From: an uncultured virus (IMG/VR IMGVR_UViG_2061766007_000738)
Lineage: Duplodnaviria; Heunggongvirae; Uroviricota; Caudoviricetes
Direction: 5' to 3' (one strand)
Length of the DNA stretch: 57,388 bases
IMG/VR virus record: IMGVR_UViG_2061766007_000738
Shown: positions 1-57,388 of the stretch, piece by piece
How positions within the stretch are numbered: the stretch's first letter is position 1
Layout: each line of letters begins with the position of its first letter
Notes under the pieces: model-generated
What the model was told of the DNA's origin: nothing
The model's database searches: none
The model's input: the letters and a program-made list of their open reading frames with translations, nothing else
Program-made: the position numbers and the translations under genes

Positions 1-378
1 CACGAGCGTATCCGCATCCAGTGTGTGTATACGCGTGAGCGAACGCCGAAACACCGTTAAATCCGGAGGATTATCGTCACCATCGTTAAATAGTGAGGTT
101 TTACCTTTCAAACATCCCGCATATTCTCCTGCAGGGGTATAAATATCGCCCACGCCGGAGGTTTGGTCAAAACGTACTACCCCCACCTCAGCCCCGGTGC
201 TGTCCGCAATCCCCCACTCGGACTCAGAAATATAGGAAATATGGCACGGCAATACATATTTATCCGCGCTGTAAAATCTCCCCCCTAAGAACATCCCGCG
301 TGGAATCTGTATGGTATCCGCGCGAAAAGTGCTCTGCGGCGTGAACGGAGATATTCCTGTAATAAAAGAGTTGGTCAT
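1..378 (-). CDS. Tail/baseplate-associated protein, 3'-partial (runs off the window)
   Basis: Not in the ORF track. The ATG at 378 overlaps the previous stop (TGATG). The frame reads MTNSFITGISPFTPQSTF...TLDADTLV with no stop down to base 1. Confidence 0.6.
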   Translation of the reverse strand, partial: MTNSFITGISPFTPQSTFRADTIQIPRGMFLGGRFYSADKYVLPCHISYISESEWGIADSTGAEVGVVRFDQTSGVGDIYTPAGEYAGCLKGKTSLFNDGDDNPPDLTVFRRSLTRIHTLDADTLV

Positions 379-1290
379 CAACTGCTCACTATATCATGTA
401 GTGCACTAAACTGATACCACAGCAACCCACCGGATACTGTTTCATACTCGGAGTTGAATCTTATGGTGCCGTCGAGAATGGGCGCCAGGTTTAATTTATA
501 AGAACCCCCACTGCTGCTGGAAAACGCAACGTCAATCGGGCATGGTTGCATATAATTCGCAGGACTCAACGACGCTTCTATATAGTTATTATCTACACAG
601 GACGGTGAATTTGTATTCAATCCGATCCGGGCACAAAGTCCGCCACCGCTGCTCACCACCCAGTCACCGCTATCCACGGTCCCACCGCTGCCTGTTAGAT
701 AAAGGGTATACGCGCCTGTTGTATCGACAGAAGAACCGTTGATGTAATATATATGCTCGACATCCCTACTAATTATTTCCGAGGGTTGTGTGTCGTCGTA
801 AAATGTCGCAGTACCTCCGGACGTAATCACACCGGCAGTAGTAGAGCTGTCGACGCTAAGATCCACTAGCGGCACAGAGACGTGGTCTCCGAGTTGTAGG
901 TACGCCGCAGCTGCATGAGTTTGCGGAACGAACTGTATATATTTGGGATTAACCACGGCATCGGTGAGGTTGACGAGCACCTCGTCAGCTACCGGGGTCA
1001 GCATGACTGATCCNNNNNNNNNNNNNNNNNNNCGCTTCAACCGTCGGCTGAGTAGGGATGGACGCTTCCAAGGAGCAGAGAGGTGCATCCCCAAGTTTAA
1101 ATATCATACTCAGGCGGTTTCCGGTGCGGTTGTATTTTGCCAACCTGACCACTGTATCTGCATTGGGGGATGACGGCGCCCGGCAGGTGATGGATATCCC
1201 TTGAATATACCCGGTAGATACTTCGACACCATCCCGCCAAAGAGGCAGACCCAGTGAGTAACCGTTCAGTTGTGTATTAGCTAACAGCAT
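378..1290 (-). CDS. Putative tail fibre/baseplate protein
   Basis: ORFs 985..1290 and 378..1094 joined across an N gap at about 1014-1032. S/G/T-rich and beta-like, in the distal tail region. Confidence 0.5.
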
Positions 1291-2645
1291 CAGGTAGTAG
1301 TTATCCCTTTGATCGCGTAGGTTCTAAGTGTCTGCGTCGGTTTCTCTACACGCGAGGAGAGCAGACTGTCGTACCACACGGGTGTAACCGTATAGGTGTT
1401 ATAGTTATTCGTATCCACCTCATATCCGGAACTGTCGACGGATAGCAGATTAACGGCAAAACCGGTTGCGAAGTTCTGTGCCGCATAACCTAGCCCCTTA
1501 ACGTATCCGCCACCGCTACTGAGGGCGGGAACATATACACCGACCTGCCAGTGCCCGGAATTGAATTGTGTCAGCTCTTCGATATCGGAAATGATCGCCC
1601 CGGATGTATTTGCAGGGAGATGTAGTGGGTAGGTAGTTGCTGTGAGTGCATTGAACCCTTTAATGGAACCGCTGCCGGCACCGACCCCTGCACTCAGCAC
1701 AGTATACTTGGCATTGGCGTCTGTTCCCAAGAAGATTTTACTCGCAGACACAGTAGCGCCGGAAGNNNNNNNNNNNNNNNNNNNNAATGGGATGGGGTCT
1801 TGTCCGTTATAGGTTGCTTTATTGTTATCCAAGATGTCCGAGTCATTGGAGTTGATGGCGGTCCCCATATAAAAAAGCAGGTATTTTTCCCAGTATCCAC
1901 CGTCTTGGACAGTACTGCTCGTGAAATCGATGTTGGCATAAGCAAGGAAACCGTGCGTATCGCATGTCGGATTACTCCACCCGACCGCTGCGGCGATGGA
2001 CTCTCGAATACTCGTAGCGTAACAAAGATACGATTCAGCGAATACATAAGTATTCCACCGATCCACCAACTCCTGATATTGTTTCCAATCGCCTTCCGGA
2101 TAGGAATTATTGCGTTCCCGCATCAATCTCCATGCGATTTTATTGATCGCGTGATACAGAACCATTTCGAGGCACATGAGATCCTGCCATGTATCGCAGT
2201 TGGTACATCCGGGGTCTTTGTGTAATACCGATCCGCTGCCGTGTTGCTCCGTCCAGCTTCCGAGCGCGGGCAACATATTAATATTGCAGTACCCGCCACT
2301 GCCGTNNNNNNNNNNNNNNNNNNNNNNNNNNNNNNNNNNNNNNNNNNNNNNNNNNNNNNNNNNNNNNNNNNNNNNNNNNNNNNNNNNNCCATACTGCGCA
2401 GAACCACCCGATGTCATCGCGTCGCGCTTCTGTGTAATAAAGGTGTTGTACGCTTGAACCGGATCGGGCGGAAGATTGGTGTTGAGCGTAATGCCCCCGG
2501 AGACAACCAGCCCCATAGAAGTGTAGACACCCGCGCCGCTGGTGGCGCTGAATACGACAGCACCGGAGGAGCCATAACCAGTAGGCGTGTAGCTGTTGTT
2601 GCCGACCTGAAAGCAGATGGAACAGCCCGAGACGAAGTTGCTCAT
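1290..2645 (-). CDS. Putative tail fibre/baseplate protein (451 aa)
   Basis: S/G/T-rich ORF with a CTNC motif, translationally coupled within the tail operon. Confidence 0.5.
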   Translation of the reverse strand: MSNFVSGCSICFQVGNNSYTPTGYGSSGAVVFSATSGAGVYTSMGLVVSGGITLNTNLPPDPVQAYNTFITQKRDAMTSGGSAQYXXXXXXXXXXXXXXXXXXXXXXXXXXXXXGSGGYCNINMLPALGSWTEQHGSGSVLHKDPGCTNCDTWQDLMCLEMVLYHAINKIAWRLMRERNNSYPEGDWKQYQELVDRWNTYVFAESYLCYATSIRESIAAAVGWSNPTCDTHGFLAYANIDFTSSTVQDGGYWEKYLLFYMGTAINSNDSDILDNNKATYNGQDPIPXXXXXXXXSGATVSASKIFLGTDANAKYTVLSAGVGAGSGSIKGFNALTATTYPLHLPANTSGAIISDIEELTQFNSGHWQVGVYVPALSSGGGYVKGLGYAAQNFATGFAVNLLSVDSSGYEVDTNNYNTYTVTPVWYDSLLSSRVEKPTQTLRTYAIKGITTT

Positions 2646-2654
2646 GCCGTCCTC

Positions 2655-3551
2655 CTACTTAAGTCTCGCCGCCTGTACAGACATGACGTTTAAATTCGTT
2701 TCCATCTGCGTAACAAACGAATTAAGAACACCAACCCGATCATTCAGGGCGCCGATATTATTGACGAGTGTTGCGATTTCATCGCCCGAGCAACAGCTTA
2801 CCGCTTTTAGATTATTGATCGTGATGCTGTGAGTCTGTCCATTAGCATTGATGCTGAGATCACTGTCCGGGGCCGCAGCTATCGACCAATTGGCACCGGT
2901 GGCGTCTTCCGGCAGATCCGCACCCACCAGTATGCCGTTGATCGAAGTGATGGGAATACCGTACTGCTCGGTAACATAGTTGAATAGTGCGGTATCAGAG
3001 GTAATGATCTGATTGTCCGGCGGTATCTCAGCGCCGGTGCAACTTATGGTTACCGTATTACCGTTTACCGAGAAGTCCACCCCTGCACCAGCAACGAAGG
3101 TAATGATTCCACTAAGTGTTTGATCCCCGATTTGCACACCGGCCAACCACGAAGACATGTGTTGGATACACCCGGTGTATAGTCTACCACTGTCAGCATC
3201 TAATTCCGTGACTGCAGGCATTTGCTGCGTGACCGAAAGGTCGCCAGTAATGATGTAGCCTTCAAGAACGATCCCATCTTGAACGCACTTGAAGTTAGTC
3301 CGGACACCGATAGCTGAACTGACGTCTACCGTAGCGACACAACCGAAGTCTATGGTAGAATTGGTAATATCCGCGGAGAGGTAAAATCGAACCTGTGTAC
3401 CGTCAGTGACCACCTTTGAGAGATAGGTGGTNNNNNNNNNNNNNNNNNNNNNNNNNNNAATCAGTGCGGTGGGCACAGTATTCCCGACGGGGGGATCGAA
3501 CGGATAATAACGATGTGCGTTTTCGTTAGGCCACTCGAGCAGGATAGCCAT
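2655..3551 (-). CDS. Putative tail fibre-associated protein with C-terminal coiled coil
   Basis: N-terminal WPNENAHRYYPF, ITSINGI repeat-like motif, heptad-like C-terminus; position in the tail region. Confidence 0.5.
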   Translation of the reverse strand: MAILLEWPNENAHRYYPFDPPVGNTVPTALIXXXXXXXXXTTYLSKVVTDGTQVRFYLSADITNSTIDFGCVATVDVSSAIGVRTNFKCVQDGIVLEGYIITGDLSVTQQMPAVTELDADSGRLYTGCIQHMSSWLAGVQIGDQTLSGIITFVAGAGVDFSVNGNTVTISCTGAEIPPDNQIITSDTALFNYVTEQYGIPITSINGILVGADLPEDATGANWSIAAAPDSDLSINANGQTHSITINNLKAVSCCSGDEIATLVNNIGALNDRVGVLNSFVTQMETNLNVMSVQAARLK

Positions 3552-3563
3552 CTTTCAGCCTTT

Positions 3564-5030
3564 CTATTCAGTGTCGGCGTTGCTGATAAGTTTGACGCCC
3601 ACTGCACGGAGTTTTATTGCTGATCCGGGTGAGTTGGCGGTAAGCGTGATCGTTACCAACGAATCGCCGGGGACACTATAGCTAGTGGTGCTTAGCGCTT
3701 CGGTGATCGATCCTGCAGCTCCGTTGCCGGTGAGGCTTATCGTTGTTGCAGTAGATACAGCCGCGGCTCCGGTAGGAGCGGGCTGAATAAGGATACTACC
3801 ACTAAGTGTTCCNNNNNNNNNNNNNNNNNNNNAAATATATTAATTGTCCACGGATTGAGGCTGTCGCTGGCGGGGATCCTTACCACACCGATCAATGTGG
3901 AGGTAATGCCTGCAGGAAACGTGATAAGTGCATCGGTGGCAGTGCTTCCTACCAATACGTTGTTGGCATTAATCGTCTGCATGTCGATGTATTTGGAAAA
4001 CCATCCCGCATTGATCGTATATACACCACCGCTATTGCTTATTTCGATACCAGCACCCTGATTCAGTTGCTGAACCACCGGACCGGTTGTGATCCCCGTG
4101 CGGGAAATAGACGTGATGCACCGACCGCTGATACTGTTGTCGTCGTTAACCGGATATTCGGTATCCAAATATACTGTGCCGTACGCTCGAGTGGTTCTGA
4201 TGACGTTGTTTCCCAGCGCCGGAGCGATCGCGGTGACTTCCGGGTTGACAGTAGCAAGGGGGTTGACCCCGAACAGCGTTACGATAGTAGGCTGTGTGCT
4301 GCCCGCGATCATGAGCTGGCCGTTAACGNNNNNNNNNNNNNNNNNNNNNNNNNNNNNNNNNNNNNNNNNNNNNNNNNNNNNNNNNNNNNNNNNNNNNNNN
4401 NNNNNNNNNNNNNNNNNNNNNNNNNNNNNNNNNNNNNNNNNNNNNNNNNNNNNNNNNNNNNNNNCCCCATTCTCCGCCGTTCAGTGTATACTGGGTATGA
4501 CGGTGACCATCATATGTAGGGCTTGCGGGCCGGAAGATGAACACCCCACTTGCGGTCAAATATCCACAGTATACCGGCAGTTTACCTGTAGGAACACCTT
4601 GTGACAACGTGCCGTCTACGTCGAGATAATATTCACCGGGGACAGTGAGCTCCAACTCACTTCCTTCGATCGCACCGTTCAGAAGCAGCTGTGCAACCCC
4701 GGAGACATCAGGCGCGGTATAAACGATGCCGGCAATATAGGCAGCTCGGTCCGGTACTATCTTACCATTTGCGTCCGTAGTCCAGTTGGGCTGTGCCGGG
4801 ATATATGTATTGGTTGTAGCGTCGAAAGCCACCAGTTGCCCTTTTCCGCAATTATGAAGACCGCTGTCACTGATGACGGTGCCTTCATCGTAGTGGGTCA
4901 TCATCGAAGCTTGGAGCGTCTCTGTGCGTGTTTCCAGCGCATCAATGATCGGCTGAAGCCCCGCATTATTCAACGAAGTGGTTCCGTCAACAATAGACGG
5001 AATTGCAGGCCATCCGGTATTTTCACTCAT
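3564..5030 (-). CDS. Putative tail fibre/baseplate protein
   Basis: ORFs 4323..5030 and 3737..4312 plus a manually read C-terminus (GTLSGSILIQ...ISNADTE*, TAG at 3564) joined across N gaps. Contains PGEYYLDVDGTL. Confidence 0.5.
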
Positions 5031-5377
5031 TAGCTCACCACATCAATAAGAGTAACAGTCCCGTTTGCCGGGACAGCTTTAATCTCACCACCGGACAACA
5101 CTGTATAGTCGTAACCGATGTCCATAGAGCTGGCGCATCCTAGCTTTACAAGGCTCATGGCGCGTACAAAGCTGCCTGCAGGAATATTATCTGCGGTATT
5201 GGCGGNNNNNNNNNNNNNNNNNNNNNNNNNNNNNNNNNNNNNNNNNNNNNNNNNNNNNGCACTGTCCGCAACTTGCTGGATCGTAGCGCCGGATGTAACG
5301 ACCGGCAATGTTCCACCACTGGTGGCGGTGTAGAATACATACATCCCGTCGCAGACACTCGCAGAAATGTTTGCCAT
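5030..5377 (-). CDS. Small tail/baseplate protein
   Basis: 115-aa ORF coupled to its neighbours. Confidence 0.45.
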   Translation of the reverse strand: MANISASVCDGMYVFYTATSGGTLPVVTSGATIQQVADSXXXXXXXXXXXXXXXXXXXANTADNIPAGSFVRAMSLVKLGCASSMDIGYDYTVLSGGEIKAVPANGTVTLIDVVS

Positions 5378-5386
5378 AAGAACCTT

Positions 5387-6487
5387 TCAGAAATTGAAAC
5401 TGCGGCCGGTGTTCGTCAGCACCAAGTCCGCAACAGTATATTCCGGTATATCAAACGGGTTCCCCAACAACGTGCCGCTATGACCGACAACGTCGGTACT
5501 GACTACCGCACGACCGGTATAGCTGGCGAAATTGCTCAGGGCTTCCTGTTTATGCGCTTCGTTGTTAATATAAGGCCAGACGTAAAAAACGCAACCACGT
5601 TTCTGCAATTCTGTAAGAAGCTCTGCGCCGATGAATTGATTGTCGATAAGGCGTATGTTGGGGAATTGCTTTAGTATCTCGGGGTAGCCGGAGATGTCGT
5701 TTAAGCCGCTTCGAATTATATAAGTTATTGAGTCGGTGGGGTATACAAACTTATCATAATGCCCGAGAACCGACGACATATCTATTTTTTCTCCGGGGTT
5801 GAAAACGATCCCGAGCACGGCAGGAGCATAAACGAAGTCGCCNNNNNNNNNNNNNNNNNNNNNNNNNNNNNNNNNNNNNNNNNNNNNNNNNNNNNNNAAT
5901 AGACTCCAGCAACGCTCTTGTAATGCCATTAGGTGCGCCACCATAGACACTCTCTTTGATTGCTTGCCGTGTAGTTTCGTCCGCGGTATGATGGTACGGT
6001 GTATCCAACGGAGAATATTCTACCGATAATTCACCACCAAGTGCAATCAGTGTCAAAACTTTGTGGTTACTTTCATCCACACCCACAGTGCCGTAAGCGG
6101 ACGGGTGTTCGTTGAACCAGTAATACCCCGACAGATAATAGAAGTCGCGCCCGCGTAGTGCCGTGGGTTTAAGCCCACAACCGAAAGCGTCCAGTTCTTG
6201 CAAGTCGGAATAAAACCGATATTTGGCGCACCGGTTTGGATAGTTTGCCATTGCTTCGGCGACTGAAGCACCTGCGACGAGATCGCCTGCCAAGATGGCA
6301 TCTTCACCGCCAAGTGCAGGAACATTGACATACTCGATCTTGTCCAAGGGAATGGTGACTACACGATAATAGGGGCGCGTAGTTTCCATGCCCAGAGTAA
6401 GATCNNNNNNNNNNNNNNNNNNNNNNNNNNNNNNNNNNNNNNNNNNNNNNNNNNNNNNNNNNNNNNNNNNNNNNNNNGGTCAATCAT
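5387..6487 (-). CDS. Putative baseplate wedge protein
   Basis: Fragments 5754..6389 and 5387..5950 joined across gaps. Probable ATG at 6487 overlaps the end of the J-like gene directly upstream. Confidence 0.4.
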
Positions 6488-7812
6488 TCGCACCGACCGT
6501 GATCAGATTGATGGCAGAATAGCAGGCTACTGGTTTTGTAGTGCTGCTGAAGGGAGTGGCATTAATGGTTCCAATATTGCTTACGGTTCGCCCGGTTTCA
6601 TAATCGCGCAAGGTGTAGACTCCCGCACCATTCAGTGTAATATTGTAGTCCGTGAGGATGTTCCTCACCAGGGTATCGCCAATGGAGCTGCTATCCAACA
6701 AGGTGCCGTTGATTGCGGCAACAATGGCGTTTACCGCCGCGGTGCTCACAGCACCGGAGATCGGCAGATACATCGACACTTCCACCAGTCCGGGTGTCTG
6801 AACATTGAGACGCACACCTGTATTTTCCGTATATTGGTCAATCGATCGCTGTGCAGTCACCAGTTCTGCAAGTCCGAACACCTCCACAATGACATCTTCG
6901 GTGGCGGAGGAGCTCTCGCTGGAGTATGTCGCTGTTATTGTACGATCGAAGAGACTCACCGCGGTGGGTGTCGTCCCGTTAATTGTTTTAATAGCCGCAA
7001 CTCCGGTTGCCGGGATGTTGACCTGATAAACTCCGGCGGATTGCCTCGTAGCGACAGCGCTGATGCGCCATGTGGTCGGAGCGGCCGAAGTTTTGGTGAA
7101 CAAGTGCACCGTGCCTAACGATCCGTTTCGTGTAGGCAGACAGTCTACCACCAGTTCCGGGTTGTTGTAATTAAAGGTGCGCACCAACCCCTCTCGACAG
7201 GTGAGCGACTGCGGCGCAAGATACTGCCGGATACGGTTTATTTTCTGGGTGGCTGTGTAGGCGTTTCTTCCTCCGGTGATGTTAGCGTATACGGTAGCCG
7301 AGTAAACATTTGCCGAAATACCGTTCCAAGTAAGCTCTGTACCTTCAGATAACCCGCAGATTCCCGAGGTTGCTGACACGGGCACGATTACCTCGTAGCT
7401 GTCCACGCCAACTTGTACCAATGCCAGATCGGTCGAAGCCGCGGGAGTAATCGTCGCTGTAAAGTTTCCGGTTACTCCCAATACCGTATTCTCGTATACG
7501 AAGGATGTTCCGGACATGATCTGAAAAGTTTCGCCGTCGCTGACAAGAAGTCTAACCATCCCGCTGGCGTTTTGGGTTTCGGGACTTGTCAGCCCCAGAG
7601 AGTCGAAAAGTCGGTCGATTTCGTCCGCATGTGCCTCGGGATTTGCCAACAGCTCAGAGATATCCAGCGACTCGTAGGTGTTGTTTATCGCGGTGTTCGC
7701 TTGTTCCGATAATCCGACAATCGGTTCANNNNNNNNNNNNNNNNNNNNNNNNNNNCAGTTTACTGAACTGGTTGCGTAGGTACTGGTATATAAGTGTGGT
7801 GATGCTACTCAT
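6480..7812 (-). CDS. Baseplate J-like wedge protein
   Basis: ATG at 7812 (MSSITTLIYQYLRNQFSKL) joined across a gap to ORF 6480..7649. Motifs ASGMVRL, GTSF and ITGGRNAYT resemble baseplate J; follows a gp25-like gene. Confidence 0.65.
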
Positions 7813-8170
7813 AAACAGTTGTGGTCAAAATGTTATCTGTAGTCTCTATATTCAGCGTGACACTCAGTGTCGGCGCTGCATCTTCACAAGAAAAATATAC
7901 AGCGTTAACCGATGGATCCTGCGCCTGTAGAATAGTTCTGATTCGATTTGCGGCCAACGTCAGATAAAAGGAGATACCGGCAAATCCGGATTGCGGCAAC
8001 GTAGCGAAAACGTTGACGACACTTGAACCATTGAAGTTGCGTATCTCGGGGTCTTGACTGAACAACATTAGTGTAATCGCGCGTTTCAATAGCTCCGGAG
8101 TGTCGGATGACGGAACGATCGCTATTCGATGTTTTCTTACGGTTTCGGCGTAGTTCAGATCTTTGCTCAT
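7805..8170 (-). CDS. gp25-like baseplate wedge subunit
   Basis: 121 aa, immediately upstream of the J-like gene; alpha/beta pattern ending LSVTLNIET. Confidence 0.5.
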   Translation of the reverse strand: MSKDLNYAETVRKHRIAIVPSSDTPELLKRAITLMLFSQDPEIRNFNGSSVVNVFATLPQSGFAGISFYLTLAANRIRTILQAQDPSVNAVYFSCEDAAPTLSVTLNIETTDNILTTTVYE

Positions 8171-8517
8171 TCGTCACCCTCATAGGTAGCGCTAAGACCC
8201 TCTTCTTCGGGCTCCCCCGATTCTTCTTCAAAATCTACGATGCTTGTAAGTTTCAGTCCGGTAGCCCACTTAGCGCCTTCCTTGTTTAGCTTTATGTAGG
8301 TGAATCCCGCTTTCATCGCATCCATGACCCCATTTAGATCTTCGGTGCTGATGTCCAATTCTGAGGGCACCCTTTCGGTAACCATTTCCGCTACGTCTTC
8401 GGGTGTGATCTCCGGTAGCTCTATTTCTTCAGGATCTCCGTCGGCTAATGAGACGAAATATTCATCATATGTATTCTGCAGCTTTCTGAGTGCTGCGTAT
8501 AACTCAGTGTTCGCCAT
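8167..8517 (-). CDS. Acidic hypothetical protein
   Basis: 116-aa E/D-rich ORF overlapping both neighbours. Confidence 0.55.
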   Translation of the reverse strand: MANTELYAALRKLQNTYDEYFVSLADGDPEEIELPEITPEDVAEMVTERVPSELDISTEDLNGVMDAMKAGFTYIKLNKEGAKWATGLKLTSIVDFEEESGEPEEEGLSATYEGDE

Positions 8518-9385
8518 AAATCGTATTGGTGAGTGTGCTGTTGAACTTGGCGGCTAAACGATCGATTTTGTTGGCGTGTTGAGATATCGCGGCTTCCGAA
8601 ATGCCCAAACGTTTGGCCATCGNNNNNNNNNNNNNNNNNNNNNNNNNNNNNNNNNNNNNNNTGTCTATTTCCGGCAATTCAGTGTAGAATGAGTCGATAT
8701 ACAGTTCGTTGGCGTTCCGCCCTCTTGCTTCTAAGGAGTCGCCGTGTTCTCCGCGTGTTGCACTAGTCGACGTGGTTCCGTAAATAGACATCAAACGTCC
8801 GACTTTGCTGATCGGCATGCCGCTCTTATCTGCCAACATCGCCAGAGAGGGTTCTGCACCTGTCTCCAAAATATAATCCTGCTTAATCGCTTCGAGTTGC
8901 TTGCGCTCCAACGCGGAGCGTTCTGGAACATGTATGAAATTTCCCCGATCAGCCGCCAAACGTTTCAACCCTTGAAGTCGGTTGTAAACATATGTATTGA
9001 GCGATACGCCTTGTTTAGGGTCGTATCCGGGTAGCGCATCCAGCGCGAGCAGTCTTGCTCTCGTCAGATACCGACGATCTCCGCCAACCATATTAGTGAT
9101 CGCAGCATCAATTGTTGGCATCAAAGCAGCAAGCACTTCTTGTTTGCTGTTGGGTGCGTTGTCTTTGTAGTGCTGCCACGCATCTTCGCCAGAAACCCGT
9201 TGCTTTTTCACTTCGGCATTGATTTCGTCTTTGTGTTGACGATATTCATTGAGTCCTTGGAAGATGCCTGCGGTAGTATCCCCGGATTTAGGCGTAGTCG
9301 TATTGACCCCCACTTTAGTGCCGGTTTTCAGTCCGGTGGATTGCGCGGGAGCGGTATTTCTAGCTGTGTTTGAACCGATAGCCAT
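8504..9385 (-). CDS. Sigma70-family RNA polymerase sigma factor (group 3, FliA/SigB-like)
   Basis: Region 2-like ALPGYDPKQGVSLNTYVYNRL, IHVP linker, region 3-like TGAEPSLAMLADKSGM, and region 4 HTH MAKRLGISEAAISQ. Confidence 0.85.
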   Translation of the reverse strand: MAIGSNTARNTAPAQSTGLKTGTKVGVNTTTPKSGDTTAGIFQGLNEYRQHKDEINAEVKKQRVSGEDAWQHYKDNAPNSKQEVLAALMPTIDAAITNMVGGDRRYLTRARLLALDALPGYDPKQGVSLNTYVYNRLQGLKRLAADRGNFIHVPERSALERKQLEAIKQDYILETGAEPSLAMLADKSGMPISKVGRLMSIYGTTSTSATRGEHGDSLEARGRNANELYIDSFYTELPEIDXXXXXXXXXXXXXXMAKRLGISEAAISQHANKIDRLAAKFNSTLTNTIYGEH

Positions 9386-9424
9386 ATATTTAATATATCG
9401 TCATTTGGGTGGGTAGACTAATCG

Positions 9425-11123
9425 TCATACATCCCCGCCGAAGTCTTCATCATCACCAATCGCGACATTGGCAATAGCGTCGACGAGAGCTTGGTATTGC
9501 TGATACGCTTTAGCAACCATAGCCAGCTGGTTGGTTATTTGTGCTCCGCCGTTTGCGCCTGACACATTGGTTCCCGGATATAACGGGTGCGTCGCACCGT
9601 ACGTTCGTTGCATCTCTTCATCGTGAACATTAGAGATTTGCGCACCACAGGCGACATGCAACTCTTTTCGTTCAACCGATATCTTCATAGACAGATTAGC
9701 TAATAATCCGTAGCGTTTGGATGTCGGAATCTTGTCGACATCCATAACTTGGTTGCTATAAGCCTCAGGTACCTCAAATGATATCATCGTACCGAGGTGC
9801 GGGAGCAATCTCAAATATGTTGCAAAGGGTAACCGAAGCCCTGCCGCTGACGCGGCGCAACCCTCCTGCAGGTACCCGGTTACAGCGACGCGTTCAGCAA
9901 TATCGATCAGTGTTGTGAGCATCTGATCAGGTTTTGGTAATAACGACACCCAATTAGGAATATTTCGTTTGAGCGCCGCATCCACAGTCTCCATTTTACC
10001 CTCTAAGACGTTTAACCATCCCGGAAGCATGATCATACGCGCGGCATAGTTGTTGAATTGCCCCTTAGCGTTTTCCTTGCCAAACGCGGCTTGGAATTCT
10101 GCCTCTGTATAAACGTGTGCTTTACCACCACCTGCGCCGACGCCCGGACCATACACAGCAAGTCTCCCCGGGTGTGGATCGTTAGCCAACGGCGGGAACT
10201 GTACGACCCAAAAATCTATGTGTTGATCTAACTTGTATGCTGTATGCTCTTGTACGCCAACTATGTCGTTGAGCGATAAATCGAAATGCGATTTCGAGTC
10301 CCATGCATTAATAGGTTTGATGATCATGCGACATGGTGTGTGCTCGTCCGCCCCCATAGTTTCGGGAACCATTGACAAGTATAGCTGCTGTAAAGCTGCT
10401 ACCATCACTGACGCGGCAGGNNNNNNNNNNNNNNNNNNNNNNNNNNNNNNNNNNNNNNNGAATCGATGAGGGTTGCGGAATCACTACGCCCAGAGGACCC
10501 TCGCCAAAAATAACGGTATCCGCCAATTTGGTCATCGTGCTTTCTTGCCCGGTAGCTCCTCTAAGTTTGTCGAGAAGCGTGACCACGCATTTCGCAGGGG
10601 ATTGCTGGAACATCATCCCCATCTCAAAAGCATCGCCACTTACAGCCGCTACCAGCGTGCTCAACAGGTCTGCATAAGTTAGTGGTTGAACGCTTCCACC
10701 GTCCGTACCACCAAGATTATAGTATCTGAGCGCGTTTCCGGGTAATCCATTAACCGCTCCGGTGGCGCAGATAAGTTGTACGGTCAGCGTAGAGTTTACC
10801 GAGACTATATTGGTTTGCAACGCTGGCGTGATCGTAGCGACATAACCGCAAAACAATACACAATCTTGGTTTTCATCATCCACGTCCATGTGCAAGACTA
10901 TTGACCCTACTGCACCGGTTGGAGAATCTTTTAAGATATCTTTTGCAGAACTCCTGTCGGTAGAATCGCTAAGAAATTCCGCGGCTGTGCTTACGACAGC
11001 AGACACAACGGGAAAAGCACCTACCGTATAGGAAAAATCTGCCGCCAGTACAGGATAGTCGGCACTTTTCTCGTCCCGCGATATTTTCAGCGTCAGCTTG
11101 TTAAGATTTATAAAACTACCCAT
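9425..11123 (-). CDS. Putative baseplate hub/tail protein
   Basis: ORFs 10308..11123 and 9425..10408 joined across a gap at 10421-10459; lies downstream of the tape measure gene. Confidence 0.45.
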
Positions 11124-11435
11124 TGGTGATCATTGCGTCCAACAATTGATCGAGCGCGTCGCGAATAGTATCGAAAGGCAACGCACTGGTCTCTTCGTCC
11201 AAAATACCAATATCACGAATGCCCTGTAAGATTTTATCGATGATTCCTGTGTCGGTAAAATCTTCATAAAAGNNNNNNNNNNTCGGATCCGCCTTAAGGA
11301 GTTTTAGATAGAGTTTCTTATCAGTCATACAGAGACGAATATATAACTCGGCAACAGCACGAATACCTGCTTTAGTGGTGTCTCTGGGAATTAGTGCCGA
11401 CACCCATCGTGACACGGGACCACTCGGCGGGGTAT
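11116..11435 (-). CDS. Small hypothetical protein (start probably inside the N gap)
   Basis: ORF 11116..11415 extends in frame up to the gap. Confidence 0.45.
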
Positions 11436-11963
11436 NNNNNNNNNNNNNNNNNNNNNNNNNNNNNNNNNNNNNNNNNNNNNNNNNNNNNNNNNNNNNNNNN
11501 NNNNNNNNNNNNNNNNNNNNNNNNNNNNNNNNNNNNNNNNNNNNNNNNNNNNNNNNNNNNNNNNNNNNNNNNNNNNTCCTTTGAACGTTACTGAGTATTG
11601 CGTACTGGAACCGCGTGCACGGGTGATGACCGTGATTTGACGATCTTTGGCCTTCTTCAGCTGCTTATATTCTTTAAGAAAAGAGCTCTGGGAGCTGTTA
11701 GTAATCTGCCCACCGCAGGAGGTGAAAGGTCCCTCAAGTAACTTAAACTCGTAGGTGCCGAGACCCTTTCCGGCGGCAAGAACAAATTGTGAACCGTCTA
11801 CCGCCATGTCGTACTGTGTACGAAAGGGTTGATTGCCCCCGGCGCTGTCGATAAGTCGATATTTACGCGGGTGATTTGTCGCGCCGATACGAACGTCCAC
11901 CAGTTCGTACTTGCTTACCGTGTCCGACGTGATAAGATTTAGGGATGTATTGAACGTGCTCAT
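11436..11963 (-). CDS. Putative tail tube initiator-like protein (3' end inside the N gap)
   Basis: The ATG overlaps the tape measure stop (TAATG). Beta-rich; this position is typical of tube initiators. Confidence 0.4.
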
Positions 11964-14251
11964 TATGGTTTAGCTATTTTTTCAACCGCGGTAACGATAC
12001 GCTCGAGGATCGCGGTAAGCCCATCTTGCTGGGTAACCTTAGCGGCTACNNNNNNNNNNNNNNNNAGCTGTTTTTATCTTCTATGCGTGCGGTTATCTCT
12101 TGAAAGCGACTATCTGTTTTAAGCGCTTCACGCACTTCGGCGGTTGTAACATAACCACCCTTTTCCTTCATTAGACGTAGACGCACCTCTTCGGCGGCTT
12201 TCTTAGCCTGCCCCAGATCTTTGGCCAATTCGTCTCGTGTCTTAGCATCTGTGTCGTCCGTGGTCTCCAGCTCTTTTGCGCCTGCTTTTAACTGTTCGTC
12301 TACCCACGCACGGTTTTCTTGGAACTTTTTAACTTCTGCGTCGGTGACGTCTCTGCCTTGCACAGATTGTTGTAGATAGAGTTTATCTACCGTATCAGCA
12401 CCCAAGCCAAGATCTTTGGCGAACTTGCCGATCTCCTCGCGGCTCATTTCGCCATTTTTGAGCGCATCCAGCAGCTTCGCTTTAGCCGCCTTGTCACCTT
12501 TTGCTGTAAGGATGCTGAAACCCGAAGATCCCATACCTACGGCAGTTTTTATGTTTTCTTCTGAGAAACCCGCTCGTTTAAACCACCTTGCGACTACTTC
12601 TTGTTTAGCGGTCGCATCTTTAGCGGCTTCCCACTCTTGATTGAANNNNNNNNNNNNNNNNNNNNNNNNNNNNNNNNNNNNNNNNNNNNTCCCAACCGGT
12701 TCCCGCCCCGTCTTCGGCCATAAAGGCGTCCACAATACCGGCAAAGCCTTCTTTTCCGTTTTTTATTCCTTGTAGTTTCCGGAAAGTGGCTCCGCCTTGA
12801 GAATATAACATCATTTTAGCCGCGCCTTCACGCGTTGCCAGCATTCCCATAGCCTCGGCTGTATTTCCGGTGCCCGTAGCTTGTCGACCGATAATACCGA
12901 CCGCTTGACCGATGCCCGCTGCTTCAGCTTGGGATAACCCCGCCTTTACGAGTTCTTCCTCCATCCTACCGATATCGTAGTTACCGGTAATGATTCCACG
13001 CACACGCTCAAGCCCGCGGTTCCTAATCAGCATATCAAGACCGCGCTGATAGGTGCGGACCGAATCCATGCCCGCCCGCGCAACCAACGCCGGATTTGCC
13101 ATCGCATTGGTGACCGATACCGAAGCCATCTCGGCACCTGTGATATTATTTTCTCGGATGTACGCCGAGACATCCCCGACTTCCGCAAAGAATCTTTCCA
13201 CAGTACTTGCGTTATCATCCAGCCCTTTGCTACGTCTCCAGTGTGTTAGTGCGGCAGCAAACTCCCGTAATCTACCGGAGTTTACCATACGTGCATTGCT
13301 TCGAGAGTATGCCTGCCCCAACTGAATATCCGACAAACCTTCGATACGTGCACCGTAGCTGATACCGGCGGCTGTGGTGGNNNNNNNNNNNNNNNNNNNN
13401 NNNNNNNNNTTTCCGCCGAACGGTGCGATGAGTCCGTATTGTTGCGCAGTAAGGTTGGCAATACCTTGCGCATCAATGTTCCCCGTCATCAGAACGTTAC
13501 GGAAAGCGTTTGCCAACGTATCGGCTCGTCCTGAAGACATCGACACCAATNNNNNNNNNNNNNNNNNNNNNNNTTGGAGGATCTGTTCAACCGGGCCTTC
13601 TATGACGTCTTGGAGCGTGTGAACCGCGGAAGCATAGTCGCGCAACTCTTTCGAGAATTTCTTTATACGGGCTTTCTGTTGCGCAGCACCTGCGGCGGAA
13701 AATGGACCGCCCTCATCCAACGCGCCTGCACCGATCATCNNNNNNNNNNNNNNNNNNNNNNNNNNNNNNNNNNNNNNNNNNNNNNNNNNNNNNNNNNNNN
13801 NNNNNNNNNNNNNNNNNNNNNNNNTCTCCACCCGCTTTCCAATACGACTTGGAGTCGCCCACATTACCGTATAGCTGTCGATTATAGAGTGCGTTGCCAA
13901 TATTATGATACGCTGCCGATAGTTGCGGGCGGNNNNNNNNNNNNNNNNNNNNNNNNNNNNNNNNNNNNNNNNNNNNNNNNNNNNNNNNNNNNNNNNNNNA
14001 AAATTAGTCATCATGTTCTGGGTTACGGCAGACTGCGCCTGACCTAACGACGCATAAAGATTGGCGTTAAGCGTAGTACGCCGTTGCGCTTGGGCGATGT
14101 TGTATTGGAGGGTTTTGCCCGGATCCATCATCGTCCAAGACAACCCGTATCCCGGCTTACCGAGGAACCACTGAACTAGCGGTTCGACGGCTTCGGAAAT
14201 ACCGGGCATCGCAAGAAGTGCTCGTAGCTGTGCAAGGAAATTTTCAGGCAT
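11963..14251 (-). CDS. Tail tape measure protein (about 760 aa)
   Basis: A/G/Q-rich helical ORFs 12620..14251 and 12046..12744 joined across gaps, ending ...VEKIAKP* at 11963. Preceded by a chaperone gene with a slippery site. Confidence 0.7.
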
Positions 14252-14552
14252 TTAACGTTTCTGACTCTGAACGGCGTTTAGTTTTTTGATGCGATCTTGT
14301 ATTGTTACCGGTGTACCGGTGGCTATTATCTGATTTTTCCACGGTGTCAGGTGGACAGCGGTAAAATCTTCCGCCCAAGTCTTGGTCAACAACACTTGAC
14401 CACCGGTTTCCGATAATGTCGGATAAAGTTGAGACACTTGGAGTTCTCTAAGTGTCTCCATTCTATCCAGTATAGNNNNNNNNNNNNNNNNNNNNNNNTA
14501 TTGCATGGGCGATGTGCGCGTCTATCGTCAGTTGCGCCCAACGCCCTTCCAA
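14252..14552 (-). CDS. Tail assembly chaperone 'T' extension, probably reached by -1 frameshift
   Basis: The -1 frame after A AAT TTT reads LEGRWAQLTIDAHIAHAI up to a gap, then ILDRMETLREL...; no RBS before the in-track ATG. Confidence 0.5.
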
Positions 14553-15088
14553 AAATTTTCATCTTGCGCCGCAAGAACCAGCGATGCGCACAGCGCTGAG
14601 AATTGCGAGAACGTGGTTCGAAGCGCTTGGAGTTGGATGATCGGCATATTCAACAATTCTTCGGGCAACGCCTGATCTTCCAAGATCTTCAGCCTTCTTG
14701 CGGTATCCGCCTTATACAGAATGCGTTCTCCACCCTCTTTCGGTTGCTGGGAGACTTCGGCAAGACTGGCGACCATGGAGAAGTCGGCGGCATCGGAAAT
14801 GGAACCAAGACCGTCTTTGGTCTTATCCATGATAGCACGCTCCTGCAGACGCAGAAGCTTTCCACTGGCTTCTTCGAAAGTGACCGAAAGTGCGCCATTG
14901 TACAGCTCATACCGTTTGGTAAACGGAACTTGCGCAAGTGACGCTTTGAAGTAGGTCTGCAGGATTTCCTCGGAAATCGGCGTATAGTCCTGCCGCTGGT
15001 CGAATCCACAACGCTTGCAGCTATGCTCATGCAGTTCTTTGAGCTCCTGCTGAAGTTGGTCTTCGGGGGTTTTTGCGATCTCAGCCAT
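14528..15088 (-). CDS. Tail assembly chaperone (G-like) with CxxC
   Basis: Upstream of the tape measure gene; ends ...DENFWKGVGRN* with a slippery heptamer at E-N-F. Confidence 0.6.
   Translation of the reverse strand: MAEIAKTPEDQLQQELKELHEHSCKRCGFDQRQDYTPISEEILQTYFKASLAQVPFTKRYELYNGALSVTFEEASGKLLRLQERAIMDKTKDGLGSISDAADFSMVASLAEVSQQPKEGGERILYKADTARRLKILEDQALPEELLNMPIIQLQALRTTFSQFSALCASLVLAAQDENFWKGVGRN
14552..14558 (-). other. -1 programmed ribosomal frameshift slippery heptamer A-AAT-TTT
   Basis: X-XXY-YYZ pattern in the correct phase (GAA AAT TTT TGG) near the end of the chaperone gene. Confidence 0.6.
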
Positions 15089-15101
15089 GATTCATCCTTT
15101 C

Positions 15102-17419
15102 TTAGTTTTGCGTGGCTATAGAGAGATTGTTGAAGGGGTATGTCTGCTCTTTGTTCCGCACACTTACATCCTTCACGCTATTACCTGTCCAGAATTTGAT
15201 ACCGGGGTAAATATAACTTACTCCCGGTTCGACATTTTTCAAGCCCTTGTTTTGCCAAGTTCCACCTTTGGGGGAAGGCGTCACTACGCGATACACACAA
15301 GATACATCAGACTCACCGAAGGAGAAACCCAACTCTTTCAGCTCTTTCGAACCGTCTGGTAGCAGGTCTTTTGCGTTGATTGCGAAATCAGTGTTAGGCC
15401 CAGTTCCACTATATGATTTTGTCAGCGCGCGCAGGGTGTCGGCGTTCGAAGCTTTCTGCAATTCTTTCTGTCGACGCAATGTAAGCACATATTCTCCGAC
15501 TATCGACCCGGAGGCAATACACTGACCGTTGATATAACAATCATTGTTCAGCTTCAACCCTCCGATGCCGTTGATCCATTGTCCTTGTGTTCCGGACGCA
15601 AAGGTTTTCCGTGAATTCTCGCCGGAGGCAGTGACCACCGTAATCACCGTGTTTTTCTGTCGGGAGCGTATTCCACCGTTTAACATGATGTCCCCGGCAA
15701 TGGTTATAGTGCCGCTCAAGATAATCGCTTTAGTGTCACTCGTGAGACAAATTGCTGTAGCATTTTCTCTGATAACATCGCCGCTGAAGTTGATTTTTCC
15801 ATCTTTTGCAAGTACTTGAAAAGTCCCGCCGGTGATCGAAGGTTTTTGCGGATTGCGGCNNNNNNNNNNNNNNNNNNNNNNNNNNNNNNNNNNNNNNAAG
15901 AATTTTGAGGTCCTGCGCGGATTCCAAGACAACTTTGCCCTTCGGGTCTTCCGTTGCGCCGTGGAGCAGGAGGTCTTTACCGCCCTCTATACGAAGCGTG
16001 CCTCTGTAAGCTTGCAGTGCCACGTCGTTCGTGGCATAGTTAGTGAGATTGTGTCCCGCGAAGTGTAGTTCATCACGCGCTGCCGTGGTGATGATGTTGT
16101 TGGTGGCGTGGATCTCCACATTCCCGTGAGAGAGGAGGATGAAGCTTCCCCACCCATCCACCAGCTTAATCCCGCCGTCGTCTTGAAACTCTATGTAGCA
16201 ACTTCCCTCTTTGAGGGGGATTACTTTATCTTTTCGAGCACTGTCAGGGATTTTAACTATCTCACCATCATCCGGGTATTCACCCTTCGAGAAATCCAAG
16301 AACTCCGTGGGATAGCCATTTAATGCAAAAAGCGCGTCATTTTCAGTAACTTTCCAGTTCCGCTTATCCCCTGTCGACAGCTTTACCGGCGTATCGAGAT
16401 CCGCTGTATCCTGCTCGGCGGCCGATTGATCTTCAACATTAAGTCGTTGTCCAACATATTGAAAGGATTTCAGTCCTGGACGTTTTCCGATGATGACGCG
16501 TGACGCGGACAGCATCTTTCGGGTGCCGTCCATTCCAAGGAAGTCGGTATAAAGCGCGGACTCCTCTTTCTCATCCAAGATAGTACGATGCGAACCGTAC
16601 AAAACATCGCCGCTCTGTGTGATATCGCGGTATATCGCTGTGGGTAATTCGCCATCAGGACCACGATCAGTCGATTCACTGATATCTGTGGCGTCCTCCT
16701 TTATGCAATCATACCACGCTTCGTTAACGTTGCCGCATGACTTTTTAGTGGTGATGGTGGATGTATTAAGAATAGCGATGTCTTCGACGGAGTTCACCGT
16801 AGATACCGTGCGCAACATGGATCTGGAGATCAGTCTGCGATCGATGCCACTAACCATGAGTTCTGCACAAGTGGCTCTTATTCCAGCAAAGTAATCATCC
16901 ACCAGTAGCGACACCAATTTACCCGCGGCTTCGTATGCACCGGGCAACATATCTATACCGCCATGCCCGGTAGCCCATTTAGGTTTGGTGTTAGCTTGAT
17001 TGCGTGTCATCAAGTTGTTGAAGAGCGCAATAAGTCTCGAATCCAAATTATCCCCGTCCCAGCGTGAACCTGAAACTAAGTCCGGGACTTTATTCACTTC
17101 GATGAACTTGGTGGTGATACTTCCCAAGATATATGCCAACTCAGCAACCGCGTTCGCGCCATAGTTGGTTTGTCGAAGATATAGAACCATGTCTCCGACA
17201 TAGTAGCCGCCTTGTAATTGGACGCCTCTGCGGATATTTCCACGCACACCCAATGGCACCGCAGGAATCGGTGGCACCGACGGCAGGGTGGGNNNNNNNN
17301 NNNNNNACTGCGACGATCATCCCGATACCGATACTGTAGATGGGGCGATTGCTGCAGAACAGCTGATTCGCCATCTCCTTGATCCCGAACTCGGTATCAC
17401 TTATCCCAAAAAGCGCCAC
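15102..17419 (-). CDS. Baseplate spike/hub protein (gp5/VgrG-like)
   Basis: Three fragments joined across gaps. OB-fold-like N-terminus (YYVGDMVLY) and beta-helix-like repeats YIEFQDDGGIKLVDGWGSFILLSHGNVEIHATNNI. Confidence 0.6.
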
Positions 17420-17432
17420 GGAAATACCCTTT

Positions 17433-17474
17433 CAATAAAATAGCCGAACTTGCGGAGTTACCGCAGGCTCGGCT
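17433..17474 (-). terminator. Rho-independent terminator after the tail tube gene
   Basis: Minus strand reads AGCCGAGCCTGCGG-TAACT-CCGCAAGTTCGGCT followed by ATTTTATTG. Confidence 0.75.
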
Positions 17475-17489
17475 GATTGACGAGAGCGA

Positions 17490-18002
17490 TTAATCGAAAC
17501 TCAGTCCGTTGAACTCAAATGTTGCATTGGCGTTGTAGTACAAGACGCCGTCTTGCTGAACGCTGGTGGTCACGCCGATGCTGACCGGAAGCACGCCGGA
17601 CATCGTGATTTTACCGTTATCCGGACGAGTGGCGATCTCGTTGTTGTTCCCGCATTCCTGCATACCACTGACATTGAGCACCGCGGTATTAACGTTGCTG
17701 CAGGGATTTTTCAGATCGACACCGAAGATAGTAGCGAAGTCGGATGCCTTACCCAGCAAACCACTGACTGTCAATGTGCCGTGACCGATACCGATGATGT
17801 AAGCCATACCGGTTGTATTGAGGAAGTATTTCCGAAACACGCTACGGGCAAAACTCAGTTGGCAGGTATCAATCAACAATGCTGTATCACTGACATCCTC
17901 GCCACTGAAGGTGAGGATGCCGCCTGCTTGGTTCCCACCACCGAGACCGGGAGTGGAAACATACTTGACGTTGAGCTGGTCGGAATTGAATATCTTGGCC
18001 AT
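17490..18002 (-). CDS. Tail tube protein
   Basis: 170-aa beta-rich ORF directly after the sheath gene (GHGTLTVSGLLG; NATFEFNGL) and followed by a terminator. Confidence 0.65.
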   Translation of the reverse strand: MAKIFNSDQLNVKYVSTPGLGGGNQAGGILTFSGEDVSDTALLIDTCQLSFARSVFRKYFLNTTGMAYIIGIGHGTLTVSGLLGKASDFATIFGVDLKNPCSNVNTAVLNVSGMQECGNNNEIATRPDNGKITMSGVLPVSIGVTTSVQQDGVLYYNANATFEFNGLSFD

Positions 18003-18013
18003 GAGTATACCTC

Positions 18014-20179
18014 TTAGAACAGGTTGAAGGTGAAATCACCGTTGAGGTAGACATCCGGCAGATCAAGGTTGAACACGCCGATCACACCCGCGGTGTTGTT
18101 CGGATCTTGTTTAACGGTGATCGACTCCACCTCGAGAATTTGCGGTCCGATGAGATCGCTATAGTTCCTCGCGAGAATCGTATTGAACGCGGCCTGCACG
18201 TTGACGTAGATCTTGTCGATCAACGCCGGGGTGACGTTGCAGTTCCCGCGGAGCCACGAAACTTGATTGCGCACCGTCCGCAGAATGTTGTCACCGTTGG
18301 AGACAGCGCTGTCCTCCTCGGCGATGGTTCCGACTCCGCCGGTGGTGATCGCATGGCGCGAGACCATCTCACCACGGTTGTCGCGATAGCAGATCCACAC
18401 ACCGCCGTTGTTCATGATATCGAGGTCGGATTCACTGAAACCGACCGAGGTCGAGATCGACACGCCGGGGATGGTGACGTCGGTGAGCGGCGCATGCGGG
18501 GGCATCGAGCCGCGCATCGTCGCCAGAACCACCGTGATATACTGGGCGTTGTCGAACGCATACCCGGCAACCGTATTCGGCTCCGCGTAGATGTAGTTGA
18601 TGCGTGGGCTGTTGTATTGCGACGCTTCCGCGGCGATCGCCTTAGCGAGATCGGTCGGAGTTGCGGTACGCGAGAAGTTGATGACTTTCTGCACTGCGTC
18701 CGCGAAGGGGGAGGTGTCCACAGTAATCGTACTACCGGAAATCCCAGTGATGCGCATGATCGTCTTGGTGGTTTTTCCAAGAACTGCATCATAGGAGGTG
18801 ACGATCGCACTGTCGCCGATAGCAATGCCTGCATCCTTGACCGCGTCCGCATCCAACCCGGAGATCGTGGTTCCGTTGATCGTACCGACCGTAGTTAGGA
18901 GCGAGGACTCTTTTTGCAGTTGCGAGAATACCCAACCACGCTTGACTTGGGCAACCTTCTTGTTGCTGTACTTGGCGATCAGTGCCTGCATGGTCGAGAT
19001 GGTGCTCGGAGTCTGGATCAGCGGAACCAGACTGTAGGCGTCCTCGATCTTGGCCGCAGCAGTCATCGCCTTATTGATCGCCGCTTCGGTGTCGTCTTCG
19101 GCGGCGCACAGATAGAAGTTGTTATAGCCCGTCTGGACTGCGGCGTTGTATGCCATGCCGAGGGGGTTCTCGGGAACCATCGGACCAACCCACTCCTCAA
19201 TACCCGGAGCGGAGGCAGCCTGAAGTTCGTTGGCGTCCTCAGTCAGCAGTTCGCGGTAGTCCAGTTCCACGTTACCGCTGGCGATCGCGTAGGTCTTCGA
19301 ACCGTACACGCAGTTGGNNNNNNNNNNNNNNNNNNNNNNNNNNNNNNNNNNNNNNNNNNNNNNNNNNNNNNNNNNNNNNNNNNNNNNNNNNNNNNNNNNN
19401 NNNNNNNNNNNCCACGAAAACAGAATTATAAATCCCGGTCCCGCCCGGAACGCAGTTGATAATAAGCGACGCACCACTGGAAGTAGCGCTGGCCACGCGG
19501 CTGACTACCAGACCGAGATTGCCAACCATCGCAGTGCCGTGCGATCCGAAGGAAATCTGCTGATTCTGGTAGGAAAGATCGCCATTGACCGCGGTCGCCA
19601 TCATAGTGGCAGTANNNNNNNNNNNNNNNNNNNNNNNNNNNNNNNNNNNNNTGCGGGGACATTGCCGGTGTAGGAGGCACTCCAACTACCAACGCCTGTG
19701 GTGCTGGTGATCGTTGCCGCGGCTTGGGTGGTGGCCTGCGCAACGCTGGTGACGTTGTACACGGCGGTGCCACTGACGAGTTTATCACCTTTTTGGAGGT
19801 TATAGCCGCCTTGGAGGAAGGAGTTCTGTCCCGCGACCGCGCTCGTGAAGACGATCGCACCGCCGGAGGTCTCAACCGTACCGCTGAACGCGGCACCGGC
19901 ACTGTCGCCGAGATTGACCACCGGATTCAGGATGTACGCGGAGACCGACGCGGAGTCGAGAATGGCTCCGGAGGTTTGTTTCGGATATGCGCCGGACATT
20001 GCCGCACCGCTGTAAACAGTGTTGCCGGTGGAGTCGGCAAAAGTGGCATTGTCGTATTCGGCAGCATGGATCTCATAGCGAGGAGCGATAAACACCGGCG
20101 TAAGACTGTCCGGTGCCGTGTTTTGATTCACTCCACCATAAGTGATGGTGAAAGTGGTTTGGGGCTTAGATCTTGCCAT
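18014..20179 (-). CDS. Contractile tail sheath protein
   Basis: Three fragments joined across gaps. C-terminal sheath-like motifs PPHAPLT, FSESDLDIMNNGGVWI, RHAITT and EDSAVSNGDNI; strong codon bias. Confidence 0.8.
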
Positions 20180-20188
20180 TGTTTAACC

Positions 20189-20786
20189 TCAAGGTAGTTC
20201 AACGGAGGCAAGTTCGCCTCCTTCCAAATTAAGTCTGATACTTATACTCCTCAATATACTCTCGGTTGACTCATATTGCCACTTGGTCAGGGGTACTCCG
20301 GCATTGACACTCACCTTAGCGAAGAAGTAGTTAGGCGTAGTATCCCGGAACTGCTTGGTGGCGCCGCAAGTCACGGTGGAAAGATAGAGGTTGTATTGAC
20401 GAAAGAACGGGGTAAAGGTAATTAGGAACTGGCTGAGTTCCAGTGCCATGTATTCGGTGGTGCGATAGTTCGGCGTTTTGATCTCGAATGAAATCGTCAT
20501 CGAGGGATGTACCACCGATGTCTTTTCCTTGGCGTAGGGAGCAACATTCTGCATGATGATGTCGGAGCGGCTCANNNNNNNNNNNNNNNNNNNCGGGGAT
20601 GCTGGTCTCGGCATTGACCACCCGCAGAGTTCCATCGCAGGGAAGGATATCGGCGAGTTGCTCGTGTACGAAATCTCCGCCGTTGAAGAAACCTTCGACA
20701 GCCCCTTGAAGAACGCACACGCCATCGAGCATGTCGAGGCAGTACTCTTGCTTATTCGGCTGCTGGAGAACTACTTCTTCGCTCAT
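20189..20786 (-). CDS. Putative tail terminator/completion protein
   Basis: ATG at 20786 (MSEEVVLQQ...) joined across a gap to the 20189 frame; immediately upstream of the sheath gene. Confidence 0.5.
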
Positions 20787-21525
20787 TTCACGATATTCCA
20801 CAAAGTTTTGTACCGCGGATCCTCCGGCAGTATTTGACAGGTATTCAACATATATACGACCGGAACGTTCGCTATGGATGCCAGNNNNNNNNNNNNNNNN
20901 NNNNNNNNNNNNNNNATAGCTCCGACCCAACGCGAATGAGATCGTGCGATCTCAGGATACCGCCGAAAGTGGTGCGGAAACTTTGGGTCGGTACATCAAT
21001 TTGATTGGCTTCCGTTCCTTGTTGTTTAGGCGCATGCGGAGTCGCCATCAAAAGTTGTACCTCGTGGGGGTACTTGTAGTACCCACCCACGATTCCCGTA
21101 CCGTAACAGGTCGGGCAATATATGTCCTGACCTTGGGTGGGACACCCGGAGTCGCAGTCGTGACACGGTACACCATATCTTTTCCGCAGATACAGTGTTC
21201 CTACCGGTGCGCCAAAAGGCTGCGATCTATACAGGATGCGTTCCCGACGCCTGATCTCGCGTACAAGTTTATATGCTTTATCCCCGATATACGCCGCGGG
21301 GATGTTATCCACCACGCAGGAATCGCCAGACTCGGAGAAACCCTCGAGGCGGTAGATGTCGAAGNNNNNNNNNNNNNNNNNNNNNNNNNNNNNNNATTCC
21401 TGACCATCACGTGATCCGTACACTCGGCATTTGAAGATGGAAAAACCATCCGCCGGTTCCCATTGGAGCAGGCGGGTGGTTCCAGTGCTCACGCACGAGA
21501 TGTTACGGAACATGTGTGGTTGCAT
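20783..21525 (-). CDS. Putative head-closure/neck protein with Zn finger
   Basis: LRKRYGVPCHDC...CPTCYGTGIVGGY. C-terminus read manually after the gap (LASIANVPVVY...WNIVK*). Confidence 0.55.
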
Positions 21526-22748
21526 TAAGCGATCCCGAGACCTTTGCTCGCGCGAGCGTTCTGTGCCATTGTGGCACGTCTTTGTACATTTTCTGTGCGT
21601 ACGTCGTTTACTAGATCCGGTTCTTTTAGCATATCAGGATGAATCTGCATAACATTTTTGCGGTGTTGCTCAACGGGCAAAAGACGTTGCTTCGCTAAAA
21701 ACGCTCCACGATTCTCACGACCCCCTTGTTCATAATTTTTTGATAGCGTGGTTATGATTTCGTCTCGTGTTAGAAGGTGCGGGCGCATCGTTCTCGGGAT
21801 AACGGCGCCTAAAACGGGATTTATCGTTTTGAAGTGTCTCACCATAGCTTCGGCGTTTTTACGAGCCTGTTCTGGGCGTATTTTGGTGGCAAGGACGCTC
21901 TCGGAAACTTCAACCGGCTCCTTTTCAGAGATAGTTCGTAGATCCTCAGGTACTTCCGGAGTCGCAGTGGGCACGTCTACGCGGGGTGTTATGACTTGTC
22001 TGCGCCGATCGATTTGTTCGAAGTATCCATTTGGCTTGTCCTTAATTTGTCCATTTTCGACCGTTGCTCCGGTGGACGCAGGGTTTTTTATGATTTTAAT
22101 CGCCGCCCCCGGCACTCCTGTGCCACCTTTCTTCTCGATCGCCGACGCAGTTTTCTGCTGTTTGGCTTCACGCTCTGCATCTTCTGCGATAATACGTCCA
22201 AGCCGTTTATATCGGTTATAGGAGGCAACGCCCGGAATCAGCCACGATTTCCACGAAGACCCTTTGTCATGTTTGAGCTGTTCTTCGGCGGTACGGGTCG
22301 GGGTGATCGCTGCAACGATGNNNNNNNNNNNNNNNNNNNNNNNGACCCAGACCACCAAGCACAACACCTGTATTTATTCTCGACTCTTCTCCTGCACGTC
22401 GGGTGTCTCGATACGCCTCATCAGCTGCCCACGCGCGTTCTTTGTACGCGAGGTCGGGGGAGTTTTCCGGGAGCGGGTGACTCTTGATGTATTCTGCGCG
22501 CGCTTTGTCTCCGGCTTTGTCTGCGAGGTGTTCACGAAGCGCGAATTGTCCAACACCGAGACCACCTAAAAGAGCGGCNNNNNNNNNNNNNNNNNNNNNN
22601 NNNNNNNNNNNNNNNNNNNNNNNNNNNNNNNNNNNNNNNNNNNNNNNNNNNNNNNNNNNNNNNNNNNNNNNNNNNNNNNNNNNNNNNNNNNNNNNNNNNN
22701 NNNNNNNNNNNNNNNNNNNNNCTTGACCGCTTCTTTGATGTTTTTCAT
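21525..22748 (-). CDS. Glycine-rich virion-associated protein (fragmented)
   Basis: Starts MKNIKEAVK; hydrophobic segments AALLGGLGVG and GVVLGGLG; KTAS motif; joined across gaps. Confidence 0.45.
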
Positions 22749-22762
22749 TTTTCATTTTTGAG

Positions 22763-23578
22763 TTAGAGGTAGCCCAGATTCTGATCAAAGGCCATGATGT
22801 TTTCTTCGTTCTTGGCCTGCGACATTCCGCCAGACCACCTTGTTTTATACTCTTGCAGAAGTGCTCTGTAGGCATCTGCACGTTTTTCGAGATCCACTGT
22901 GGTATTGCCTGCGGCGTAGGTCATGCGATTGCGTTCCAGCAACGTCCACAAACTCTGTATCATCATATAAATTACACCCGCGCGAAGAATTTCGGGGTAC
23001 GGGAAAGTTTCGCCAGAGTATTGGGTAAGCCGTGGCGCGGTGTTGTTCCACTGCTGAATGGCACGATGGACCGCGTTACAGATGTCCCATGTACCGATCT
23101 CTTGGCTGTCGAGAATCCGGTTGTCTTCGAAACTGATATCGCCAAATTCCGCACGAACGCTTTCAAGCGTCATGTGCGGGTTATCACGCAGAGGGCTGAT
23201 CGCCTTGTCTACGCAGATGTAAGTGCTGTAGCTGTTGATCGGCTTTTGATCCGAATCGTAAAACACGATCTGGAACAGATAATATCCACGTTTAACTTGC
23301 TCGGGTATACTCAGCGTGATCGAAAGCTCTTTGCTTTCCGGTTCAATCGCCACCGGATCCTTGCTTTCCAAGACACTCAAGTCCTCGCGTACAAAGGGAC
23401 GCATGAAAAACTTGTAGAACGACGCATTGATGACACCGGGGGTAGCATCCGTCAGTACATCCGTGAACTGCAGAGTGAAGGTGTTCGTCATCCCCGCAGT
23501 AACGACAATAGCATCCAGCGTGGTTTTCCACGAGATGCGTTGTTCGAGAGTCTGGGGGATGACGATGTTTTGGGGCAT
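22763..23578 (-). CDS. Putative head-tail adaptor with Ig-like N-terminal domain
   Basis: Beta-sandwich-like N-half and helical C-half (VRAEFGD...NRILD; AIQQWNNTAP); located after the capsid gene. Confidence 0.55.
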   Translation of the reverse strand: MPQNIVIPQTLEQRISWKTTLDAIVVTAGMTNTFTLQFTDVLTDATPGVINASFYKFFMRPFVREDLSVLESKDPVAIEPESKELSITLSIPEQVKRGYYLFQIVFYDSDQKPINSYSTYICVDKAISPLRDNPHMTLESVRAEFGDISFEDNRILDSQEIGTWDICNAVHRAIQQWNNTAPRLTQYSGETFPYPEILRAGVIYMMIQSLWTLLERNRMTYAAGNTTVDLEKRADAYRALLQEYKTRWSGGMSQAKNEENIMAFDQNLGYL

Positions 23579-24155
23579 TAGAGCGTCACCACTTCCTTCT
23601 TGCGCCGTCCACCCTTCTTAGGAGTTTCTTGCGGGGTTTCTTCGGTTGCCTGCGGATCGGAGGCGGGATCCGGCTGGCGGTGGAGGTTCTGTTCCTTCAA
23701 CGCTTCCTCGACAGTTTCCGACGATTTGTCTTCCGTAGGCTCTGCAGTAATGCCCGCCGCTTCAGCCGCGGCATTGGCGATCTTCTGCTCGGGTCGCNNN
23801 NNNNNNNNNNNNNNNNNNNNNNNGTCAGGGAGCTGCCCCGGGGGCAACGCACCTTCCATCTTCACCGGTTCTTTCTTCACCGGCTGTGCGACCGGAGTGG
23901 GCATGCCACCGGCGATGATCCGCTGTGCANNNNNNNNNNNNNNNNNNNNNGGTCGTAAAGATAAGTGATCAGCGCGCGTCCCTGACGAACGTCGATGAGA
24001 ATGCGCTCAAGATTGACGCTCGGAGTATTGCGCCATTCCGTAAAAGGATCGAAGGCGAAGACGAATTCGCTGTTGGCGCGAACGGCCACGTTGGGTCCGT
24101 AGTTCAGCGTCTTGTTCGTCAGATTACGGATTACGGTTTGAAGCGGTCCCTTCAT
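23578..24155 (-). CDS. Hypothetical protein with low-complexity C-terminus
   Basis: ORFs 23877..24155 and 23578..23904 joined across a gap. Confidence 0.5.
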
Positions 24156-24339
24156 GGGATGTCCTTTCTATGTTGCTGTGGGTGGCGCTTCCCAAAACTT
24201 AATGCGCCAAAAAGGAGAGTTGATATACTCCCCCACCACAAAGGTGGGTGATTNNNNNNNNNNNNNNNNNNNNNNNNNNNNNNNNNNNNNNNNNGCCTTA
24301 CGAGTACTACCCGGGGAAGATGTCCCTTCCCGTAGAATG

Positions 24340-24374
24340 TTAAAAGGGTGCGTGGGGTGTTTTACCACCCCACG
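24340..24374 (-). terminator. Probable terminator after the major capsid gene
   Basis: Perfect 9-bp stem CGTGGGGTG/CACCCCACG (24351-24374), followed on the minus strand by CACCCTTTTAA. Confidence 0.6.
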
Positions 24375-24394
24375 ACTTTATTGGTCAAGCAACC

Positions 24395-25396
24395 TCAGTT
24401 GCTGGAACCATCGTCAAGCCACGTATCGGGCTCGCCGCCGACCGTGAAGTCGACCGAGAAGATCGCGCCCGGGTTCGGCATGTTCATACCGACCATTTCC
24501 TGGGCACCCATCTTCAGGATGATGTTCCGCTCGACCTCGGTGAAGATCTCGGCTTCGCCGTAGGTGAGGAAATCACCAAGACGCGCGGGCTCGGTGTAGA
24601 CGTAGAGCTTGCGGTACGGCACCAGGCTGGTGCTGAGCGCGGTGATCCACTTCACGCCGCAGAGGTTCTCTTCGAGAGCCTCGGTGTTACCGAAGAGGGT
24701 CTTCTCCACAACGCCATTGGTCTGCTCATAGGCCTTGAAGGTCTTGATGAGGTCAAACCACATCGCACGCTGCATCAGGACGCGAGCCGCGCTGAGATTC
24801 TGCTTGCTGAGGGCCATACCCTGAATAGCGGTGAAGAAGTTCTCGGAGGTAACCGCGCCACCGAGATCGATGTAGCGCTTGACGCCGACGTTCGGGTCAA
24901 CCACACCCTTCGCGGGCAGCATCTGGTTGGACAACGCGACGAAGTACTTATCCTCCTTCTGGAGGACGTCCATCATCATGAGGTCCTTGAACACGTCAAC
25001 CAGCGGACCACGATAAGCTTCGAGGAAGATCTTGTCGATCCGATAGACCGGCGAGAAAATCCGGAGCATATAGATCCGGTACTTGTTGGCGTGCATGTAG
25101 GTCTGCATCGTGCCGGTGTCGTAGTTGACGCCGATCGCGCCAGCGCTGTAGGGCTGGTAGGTGCGGATCACATACGGGTCGATCGAGTCGTCGGTGTACG
25201 CGAACTCGTCGGCACTGATCGGTTCCGGATCCATCGTCCGACGGGCCACGCCATCGTTACGCAGATAAGTCTGGAACCACTCCTTCAGCCGCGGACTGGA
25301 GGCACGCTTCTGCATGCCACGCTCGTCGGTGGCGAAGATCTCCGACAGCAACGCCTGATTGCGTTCGTCGGTCTGAGCTTGAGCAACTTTATTCAT
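24395..25396 (-). CDS. Major capsid protein
   Basis: 333 aa with very strong C/G-ending codon bias. Follows protease, scaffold and decoration genes and is followed by a hairpin; C-terminus (AQEMVGMNMPNPGAIFSVDF) fits an HK97 fold. Confidence 0.75.
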   Translation of the reverse strand: MNKVAQAQTDERNQALLSEIFATDERGMQKRASSPRLKEWFQTYLRNDGVARRTMDPEPISADEFAYTDDSIDPYVIRTYQPYSAGAIGVNYDTGTMQTYMHANKYRIYMLRIFSPVYRIDKIFLEAYRGPLVDVFKDLMMMDVLQKEDKYFVALSNQMLPAKGVVDPNVGVKRYIDLGGAVTSENFFTAIQGMALSKQNLSAARVLMQRAMWFDLIKTFKAYEQTNGVVEKTLFGNTEALEENLCGVKWITALSTSLVPYRKLYVYTEPARLGDFLTYGEAEIFTEVERNIILKMGAQEMVGMNMPNPGAIFSVDFTVGGEPDTWLDDGSSN

Positions 25397-25414
25397 TGTT
25401 CAGTACTCCTATGA

Positions 25415-25999
25415 TTAGCTCACCACCGGGGGGATGAAGTAGCAGGTGAACTTCAGGGACGGCAGGTCGAAATGGTCGATGCCCGTGGGGCCATCGGCAA
25501 TACCGACCACAACGTCGGTGTACGCGGTGGCACCGTTGGTCAGCAGACCGACCGAGGTGTAGTCACCGAATGCACCAGTCGTGACCTTCAGGAAGTCACC
25601 GGCCGCATAGGTCTTGGTCGTGTCGTAGACGGTGGTCACGACGCGATAGTAACCCGTGCAGGGGAGCAGCGAAACAACGCCGCCGGCGATGTTACCCTTC
25701 TGGGAAGCAACCGACTTCTGATCGGTGCCCATGTAGACAACATACGGAACCGGGCAGTTGCTGGTGGTGGCAGAACCAACGCCCGCGGTTGCCAGACCGG
25801 TGCTGTTGTCGATGTGCGCAATGCTGCCGGTCGGAAGCTCCGCACCAGTAGCAAACGCCACGCTATCCATGAAACGGGTAGCGAACGTGGTATCGCCCTG
25901 ATAAATCATGGCGCGATACTTCATCGTGAAGGGCGCCGGCTTGGCAGCAGTGCCATCCGCATACCCCTGATTGAAAATAGTGTCGCTATAGGGATCCAT
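25415..25999 (-). CDS. Capsid decoration/cement protein
   Basis: 194-aa T/G/A-rich ORF (YAAGDFLKV...VVGIADG) immediately upstream of the capsid gene, with the same codon bias. Confidence 0.6.
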   Translation of the reverse strand: MDPYSDTIFNQGYADGTAAKPAPFTMKYRAMIYQGDTTFATRFMDSVAFATGAELPTGSIAHIDNSTGLATAGVGSATTSNCPVPYVVYMGTDQKSVASQKGNIAGGVVSLLPCTGYYRVVTTVYDTTKTYAAGDFLKVTTGAFGDYTSVGLLTNGATAYTDVVVGIADGPTGIDHFDLPSLKFTCYFIPPVVS

Positions 26000-26067
26000 T
26001 TTCGTTTATCCTTTGTCGGCGTTAATACACCTGCTGGTGCCGACGGTTCCGGCAGGCTATACTAAAC

Positions 26068-26480
26068 TTATCGACCGAGCCCGAAAGCAGCGTCGAAAGC
26101 ATCCTGCGCGGAGTTCGCGCGACGCGGCAGTTCCGCCTTGGCTTTTGCCGCGGACGCCGCCTTTTTCACGGTGACCATGCCGGAATCGGAAACCTTGGAC
26201 GCGATCGCATCCGAGGCAACCTTCACCAGCGAGTCAACCACAGCATTCGGATTGGCGGACCAAATCTTCTGCAGATTCGCGGCATTCACCGCGGCACGAT
26301 CGCCGTACAGGGACGCGACCGCGCTGGCAGCCTTTTCCAACTTCGCAGCATCGAATTCGATCTTCTCCGGCTGTTTAGCACTGGCTTCCTTCGCCATCTG
26401 ACNNNNNNNNNNNNCTTCGCGGTCTCAGCCATTGCGATTACATCCGACGCGAACTTCTTGAGAACTTTCGCTTCAGTCAT
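26068..26480 (-). CDS. Head-associated helical protein (scaffold-like)
   Basis: Joined across a short gap; contains KFAS, KEAS, KAAS, KVAS and KAAS. Confidence 0.55.
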
Positions 26481-26489
26481 TATATCACC

Positions 26490-27783
26490 TCACTTCAGCG
26501 TGCTCAGCCGCGACGCAAAAGCTTCCGGCGACAGCCCGAGCACTTGATTGACCACCGGAGTGACCATATCCCGGAGCGGATTCGCAGACGCGCTCTTCTT
26601 GAGCTCATCGACCATCGTGGAGGCATCTTCGTCGCTCACGACCGGAGCGCCCTGCTCATCGACAGCACCGACCGCCTGCTGAACTTGTGCGGTTTCCAGT
26701 GCGTCTTCGACAACCTCCGCTGCGCCTTCCAGCGCCTCGTCATCGGAGATCTCGGGATTTTCCGCCTTGATCTCTTGAGCGATGCCGATCACGAGCTGAC
26801 CGACCTGTTCGGCAACGGCGTTCTCGTCGACACCGGCTTCCGCCNNNNNNNNNNNNNNNNNNNNNNNNNNNNNNNNNNNNNNNNNNNNNNNNNNNTTCCG
26901 CCGCGGCCTCCTTCTTCACCGACGCTTCCTGCTTAGGTTCTTCCTTTGCAGACGCTTTCTTGTCGACGCCCTCGAAGTGATCCGCCACAGCCTTGACGGC
27001 GAGAACTTCGGCTTCCTCANNNNNNNNNNCTCCTTGACCTGCGCGACGAGTTCTTCCGCGATCTCTCCCTCGGAGGGTTCGCCGGCCGCTTCTGCGGGGG
27101 CTTCACCGCCCATAGCCTGCTCAACCGCCGCNNNNNNNNNNNNNNNNNNNNNNNNCGTCACTCAGCTCGGGGTACTTTTCCTTCAGCGAAGCCGCAACGT
27201 CTTCCTGAACCTTGGCGAGACCCGCCTCGATGTCCGCACTCTCGGCGATCTCTTCGGCGTTTGCCTGTTTATAGACCGCTCGGCAGTACTCGATGATACC
27301 CTGAGCAACCGGGTCACCAGCACTGGCGCGTTTGACAATAAAGTCTTCGACATCTTTTTCGGTGACCTCGGCACTTGCCTGCTTGGCAACACCGCTGAAC
27401 GCCGAATCGGGGAGCGACAGAATTTGCTGAGCAAAGCTGATCAGCGCGTTCGCCTTCTTCTCGAACTCGTCCGCCGACTTGATGATCTCATTGACTTCGG
27501 CGTTGTCCTTCACTCCGGGACCGTTGGTGTCAACGTGCCCGATGTCCGTGCCTTTGTCTTCCGGGGTCAATCCGGAATCAGACATACCCTTCTCGCCGGG
27601 GACTTCGACACCCGCGGGCAGATTGCCTTCAACCTGCACGTCGGCAGCGCCGTCGATCAGCTGAGTGGGGCACTTTGCACTTTCGTGCTCGCAACCGTCA
27701 CCGGCAGTCTTGACCAGAGCTTTGTCCGCTGCGCTCTGCGCATTGGCGATCGCCTGAGCAAGACGCTCTTTAACGTCACTCAT
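26490..27783 (-). CDS. Capsid scaffold/core protein
   Basis: Four acidic E/A-rich fragments joined across gaps, between protease and capsid genes; many K-x-A motifs. Confidence 0.6.
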
Positions 27784-27794
27784 TTTCCTGTTCC

Positions 27795-29222
27795 TTAGTT
27801 ACTAGTGAGCGCCCGCAACAGTGCGAGCACCTGTTCTTGGTCGTCAAGGTCCGCGCAAGCATCGGTCAAATAGCTTGCGTATTCGCGGGACAAATCGTTG
27901 TTTCCGCGCTTGACACATATAATAGTCACATTATTGCCATTTTGCAAATCGGGTTGCAAAATCGAGCCGAGTATTCTCGGGAGGTCGATCCCGATGTTGG
28001 GCTGGATACGCTTGATCGGGCGCAACATCCGCAGGTCCAAGCAAGGGGACGTGGCGTAGGCGTCGTCTTCGCAGAACTCGTCGAGGTCGGGACGTTCCCA
28101 AATATCCTCGAAGATGCCGGGAAGCCCATTGCGAATGATCATCACATTCTTGGGAGTATTCTGCTCAGGAGCGATCAAACGCAGAAACTCTTCCGGATTG
28201 AGTACGCATTTGTGTTCCTTCAAACCGCCCAGAACTTCCGGGGTGTGCGCAAAGTCGATGAATTTGTGCAACTCGTCAACGGCATCCTCGATTCCGGCTT
28301 TCTTGGCAAAACCCTTGAGAAGCCTCTTATTCAGCTTATCATTGTGCGCTTCCGTGAGGATACGTTTTTCGATTGCCGCCAACTTCTTGACGGTATCATA
28401 ACGCTTGACCGCATTTGCGGTCTTCAGCATGCAGCGCAACGCAAACGGATTAACCGAGGGATTGAGCAACTCGGCATCTGCACCAGATGCAACTTTCTTG
28501 ATGCTGAAAGCGATTCTTTCCGCGGGCACGCGTACGCGACTTATATCATGATAAACACCCTTATCGGAAATCATGCATATCACGTTACCATCTTCATCCC
28601 ACTCACCGGCGTGATGCTTAATGTGGTCACAATGCTCGTCTTCGGTATGCGCGACGTGGCCGCAATATTTACAGCGGTCCATAGCAGCGTCGAAGCCTAT
28701 CGAAAACTTCATCGGATGTCCTTTGGACAGCGCATCCAAGTCATCCCGCCAAGCCGCATCATTAACACCGATGATCAGCTCGCCACGTTTCATGGGCTGA
28801 TTGTAGGCTTGCGCGACAATGTAGCCTTGGGACTTCGGCGGATTAACACTATGCTTATTACGATGCTCGGTGTAAACACCGCCCGCATCCATGAAAGTCT
28901 TATGATACTTGGAGATTCCGCCGTCAAGGACGATCACCTTGGCACCACCCTTCTCAGGGTGCGGAATCTCTATTTCGCAAGGTTCACCGTTGTAGAAGTC
29001 CGCGCGGGAATTCGGCCCATATGTGCAACCGTCTGCCACCGAGATCAGGTGGATGTATTCGTAGCCCGGTTTGCGCTCGAAGGTCTTGATGACGTCAGTG
29101 AACATCGACGCGCGCTTCTTCAACACCGTATTATCAAAGCCCTTCGAGAACGAAGGGATGATCGTCGACGGCGGGAAGATGTCGTTGTCGTTATATCCGG
29201 ATATCAGAGTTTTCGGGATCAT
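27795..29222 (-). CDS. Prohead maturation protease (HK97/assemblin-like Ser protease) with C-terminal extension
   Basis: His motif VYTEHRN, Ser motif KFSIGF, and DISRVRVPA (the E/D-x-S-x-V-x-x-P-A signature); CKYC...HCDH insertion. Confidence 0.75.
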   Translation of the reverse strand: MIPKTLISGYNDNDIFPPSTIIPSFSKGFDNTVLKKRASMFTDVIKTFERKPGYEYIHLISVADGCTYGPNSRADFYNGEPCEIEIPHPEKGGAKVIVLDGGISKYHKTFMDAGGVYTEHRNKHSVNPPKSQGYIVAQAYNQPMKRGELIIGVNDAAWRDDLDALSKGHPMKFSIGFDAAMDRCKYCGHVAHTEDEHCDHIKHHAGEWDEDGNVICMISDKGVYHDISRVRVPAERIAFSIKKVASGADAELLNPSVNPFALRCMLKTANAVKRYDTVKKLAAIEKRILTEAHNDKLNKRLLKGFAKKAGIEDAVDELHKFIDFAHTPEVLGGLKEHKCVLNPEEFLRLIAPEQNTPKNVMIIRNGLPGIFEDIWERPDLDEFCEDDAYATSPCLDLRMLRPIKRIQPNIGIDLPRILGSILQPDLQNGNNVTIICVKRGNNDLSREYASYLTDACADLDDQEQVLALLRALTSN

Positions 29223-30485
29223 CAGTCTTCATCCTCAAATGGATTTTCGTCAGCGCCGCGCTCATAGCGAAGCTTACTTGCCGCTTCCAGCACGTCAGCG
29301 GCATCCTCAGCACTCGTAACACCACCATGACTGAGTTGTTTGGTTACCCAACTGCGAACGAGCTGCGTTGCACTCGACGGGTGCGCTTTCAGTCTTTCCG
29401 GCAACTTCTGAATAGCGGCGTTGTAAGCATCCTGAACTTGATGAATGGGGAAGGTGCTGATGTAGTCGTCGTTATAGATCTCGTAGAAGTTGCGTTTCAT
29501 TTCCAACTCACGGAGGATGTTGGCAACGTTCTGGTTGAGGATCGAGCTATAGAGCTTTTGCTTATTCTCGTCCTTCAAACCGAGTGCTTCCGGGAAGACC
29601 GCACCACCCAGCATACCGGAAACGGCTGCGCCGATCGTAGCTTCTTTCCGCATACGCAGTTTGGAAAGGTTGTATGCCCCGGCAAGCTTTCGCATGTTGT
29701 TGCAGAGATCTGCACAAGCGGTTTTGATCAGTGTTTTGTAGTTGTCACGGATATACGACTTTTCCACACAATCGTTCATGAGTTGATACGTCTTGCCCTC
29801 CGGAAGTACCGGAGCAGATGCGTACTTCTTCAGCTCAACCTTGCCAAACAACTCGGCGACGCCCTGAAACAGTGCGCCATAATACGCCGCACCGATGCCC
29901 GCTGCCGCGGTCTTCTCCATCACATCAGTATGCGACAGGTGGCGGGCAAGTGCATCTTTAGCCGCCACCAACTCATCTTCCGCGTGATCATACGCAAACG
30001 CCAACTTGTTCAGCAGATCTTCCTGATGGTTGATCGCGTTGGCCATCGTCACTTTTTCAAAACCCGGGCGCTGGTCGATTTCGATGCAGTCCGCGGGATT
30101 GAACGCAGACGCTGTCTTTTTCATTTCCGGTTCCGTTGCTTTCTTAGGAGTATTGGCGTAGAACTTCGGCTGAAGATTCGCCAGCTTCTTCACGGCATTA
30201 CCGCGCGCGCTTTTCTTCATCAGACTGATGACATGGTTGCTGTCAAGGATCGCGAAATCATTCTCTCTGACATTCACATCTTTGCTGGAGAGCTTGTAGA
30301 GCGCCTTATTGGAGTTGAACGCATCGCAAACACGTTGCGCGACCCCGTAGCGATCCCCAAGCTCCGCACCAAGAATATCTGCGGCGACTTTTTCGAGTTG
30401 TTCACGATCTTCGCNNNNNNNNNNNNNNNNNNNNNNNNNNNNNNNNNNNNNNGTCCGATATGTTTCTGTTTTCGTCGGTATGCAT
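29222..30485 (-). CDS. Putative internal head protein
   Basis: ATG at 30485 with a GAGG RBS; the frame extends upstream of the track ORF (EDREQLEKVAAD...). About ten K-x-A motifs and a hydrophobic IGAAVSGMLGG segment. Confidence 0.55.
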
Positions 30486-30495
30486 GCGCAACCCT

Positions 30496-31339
30496 CTATT
30501 CGACTTCTATCTTTGTAGGTTTACAACTAATTAACTTATCTTCGATCGTCTGTATTTGCTGACTGGGTTCACTTTGGTCGTAGACCATTCTGAACAGCCC
30601 CGTCAGCGCATGGCAGTATTCGGAACTGCCGACGTTCTCAATGCGTTTGAACCCAAACTTATCCCGGATATCTCCACCGCCGCGGTTCTGCCCGAGTTCC
30701 GCCAGTCCTAACACGATACCGGAAGCTATCGGATTTTCTTTTGCGAACTCCTCACCCTCGGTGATGTACTTCAGCATCATCGCGGCATTTCGATACCCGC
30801 CGAGCNNNNNNNNNNNNNNNNNNNNNNNNNNNNNNNNNNNTACCAAAACCGGAGGCTTCCAAAACATCCATCCCTCCGCAGTACGCCAGCAGCTTCCAAA
30901 TCTCACCTAACGGGAGCTGCGACCCATTACAATTTGTAAGGGGTTGCACCACGTAGCGGTACATCATCGGAACACTCTGCAGATACGGACGAATATTGTA
31001 GAATAGCTCATGGTAGAGCCCTACCACCAAGCCATCCGGTATCGCCGGATCTTCCAGCTTCTGCGCTATGGTGTCAAAGTCCTCGCCCGTTACCAACATT
31101 GCTTCGAGCATGTGTTTGCCCGAATGCAGACTGTCGTTCTCAAAGACGGAGAACAGTGTATGGAACAGCGGACATTGTTCCGCATATTGTTCCATACTGT
31201 ACAGCCGCCGCTGATCCAGCAGCNNNNNNNNNNNNNNNNNNNNNNNNNNNNNNNNNNTGGGCTGGATATCCGGGTGTTTCAATTCATATTTGGCGCGGTA
31301 GTATCTGCCGCGCGGACCTTCAAACTCAGTCAGCTTCAT
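30496..31339 (-). CDS. Hypothetical protein
   Basis: MKLTEFEGPRGRYY start overlaps the upstream stop (ATGA); joined across gaps. Confidence 0.55.
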
Positions 31340-33509
31340 CCGATAGACTGCGAAAGATCCCCGCCAACCAGATCGCTGATATTGTCGACCTGCCCTTGCT
31401 GAAGACCGAGGATGATATCCCAAAGTTTGAAGAATGCCGACTTGATCGACTTCTCCATCACCAGCGTCCGTTGATCGCCATAGGCTTCCTGCAGGGAATC
31501 GTTGACTCGCGCCAGGAACAGCAAGCGACCAAGCGCATCCACCGCGGCAAGAAGTTTCGGGATATAACTCCGAACCTCACGAACCGAGGTATCATCTTCC
31601 GCAAGAAGTTTCAACAGGTCGACATCCAGGACCTGCCGAACNNNNNNNNNNNNNNNNNNNNNNNNNNNNGACATCCGTGGATTTCGGTTCCAGCGTTGTC
31701 GTTTCGGTGTAATCCACATACGCAGGTTCTTCTTGCGCAAATGCCATGTCGAAACCGGCTTGCGCCGCAACCTTGATAAGGTANNNNNNNNNNNNNNNNN
31801 NNNNNNNNNNNNNNNNNNNNNNNNNNNNNNNNNNTGACGATCTTCATGGCATCTTTTGGCGCAACCGCGTAGTTGGTCACGAGATATTTGGCAACATCAA
31901 TCTTATCTCCGGACGCCTTTTTCATCAGCTTGTCCGACAGCGTCAGCAGTCCATCCGCGTTGTAGATCGTGACCTTGATAAGCTTGTCACGTTCTGCGAT
32001 GGCTTCGATGGCATTGGATTGATCCACAAGGTCGAGATCGTTCTTAGTATTGTACTCGGACGGAACGCCGTAGATCTTGCTGCCTTCCGGGACGCGAAGC
32101 GAATTACCGCGGATCTGCAACTTGGAACCGGGTTTGCCGACGATGATCTGAGTGATGAACTCACGCTTGGCGGAGACATCCGGCATCGGCGAAAGCTTCG
32201 ATTCGATCGTCGCCTTCAACCAATCCGCACCGCTATCGCTGCAGTCGGGGAAACGACCGACGCCCTCTCCGGCATCGAGCATGGTCGGGAAAACCTTGAT
32301 ACCGACAAACTTCGACTCATCGGTATTGATCCAGTGCCCGTTCGCACCGCTGTCGTTGGTCAGCATCAGCGCTTCACCGCGCGGAGTGACGACCACGGTC
32401 TTGTCGAACGAGTAGCCAAAAGTATCACTCGTGAGACTGTTGACGTCGGTACCACCCAGCGGAATCGACATGTCCATCGGATAGTACTGCCCGAGCGGGG
32501 CAAAATCAATGCGGTGCATCGTGCGGGATTGCCCGTCGTCCACGGGAATGATCCCGTAGGCTTCTTTGGTCTTGGTGAACTTATCAAAGCCTTCCGCACC
32601 ATTGAGGTCGATCACATAGGCGGTGATCGTGGTGCCATCCAGCTTCAGCAATTCATACAGACCGTTCTGCGCGGGAGTCTGGTAATCAGAATTCTGCTTG
32701 AGTTTGAAGATTTCGCTCGGAACCAATCCGCGGTTATCAACGATCACGGCACCATCCCGAAGAATGGAAGCCTTCTCTTCATCGGAGAGATCGCGCGCCT
32801 CCACGGAGGCGGAAGTCAGCACCTTGACCGGTTCCCGCGCGGGCTCGGACGCCTTGCTGTCGACCTTGACGCGGTCGATGACCACATTGTCGATAAGTTG
32901 GTCGACGAAACTGTCCATCGAAGACTTGTCATACCACTGAGCGAAGGCGTTGTAACCGGCAGGNNNNNNNNNNNNNNNNNNNNNNNNNNNTTTGCCAAGC
33001 TTGGGTGCGCTGATATTGTCGAGAGCGTTATAAAGATTGGCGTAGGAGCCGTTGTAGCTGAGAATGACCTGTGCCATATCACCTGCGGCGATCTTGAGAA
33101 TGGTCGGGGTGTCGGTGATCTCGCCGCTGGCAACTTTGGTAAACATCGTAAAAGGCAGATTCAACGAGACGCCGCCTGCACCACCATTGGTACCGCCACG
33201 AGTCATCTGCGGCTTATCTACAGCCTCTGCGGTAGTGTCGGTCTTCTTCGACAACAGATACGACAGCGTGTTGTCCTGCACAGGGAGGAACCGGTTGTTN
33301 NNNNNNNNNTCGCAGATCTGACCGTGGCGGTAAATCGACGGAATATAGATGTAAGTATCGCCGACTTTCGCCAGCAACACTCCGATACCGCGGTTATCTT
33401 TTTCGTCCGAGTCAACCATGCTGAAGCCCAGCAGATATTCGCGGAGCGACGGCATCACTTCGGCAATTTGGCTGTACGCAGCCTGCGACATCACGTCTTC
33501 GATTTTCAT
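31336..33509 (-). CDS. Large putative virion/head protein (about 720 aa)
   Basis: ORFs 31611..33509 and 31336..31770 joined; strong codon bias; KVAS, KIAA, KKAS and KVAA motifs. Confidence 0.55.
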
Positions 33510-33582
33510 TGGGTAGTCCTTGTTTTCAGGCGCGCGCCTTTACAGATATTTGAAAAATTTCAACTCAAAGTTAAATGTAGCA

Positions 33583-35801
33583 CTAAATGTCAACCTTGTC
33601 ACCCGCAAACGACTCAAATGCAAGTTGCGGGAAGTAGCTGGTGCTGTTCTTATAGGTGTTTGCACCGCGTGCCGCGCGGTCAACAAAAGTCTTCATCAGA
33701 TTTTCGCCAGACAGCGCGGTAAGGAAATCTTTATCAGTGTTTACCCAACCGCGCGCCCTAACCATCACCGGTTCGAACGGCGGAGNNNNNNNNNNNNNNN
33801 NCGCCATTCTTACGAAGGTACTCACGAACCTGCGGGGTTACACGTGTACCTATGGTATAGTGAAGAGCAGGCTGCTCAAGATATCCGGAAGCATCGTCAA
33901 CGCCGACTTTGCGCGAACCTTCCCGCGGTTCCCAGTGTGCGGCGATATCATCGTAATCAGCATAATCTCCAGCGATGCGCCCAAGTACACCATCAGGATC
34001 AGTGATCTGCACCTTGTTAAGATATCCGCGGGCTACACTTTCCAAAGCTCGCCGCTGAGTGTCAAGCTTATTGTCTGCGAGGACTTGCCGGAAACCTTTG
34101 ACGAATTGTCTACGGGCTTCCCCGATACCCTTGTGTTCGACCACCTTCGAGATGTCCAACATTCCGGTAGTGAGCGCATCACCTGCTTCGACTTGCTGAC
34201 CGGGTTTTACCGTCAACTCGGAATCCGGCGGAATCCAGTATTCAGTATCACCGACGCTGAGATATTGACCACCTTGCGGTGCAGGTCTAGTTCCGCCGAC
34301 TTTACCATCTACTTCGGACATCACCGCACCGCCGACGAAGTTTTCCGGCATATCGAGGAACTGCTCGATGGCTTCGAAACCCTTCTTGATACGCTTGGCG
34401 GACTTTTCCTCACCTCCGACGTGCTTGGAGTTGGACACTACCAATCCGTTGGCTAAAAGAAAGAGGTGATCAGGGTGATCTACTTCAATGTCGTAAGCGG
34501 TAAACTCACCGGCGTCCTCAACCCGTTGCCGTGACAACAGCAACGGCGGATTGCCGTTTTTGTAATCTACTTCTACGGGCAATCCATGATATTGTTCTCC
34601 GAGGGGGCGAACCACGTGTCTCGCACCACCACTACACAGAATTTTATGCTCGGCGGTGGCGATAACCATCAGTGGCTTATTTGCGCAATAGAAGTTCCAA
34701 ATGAACATCGGCATAGTGCCGTGATTGAACACATTAATGACCTTCACCGGACGCAGGGAACAGTCATCGGCGTTTACGCCGATTACCGTATCACCGATTT
34801 CGATATCAGCTATCCGTTTGATCGAGTGATCTGCCATCCGAACTTCGNNNNNNNNNNNNNNNGCGTCGACCATGAAGGAATTGATGTCATTCAGCCCAAC
34901 AACGTCGCCGACTTCCGGGAGAGCTCCGGATTCATGGATGCCTGAACACTTGGCGCACACGCCCTCAGCCGCTTTGCACGTCTCCGCAGAGCGGATCGGG
35001 ATGTTTCCGTCGAGATTATCAAGAATCTTTTCGGTAATGACGGTATCCTTCGGATAGACCGTACCATCTTTTCCTTTTACTTCACGTGCGAGTAGCGAGC
35101 CGATATTGTGAGTATCATCCGCGNNNNNNNNNNNNNNNNNNNNNTCCGCAGTCTTCACTGGTGACTACGACGCGGTGCGCAATCTGCCGAGCCCGACGGG
35201 AAAGGTAACCCGCCTTCGGCGTAGCCATCTGGATCTGGACATAACCATATCTGCCGCCGTGAGACGCATTCCAATAATCCAGCGGTGAAACCCCTTCCGC
35301 ATAAGAGCGGAGAGTTGGGTGGGGGATCGCTTTCATTTTGGAGTCCACTGTGAGCAAATCCCCGAACACCATCTGGCGGAGTTGTGTGGGATTACCTCGG
35401 ATACCGTGCTTGACCATTACGCCGAACGCATTGTCCTGATCGGCGAGATAGTCGACTATCTCTTTGTCCAGTGTCTCGGTTGCCTTGTGCGTGTAATCGA
35501 GGATCTGCTTACGCTTTTCCTGATTGGTGAGTCGAGGGTTCTGCACGATCTTGTTCAGGTCTTTCTTGATCTGCTCACGATAGGCTCGGAACTCCGGCGG
35601 GATCACCAGATCACGAAGATGCACCGAGGNNNNNNNNNNNNNNNNNNNNNNNNNNNNGATTTTGGCATACTCGTCCCCCGAACGCTCTTTGGCTATGCGG
35701 TCAAAGAGCTTCGTAATAGCCTTCTTGTCCAGAGTACCGTAATCACGATACTCCGGAGGAAGCTGCTCGTTGAGAAGTACGCGCCCGGGAGAAGTAATCA
35801 T
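33583..35801 (-). CDS. rpoC: DNA-directed RNA polymerase beta' subunit, C-terminal half (contains an intein)
   Basis: TSPGRVLLN; GIRGNPTQLRQM; bridge helix SYAEGVSPLDYWNASHGGRYG...AGYLSRR...SEDCG; Zn site IRSAETC...GVCAKCSG; trigger loop ...SKHVGG; C-terminal DFLTALSGENL. Three fragments joined across gaps. Confidence 0.9.
34430..34862 (-). mobile_element. Mini-intein in the beta' trigger loop (N-terminal junction hidden by a gap)
   Basis: EVRMADHSIKRIADIEIGDTV, block B ATAEH, blocks F/G YDIEVDHPDHLFLLANGLVVSN followed by S. Confidence 0.85.
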
Positions 35802-35805
35802 CTAA

Positions 35806-36960
35806 TCAGTATCTGGGGGTGATCGCCTTTGCCACCGGAGCCGCAACCTCGGAAGCACCCACGGCAACCTGCCTACCGGCGTGTCTGAAAAGCGGGTCTA
35901 TATTGGCTTTGCCGAAGTTGACCATGGCATCAGCAATGCGCTCAGAATTTCTGCCAACGAAATCAAGCATATATCCAACCCCGGTACCCAGCACGGTTTT
36001 TGCACTGCCCTTGATATAACTGGCTTTTGAGCTGCGCAACTTGCCCAAGTCACCCTCAGGAGCTTTGATCTTGCCAGACTGCAACAGATCACCGTTTTTG
36101 GCGTATACGCGGGTCTTGTTGCTAATCGGTTCGACGGGTTTTACGTCAACTTTATAGGTTTGTTTCCCTTGTGGGGTGCTGTTGCTTGCTGTGAGTTTGC
36201 CGCCGGATAGATTTCTCTTATCCACTTGTTGTAAATTAAGCGAGTGTGCAGTTGCCCTATCAACTTCCACGGCACCTACAACTTTTCCGTTTTTTGTTAC
36301 AGGGAGGATCGTCTTGCCCGGTGTGCNNNNNNNNNNNNNNNNNNNNNNNNNNNNNNNNNNNNNNNNNNNNNNNNNNNNNNNNNNNNNNNNNNNNNNNNNN
36401 NNNNNNNNNNNNNNNNNNNNNNNNNNNNNNNNNNNNNNNNNNNNNNNNNNNNNNNNNNNNNNCAAGCGCCTCTTTTTGAGATTGCCGATAACTGCCGCCT
36501 TCTTTATAGCCTTCTACGATGTCTTTGGCGCCCAAGGCTCCGCCAACGCCCGTACCCACTACGGCCCCGTANNNNNNNNNNNNNNNNNNNNNNNNNNNNN
36601 NNNNNNNNNNNNNNNNNNNNNNNNNNNNNNNNNNNNNNNCATAGAGTTCTTTGACCTGCTCGTCGGCCATACCCGAATGCGTGCGTTTGATGGCAGACTC
36701 CCGCAGGGCACGTGCGTCCTCGGGGGACTTCTTCGTGACCGCTCGGTTTGCAACATCGCCCTTTTCCGCGGTACGCTTATCCTCGATTGNNNNNNNNNNN
36801 NNNNNNNNNNNNNNNNNNNNNNNNNNNNNNNNNNNNNNNNNNNNNNNAAAACCGCCAAGACCCCACAGCGCATTGCTGGAGAGGTCTTTCTTTTTACGGA
36901 TGTAACGGTCGATCAAGAAACCACCAACCGCACCGGCACCGCCGGTTGCCAATATCCCCN
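35806..36960 (-). CDS. Glycine-zipper-containing protein(s); gene boundaries obscured by gaps
   Basis: GGAGAVGGFL, WGLGG, YGAVVGTGVGGALGA and VLGTGVG segments. Confidence 0.4.
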
Positions 36961-37593
36961 NNNNNNNNNNNNNNNNNNNNNNNNNNNNNNNNNNNNNNNN
37001 NNNNNNNNNNNNNNNNNNNNNNNNNNNNNNNNNNNNNNNNNNNNNNNNNNNNNNNNNNNNNNNNNNNNNNNNNNNNNNNNNNNNNNNNNNNNNNNNNNNN
37101 NNNNNNNNNNNNNNNNNNNNNNNNNNNNNNNNNNNNNNNNNNNNNNNNNNNNNNNNNNNNNNNNNNNNNNNNNNNNNNNNNNNNNNNNNNNNNNNNNNNN
37201 NNNNNNNNNNNNNNNNNNNNNNNNNNNNNNNNNNNNNNNNNNNNNNNNNNNNNNNNNNNNNNNNNNNNNNNNNNNNNNNNNNNNNCCCTGATTATTATTC
37301 CCGCCACCACTGAACGCATTAGCCGCGACGTTTGTCATCATTGCGGTCGTACCCAATGCCGCCGCAGGAAGTGCGATGTTCCATAGGTTGCGATTGGCGG
37401 TGTAGTGCTTATACCCAACGCTATTTGCACCGAGCAACCGTTGTGCCCAACTATCAAACTTTCGTTCAACCGGACCAAGTTTAGGTGCCACCGGAGGCTT
37501 CGGAGTAGGTTCGCCGGAATCGTAAGGAACCTCGGCGTCTCCGGGAATATCGCCTACTTCGTCGGCTACTTTTGCCAAACCCTCAAACAACAT
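36961..37593 (-). CDS. Putative head-packaged protein (3' end inside a gap)
   Basis: Starts MLFEGLAKVAD; hydrophobic segment IALPAAALGTTAMM. Confidence 0.45.
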
Positions 37594-38553
37594 TATCCCA
37601 CCCGTTGAAGAAGTTGCTCAACCACATTCAGCAGATTATCGATCCGACTCAGAACCACGTCCTGATTCTCACGCGTCTCGGAGGTTTCGCGACGAAGCCC
37701 TTGAATGTCGGTGCGGACAGCATTGACGTTACGAGCAAGACTCGAAACGCTCTTGTCCAGCTTTTCGTTCTGTTTGACCACCGAATCCACCGTCTTCAGA
37801 ATATCCGGGTNNNNNNNNNNNNNNNNNNNNNNTCACCCTGCGGAGCAGGCATACCGCTATGCGGATCAATTTGCTGTCCGGTGGTCGGATCGACAATCAT
37901 TCCGGTATTAGGGTCTATCGGCATGCCGGTGGCATCGTCAATCATCATACCCGTGGAAGGATCGAAAGTCTGTCCGGGACCCTGTTGGGGAACCGGAGCT
38001 TCTTGTGCCGGAGCTTCGGGAGCCGGCGNNNNNNNNNNNNNNNNNNNNNNNNNNNNNNNNNNNNNNNNACATCCTCTTGCGGGGCTTCACCACCCTGCGG
38101 AGGAACTTCACCCTGCGGCTGAGCACCCGCATCACCCGCCTGCTGACGCGCTTGTTCGATCATCTGAATGGCTTGGTTGGGATCAAGCGGCTGACCCTCG
38201 GGGGTGGCGAACTCCTGCAAAGACTTATTGAAAAGAATACCGGTCAGCGGATCCTGTTCGATGCCCTGTTGCGGGTCAAGAACGATAAAACCGGTTTCGG
38301 CATCAATGGGTTCGCCGTTGGGACCTTGGACGATTTGAATGTTCGGAGCACCACCTTGCGGAGCACTCTGTTCCGGCGGAGGCATCGGAGCACCACCCTG
38401 TTCAGGCGGCATCTGCGCACCAGGATCTTGCGGAGCGACCGCGCCTTCCGGGGGCATCGCTCCGGCTTGCTGGGCGTTCATCGCCTCTTGGGTGTAGGGA
38501 ACGAATGCAACCTTATTAAGGAAGGCTTTGGCGTAAGGGGTCTGCTCGAACAT
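37593..38553 (-). CDS. P/Q-rich protein with DPxTG repeats and C-terminal coiled coil
   Basis: Starts with LNKVAFVP; two clusters of D-P-x-T-G repeats; heptad C-terminus; joined across two gaps. Confidence 0.6.
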
Positions 38554-38591
38554 GGATTAAGATTCCTGTGTTGAAAAGATGTTTCGTATTG

Positions 38592-38619
38592 AATATGTGT
38601 TGTTTTCAGAAAATGTCAA
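38592..38619 (-). promoter_or_regulatory. Possible sigma70-type promoter TTGACA-N16-CATATT
   Basis: Perfect -35 overlapping the RNAP stop codon and a 4/6 match to -10, in an AT-rich spacer upstream of the gene at 38553. Confidence 0.35.
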
Positions 38620-41600
38620 TCTGCGTCGGGTATTTCGACTGCAGTATCGTAAGTGATCTTTCCCTGCCGGAGCGCTTGAAGCATCGCCGCCTTCGACGGG
38701 AATTTAATAGGTTTACCCTTCGGAGGACGGGAGGCGATATAAAGACCCTGAGAAAATTCCTCCATCGGCACGCCGGTGTATGCCTTAAGTGTAGCAGGAT
38801 TTAGCAAGTTCTTCGAGGGAACCATTCGTTCCGCAGCTTCTTGTACAGCTTTGCGGGACACCGGAACATGGAAAGACATAGTGTCCTGAACCACGGTACC
38901 GTCCCAGAGCGGGAAGGTATACGGTCCGGGAATGGTCATATCCCAACCTTCCGTGCAGGAAGACTCGATAACTTTATCTATTCGCACCCATTTAATATCC
39001 GTGCGGCGAACTAACGCACACCATTCCTTGGCGAACTGTTCCGCTTCTTCAGGTGTGTGTTTATGTTTATTCTGAGAATAATCGCGGTAAGCGCTCCAAT
39101 CAGCCTGTTCCATCCGCTCTGCCATCTTCAGCGCAATAGCGCGTGAAGTATGTCCGTGTTTGACCATGGCGTTGACGCAAGTTGGCCAATGATTAATATC
39201 TGGATCGGGAATTGCGGCAAACTCACCGCGCATGAATCTAGGTGCGGGTACGATATCACACCTATCGGGTATACTGGAAGTCACGAGGTCAGCGAAGATC
39301 GCCTCCAGCTTATTCTGGGAGTCTTCATGGAACAGGCGGAATTGCGAAGTGCGCAAGCTGAGTTGTCTGACATCTTCACAAGAAAACCTTATCCCATAAC
39401 AATCCATCGTGGAGTTGACCCCGCGATAGGTGTACACGGACGTTCTTATATTCAGTTTACGACAGAGCTCTTGAATACTATCACGGAGGTAACAACTTAC
39501 TGTATCGTACTGGATTGTTTTATTATAGGCGTCCTTTTGTTTACAGTAGCGGTATGAAACACTCCCGTCCGTAGAGAGCAGCCCTGACAGAATGCCAGCG
39601 AGGTGCGCTTGAGACCCACAGAGGCATTGCCAGGGTATCCGTTTATTTTCCGCACCCGTTCCTATGAGCTCTTTAAGGTCTTGTGCGGCGTCACGTTCTA
39701 TCCCGAAACGTATTTTATGCTTGAGGGTTTTTCCAAAACTGCCTGTTGCAGATATTTCTTGATCAACCGGATCGCGATATATCGGGACTATACTTTTTTC
39801 TCCCGATGTCAGCTCGATCATGTGTTTACGAATGTCTTCGCAATTCGCGGCGATGTAAACATACCCCTGCGCGTCTACCCAGCCGTCACCAATTACTGCT
39901 CCGATGAATTCTCCCAGTTTATAGCTTAACGCGACTTGTTTTCCCAGCTTAATGTAGTTGAGACAATTCTCCGGTTCATTCTGCGTACTGAAGTTCACCA
40001 CAGGCGACAGCCGCCCAACGCTTTCTTGCGGAGTGCTCCGTTCCAGTTCCATGGTCTCCGGATTGAGCGTAATCAGCGAATGGTCCTCCGATGCTGTAAT
40101 TACGCGCCTAAAACCACCCAAGGAGCTGACCTCAACGGTATACATCTTCAATCCGACATGCCGCGATATTTTCTGTATCGGTGCGCAGACACGATCTCCG
40201 GTCTCGGGATCAATAGTATCCACGAACCAGTCCGGTTGACAATCCCATTCCGTAACAGTGTCAGACTTCTGAACTTCGGTCCCAGGGACCACTGGAATTT
40301 CGCTAATCGGTAACGCAATGGCGCAACAAGCGACACGGGAAGTTTTTTCAATCATGGTATTTACCCTCTCGTTAGGTTGGTTAATACCATAATCTACACT
40401 CGATTCAGAATTTTTCAAGAGCTGTTTTAGCTTTTCTTGCGAAATTGCCACTCTTACCATGTTCCGTATTGAATCGCCGTCGTGATCGGAGTTCATGCCC
40501 TTAGCGATAAGCGGATTGTATCTGACAGTGTTGCCCTTGGTAATTTTGGGCCACAATGCCATGATATTGTATTTATGCAGGGTGGGTGCTCTGTTCACGA
40601 GTACCGGACGTTTCTTCATTTCCTCTTCCAACGCATCCTTGGCCACGGCGGTTCTATTCTGAACCTCCTTCATGGCTTCAGAGAGCGGGTACCCTCTCAN
40701 NNNNNNNNNNNNNNNNNNNNNNNNNNNNNAAGGCGCGCCATGCACCATCCTCGGGAAGGCCGACTTCGTCCAAGCCTAACCTACTGTCCGGTGAAATTAC
40801 AGCCAATCCGCCCAAATCCGCAGTAGCACCAAAAACCTTCCTATGAAGGCTTCCAAACTTAGGCGAACCTTTTCCGAAAGCCCATTTGAGCACGCCTTCG
40901 ACACCTTTGTCCTGCAACTTCTTATCCGGGGAGTCGATCATCCCTATGACTGCCTTTACCGACTCATGCAGATTCTTTCGCGCATCCAAAAGCATCTCAT
41001 CAGGGAGTTGGCCCTGTGCATCTTTGAAGTCCTGCGCGGCATCGATCATGGTCTTATAGAGATAATTGGCGTCGGAGACGATGCCCACAGCGTTACCCAT
41101 GACTGAAACCGGTCTATACTTGGGCGGCAGAATCGGAAGTCTTGTAAGGAAGAGATCCTGCGGATCCTTATGCTCACGAAGAATACCGGCAAGTGCGCGG
41201 TAGCGCTTGAGCAACTTATCCCGCTTGAGCGCCGGAAGCTTTTCCGTCTTCAACGTTTTCTGCACTTTGAGAAATTCCTTCTCCAGATCCAACGAACCAA
41301 GGATATCCCTGATGGCATCCGGACCGGTCTTGCCGTTTACTTGTTGTTCGCCGTTAAGAACGCCTTGGAAGTCTTTCTCCTTCCATCCAAGTATGGATAC
41401 CACCGCCTTTTCCATCAGCGGATTCAGAATCGGTTNNNNNNNNNNNNNNNNNNNNNNNNNNNNNNNNNNNNNNNNNNNNNNNNNNNNNNNNNNNNNNNNN
41501 NNNNNNNNNNAGGTGCTGTTGTTCTGCACTTGACGATTGCCGGTGAGTTTCTCGACATCCGGTTCCGTAGCGGCGTACATGTGGATGCGATTACCGCGGT

Positions 41601-44600
41601 CTTCAAGATTCACGCCCGCGGCGCGGAGGTGTTCGAAAAACTTCTTGTGCACCAATGGAATCCCAGGAGTGGGCACTGCTTCGCCATTCCGCACCGCTCT
41701 CCAGAAATCGTGGTTGGCTTGTCCGCGAACGAGCTTGGTGTCTTTCATGACTTCCGACTTGAGTCCGGTGTGCCCGAAAAGCGCGCCTATTTCCATCGAA
41801 CCGAACCTACGCGCGGAATTTTCGCCGCCTTTGAGCGGGAGATCTTCCATCGTATAATCGCCGGTTCCACGTGCCTTCTCCTTTTTCTCCCCCATGTGTT
41901 TGAACTTGAGGTAATAGAGATAACCAGTGGAAACATCCGGAACGGTCTTTCCAGTATTCGGATCAAGCAGATTTTCCGACTCCTTCAACCCGTGATCCTG
42001 CAGCATCTGCATGACGGTATCCGCCATCGGCTCTTCCGAGAAGTCTTTCCAAACGATCGGCTTACCAGTGGCTTTGGCGATCTTACCAAGCTGCAACGAA
42101 CCGAGAACCATGGGATTGACGCGGCTGGGAAGACCGAGCGGGGACTGATAGACTTCGAAGGGTTCACCGTTCTCGTCCTGCAACATCTCGTTGTCGGGAA
42201 GGATCTGCCCGATGATGCCTTTGTTGCCGAAAACGGTGGAGTTGCCCGACCACAGCGCTTTGCCGTTTCTACGCACATACAGCGTGTGGTACTTGGGAAC
42301 AGTACAGCAGTAAATCACACCATCGTACTGCTCCCAGCACTCGGAGTACTGATCCGTGCGGGGGTTCACATACAAAGGGGCTTCTTCAACCCCACCCACC
42401 GGAGCTTGGGTGTAATACCAACGAGGGGATCCATAGATATCGGTCGATTCCTCAAGAGTGATGAAGTCGTGACCTTCTTGCTTTATCACGTGCTTATGGT
42501 TGGGCGTAACGAAGGTGTCGATCGAAGCCGTCTCCAGATGATACATGGGACCGCTATAGTTGTAGCACTCAAGATGAGTCGGGGTCTGGAGCTCGAAGTG
42601 CTGATCTTCGGGGTCCATCGTCCATACCGTATCCTTTAGTGTCAACTCCTCAAAGGGTATCCATCCGCGGGTTCCGGTGAGTATTTCGGTGTCGCGGGCG
42701 AAGCACATTTTGTCCCCAACTTTCGCTGGAGTAATGGCTTTAGTATAAATGGAAATGTTTTTGTTAGTGCGCCCGATATCCATCACCGTACCGGGATAAT
42801 CGTGTTCCCATGTTTTGACGATGGGCGTGATCGGGTGTTTGGAGACACCTTTGATTCCGGGCTCACGAGTACCAATGGCAAGCACCATCGGATCGCCCTT
42901 ATGCAACTCGGTACCGGGCATGACGATACCGTCATCACCAATGGTTTCGAGCTGATCCTTGGTAAAGTCGGATGTATCGAACGCTTTCAAAAAGCGTTGT
43001 TTATCGTAAACGGTCTCGTTATCAACCGGTGTGCGCGTTTTATAGAGTTGCTCGGAGGCGAGCTTGGTCTTTGCCGCGGATTCGGAGATGGTAATAGCGT
43101 CCAATGCAGTTCCGGCATTGGGACCACTCACCATCGCAACCTTGAGGTTCACACCGATCGCGGCGTTACCTCTATCATCCGTATAGTTGGACGCAACCAG
43201 CGGTTGCCCCTTGGTGATAACGTCGCCTTCTTTAACAAGCGGGCGTTGCGACAGCCACCCCATATTGTTGGCGGGTAACTGATTATAGAGCTGGATCTTG
43301 TGCTGCTTGCCTTTGCGATCACGATAGATGACTTCGTCATCGGTAGCGCGTGTCACCACACCGTCAGCGTCGGCAAACTTAGCACCCAACTTACAACCCA
43401 TGTAGGCTTCGGTCGTGGAATCGGAACCGTCCTCATTGGGCAGATAACGCTGAACCAGCGGAGCTTCGCGTGCAGGAAGCGACATAGCCTGCGAAGAGGC
43501 TTTGGAACCGAGCATGGTACGATTGGAACGAAGAGCTCCGATACCGGCGATGAATCCGGTATTATCGGACATCATCCGCGAAGAGTCCGCAACATAGAAG
43601 TCCACATCCTTCCGCGGCATATATTCCAGATCGCCGCCGTGTCTGAATGCGGGGATGAATTCTTCAGGATCCGCTTTGGGATCGAAATATTCCGGCGTGG
43701 CTACATTGCCCTTGGAGATGGTGTCCATGTCCACATAGGCAGGAGTGCCGTCTTTGGAAAGCATCTTCGTCCAGAGTCTGCCGCGGGAATCCTTTTTGAC
43801 TCCGTGAGTCGCAAATACTTGAAGTCCAACAGTTTGGCTTTCCGGGCTATTACCACACCAGAAACCTAGAGTACTCTCCCCACGCCGACAGTACACCAAC
43901 CCTCCGGGAACCGTCGGGCAGTATACCACACCGTTATATTGTTCCAAGTAGAACCCCTTGGCGAGCAACTCATGATCCGGCTCAGTATCATCCAGAAAAC
44001 GGGTACGCACGCTCAATCCGGTGAGCCGATGGATATCTTCGGCGTATTCTACAGTCAACCAATTACCGTTGACAACGTACATTCGATGGTTGGGGGTGAC
44101 AAGATAAGCGATACGATCATCTTTGTAACCGCAGAGCTTACCGACATAAGAATACGCATGGATCAGTTGTGGAGGGTGAAACTCAATTTTATCGTCGACC
44201 AGACAAGCGAGCTCATCCTCGGCGTTCAAGTCTTGAACTTTTTTCCAACCCTTTTTTGTCATCAGCTCGGTATCTTGAGCGTAGCAACGGATCGGATCTA
44301 TAAATCCAAGGTACGAATTGTTCACGCCACGACTCTCATCCGATGCGGCTCTTTCCGTTCCAAGACCGCCCTCGCCGATACGCGTGACCGAAGTGGTGAA
44401 ATCCAACGCCTCAATGGGGCTTGCTCCATCTATGTAGCCAGCGTGGCGATCTTCTTGGAAAATCGCATCTACGTGGGGCTGGAACACACCAGTAGGTACA
44501 TCCTTGAGATTTCCGTTCTTATCGATCTTGTTCAGCAACTTCCTGAACATGCCGCCACCATCACGGACGATGCGTTCCGGGAGATAATCCGCGGCTCCCA

Positions 44601-45543
44601 TGATGGTCTGGAACTGCAGGGCATCGCGATCGTCGGTTTCATCATCGGAGTAGGTCTGAGCTACGCGGAGGATCTTATTGGTGGCGGCGAGAACCGCATC
44701 CCCGGTAAGCTTTTCGAAGGGTTGACCCAGTGTAGTGGTCGTGGTATCCTTGTCGAGGAGCGTCTTCGACAACTTGTCATTCCACAGCTCCGCATACTCC
44801 GCGGCTTCGCGTTTGGATTTGCCCTCGATAATATTAGCGTACTTCTTGTAGTTGTTGTCGAACAACTCATCGCCCCATGCCGCTCGAATTTCATCGGGAG
44901 ACTTACCGGACGCCAGAAGCAACGGAAGAAGACCGTAATTGCGGGTTCCGAACTTCCACGTGAACACACCATTAGTCGGGCTCAGCATAATATTGGATTG
45001 CCGACCAGTACCTTGGGCGGGGTTTACATGGGTGGCTATGATACCGTCACCTTTGATACGGGTATACATACCCGGGCGGAGACGGAACATATTCCGCAGA
45101 CCGTATTCGTTACCGCTTCGGATGAACACACCACGGTTGGTCATATAGGGCACGCTCACCAGTGTGTTATTATCTTTGCGGTCGATAACTTTACCGGTGG
45201 CTTTATCATAAAGCACCCAATCACCTTTCAGGCGTGTACCCAACGTCTTCCCTTCCAGCAACGCCAGCTTCTCGTCCTGCGGGGTATAGTCTTTGTCCTG
45301 GTAGTGAAGGTTTTCCACTGCAAGGACGTACTTGTCACTCTCCAGCGGAAAACGTGTGTTGACCGCCGCGGCTACGTTGTCCAAGGTGCGTTTCCGCACC
45401 TCCGGATAATCGGTTAAGTCGTAGGGCTCATCACCCTGTTCGAAATAGCCGAGGTAGGGAACCTTGTTGCCCTGCGNNNNNNNNNNNNNNNNNNNNNNNN
45501 NNNNAGTCAGTTGCGGGGAGAGAAGTTCGTTGAGATCAGGCAT
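38616..45543 (-). CDS. rpoB: DNA-directed RNA polymerase beta fused to the N-terminal half of beta' (three inteins)
   Basis: Beta motifs VPYMTNRGVFIRSG, GEGGL, GDKM/..GNKG, PLGLPSRVN, YYLKFKH and RFGSME. In the same frame follow beta' motifs LPILPPKYRP, DANYLY and AVISPD..L.LDEVGLP. After a 30-N gap: VLVNRAPTLHKYNI and NSDHDGD/TMSFHVP. Confidence 0.92.
38883..40472 (-). mobile_element. Intein with LAGLIDADG homing endonuclease, 530 aa, Ser start and Gln-Asp end
   Basis: Removing it restores NSDHDGD-TMSFHVP. Block B ASEDH; endonuclease motifs FIGAVIGDG and ILSGLLSTDG; blocks F/G GWDMTIPGPYTFPLWDGTVVQD followed by T. Confidence 0.9.
42241..42705 (-). mobile_element. Mini-intein (155 aa) in the beta GDK motif
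   Basis: CFARDTEILT...VTPNH...VRRNGKALWSGN followed by S; removal restores GDKM-STVFGNKG. Confidence 0.9.
43849..44286 (-). mobile_element. Mini-intein (146 aa) in beta region D
   Basis: CYAQDTELMTKKGW...VTPNH...FWCGN followed by S; removal restores DPIR-SPESQTVGL (cf. CPIETPEGPNIGL). Confidence 0.9.
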
Positions 45544-46377
45544 CAGAGTTGTGCGGCTTTCTCTTTCAGATCTTCGATATAGGTCTGTTCTTCGCGCTTG
45601 GTCGGGAGCGTCTGCTCATTGCCGAGCACCACTTGAAGTGCGGACGGGGTGTTGGTAAGATTTTGCGGCATCACCACATCTTCCAACATTTTCAGCTTCT
45701 GACGGTTCTCGTCCTTCTTCTTGGTGTAGAGATAGGTAGCATNNNNNNNNNNNNNNNNNNNNNNNNNNNNNNNNNNNNNNNNNNNNNNNNNNNNNNNNNN
45801 NGGACCGGAGGCCTGCTTGCTCACACCCTGAAGTTCGAGATGTCGCGCGTACAGGCGATCAAGTTTGTTGCGAAGATCCGCAATTTCCTTGTCGAGTTCT
45901 TGCTCACGATCCTCTTCCATGATCTTTTTGGTAGCATTGCCGATAGCGAAGGCAGTAGGAATCGCCACCAAGGGCGGGATCAGTGCGGCGGNNNNNNNNN
46001 NNNNNNNNNNNNNNNNNNNNNNNNNNNNNNNNNNNNNNNNNNNNCGACTTGCTTTCCAACTTCTTCGGTTCATTTAGCCCAATCTCCCGCACCTCCTTGA
46101 CCGCAGCAACTTCCGGAGCACTGTTGGGTGCGTTGTAAGAATAGAGCGCGTTGACTTTGTTCTTATGGATTTCTTGACGTTTGCGGTCCCACGCCTTTTC
46201 TGCAACTTTGTTGGCAATGNNNNNNNNNNNNNNNNNNNNNNNNNNNNNNNNNNNNNNNNNNNNNNNNNNNNNNNNNNNNNNNNNNNNNNNNNNNNNNNNN
46301 NNNNNNNNNNNNNNNNNNNNNNNNNNNNNNNNNNNNNNNNNAATATACCAAGGGCTGTCAGCAGCAGTCTTATGCAT
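45543..46377 (-). CDS. Putative head-packaged membrane-active protein
   Basis: Starts MHKTAA; KQAS motif; hydrophobic segments; joined across gaps. Confidence 0.5.
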
Positions 46378-46783
46378 CGAGATCCTCAACGATACGTATA
46401 TATTCCAGATAAGTTAAATAGACAATAATAGCCGCGCCGTCGATCACACGTTCTTCCCAGCCGATATTGATCGAAGAGCCCTGTTCCGACGCAAGATTTA
46501 CCAACTCCGCATAAGCTTTCCTATCCGTTTCGCTGGTAAGATCCCAACGAACGCATCGACAACAGACACGCAACGGCACATCTGCGGGATCCGCGATGTT
46601 GTCCCATTTACCGATGATCTTGGTAGTACCGGCATACGTGATCGGTTGCGTCTTGAGCAACTTGTCGAGTGTGTCTTCCGAGATCGGTTTCGGAGACGCG
46701 GGAATGGTGGTTTTCAACGGCGTAACATCGCCGTTATCGTCCTTCTCCCGTTCAGGAGCGAGGACTATTTGATCAGGACCCAT
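46370..46783 (-). CDS. Hypothetical protein
   Basis: Intact 137-aa ORF coupled to its neighbours. Confidence 0.6.
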   Translation of the reverse strand: MGPDQIVLAPEREKDDNGDVTPLKTTIPASPKPISEDTLDKLLKTQPITYAGTTKIIGKWDNIADPADVPLRVCCRCVRWDLTSETDRKAYAELVNLASEQGSSINIGWEERVIDGAAIIVYLTYLEYIRIVEDLDA

Positions 46784-47085
46784 CAGACGAACCTATCGTA
46801 GGGTTTAACCTTAGGTTGCTTGGCGAGTTGTTCCTTGCGCTCCATCAGCGCGGCGATCCGTCGTTGCGTAACGTCGATCTCAGTTTCCAGCGCTTCGCGC
46901 TCGAGCTCTTTATCCGTGTTTTCCGTCACGCTAGACGGCGACAGCGCACGTGCGATGCCCCAACCGCTCAAACCGCCTAATGAGGCGAGTCCGAGCGTAC
47001 CGGCGGTATACAAACCAACGCCCGCGTCCGCAAACGCTTTAGCGGTGGTTGCAATGCTATCCAAAATTCCTGCGGTTTTTTTCAT
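46783..47085 (-). CDS. Small glycine-zipper protein
   Basis: Starts MKKTAG; GTLGLASLGGLSGWG segment followed by a coiled coil. Confidence 0.6.
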   Translation of the reverse strand: MKKTAGILDSIATTAKAFADAGVGLYTAGTLGLASLGGLSGWGIARALSPSSVTENTDKELEREALETEIDVTQRRIAALMERKEQLAKQPKVKPYDRFV

Positions 47086-47100
47086 CGATAAAAACTCCTA

Positions 47101-47759
47101 TCAGTGTCCAAAGACGGTGGACGCAATCAACGCGGCTCCAGGACCTAATGTATTTGCGACAGCACCAAGTATAGCAGTGGATTTGGGATTCGGCAAACCG
47201 AGAATGTTCGCCGTAAGGTACCCAATCGCCATACCAGTAGCGGCACTCTGCCCCGTAGCGATCGCCTGCCCGACGAGATCACTACCCGTGACCGTCGCTG
47301 TTGGCGGGGCGTTAAATGAGGTCAGCAACGTGCTTGCTTGGAGCTTCATTTCCGGTGAAAGCGCCGGATTATCGTTGATCATCTNNNNNNNNNNNNNNNN
47401 NNNNNNNNNNGGTGCATCGGCGCGTATTCTTTGAAACCATACCATGGCGCACCCGGAGCATAATGAATTCCTGCACCAAGCGCAAGACCACCCAAGGCAC
47501 CCAGCCAACCCCACATTTTCCGCTGTTCTGCTCGATCTTCAGCAGTGGTGTATTTATCGAGATCCTCGATTCGATCGGCGAATTGGGGAGACGTCAACCT
47601 TACCAGCTTCTTTGTAAGCCACGGACCGGCATGATAACCAGCAAGACCCAGTCCCGCACCCGTAACGAGTGTTCCTACAATAGGACTGCCCAAGGTCAGT
47701 GCTCGAAAAGCCTTATTAAGCTTTCCAAAATTGAAATTGAGGATGCCTTCACCGGCCAT
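47101..47759 (-). CDS. Glycine-zipper membrane-like protein
   Basis: GTLVTGAGLGLAG, LGALGGLALGAG and TGMAIG segments; two fragments joined across a gap. Confidence 0.55.
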
Positions 47760-47771
47760 GTTTGTTATTTC

Positions 47772-49701
47772 CTATGCTGGCAACTCGCCGTTGCGTTGCA
47801 TTTCCACACCTTGTTGGCGAGCTTGTTGTTCCATCTGCTCGACGAGTTGCTTCACCATCGCATGTAGCGTCGGATTACCTTCACGCAACTGCGCATAAAG
47901 TCTCGAACGCGCCACACCGAGCGGTGTGGTGATGATGAGTTGCGCCGCCTGCTGTGCGTCCGCCTGAAGCTGCGCGATATCCACGTCCTGTTGATTCATG
48001 GACACCAGCTCTCCGATGGTTTGGCTCNNNNNNNNNNNNNNNNNNNNNNNNNNNNNNNNNNNNNNNNNNNNNNNCTTCTTGCGGAGGAGCTCCCTCTTCC
48101 TGCGGAGGCTGGAGCGCGGACATACCTGCATTCATCATTTCTTGCTTGAAAGCGCCAAGCGCCTGAGCGGAGTAACCGAGCTCCTGCTGGCGCTTTTCCA
48201 TCTCGATGTTGTCCTTGTACTGCTCAAGCTGCTCTTCCATGATACGCTTCCGTTCCATCCGCGGGTCGATGTTGAATCGACGGTAGAACGTAGTGTTGGA
48301 AACGATACCATTGGCATTGGCTTGTTGCAGGACTTGGATCATCATGGGATCGTCGCCGATGGACGGCTTGATGAGTGAGCCCTCCATCTGGGGCCAATTG
48401 AGCATCATCGAGCACCTGCGGAGATACCACGCAATGAAGAGGTCGTGTTGCCGCGCATCGAACGACCATGTCTGTTCGAACATCCGGAAAGACACCGGGG
48501 GAGAAGCGTTGCCGATCTGCAAAGAGGGTTTGGCGAACTCCACTGGAACACACTGAGTATTGAGCAATGCGTTGTTAACGTATTCGAGGACATCCACCGG
48601 AATGATTGCTTTGGCATCACCACCCATCTGCATACTGCCGATCGGCGTGGATACCATGTGCCACGAAGCCTGCTTGACCGCCTGCGCTTGAAGCGCGGAG
48701 NNNNNNNNNNNNNNNNNNNNNNNNNNGCTTGAGCGAGAATTGATTTCCGGCGATCGGGTCGGATCCGGTCTTCTCGTTCGGCAACGGAAACAGCAATCGC
48801 AACGGAAGGATAAAATCCTTGGCTCCAGCCTCGAGTTGTCGTTCGAGCAACATCAAAAGAATGACATAACGGAACCCCGGNNNNNNNNNNNNNNNNNNNN
48901 NNNNNNNNNNNNNNNNNNNNNNNNNNNNNNNNNNATGCAGACAGGATTCGCCTTTGAAGAGCACCGCCTCATCATTGATGATCGCATCGAGGATCGTCTT
49001 CGGCAAGGACTGGAGAGCCGCAGAGTCGGCATCGTTGTCGATGAACTTCTTATCGTTGTAACCGGGCGTCCACGTGATGCGTTCCGTGTCAGTGATCGAG
49101 CAGTAATCGATTGAGATGTCCAACGGACTCCAGTTCACCAGATTCAGCGGGTGCTCTTCGCTGGAGATGTTGTAAGTCTTGACGATTTGATTATTCCGTC
49201 GATGACACGCGTTACAGGTGGAAACGAACTCCTTTCCGGTGAAGTCATAGTCCACCCCGCGTTGCATGTTCTCTATATACCGTTCGGTTCCGCAATCAGG
49301 ACACACCAAAGCTCGGGTGATCGGCGTAAAGACACTGGTGAAAACGTTACCGTTGAATTGGAGGTCGATACCTATCTCCAGAGCTTTGGCGAGAATATCA
49401 TGCCGGGTGACCAAAAGTTTGGTGTACTTATCACGCGACGCAACGTCGATGGCGTCGCCGNNNNNNNNNNNNNNNNNNNNNNNNNNNNNNNNNNNNNNNN
49501 NCGAATCGCCGCACCGTAATCACCGAAACGGGTCTTCAACCAGTTCGCCCAGTAAAGGGCTTCGCGCAAAGTTCGGGGGTAGAGCAGTGTCGAATAAGAG
49601 TCCCAGATCGGACCCGACAACAGCAAGTCCATATCCGTGATCTTAGCCGCACCCAAACCCCGAGCCTGAAGCACTGGGCCGTTATACATTCCACTCAGCA
49701 T
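47772..49701 (-). CDS. Putative portal protein with Zn-ribbon insertion
   Basis: Four fragments totalling about 640 aa. Portal-like D...NGNVF motif followed by CPDC...CNAC; Q-rich C-terminus; placed at the start of the head module. Confidence 0.55.
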
Positions 49702-50140
49702 TGAAAGGGATTCGCTTTCGCCGTATCGTTTTTATGTTCTTCCGCACACTTTTCACACACAGGGATGCTGTTCTGCTCCTGTGTAGCGGCTTNNNNNNNN
49801 NNNNNNNNNNNNNNNNNNNNNNNNNNNNNNNNNNNNNNNGTGTATTGAGGTCCACCGACCTACGGGTTTTGAATTTCACCGGAGACTGCACAACGGTCTT
49901 CTTGGTCTCAATGACCTTCCCGTCCTTGGTTACACCCTGCTGAATATGCGGGGTGTATTGGAGTTGTTTGGGAAGGACGTTGAAAACGTCGTCCGTCACT
50001 CCGAGGATCGCCTTACCCGCAAGACAATCGTCATCCATTTCCACGGATGTGATCATCCCCGGATACATGCGCTGACGATTCTCCAAGGTTGCTTGGAGAG
50101 CCGCCTTGTTGTGAGCGATCCTAAGCTCTTTCTCAGTCAT
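49695..50140 (-). CDS. Hypothetical protein with C-terminal CxxC
   Basis: After the gap, the better frame reads ...IPVCEKCAEEH...NPFQC* (TGA at 49695). Confidence 0.5.
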
Positions 50141-50154
50141 TTAATATACCCTTT

Positions 50155-51674
50155 CTATTGAAAAATATCGAAACCGTACTTCTGGCGAGATGCTTCTGAC
50201 AATAATTCCTTGGCAGGAATGTCTGCCACGGGTTGGCCGTTGGATGTAACGCGTACTACGTTATCCCCGCGAAGTGCCAAAGCGGCTCTGATGCGATCCT
50301 TCAATGTTCTCGCGGTGTGCGTTACGGGGGTCATTCGTTGAACTTTCTTAGAGAGTTCGCGGTTCAGCATCCGTGTGAATATCTGTCGCACTTCGGCATC
50401 GGCGGAGTTAAGCCCCTGTGCTATACCGGGGTGTGCTGCCAGAAACTCGTTGCGCATCCGAGTAATATTGCGCTGAGTGGCGGNNNNNNNNNNNNNNTAT
50501 CTTGTTTTCCGCCTCTATACGCTCCCGTTCCATCTTGTCTGTGCCGTGGCCCATGCTCATAGCTTTGAACCACGCATTCGGGAGACTCATATCCTTGGTA
50601 AGGTTCCCCAAGTTGGCAAGCATCCCCTCATTTTCCGAGCGTTCTTGCTCGGATTGTACGGGTTTGGCGTGACGGAGGACTTCTTTACCTACCGCAATCG
50701 TTTCGGATAACGGGACGGCGTTATTCAACCCCATAGCCGATACCATACCATCCGTGTTTACCGGACTCAGTGACGATCCCGCGGCGGTCGTCTGCAACGC
50801 TTTCTCCGTTGCTTTGCGCTGCACCGAATACAGAAACGTCTGTACNNNNNNNNNNNNNNNNNNNNNNNNNNNNNNNNNNNNNNNNNNNNNNNNNNNNNNN
50901 NGCGAGCATGCGACGGTCATCTAAGCCTTTGCCGATGTCCTTGACGGTGTTGATTGCCGCGGTGGACATATCGGTGGCTTTGCCTAGAGGTGACAAGATC
51001 GGAGCGACTTTGCCGACACCGGGAATTTTCGGCCCGTATTTCAGCAGTGTGCTATAACCGGAGAATCCGAGAGCGTTAACACCAGACTTGGCGGATTCCG
51101 CCGCAAGGGAGTCTCCGGGGATGGCGTTTACGATAGGCTCGGTGACCGTCCCAAGTGCACGATAGCCCCAATAAGCCGGGTTGGTTATCGGTACGACATT
51201 GTCAGGATTGTTGAACGCCGCCTTAAAGCCCTCATACCGAGGACGCACTATCAGTTTTCCCACCGCTGTCGTCGGGCTGTTCCGAAGATCCGCGGCAGCT
51301 TGTTCCTTTTCCGCTGCTTGTGTATCATTTGCCAACACCCCGTGCACAGTGCTTCGCGCCAAGTCCAAGTCCCGTGGTGTCGCGTCAGCAGGCTGGGTCG
51401 TTTCGGATGAGCTGCTTTCTGGGAGCACTTCCCGCTCTTTTTGGTTCTTGACCTGTGGCGCTAACCACGGTTGAGGCTTATTAGCCAGTGCTTGGAGGAG
51501 CTTATATCCACCGTACCCGCCCGCGGCGACACCCACAACAGCACCAAGCGTACCCATGAGCTTTTTGTAGCGCTCAGGGGACAACTTGTAGGCGAGATAG
51601 CCCAAGGCACCACCACCTAAAGCAGCGGTGCCTATAGGGAGTGCGTATTTACCTATGTGCTGAAAGGAGGGCAT
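50155..51674 (-). CDS. Glycine-zipper virion-associated protein (about 500 aa)
   Basis: GTAALGGGALG and GTLGAVVGVAAGG segments; three fragments joined across gaps. Confidence 0.55.
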
Positions 51675-51683
51675 AGAGGGTGA

Positions 51684-52353
51684 TTAACCGCGCGAACCGT
51701 CGCCCGTCGACAACTGAGTGTGGTACTTCTGTGCTTGTCGTGCGGCATTCCCGCGCAACATCGGAGCAAAACCCTGCTCCACAGCGCGAATAGCGAGGTC
51801 GCTGGTTGCGGACTGCTCCTTCAGATTACGCGCCTTGATTGCCGACAAAGAATTGATGATCGCTTCCGCCTGATCGCGTTTAGCGTTTGCTTCAGCCTCT
51901 GCAGCGAGCGCCTTATCCTGCGCAGCATTCGCCTTATCTGCCGCGGCTACATCTTTGCTCCGCAACTCCGCCGGAGTCACGGCTTTAGAAGCAATGATGC
52001 GCTCCTGAATATTCCCGGGGATCTCAGAGATAGACTTGCCGAGATCTTTCAGACCAGTGCGACCAGTATTGAAGATGTGTTTGCCCCAATCATAGGCTTC
52101 TTGACCCTTCCAACCCGCCAGCAGTCCGGCGAGAATAGAGCTGATCGCACGTTTGCCCTTGTGTTTACCACTGGGGTCGATAAGGCTGGTGGCGCCATAG
52201 AGCCCCAGACCAGTACCGGTACCAATAAAACTACGTTTCAGGATGTCACGACCCGCAGGCGAACGCATCCAAGTCTTAATACCATTGAGAAGGTCGATTG
52301 CCGCGGCTTCTTTAGGGATGTANNNNNNNNNNNNNNNNNNNNNNNNNNNNNNN
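51684..52353 (-). CDS. Glycine-zipper protein (start inside a gap)
   Basis: IPKEAAA; IGTGTGLGLYG; ILAGLLAG; Ala-rich coiled coil. Confidence 0.55.
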
Positions 52354-52356
52354 CCC

Positions 52357-53200
52357 TTATTTATATTGAACCTTAAGTCTCGCCAGTGCATCCGCCCAGC
52401 GAGGGTCAGAAGTTGGAGTGTTGTCGATAATCTCTTCATCCGCGGCGGCGCGAGCGGGGCTGTTTGTACGTAGCAAGTAATCAGTGCCACTTTGCGCCAT
52501 GCGTTTACCCACCGAAGCGTCGTCNNNNNNNNNNNNNNNNNNNNNNNNNNNNNNNNNNNNNNNNNNNNNNNNNNNNNNNNNNNNNNNNNNNNNNNNNNNN
52601 NNNNNNNNNNNNNNNNNNNNNNNNNNNNNNNNNNNNNNNNNNNNNNNNNNNNNAGGAGTGAATTTGCTCCAATTCTGCGCCTCGATACCGCGCTTAACAG
52701 CGTCGTCTACCATATCAGCATGACGCTTTGCAGCAAGCATGTTACGCAGACCTCTAGCGGCATCCAAGCNNNNNNNNNNNNNNNNNNNNNNNNNNNNNNN
52801 NNNNNNNNNNNNNNNNNNNNNNNNNNNNNNNNNNNNNNNNCAACAAATACGCACCACCGCCAAATCCAAGACCGAGCCCGATGCGTTTCGCCGCATCGCT
52901 GTTCAAAAAATTCCGGGCAGCAACGAGCCAACTCTTGAGATCGGCAGCTTGCTTACGAACCGACGCTTCTTTNNNNNNNNNNNNNNNNNNNNNNNNNNNN
53001 NNNNNNNNNNNNNNATTCATACTCTCCTCAGGATTACCCTTGATTTCAGTTTTTATTTCTTCTTGGGACGGTTTACGCCCCCTCTTTTCGGCCTTCGAGT
53101 ACGCTATGGCAATAGCCTGCTTGATCGCGTCCTTCTTTTTCTTGTAGGTCTTTCCGGTTTCACCGTACTTATACCCACCTTTTGTTTCATGAACTGGCAT
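52357..53200 (-). CDS. Protein with small basic N-terminal domain and glycine zipper
   Basis: MPVHETKGGYKYGETGKTY...AIKQAIAI; KEASVRKQAA; IGLGLGFGGGAY; joined across gaps. Confidence 0.55.
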
Positions 53201-53203
53201 AAT

Positions 53204-53626
53204 TTACTTCCTCGGGTTGCTGTCCCAGAACCCCTTGATCGCTTCGAAATACGCCTTCGCCAGCTCCGGGTTCTCCTTGGCCAACTCTACGAGGTAACCA
53301 TTGAACTGCGGACCGACAAACCTTCTTATCTTCTTGATACCTTTTACAGTACCATCTTTACCAACGCTGATACCGGTAACAGCATCGATTTCCAGCTCCC
53401 ACCCCGAATTCTCCCGCGAGATATCGGTAGCCATGAAACCGTCGATGTAAGTGATGCTGGGAATGGCGTTCTGCGAATCAAAACCCGCCTTGAAGCTCTG
53501 CCCGAGCATGAATGCACCGGTGTTATGCGCGCAACCGCCTATACAGAAAATCACCAGCATGAACAAAAGGATCATTATGATCCCGATGACCACACGGCAC
53601 AAAACGTTAAGAGTTGACAGTCTCAC
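53204..53626 (-). CDS. Putative lipoprotein (spanin candidate)
   Basis: GAGG RBS plus GTG at 53626; hydrophobic stretch ending in a lipobox-like IGG|C; directly after the lysozyme gene. Confidence 0.55.
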   Translation of the reverse strand: MRLSTLNVLCRVVIGIIMILLFMLVIFCIGGCAHNTGAFMLGQSFKAGFDSQNAIPSITYIDGFMATDISRENSGWELEIDAVTGISVGKDGTVKGIKKIRRFVGPQFNGYLVELAKENPELAKAYFEAIKGFWDSNPRK

Positions 53627-53663
53627 TCGTGATACTTCCTCGTCTATCGCCGCCACCGGGCGA

Positions 53664-54288
53664 TTATACGCTCGGGGGCGTCGGTTTCGGGGCTTGATTC
53701 CACAATGCCAGCTCGGCATCCCGTCGATTTTTCAGCCCCTGCACGACCTGCGGAATATAAAACCTGCCTTGTTTATCCGTTTTTACATTCGGAGTTTGGG
53801 CATTAAAGCGGTTATCATACTTTCTGACATATTGCCAGCGACCGAATTCGCCAGGAATCTTTTCCAGTTCGTCTGCTTGGAGGTGCTTCATTATCGTACT
53901 GTTCTTGACGGCATTTCTTCCGACATTATATCCCCAACTAAGCAACGCTGCTTGTTGATTGGGGTTGAGTTTTNNNNNNNNNNNNNNNNNACAAATCTTC
54001 GGTTTCTGCAATACGGTTGTGTAGAAATCGTTGGGCATCCTTCTCCGGCATACCCATATCTCTATACTTGTTAATAAGGTTTTGATCGGTCAGACCGTAT
54101 CCGATCGTCTCGATTCCTTTTATATCCTTATATACACTATGCCGATTTCTGGCATTAAGCCTCGTACCTTCAAGCTGTGCAATAAAGGGTCTTGCCACGC
54201 GCAACGCCGGGCTTCCGAGATCTCCCAGCTGGTCGACATATCGCGCGGCTATCTTTCTAAGGCACTCTTTAACGTTCCCTGTCAACAC
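53664..54288 (-). CDS. GH24 phage lysozyme (endolysin)
   Basis: IAQLEG...YKDIKGIETIGYG (catalytic E/D/T pattern), NQQAALLSWGYNVG and GLKNRRDAELALW; joined across a gap. Confidence 0.9.
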
Positions 54289-54415
54289 CCAGCTTCTCCA
54301 ATATCTTCGCCGCGGATGCATGCCGCAACGCAAAACAAAACGCCCACGTCCTTATGGTTCGGTTCTCCAAAAGACGCAGGATCAGCTCAACCAATATTCT
54401 TTTTATTGCTTTCAA
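54269..54415 (-). CDS. Possible 48-aa peptide in the lysis cassette
   Basis: Manual read from TTG: KAIKRILVELILRLLENRTIRTWAFCFALRH...DRER*; fills the space between two genes. Confidence 0.3.
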   Translation of the reverse strand: MKAIKRILVELILRLLENRTIRTWAFCFALRHASAAKILEKLGVDRER

Positions 54416-54684
54416 CGCAGATCACCGTATGGTGCATTATCGCAACCAATATCACGAACAAACACCCGAACAAAATATGCTCCACGTTATAGGTATTTGC
54501 CGACGGGGGCTGGTGCTGTTGTTCGACTAGGGTTCTTACTTTCGCGCCGAGTTCGAGATCATCGGCGGTGTCCTTGAGAACCTTGTCTAAACGCTCTTCC
54601 GTAGTAGTGGGAGTAACCGGCGCGGTAGGNNNNNNNNNNNNNNNNNNNNNNNNNNNNNNNNNNNNNNNNNNNNNNNNNNNNNNT
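54387..54684 (-). CDS. Small single-TM membrane protein (start inside a gap)
   Basis: Manual read PTAPVTPTTTEERLDKVLK...HILFGCLFVILVAIMHHTVICV...NIG*; absent from the ORF track. Confidence 0.5.
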
Positions 54685-55020
54685 TCATTTCTTGATCTCG
54701 ACGTTACGTTTTACGAACGTCACAAACACTGCATTTAGAATAGCGAGGACACTACGGGCGCAATATCCCGCCAAAGCAATGGATATAGTGCGAAGATTCT
54801 CGGACAAACCCATTTCGAGTGTAGCCCAGTGAATGATAAGCCCACTAAAACCTGCAATGATGATCTCCGGAATGGCGATCTTCCACGAGTACGGCTCTCC
54901 GCGAGCCTTGCCGTAGAGAGTCCGTGTAAATCCACCAAATGCCGCCAATCCGATGATCGGCAGCAGATCCAACAATCTCAGCAGGTTTGCCTTCATTCTT
55001 TGTAGTTGATCCCGTGGCAT
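54685..55020 (-). CDS. Holin (LydA-like)
   Basis: 111 aa with about three TM segments (GLAAFGG; IIIAGFSGLII; IALAGY) and a basic C-terminus; upstream of the lysozyme gene. Confidence 0.75.
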   Translation of the reverse strand: MPRDQLQRMKANLLRLLDLLPIIGLAAFGGFTRTLYGKARGEPYSWKIAIPEIIIAGFSGLIIHWATLEMGLSENLRTISIALAGYCARSVLAILNAVFVTFVKRNVEIKK

Positions 55021-55140
55021 GGTTTTGACCTATTCGCTCTCATAATAGAGCATCGACAATACCACGTGTCAAATCCGGCGGTAAAGTCCTATACCAACGA
55101 AAGGAAATAAGCAGAGGTTAGCCAGAACTGGGCGTCACTA

Positions 55141-55585
55141 TTAATCAGCAGTAGTTTCTTCGCTATTCTCTTCCGGCTCTGCGGTTGCTTCTTCCCAGCA
55201 CTTATACCACCATTCGGGTTGCCCGTAACCTACTTTGGAACCGGTGTATTTACAGAGTTCATTGGCGGCACTCCAAGCGATCGCCAGTTGCAGACCGACT
55301 ACAGTACTGTATATCGGAGCTCGTTGAAATTCGACCATTTCGTCGAATCCACCGGTGAAAGACTCCAAGTTAGCCGCCGCTTTGATCTGACTACAGACCT
55401 GGCGAAACTGCGCACAAGCGCTATTAAACTCTTCGAGATAGACGCCAAAGTTTGAATTTGCCGGCGGCGGATTATACTCCGAGTAGCCAGCCTCAATGAA
55501 TTGCTCAGGAGAAGGNNNNNNNNNNNNNNNNNNNNNNNNNNNNNNNNNNNNNNNNNNNNNNNNCGTCTTTGATCCACATTTTCAT
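55141..55585 (-). CDS. Hypothetical protein (possible tail fibre chaperone)
   Basis: ATG at 55585 (MKMWIKD) joined across a gap to the frame ending ...EETTAD*. Confidence 0.45.
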
Positions 55586-55597
55586 GTTTCCCGCACC

Positions 55598-56943
55598 TTA
55601 TGAAGTTACGTATTCGATATAGCCGCCTTCCGCGACCGTTATGATCGCACCAGCATTGCTCGTGACCGCGAGCGCGGTGCAGCCGGAATTGACAAGCACC
55701 GATCCACCGGACGATACGACCATTGACGACATGGTTGCGCCGCTGTAGATCAAGCACGAGNNNNNNNNNNNNNNNNNNNNNNNNNNNNNACCCGCATAGA
55801 AAGGTGGAACGCCGGACAAGGTGATTGACGCCAAGACACCGCCCGGGTGACACTGCACGGCGGGACCCCCTTCTCCCGCAACGCCCCTCACCGATATGCG
55901 CTCTGCGCGCCCGCCCGACGATGTGAGGCAACGTGCGTTACGCCCGACGAACAGGGCATCGCAAACAGATCCGTTGGACATAACGGTTAACGTTCCACCG
56001 CTGAATATCCCGCCTGAGATAGTTCCGCTATTAAAAGCGCGAACATTGGCTTGATATAAAGCGTTCGGTTGGATAATGGTTCCGCCGCTAAGTGCGTCAA
56101 ATATCCCCTTTGACTCGACAGTGGCACCGGACGCAATGCCTCCGTTATTCACCATCACACGTCCCCCGGAAAATATTGTCGGCTCNNNNNNNNNNNNNNN
56201 NNNNNNNNNNNNNNNNNNNNNNNACTCGCCACGCCATCATTGTAAACGTGCATGACCTCTCCGCCATAGACAGTGGTTCCGGTCATGGTCATGGCGGAAC
56301 TGAGGACTGTGGTGCCAGATTTAAGGAACACTCCATATTGGCTTTCGATCGGCACGTTGGTGCCAGGTGGCACAAAGAATGTACCCGCTCCGCTGTTGTA
56401 TAGGAATTGCTCACTTACCTTGTCATACGCACAAGGCACGTTGTTCGCGTCGAGTGCGGGAACAAGGTGCTGCTTCAATACGCCGTTCTTCCAATACTTC
56501 CAGTAATACAAGCGCATGCCGGAATATTGCGCTGTGACCGTTCCTGCATTGTTGTTCGCGAACAAGTAGACAGAAAGAGCGCAGGTAACTCTTCGCGGAT
56601 TCGTAACAGAAGTCCCGTTGATAACAATATGGCTGTCGTCAATAGACAAAACCACGTCACCCTCCGGAATGGTCCCGCCCCCAGTATAACCCGACCCGTC
56701 TGCAACAATAACTGTACCACCAGTGGCGTAAACCCCGTTCCGCACACCCGATTCGCGCGACCCAAAGGCGGTGGTTGTTCCTAACCGCGCTGGGTTATAA
56801 TAGCCGATCTCGATCTTGTCGCCGCCCGCGAAATCGGGAGCGATCCCGGTATTGATCCATTGCGTACCCGTGGATTCGAGATACGCAAGCGGAGTGTATT
56901 TCGGCTTCTCGNNNNNNNNNNNNNNNNNNNNNNNNNNNCTCAC
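55598..56943 (-). CDS. Tail/adhesin protein: YLESTGTQ lectin-like domain plus AIDA-like beta-helix repeats
   Basis: YLESTGTQWINTG...LVPALD...YDKVS domain, then repeats such as TTVYGGEVMHVYNDGVAS, VNNGGIASGATV and VVSSGGSVLVNSG. The two track ORFs join across the gap (EPTIFSGGRVMVNNGG). Confidence 0.6.
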
Positions 56944-56946
56944 GAC

Positions 56947-57388
56947 TTAAGCCTCCAACGGTCCGGCAACGATCATCCCACCCATAAAGCCGATGGCGTA
57001 GGAGCTGCCGCCTTCATACGCAGAGGGGCGTCCGCCGAACCATTTAAAGCCGCTATCGTTGATATTGACCGAGCCTCCGGAGGCCAACGTAAACTCCAGC
57101 CAAGACTCTTGAACGGAGTTTTCAACGTGATACACATCTAAGTTTGTCAGAGGCTGGGTGTACACGTATCTGGTACCGCCTCGGAGGAGGTCGATACTGG
57201 CATTGGTGGTCGTGCTGTCGACGGACGTAACAAGTTCTGTTGCGACCTTGTTTCCGATAACACGCTGACCAACAAGACCTCCAATAATTACACCGTCGCT
57301 CGTAACAGCTAACCCGGAAGCACCTCCACACACCATAGCGTTGCCGGCGGCGGTTAAAATCAACGAATCGCCGGCGGATGCCCGAATA
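56947..57388 (-). CDS. Tail fibre-like protein, 5'-partial
   Basis: The frame is open to the window edge; beta-rich C-terminal domain. Confidence 0.5.
   Translation of the reverse strand, partial: IRASAGDSLILTAAGNAMVCGGASGLAVTSDGVIIGGLVGQRVIGNKVATELVTSVDSTTTNASIDLLRGGTRYVYTQPLTNLDVYHVENSVQESWLEFTLASGGSVNINDSGFKWFGGRPSAYEGGSSYAIGFMGGMIVAGPLEA

What the first reader, a model, noticed from the sequence alone, without database searches (positions are those of the whole stretch)
33583..45543. Phage multisubunit RNAP with rearranged subunit boundaries: [beta + beta'-N] and [beta'-C]
Seen: beta motifs run in one frame into beta' motifs (junction about 41590-41610, LRAAGVNLEDRGNRIHMYAA). That chain ends shortly after the catalytic DxDGD. 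Beta' resumes about 2.8 kb downstream, after unrelated genes, at MITSPGRVLLN. Without inteins the chains are about 1480 and 595 aa, much shorter than E. coli beta plus beta' (1342 + 1407). Known: beta-beta' fusions occur in Helicobacter and Wolbachia, and cyanobacteria and plastids split beta' just after the TTPGR motif, whereas this split falls just before it. Tailed phages with cellular-like RNAPs have been reported from metagenomes but are largely uncharacterised biochemically. Inference: this is a streamlined two-chain enzyme with both double-psi barrels on one polypeptide. No alpha or omega gene is in the window.
Basis: partly seen in the sequence, partly recalled or inferred. Interest (0 to 1): 0.88.

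Follow-up and report, generated by a model that had tools for sequence, protein, structure and literature searches.

The report
Fused-and-split phage RNA polymerase, four inteins
A cattle-gut phage encodes a bacterial-type RNA polymerase as two oddly cut chains interrupted by four self-splicing inteins; the layout is real but normal for a large, barely described phage family.

Summary
On the minus strand, one gene (45543-38616) runs from beta straight into beta-prime with no stop and no N at the junction (41610-41569). It ends 88 residues after the catalytic NSDHDGD loop. Beta-prime resumes 2.8 kb downstream (35801-33583) at MITSPGRVLLN.

The window holds 78 N-runs that do not keep true length, and three of them break the frame inside these genes. 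Contigs of three public runs restore the frame at all three (40700-40729 is 29 nt, not 30).

Without four inteins the chains are about 1489 and 613 aa.

The layout is not peculiar to this phage:
- 149 of 149 best metagenome clusters and 80 of 80 IMG/VR loci end chain 1 at the same site.
- Cultured Salmonella phage Arash (gp206 + gp216) and Vibrio phages D69/D148/D181 share it.
- A sister clade has everything in one chain of about 2020 aa.

No alpha or omega was found in the window or in two complete relatives. A weak sigma-like gene is present.

I found no paper describing the boundary rearrangement. This scan has already reported it on other DNA (e1-5944915 and others).

Verdict: a new member of a known kind, made notable by four inteins, one of them in the Mg-binding loop.

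The parts
38616..45543 (-). Chain 1 gene: all of beta fused to the N-terminal part of beta' (to just before the TTPGR-equivalent), with three inteins. About 2320 codons with gaps filled, about 1489 without inteins.
   Evidence: X1 contig record 7 (7658 nt) spans 38629-45600. The L001 orthologue is a single ORF of 2215 aa.
43849..44286 (-). Intein 1: 146-aa mini-intein in beta at GFIDPIR|C...WCGN|SPES.
   Evidence: L001 has a 365-aa intein at the same site. The related strain in run X3 lacks exactly 438 nt net here. The segment resembles the phage thymidylate-synthase family phrog_85.
42241..42705 (-). Intein 2: 155-aa mini-intein in the beta catalytic barrel at GDKM|C...WSGN|STVFGNKG.
   Evidence: Weak Hint_2 hit (E 0.0022). 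L001 has a 362-aa intein at the same site.
41569..41610 (-). Beta / beta' junction (NLEDRGNRIHMYAA): open frame, no N.
   Evidence: The same junction is crossed by 149 of 149 best family representatives and 80 of 80 IMG/VR loci.
41436..41510 (.). N-run of 75 that stands for 96 nt. It hides the stretch where bacterial beta' has its N-terminal zinc element.
   Evidence: X1 joint with 96 letters between. L001 has 33 residues here without Cys, and the A1 consensus has no conserved Cys.
40700..40729 (.). N-run of 30 that stands for 29 nt. It causes the apparent frame change inside chain 1.
   Evidence: 'Left out 1' in contigs of X1, X2 and X3. L001 predicts 29 nt.
40473..40493 (-). Catalytic Mg-binding loop NSDHDGD of beta'.
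38883..40472 (-). Intein 3: 530 aa with a LAGLIDADG endonuclease, inserted directly after DGD. It starts SIRNMVRVAIS, ends TVVQD, and is followed by Thr.
   Evidence: Model residues 56-537 match solved endonuclease-bearing inteins (2cw7: Z 24.3, rmsd 3.2, 367 aligned; 7qss: Z 23.9). L001 has no intein at this site.
35806..38553 (-). Intervening genes between the two chains (heavily N-masked). They are not RNAP parts and are not conserved outside the closest relative.
33583..35801 (-). Chain 2 gene: the C-terminal part of beta' (bridge helix, second zinc site, trigger loop) with one intein. About 759 codons with gaps filled, about 613 without the intein.
   Evidence: X1 contig record 1 (4751 nt) spans 33500-35864. 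The L001 orthologue is 995 aa.
34430..34862 (-). Intein 4: mini-intein of about 146 aa in the trigger loop, ending LVVSN|SKHVGG. Its first residues lie under N-run 34848-34862.
   Evidence: L001 has a 381-aa LAGLIDADG intein at the same site.
8504..9385 (-). Sigma-like ORF (293 aa), the candidate initiation factor.
   Evidence: phrog_351, E 6.6e-6. NCBIfam sigma families at E 1.6e-4 to 1.7e-3, all far below their cut-offs. BLASTP to Arash sigma gp10, E 3e-8. Homologues in Arash and D181. No Pfam sigma hit at E <= 0.001.

Best explanation
The window comes from a tailed phage of the cattle gut. It encodes its own bacterial-type RNA polymerase core as two polypeptides.

Chain 1 carries all of beta, joined head-to-tail to the front of beta'. 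It therefore holds both double-psi barrels, that is, the whole active centre. Chain 2 carries the rest of beta': bridge helix, second zinc site and trigger loop.

The cut is a clean scission of an originally continuous fused protein. It is ancient and is kept throughout a large phage family.

In this phage, four inteins must splice out before the enzyme can work. Two sit in beta, one sits directly behind the Mg-binding DGD, and one sits in the trigger loop.

Inferred, not shown:
- The two chains assemble without alpha or omega. The covalent beta-beta' link would replace the alpha dimer's role as assembly platform.
- Promoters are read with a phage sigma-like factor.
- By analogy with phage Arash, the enzyme may be carried in the virion.
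For: Shown here:
- The junction is open and the domain order is as stated.
- Public contigs repair the frame breaks at the N-runs.
- Relative L001 (84% identical) has single ORFs for both genes.
- In the 1.84-billion-protein search, all 149 other proteins among the best 150 (E < 1e-146) cross the junction and end 0-41 residues from the query's end. None holds beta'-C.
- In 80 of 80 IMG/VR loci chain 1 stops 0-20 codons from the same point. In 67 of 80, beta'-C lies 899-5943 nt downstream on the same strand.
- In the unsplit relative L002 the two chains map to residues ..1458 and 1462.., so nothing is lost at the cut.
- The AlphaFold model of the beta-C + beta'-N segment is confident across the junction (pLDDT 85.7, pTM 0.75). 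It matches cyanobacterial gamma and plastid RpoC1 (8gzh_D, E 3.9e-31).
- PF01000, PF01193 and PF01192 gave 0 of 4 in Arash, D181 and the L002 and L001 contigs, with controls 14 of 14. Each of these four records has one catalytic locus.
- The sigma-like gene is homologous to Arash gp10.

From a paper: in Arash virion mass spectrometry gp206 had the most spectra (3516), and gp216 and sigma gp10 were also detected (PMC10585845, passages read).

A portal homologue lies upstream of chain 1 in the window, L001, L002, Arash and D181.
Against: - No enzyme of this family has been purified, so the subunit content is unknown.
- The window is a fragment, so alpha or omega could be encoded elsewhere. Divergent analogues would escape Pfam.
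- Host alpha/omega could be borrowed.
- The sigma assignment is weak: it is below every curated cut-off, with no Pfam hit at E <= 0.001.
- The Arash authors themselves say that abundant enzymes may merely contaminate virion preparations.
- Letters under the N-runs were not seen, so an internal stop in this particular copy is not formally excluded.
- Intein 3 ends in Asp and lacks a penultimate His. Its first 48 residues were modelled with low confidence (pLDDT 31-51), so its splicing competence is inferred only from conservation of the allele.
Confidence: 0.78

Rival explanations
1. Hybrid enzyme: the two phage chains form the catalytic core but assemble on the host's alpha dimer, and perhaps its omega. 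The phage enzyme would then not be self-sufficient.
For: No phage alpha or omega was found, which fits borrowing as well as it fits dispensability. The sequences are close enough to bacterial beta/beta' (about 25% identity; PDB E about 1e-45 to 1e-50) that alpha-binding surfaces could persist.
Against: Bacterial beta-beta' fusions and phiKZ-type alpha-less enzymes show that alpha is not chemically required (the phiKZ point is from reviews PMC7598289 and PMC13282480, passages read). If the enzyme is packaged in virions, as the Arash data hint, host subunits would have to be packaged too. The passages of the Arash paper that I read list none, and I did not read the whole table.
Confidence: 0.15
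2. Broken or decaying genes: the frame changes at the N-runs and the four insertions mean that this copy is a pseudogene set.
For: The frame differs across three N-runs in the window as given.
Against: Independent assemblies restore every frame. Only 25 of 78 N-runs in the whole window keep the frame, which is about what arbitrary gap lengths would give. All catalytic motifs are intact. The insertions sit at known intein hot spots of the family, with intact end motifs.
Confidence: 0.03
3. The two chains are joined after translation by a split intein or another ligation, giving one beta-beta' protein like that of the L002 clade.
For: Inteins are rife in this family: 109 of 151 sequences compared (149 representatives plus L001 and L002) carry an insertion of >= 100 aa. 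Earlier notes of this scan describe split inteins in phage RNAPs.
Against: Chain 1 ends and chain 2 begins within about 3 residues of continuous L002 sequence, which leaves no room for intein halves. Tails are 0-41 residues in 149 of 149. Arash gp206 and gp216 were reported as separate virion proteins.
Confidence: 0.02
4. Cellular origin: a bacterial contig or host rpoBC operon mistaken for phage.
For: The best solved-structure matches are bacterial and plastid subunits.
Against: The window has a LydA-type holin, a phage lysozyme, a capsid-like gene and a portal homologue. No ribosomal-protein genes flank it, unlike the true bacterial operon in L104. There is no close relative in 185,579 species genomes, against at least 590 viral contigs. 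In the beta'-N tree the phage rows are split from the 3 bacterial rows (SH-aLRT 100), but that sampling is thin.
Confidence: 0.01

Closest known systems
RNA polymerase of Salmonella phage Arash (OQ632216: gp206 1525 aa, gp216 606 aa, sigma gp10), and Vibrio phages D69/D148/D181
   Same: Same two-chain layout and the same cut. gp206 ends ..SNTPIKIG and gp216 starts MMTQIITPGAL. Other genes lie between the chains, the portal gene is just upstream, and a sigma homologue is present.
   Different: Only about 29% identical to the window over the segment compared. The Arash chains are intein-free lengths. In D181 beta is cut once more, next to a homing-endonuclease gene. The records and the Arash paper simply call the proteins beta and beta'; the passages I read do not mention the rearranged boundary.
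mReC, multisubunit-RNAP-encoding Caudovirales (Weinheimer & Aylward 2020, PMC7481178)
   Same: Tailed phages from metagenomes with beta/beta' close enough to cellular ones to align, and genomes often near 200 kb (sections 6, 7, 12, 13 read).
   Different: Their filter asked for COG0085 and COG0086 matches of at least 800 aa and a literal NADxDGD. The window has NSDHDGD, and its beta'-C is about 613 aa. 'Fused' and 'fusion' occur in the paper only for crAssphage, and 'split' does not occur. I could not show that the contigs are the same.
Single-chain beta-beta' phage clade (L002, L092-L103)
   Same: Same beta-beta' junction. 38% identical to the window; a starred clade next to the window's clade.
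   Different: Beta' is not cut: the ORFs are 2011-2393 aa (for L002; for L092-L103). The order of events (one split, two splits or a re-fusion) is unresolved.
Fused rpoB-rpoC of Helicobacteraceae and Wolbachia
   Same: Beta C-terminus joined to beta' N-terminus in one polypeptide (PMC7483510, passage read, citing Zakharova 1999 and Lane & Darst 2010).
   Different: Those enzymes keep beta' whole and use alpha and omega (recalled). No close relationship: the genome scan found no close relative.
Cyanobacterial and plastid gamma (RpoC1) / beta' (RpoC2) split
   Same: Beta' is cut in two after the catalytic domain. The best structural matches of the model are gamma/RpoC1 chains (TM 0.62-0.65 by target length).
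   Different: The phage cut lies about 65 residues earlier: gamma 8syi_D residues 157-549 of 624 align to query residues 284-671 of 681. In the phage, the N-half is also fused to beta.
phiKZ/AR9-type jumbo-phage RNAPs
   Same: Phage-encoded multisubunit RNAPs without alpha or omega, one of them virion-borne (reviews PMC7598289, PMC7824862 and PMC13282480, passages read).
   Different: Those are very divergent, come in four or five pieces and two sets per genome, and have no sigma. Here there are two chains, one set per genome, clear similarity to bacterial subunits, and a sigma-like gene.

Membership tests
Arash-like fused-and-split phage RNAP family | Beta C-terminus continues into beta' N-terminus in one open frame | tested here: met
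   Junction at 41610-41569 is open with no N. The same holds in 149 of 149 representatives.
Arash-like fused-and-split phage RNAP family | Chain 1 ends at the conserved site about 85-90 residues after DGD, just before the TTPGR-equivalent | tested here: met
   Ends ..ITYDTAVEIPDAD*, 88 residues after DGD. The tail beyond the shared end is 0-41 residues in 149 of 149 and 0-20 codons in 80 of 80.
Arash-like fused-and-split phage RNAP family | Separate beta'-C gene on the same strand downstream, never adjacent | tested here: met
   Starts at 35801, 2814 nt downstream. In 67 of 80 loci the distance is 899-5943 nt; of the 13 without, 6 have under 2.2 kb of flank left.
Arash-like fused-and-split phage RNAP family | Sequence kinship above that to cellular subunits | tested here: met
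   84% identical to L001. The L001 segment is 38-75% identical to the family representatives, against about 25% to solved bacterial chains.
mReC (Weinheimer & Aylward 2020) | Tailed-phage contig with hallmark genes | tested here: met
   Holin, lysozyme, capsid-like and portal-like genes.
mReC (Weinheimer & Aylward 2020) | The paper's selection filter: COG0085 and COG0086 matches of at least 800 aa, with a literal NADxDGD in the COG0086 match | tested here: not met
   The loop reads NSDHDGD. Beta'-C is about 613 aa without its intein. The filter is quoted from Methods. It is a selection rule, not a biological definition.
mReC (Weinheimer & Aylward 2020) | Placement inside the mReC clade of their RNAP tree | not testable with these tools
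   No mReC sequences were at hand. The sample numbers of L001 and L002 are not in their supplement. Some IMG/VR loci share sample numbers with their list, but the contig lengths differ.
Multisubunit (two-barrel) RNA polymerase | Catalytic motifs: beta' DxDGD; beta barrel lysines (GxKG); bridge helix; trigger loop | tested here: met
   NSDHDGD, FGNKG..KAGYLSRRARQ.. and SKHVGG are read. Pfam Rpb2_6, Rpb1_2, Rpb1_4 and Rpb1_5 are above their cut-offs; Rpb1_1 is below (33.9 against 39.7 bits). The motif names are recalled.
Intein (Hint + LAGLIDADG) for insertion 3 | Hint fold with an endonuclease domain; nucleophile at position 1 and at +1; C-terminal Asn | tested here: inconclusive
   The fold is met for residues 56-537 (2cw7: Z 24.3, rmsd 3.2, 367 aligned), and LAGLIDADG_3 hits at E 1.1e-5. 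Ser1 and Thr+1 are present. The last residue is Asp, not Asn, and is invariant in 13 of 13 aligned alleles. The first 48 residues are not modelled confidently. Splicing is untested.

The most novel reading that the evidence does not exclude
The family's enzyme is a self-sufficient minimal cellular-type RNA polymerase. It would consist of two chains plus a phage sigma, with no alpha or omega and no N-terminal zinc element. It would be packed in the virion and injected to start transcription. In this phage its birth depends on four protein-splicing events. One of them sits in the Mg-binding loop and uses an intein with Ser1, a C-terminal Asp, and a roughly 40-residue loop at the position where 'atypically split' inteins are cut. 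That intein may be the unsplit counterpart of the split inteins seen at the same loop in other phage RNAPs.
Probability: 0.3. Interest if true: 0.7.

Novelty: new member of a known kind. Interest (0 to 1): 0.45.

Why it matters
A natural RNA polymerase with both catalytic barrels on one chain, and no alpha or omega, would be the simplest close relative of the bacterial enzyme. It bears on how the core assembles and on how beta and beta' came to be separate genes.

The family is large: at least 590 viral contigs and at least 149 clusters at 50% identity. It has cultured members in Salmonella and Vibrio, so the question can be tested at the bench. Yet I found no paper that describes its subunit boundaries.

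This window adds three things:
- a cattle-gut member with four inteins at catalytic sites;
- a natural strain pair that differs by exactly one intein;
- a contiguous example of an unusual intein allele in the DGD loop.

It does not add a new kind of system.

Tried and rejected
- Whole genome: none is held for this window.
- Genome collection: a single-protein scan found 191 pattern matches but no relative.
Nothing was folded.
- A conserved accessory subunit between the two chains is rejected. The four L001 genes there hit nothing in 79 IMG/VR loci, L002, Arash or D181. Only the first hits the window. Pfam and PHROGs gave only an OCRE-like hit.
- Homing endonuclease genes as the cause of the cut: none lie between the chains in the window or L001. 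One lies beside the extra beta cut in D181.
The result is inconclusive.
- Pfam sigma, alpha and omega models: no hit among 100 window ORFs at E <= 0.001.
- My first thought was that the 48 residues after DGD are a degenerate copy of the downstream extein. I dropped it: about 12 related alleles share the same start (S-h-x-N-h..I.h).
- The fold of those 48 residues came out at low confidence, so the position of the first strand is not shown.
- Run X3 has no cover over 35520-37540. That is not evidence for anything.
- The tree could not order the three fused clades.
- Literature searches that found no description of the layout. Passages of PMC7598289, PMC7824862 and PMC13282480 do not mention it either.
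Full report
WHAT IS IN THE WINDOW

Nearly all long ORFs lie on the minus strand. The window holds 78 runs of N, 10 to 326 bases long.

Translating 45543 down to 40730 gives a protein with beta motifs. Pfam Rpb2_6 hits at E 4e-34, and I read a beta-like ..SNRTMLGSKASSQA.. stretch and GDKM..FGNKG. This protein runs straight on into beta' at NLEDRGNRIHMYAATEPDV (41610-41569), in DNA without any N or stop.

After the N-run 40700-40729 the beta' sequence goes on in another frame. It reads RGYPLSEAMKEV.. NRAPTLHKYNIM .. NSDHDGD (Rpb1_2, E 1.1e-13) and stops at 38616.

Beta' resumes at the ATG at 35801 (MITSPGRVLLN), 2814 nt downstream. It runs to 33583 in three frame pieces separated by N-runs (Rpb1_4 and Rpb1_5).

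THE N-RUNS

Only 25 of 78 N-runs keep the best open frame on both sides. That is about what arbitrary gap lengths would give, although many runs also lie at gene ends.

Compared with the ungapped relative L001, the runs stand for other lengths than their own.

A search of public runs found the stretch in bovine gut metagenomes. X1 and X2 come from one sample, which may be the source. X3 comes from another study and shares 0.77 of the words.

Laying their contigs on 33500-45600 gave the following:
- one letter fewer at 40700 in all 3 runs;
- 96 letters for the 75 N at 41436-41510 (X1);
- +15 at 45475 (X1);
- +27 at 35657 (X1);
- +2 at 35144 (X1);
- +21 at 34862 (X1);
- +11 at 33801 in all 3 runs.

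Each value is what is needed to restore or keep the frame. One X1 contig of 7658 nt spans 38629-45600, and one of 4751 nt spans 33500-35864.

The letters under the Ns are not printed, so I infer the absence of stops there rather than having seen it. X1 and X2 are not independent of the window.

ANATOMY

With gaps filled, chain 1 has about 2320 codons and chain 2 about 759. Four insertions have intein ends:
1. 44286-43849: 146 aa, PIR|C..GN|SPES.
2. 42705-42241: 155 aa, GDKM|C..GN|STVFGNKG.
3. 40472-38883: 530 aa, DGD|SIRNMV..TVVQD|TMSFHVP, with LAGLIDADG_3 at E 1.1e-5.
4. About 34862-34430: about 146 aa, ending VVSN|SKHVGG in the trigger loop.

Without the inteins the chains are about 1489 and 613 aa.

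L001 has larger, endonuclease-bearing inteins at sites 1, 2 and 4 and none at site 3. The X3 strain lacks exactly 438 nt net at site 1, which is the intein's length. So these are discrete mobile insertions.

The stretch where bacterial beta' has its N-terminal zinc element is short and free of Cys in L001 and in the family consensus. A C..CxxxxxxCxxC cluster is kept in chain 2. The comparison with E. coli here is from recall.

HOW WIDE THE LAYOUT IS

L001 is 84% identical to the window and sits on a 27.8-kb IMG/VR contig. Its chain 1 is one ORF of 2215 aa. Four unrelated ORFs follow, and then chain 2 of 995 aa.

I searched an intein-free 681-aa piece of L001 (the end of beta plus beta'-N) against 1.84 billion representatives. 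It gave 8173 hits at E <= 0.001 and 1802 at E <= 1e-30. These totals include cellular subunits.

Of the best 150 hits, one is L001 itself. All other 149 cross the junction and end 0-41 residues from the query's end, mostly within 6. None contains beta'-C. Intein-free members are about 1450-1480 aa long.

In IMG/VR at least 590 stretches encode a relative.
- In 80 of 80, chain 1 stops 0-20 codons from the same point.
- In 67 of 80, beta'-C lies on the same strand 899-5943 nt downstream (median 1572).
- Of the 13 without it, 6 have under 2.2 kb of flank left and 7 have 4.3-10 kb.

The genes in between are not conserved, so I reject a hidden accessory subunit there.

Cultured members:
- Salmonella phage Arash has gp206 (1525 aa) and gp216 (606 aa), 4.8 kb apart.
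- Vibrio phages D69/D148/D181 also share the layout. In D181, beta is cut once more beside a homing-endonuclease gene.

Other cultured phages with cell-like RNAPs have other boundaries:
- YerA41: beta'-N | beta'-C | beta.
- Ralstonia RP13: beta' in two separated genes.
- Rhizobium TM30: beta' whole.

A SISTER CLADE AND THE ORDER OF EVENTS

L002 is 38% identical to the window and sits on a 155-kb contig. It encodes beta and all of beta' in one ORF of 2011 aa.

Twelve more contigs matched across the cut site. Eight of them give uninterrupted ORFs of 2021-2393 aa. One has 2953 aa with an insertion, and three are cut by contig ends.

In L002 the two chains of the split form align to residues ..1458 and 1462... 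The cut is therefore a clean scission, and there is no room for split-intein halves.

I built a quick IQ-TREE tree of beta'-N with 49 rows. It used 31 of 91 usable split representatives (every third) and 3 bacterial rpoC sequences as outgroup. L095 and L101 were dropped, and L102 was never extracted because it starts beyond the beta'-N part. YerA41 and RP13 sit on very long branches.

The tree puts all fused forms together (SH-aLRT 87) as three well-supported clades:
- Arash + D181 (100);
- the single-chain clade (98);
- the main split clade, which holds L001 (99).

Their order is unresolved. One split, two splits at the same site, or a re-fusion all remain possible.

HOW IT PROBABLY WORKS

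Shown:
- Both barrels and the Mg loop are on chain 1.
- The bridge helix and trigger loop are on chain 2.
- The junction segment folds confidently (pLDDT 85.7, pTM 0.75). Its best structural matches are cyanobacterial gamma and plastid RpoC1 chains.
- The phage cut lies about 65 residues before the cyanobacterial one.

No alpha or omega:
- Pfam found none in 100 window ORFs.
- PF01000, PF01193 and PF01192 matched 0 of 4 records: the Arash and D181 genomes, the 81%-complete L002 contig and the L001 fragment. Controls matched 14 of 14.
- Each of these four records has a single catalytic locus.

A sigma-like ORF (8504-9385):
- It hits phrog_351 at E 6.6e-6.
- It hits NCBIfam sigma families at E about 1e-4 to 1e-3, far below their cut-offs.
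- It matches Arash sigma gp10 at E 3e-8.
- It has homologues in Arash and D181.
- It has no Pfam hit.

In Arash virion proteomics gp206 had the most spectra (3516), and gp216 (1210) and gp10 (467) were also detected. The authors note that this may reflect sheer abundance (PMC10585845, passages read). A portal homologue lies just upstream of chain 1 in the window, L001, L002, Arash and D181.

Inferred:
- The covalent beta-beta' link makes the alpha platform dispensable.
- The phage sigma directs the enzyme to promoters.
- The enzyme may be delivered with the virion.

THE DGD-LOOP INTEIN

Intein 3 belongs to a recurrent allele. In my flank-based scan, 147 of 150 sequences had both flanks, and 54 of those 147 carry an insertion of 274-573 aa at this loop.

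About 12 of them, the window included, start S-[IVLM]-x-N-[LM] directly after DGD and end G-[TI]-[VI]-V-[QYM]-D before Thr. The terminal Asp is invariant in 13 of 13 aligned alleles.

The model's residues 56-537 match solved endonuclease inteins: 2cw7 at Z 24.3 (rmsd 3.2, 367 aligned) and 7qss at Z 23.9 (rmsd 3.9, 389 aligned). Those alignments begin at residues 11-14 of the solved inteins. This fits a first strand (SIRNMVRVAIS) separated from the Hint core by a linker of about 40 residues. That part has pLDDT of only 31-51, so it remains a reading.

That inteins ending in Asp can splice is something I recall (Amitai et al. 2004). I did not retrieve it.

LITERATURE

The lineage of tailed phages with alignable beta/beta' was described as mReC. 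I read sections 6, 7, 12 and 13 of PMC7481178 and ran a word search. 'Fused' and 'fusion' refer only to crAssphage, and 'split' does not occur. Their filter would not literally pass this window.

Reviews of phage RNAPs do not describe the layout in the passages I read (PMC7598289, PMC7824862, PMC13282480). The Arash paper does not either.

Searches found no description. The library lacks most subscription journals and I could not see bioRxiv supplements, so 'not in print' is not proven.

The fusion in Helicobacteraceae and Wolbachia is confirmed from a passage in PMC7483510.

EARLIER NOTES OF THIS SCAN

Four earlier follow-ups on other genomes reported the same layout with the same closest relative, Arash: e1-5944915, e1-5676219, e1-5859846 and e1-5818526. 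I reached the same points from my own calls. Those notes are not independent evidence.

Notes e1-5403156 and e1-5403165 describe split inteins with a 13-residue front piece at the DxDGD loop. They gave me the lead for reading the start of intein 3.

VERDICT

It is the normal layout of a large, under-described phage family. This window is a new member of that family, notable for its four inteins.

Noticed in passing
window, whole (78 N-runs; e.g. 53974-53990 inside the lysozyme gene 53667-54351): The N-runs do not keep true length. Only 25 of 78 keep the frame, and genes such as the phage lysozyme appear split in two frames across a run. ORF calls over the whole window are unreliable at these points.
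   Followed up: partly
window 43813-44393: A related strain in run X3 (another study) skips 579 nt here and has 141 other letters. The net difference is -438 nt, exactly the length of intein 1. This is a natural pair with and without the intein, with diverged flanks.
   Followed up: partly
relatives P0009-P0137 (about 25 of the 54 rows with a DGD-loop insertion): In one intein allele the loop reads DFDG-N | C[CLV]D.. ..[WY]D | T. The residue before the Cys is Asn instead of the third catalytic Asp, and the insertion ends in Asp. Intein-free relatives always have DGD. With standard boundaries the spliced loop would lack the third Asp. This is unexplained.
   Followed up: no
relatives (13 rows, e.g. 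P0027, P0041, P0122): A third DGD-loop allele starts with Gln, Ala, Glu, Gly, Asp, Leu or Tyr rather than Cys/Ser, and ends ..LSN|T. This may be a class-3-like intein; the class is recalled.
   Followed up: no
window 40472-40329 (first 48 residues of intein 3): The first roughly 11 residues of the intein seem to be separated from the Hint core by a poorly structured linker of about 40 residues. That is the position where atypically split inteins are cut.
   Followed up: partly
L002 4884-10919; L092-L103: A clade of phages encodes beta and the whole of beta' as one polypeptide of 2011-2393 aa (for L002; for the rest).
   Followed up: partly
149 representatives plus L001 and L002, compared with P0014: 109 of 151 sequences carry at least one insertion of >= 100 aa. 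The hot spots are beta DPIK|TPE, the NR..M motif, GDK|, the RFG motif and the beta' DGD loop. The BLAST-based count misses some.
   Followed up: partly
window 54688-55029 and 53667-54351: Lysis genes: a LydA-type holin (E 1.5e-12) next to a phage lysozyme (E 4.9e-13).
   Followed up: no
window 44286-43849 (intein 1): This intein resembles one in the thymidylate synthase of Corynebacterium phage P1201 (68.6% over 35 residues) and phrog_85 (E 3.8e-13). Related inteins therefore occur in unrelated phage genes.
   Followed up: no
L004 (Vibrio phage D181) 5832-11346: Beta is cut a second time (515 aa + 1007 aa), with an annotated homing-endonuclease gene in the gap.
   Followed up: no
window 38700-40690: The stretch is held by bovine gut metagenome runs of two studies at shares of 0.77 or more.
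   Followed up: partly
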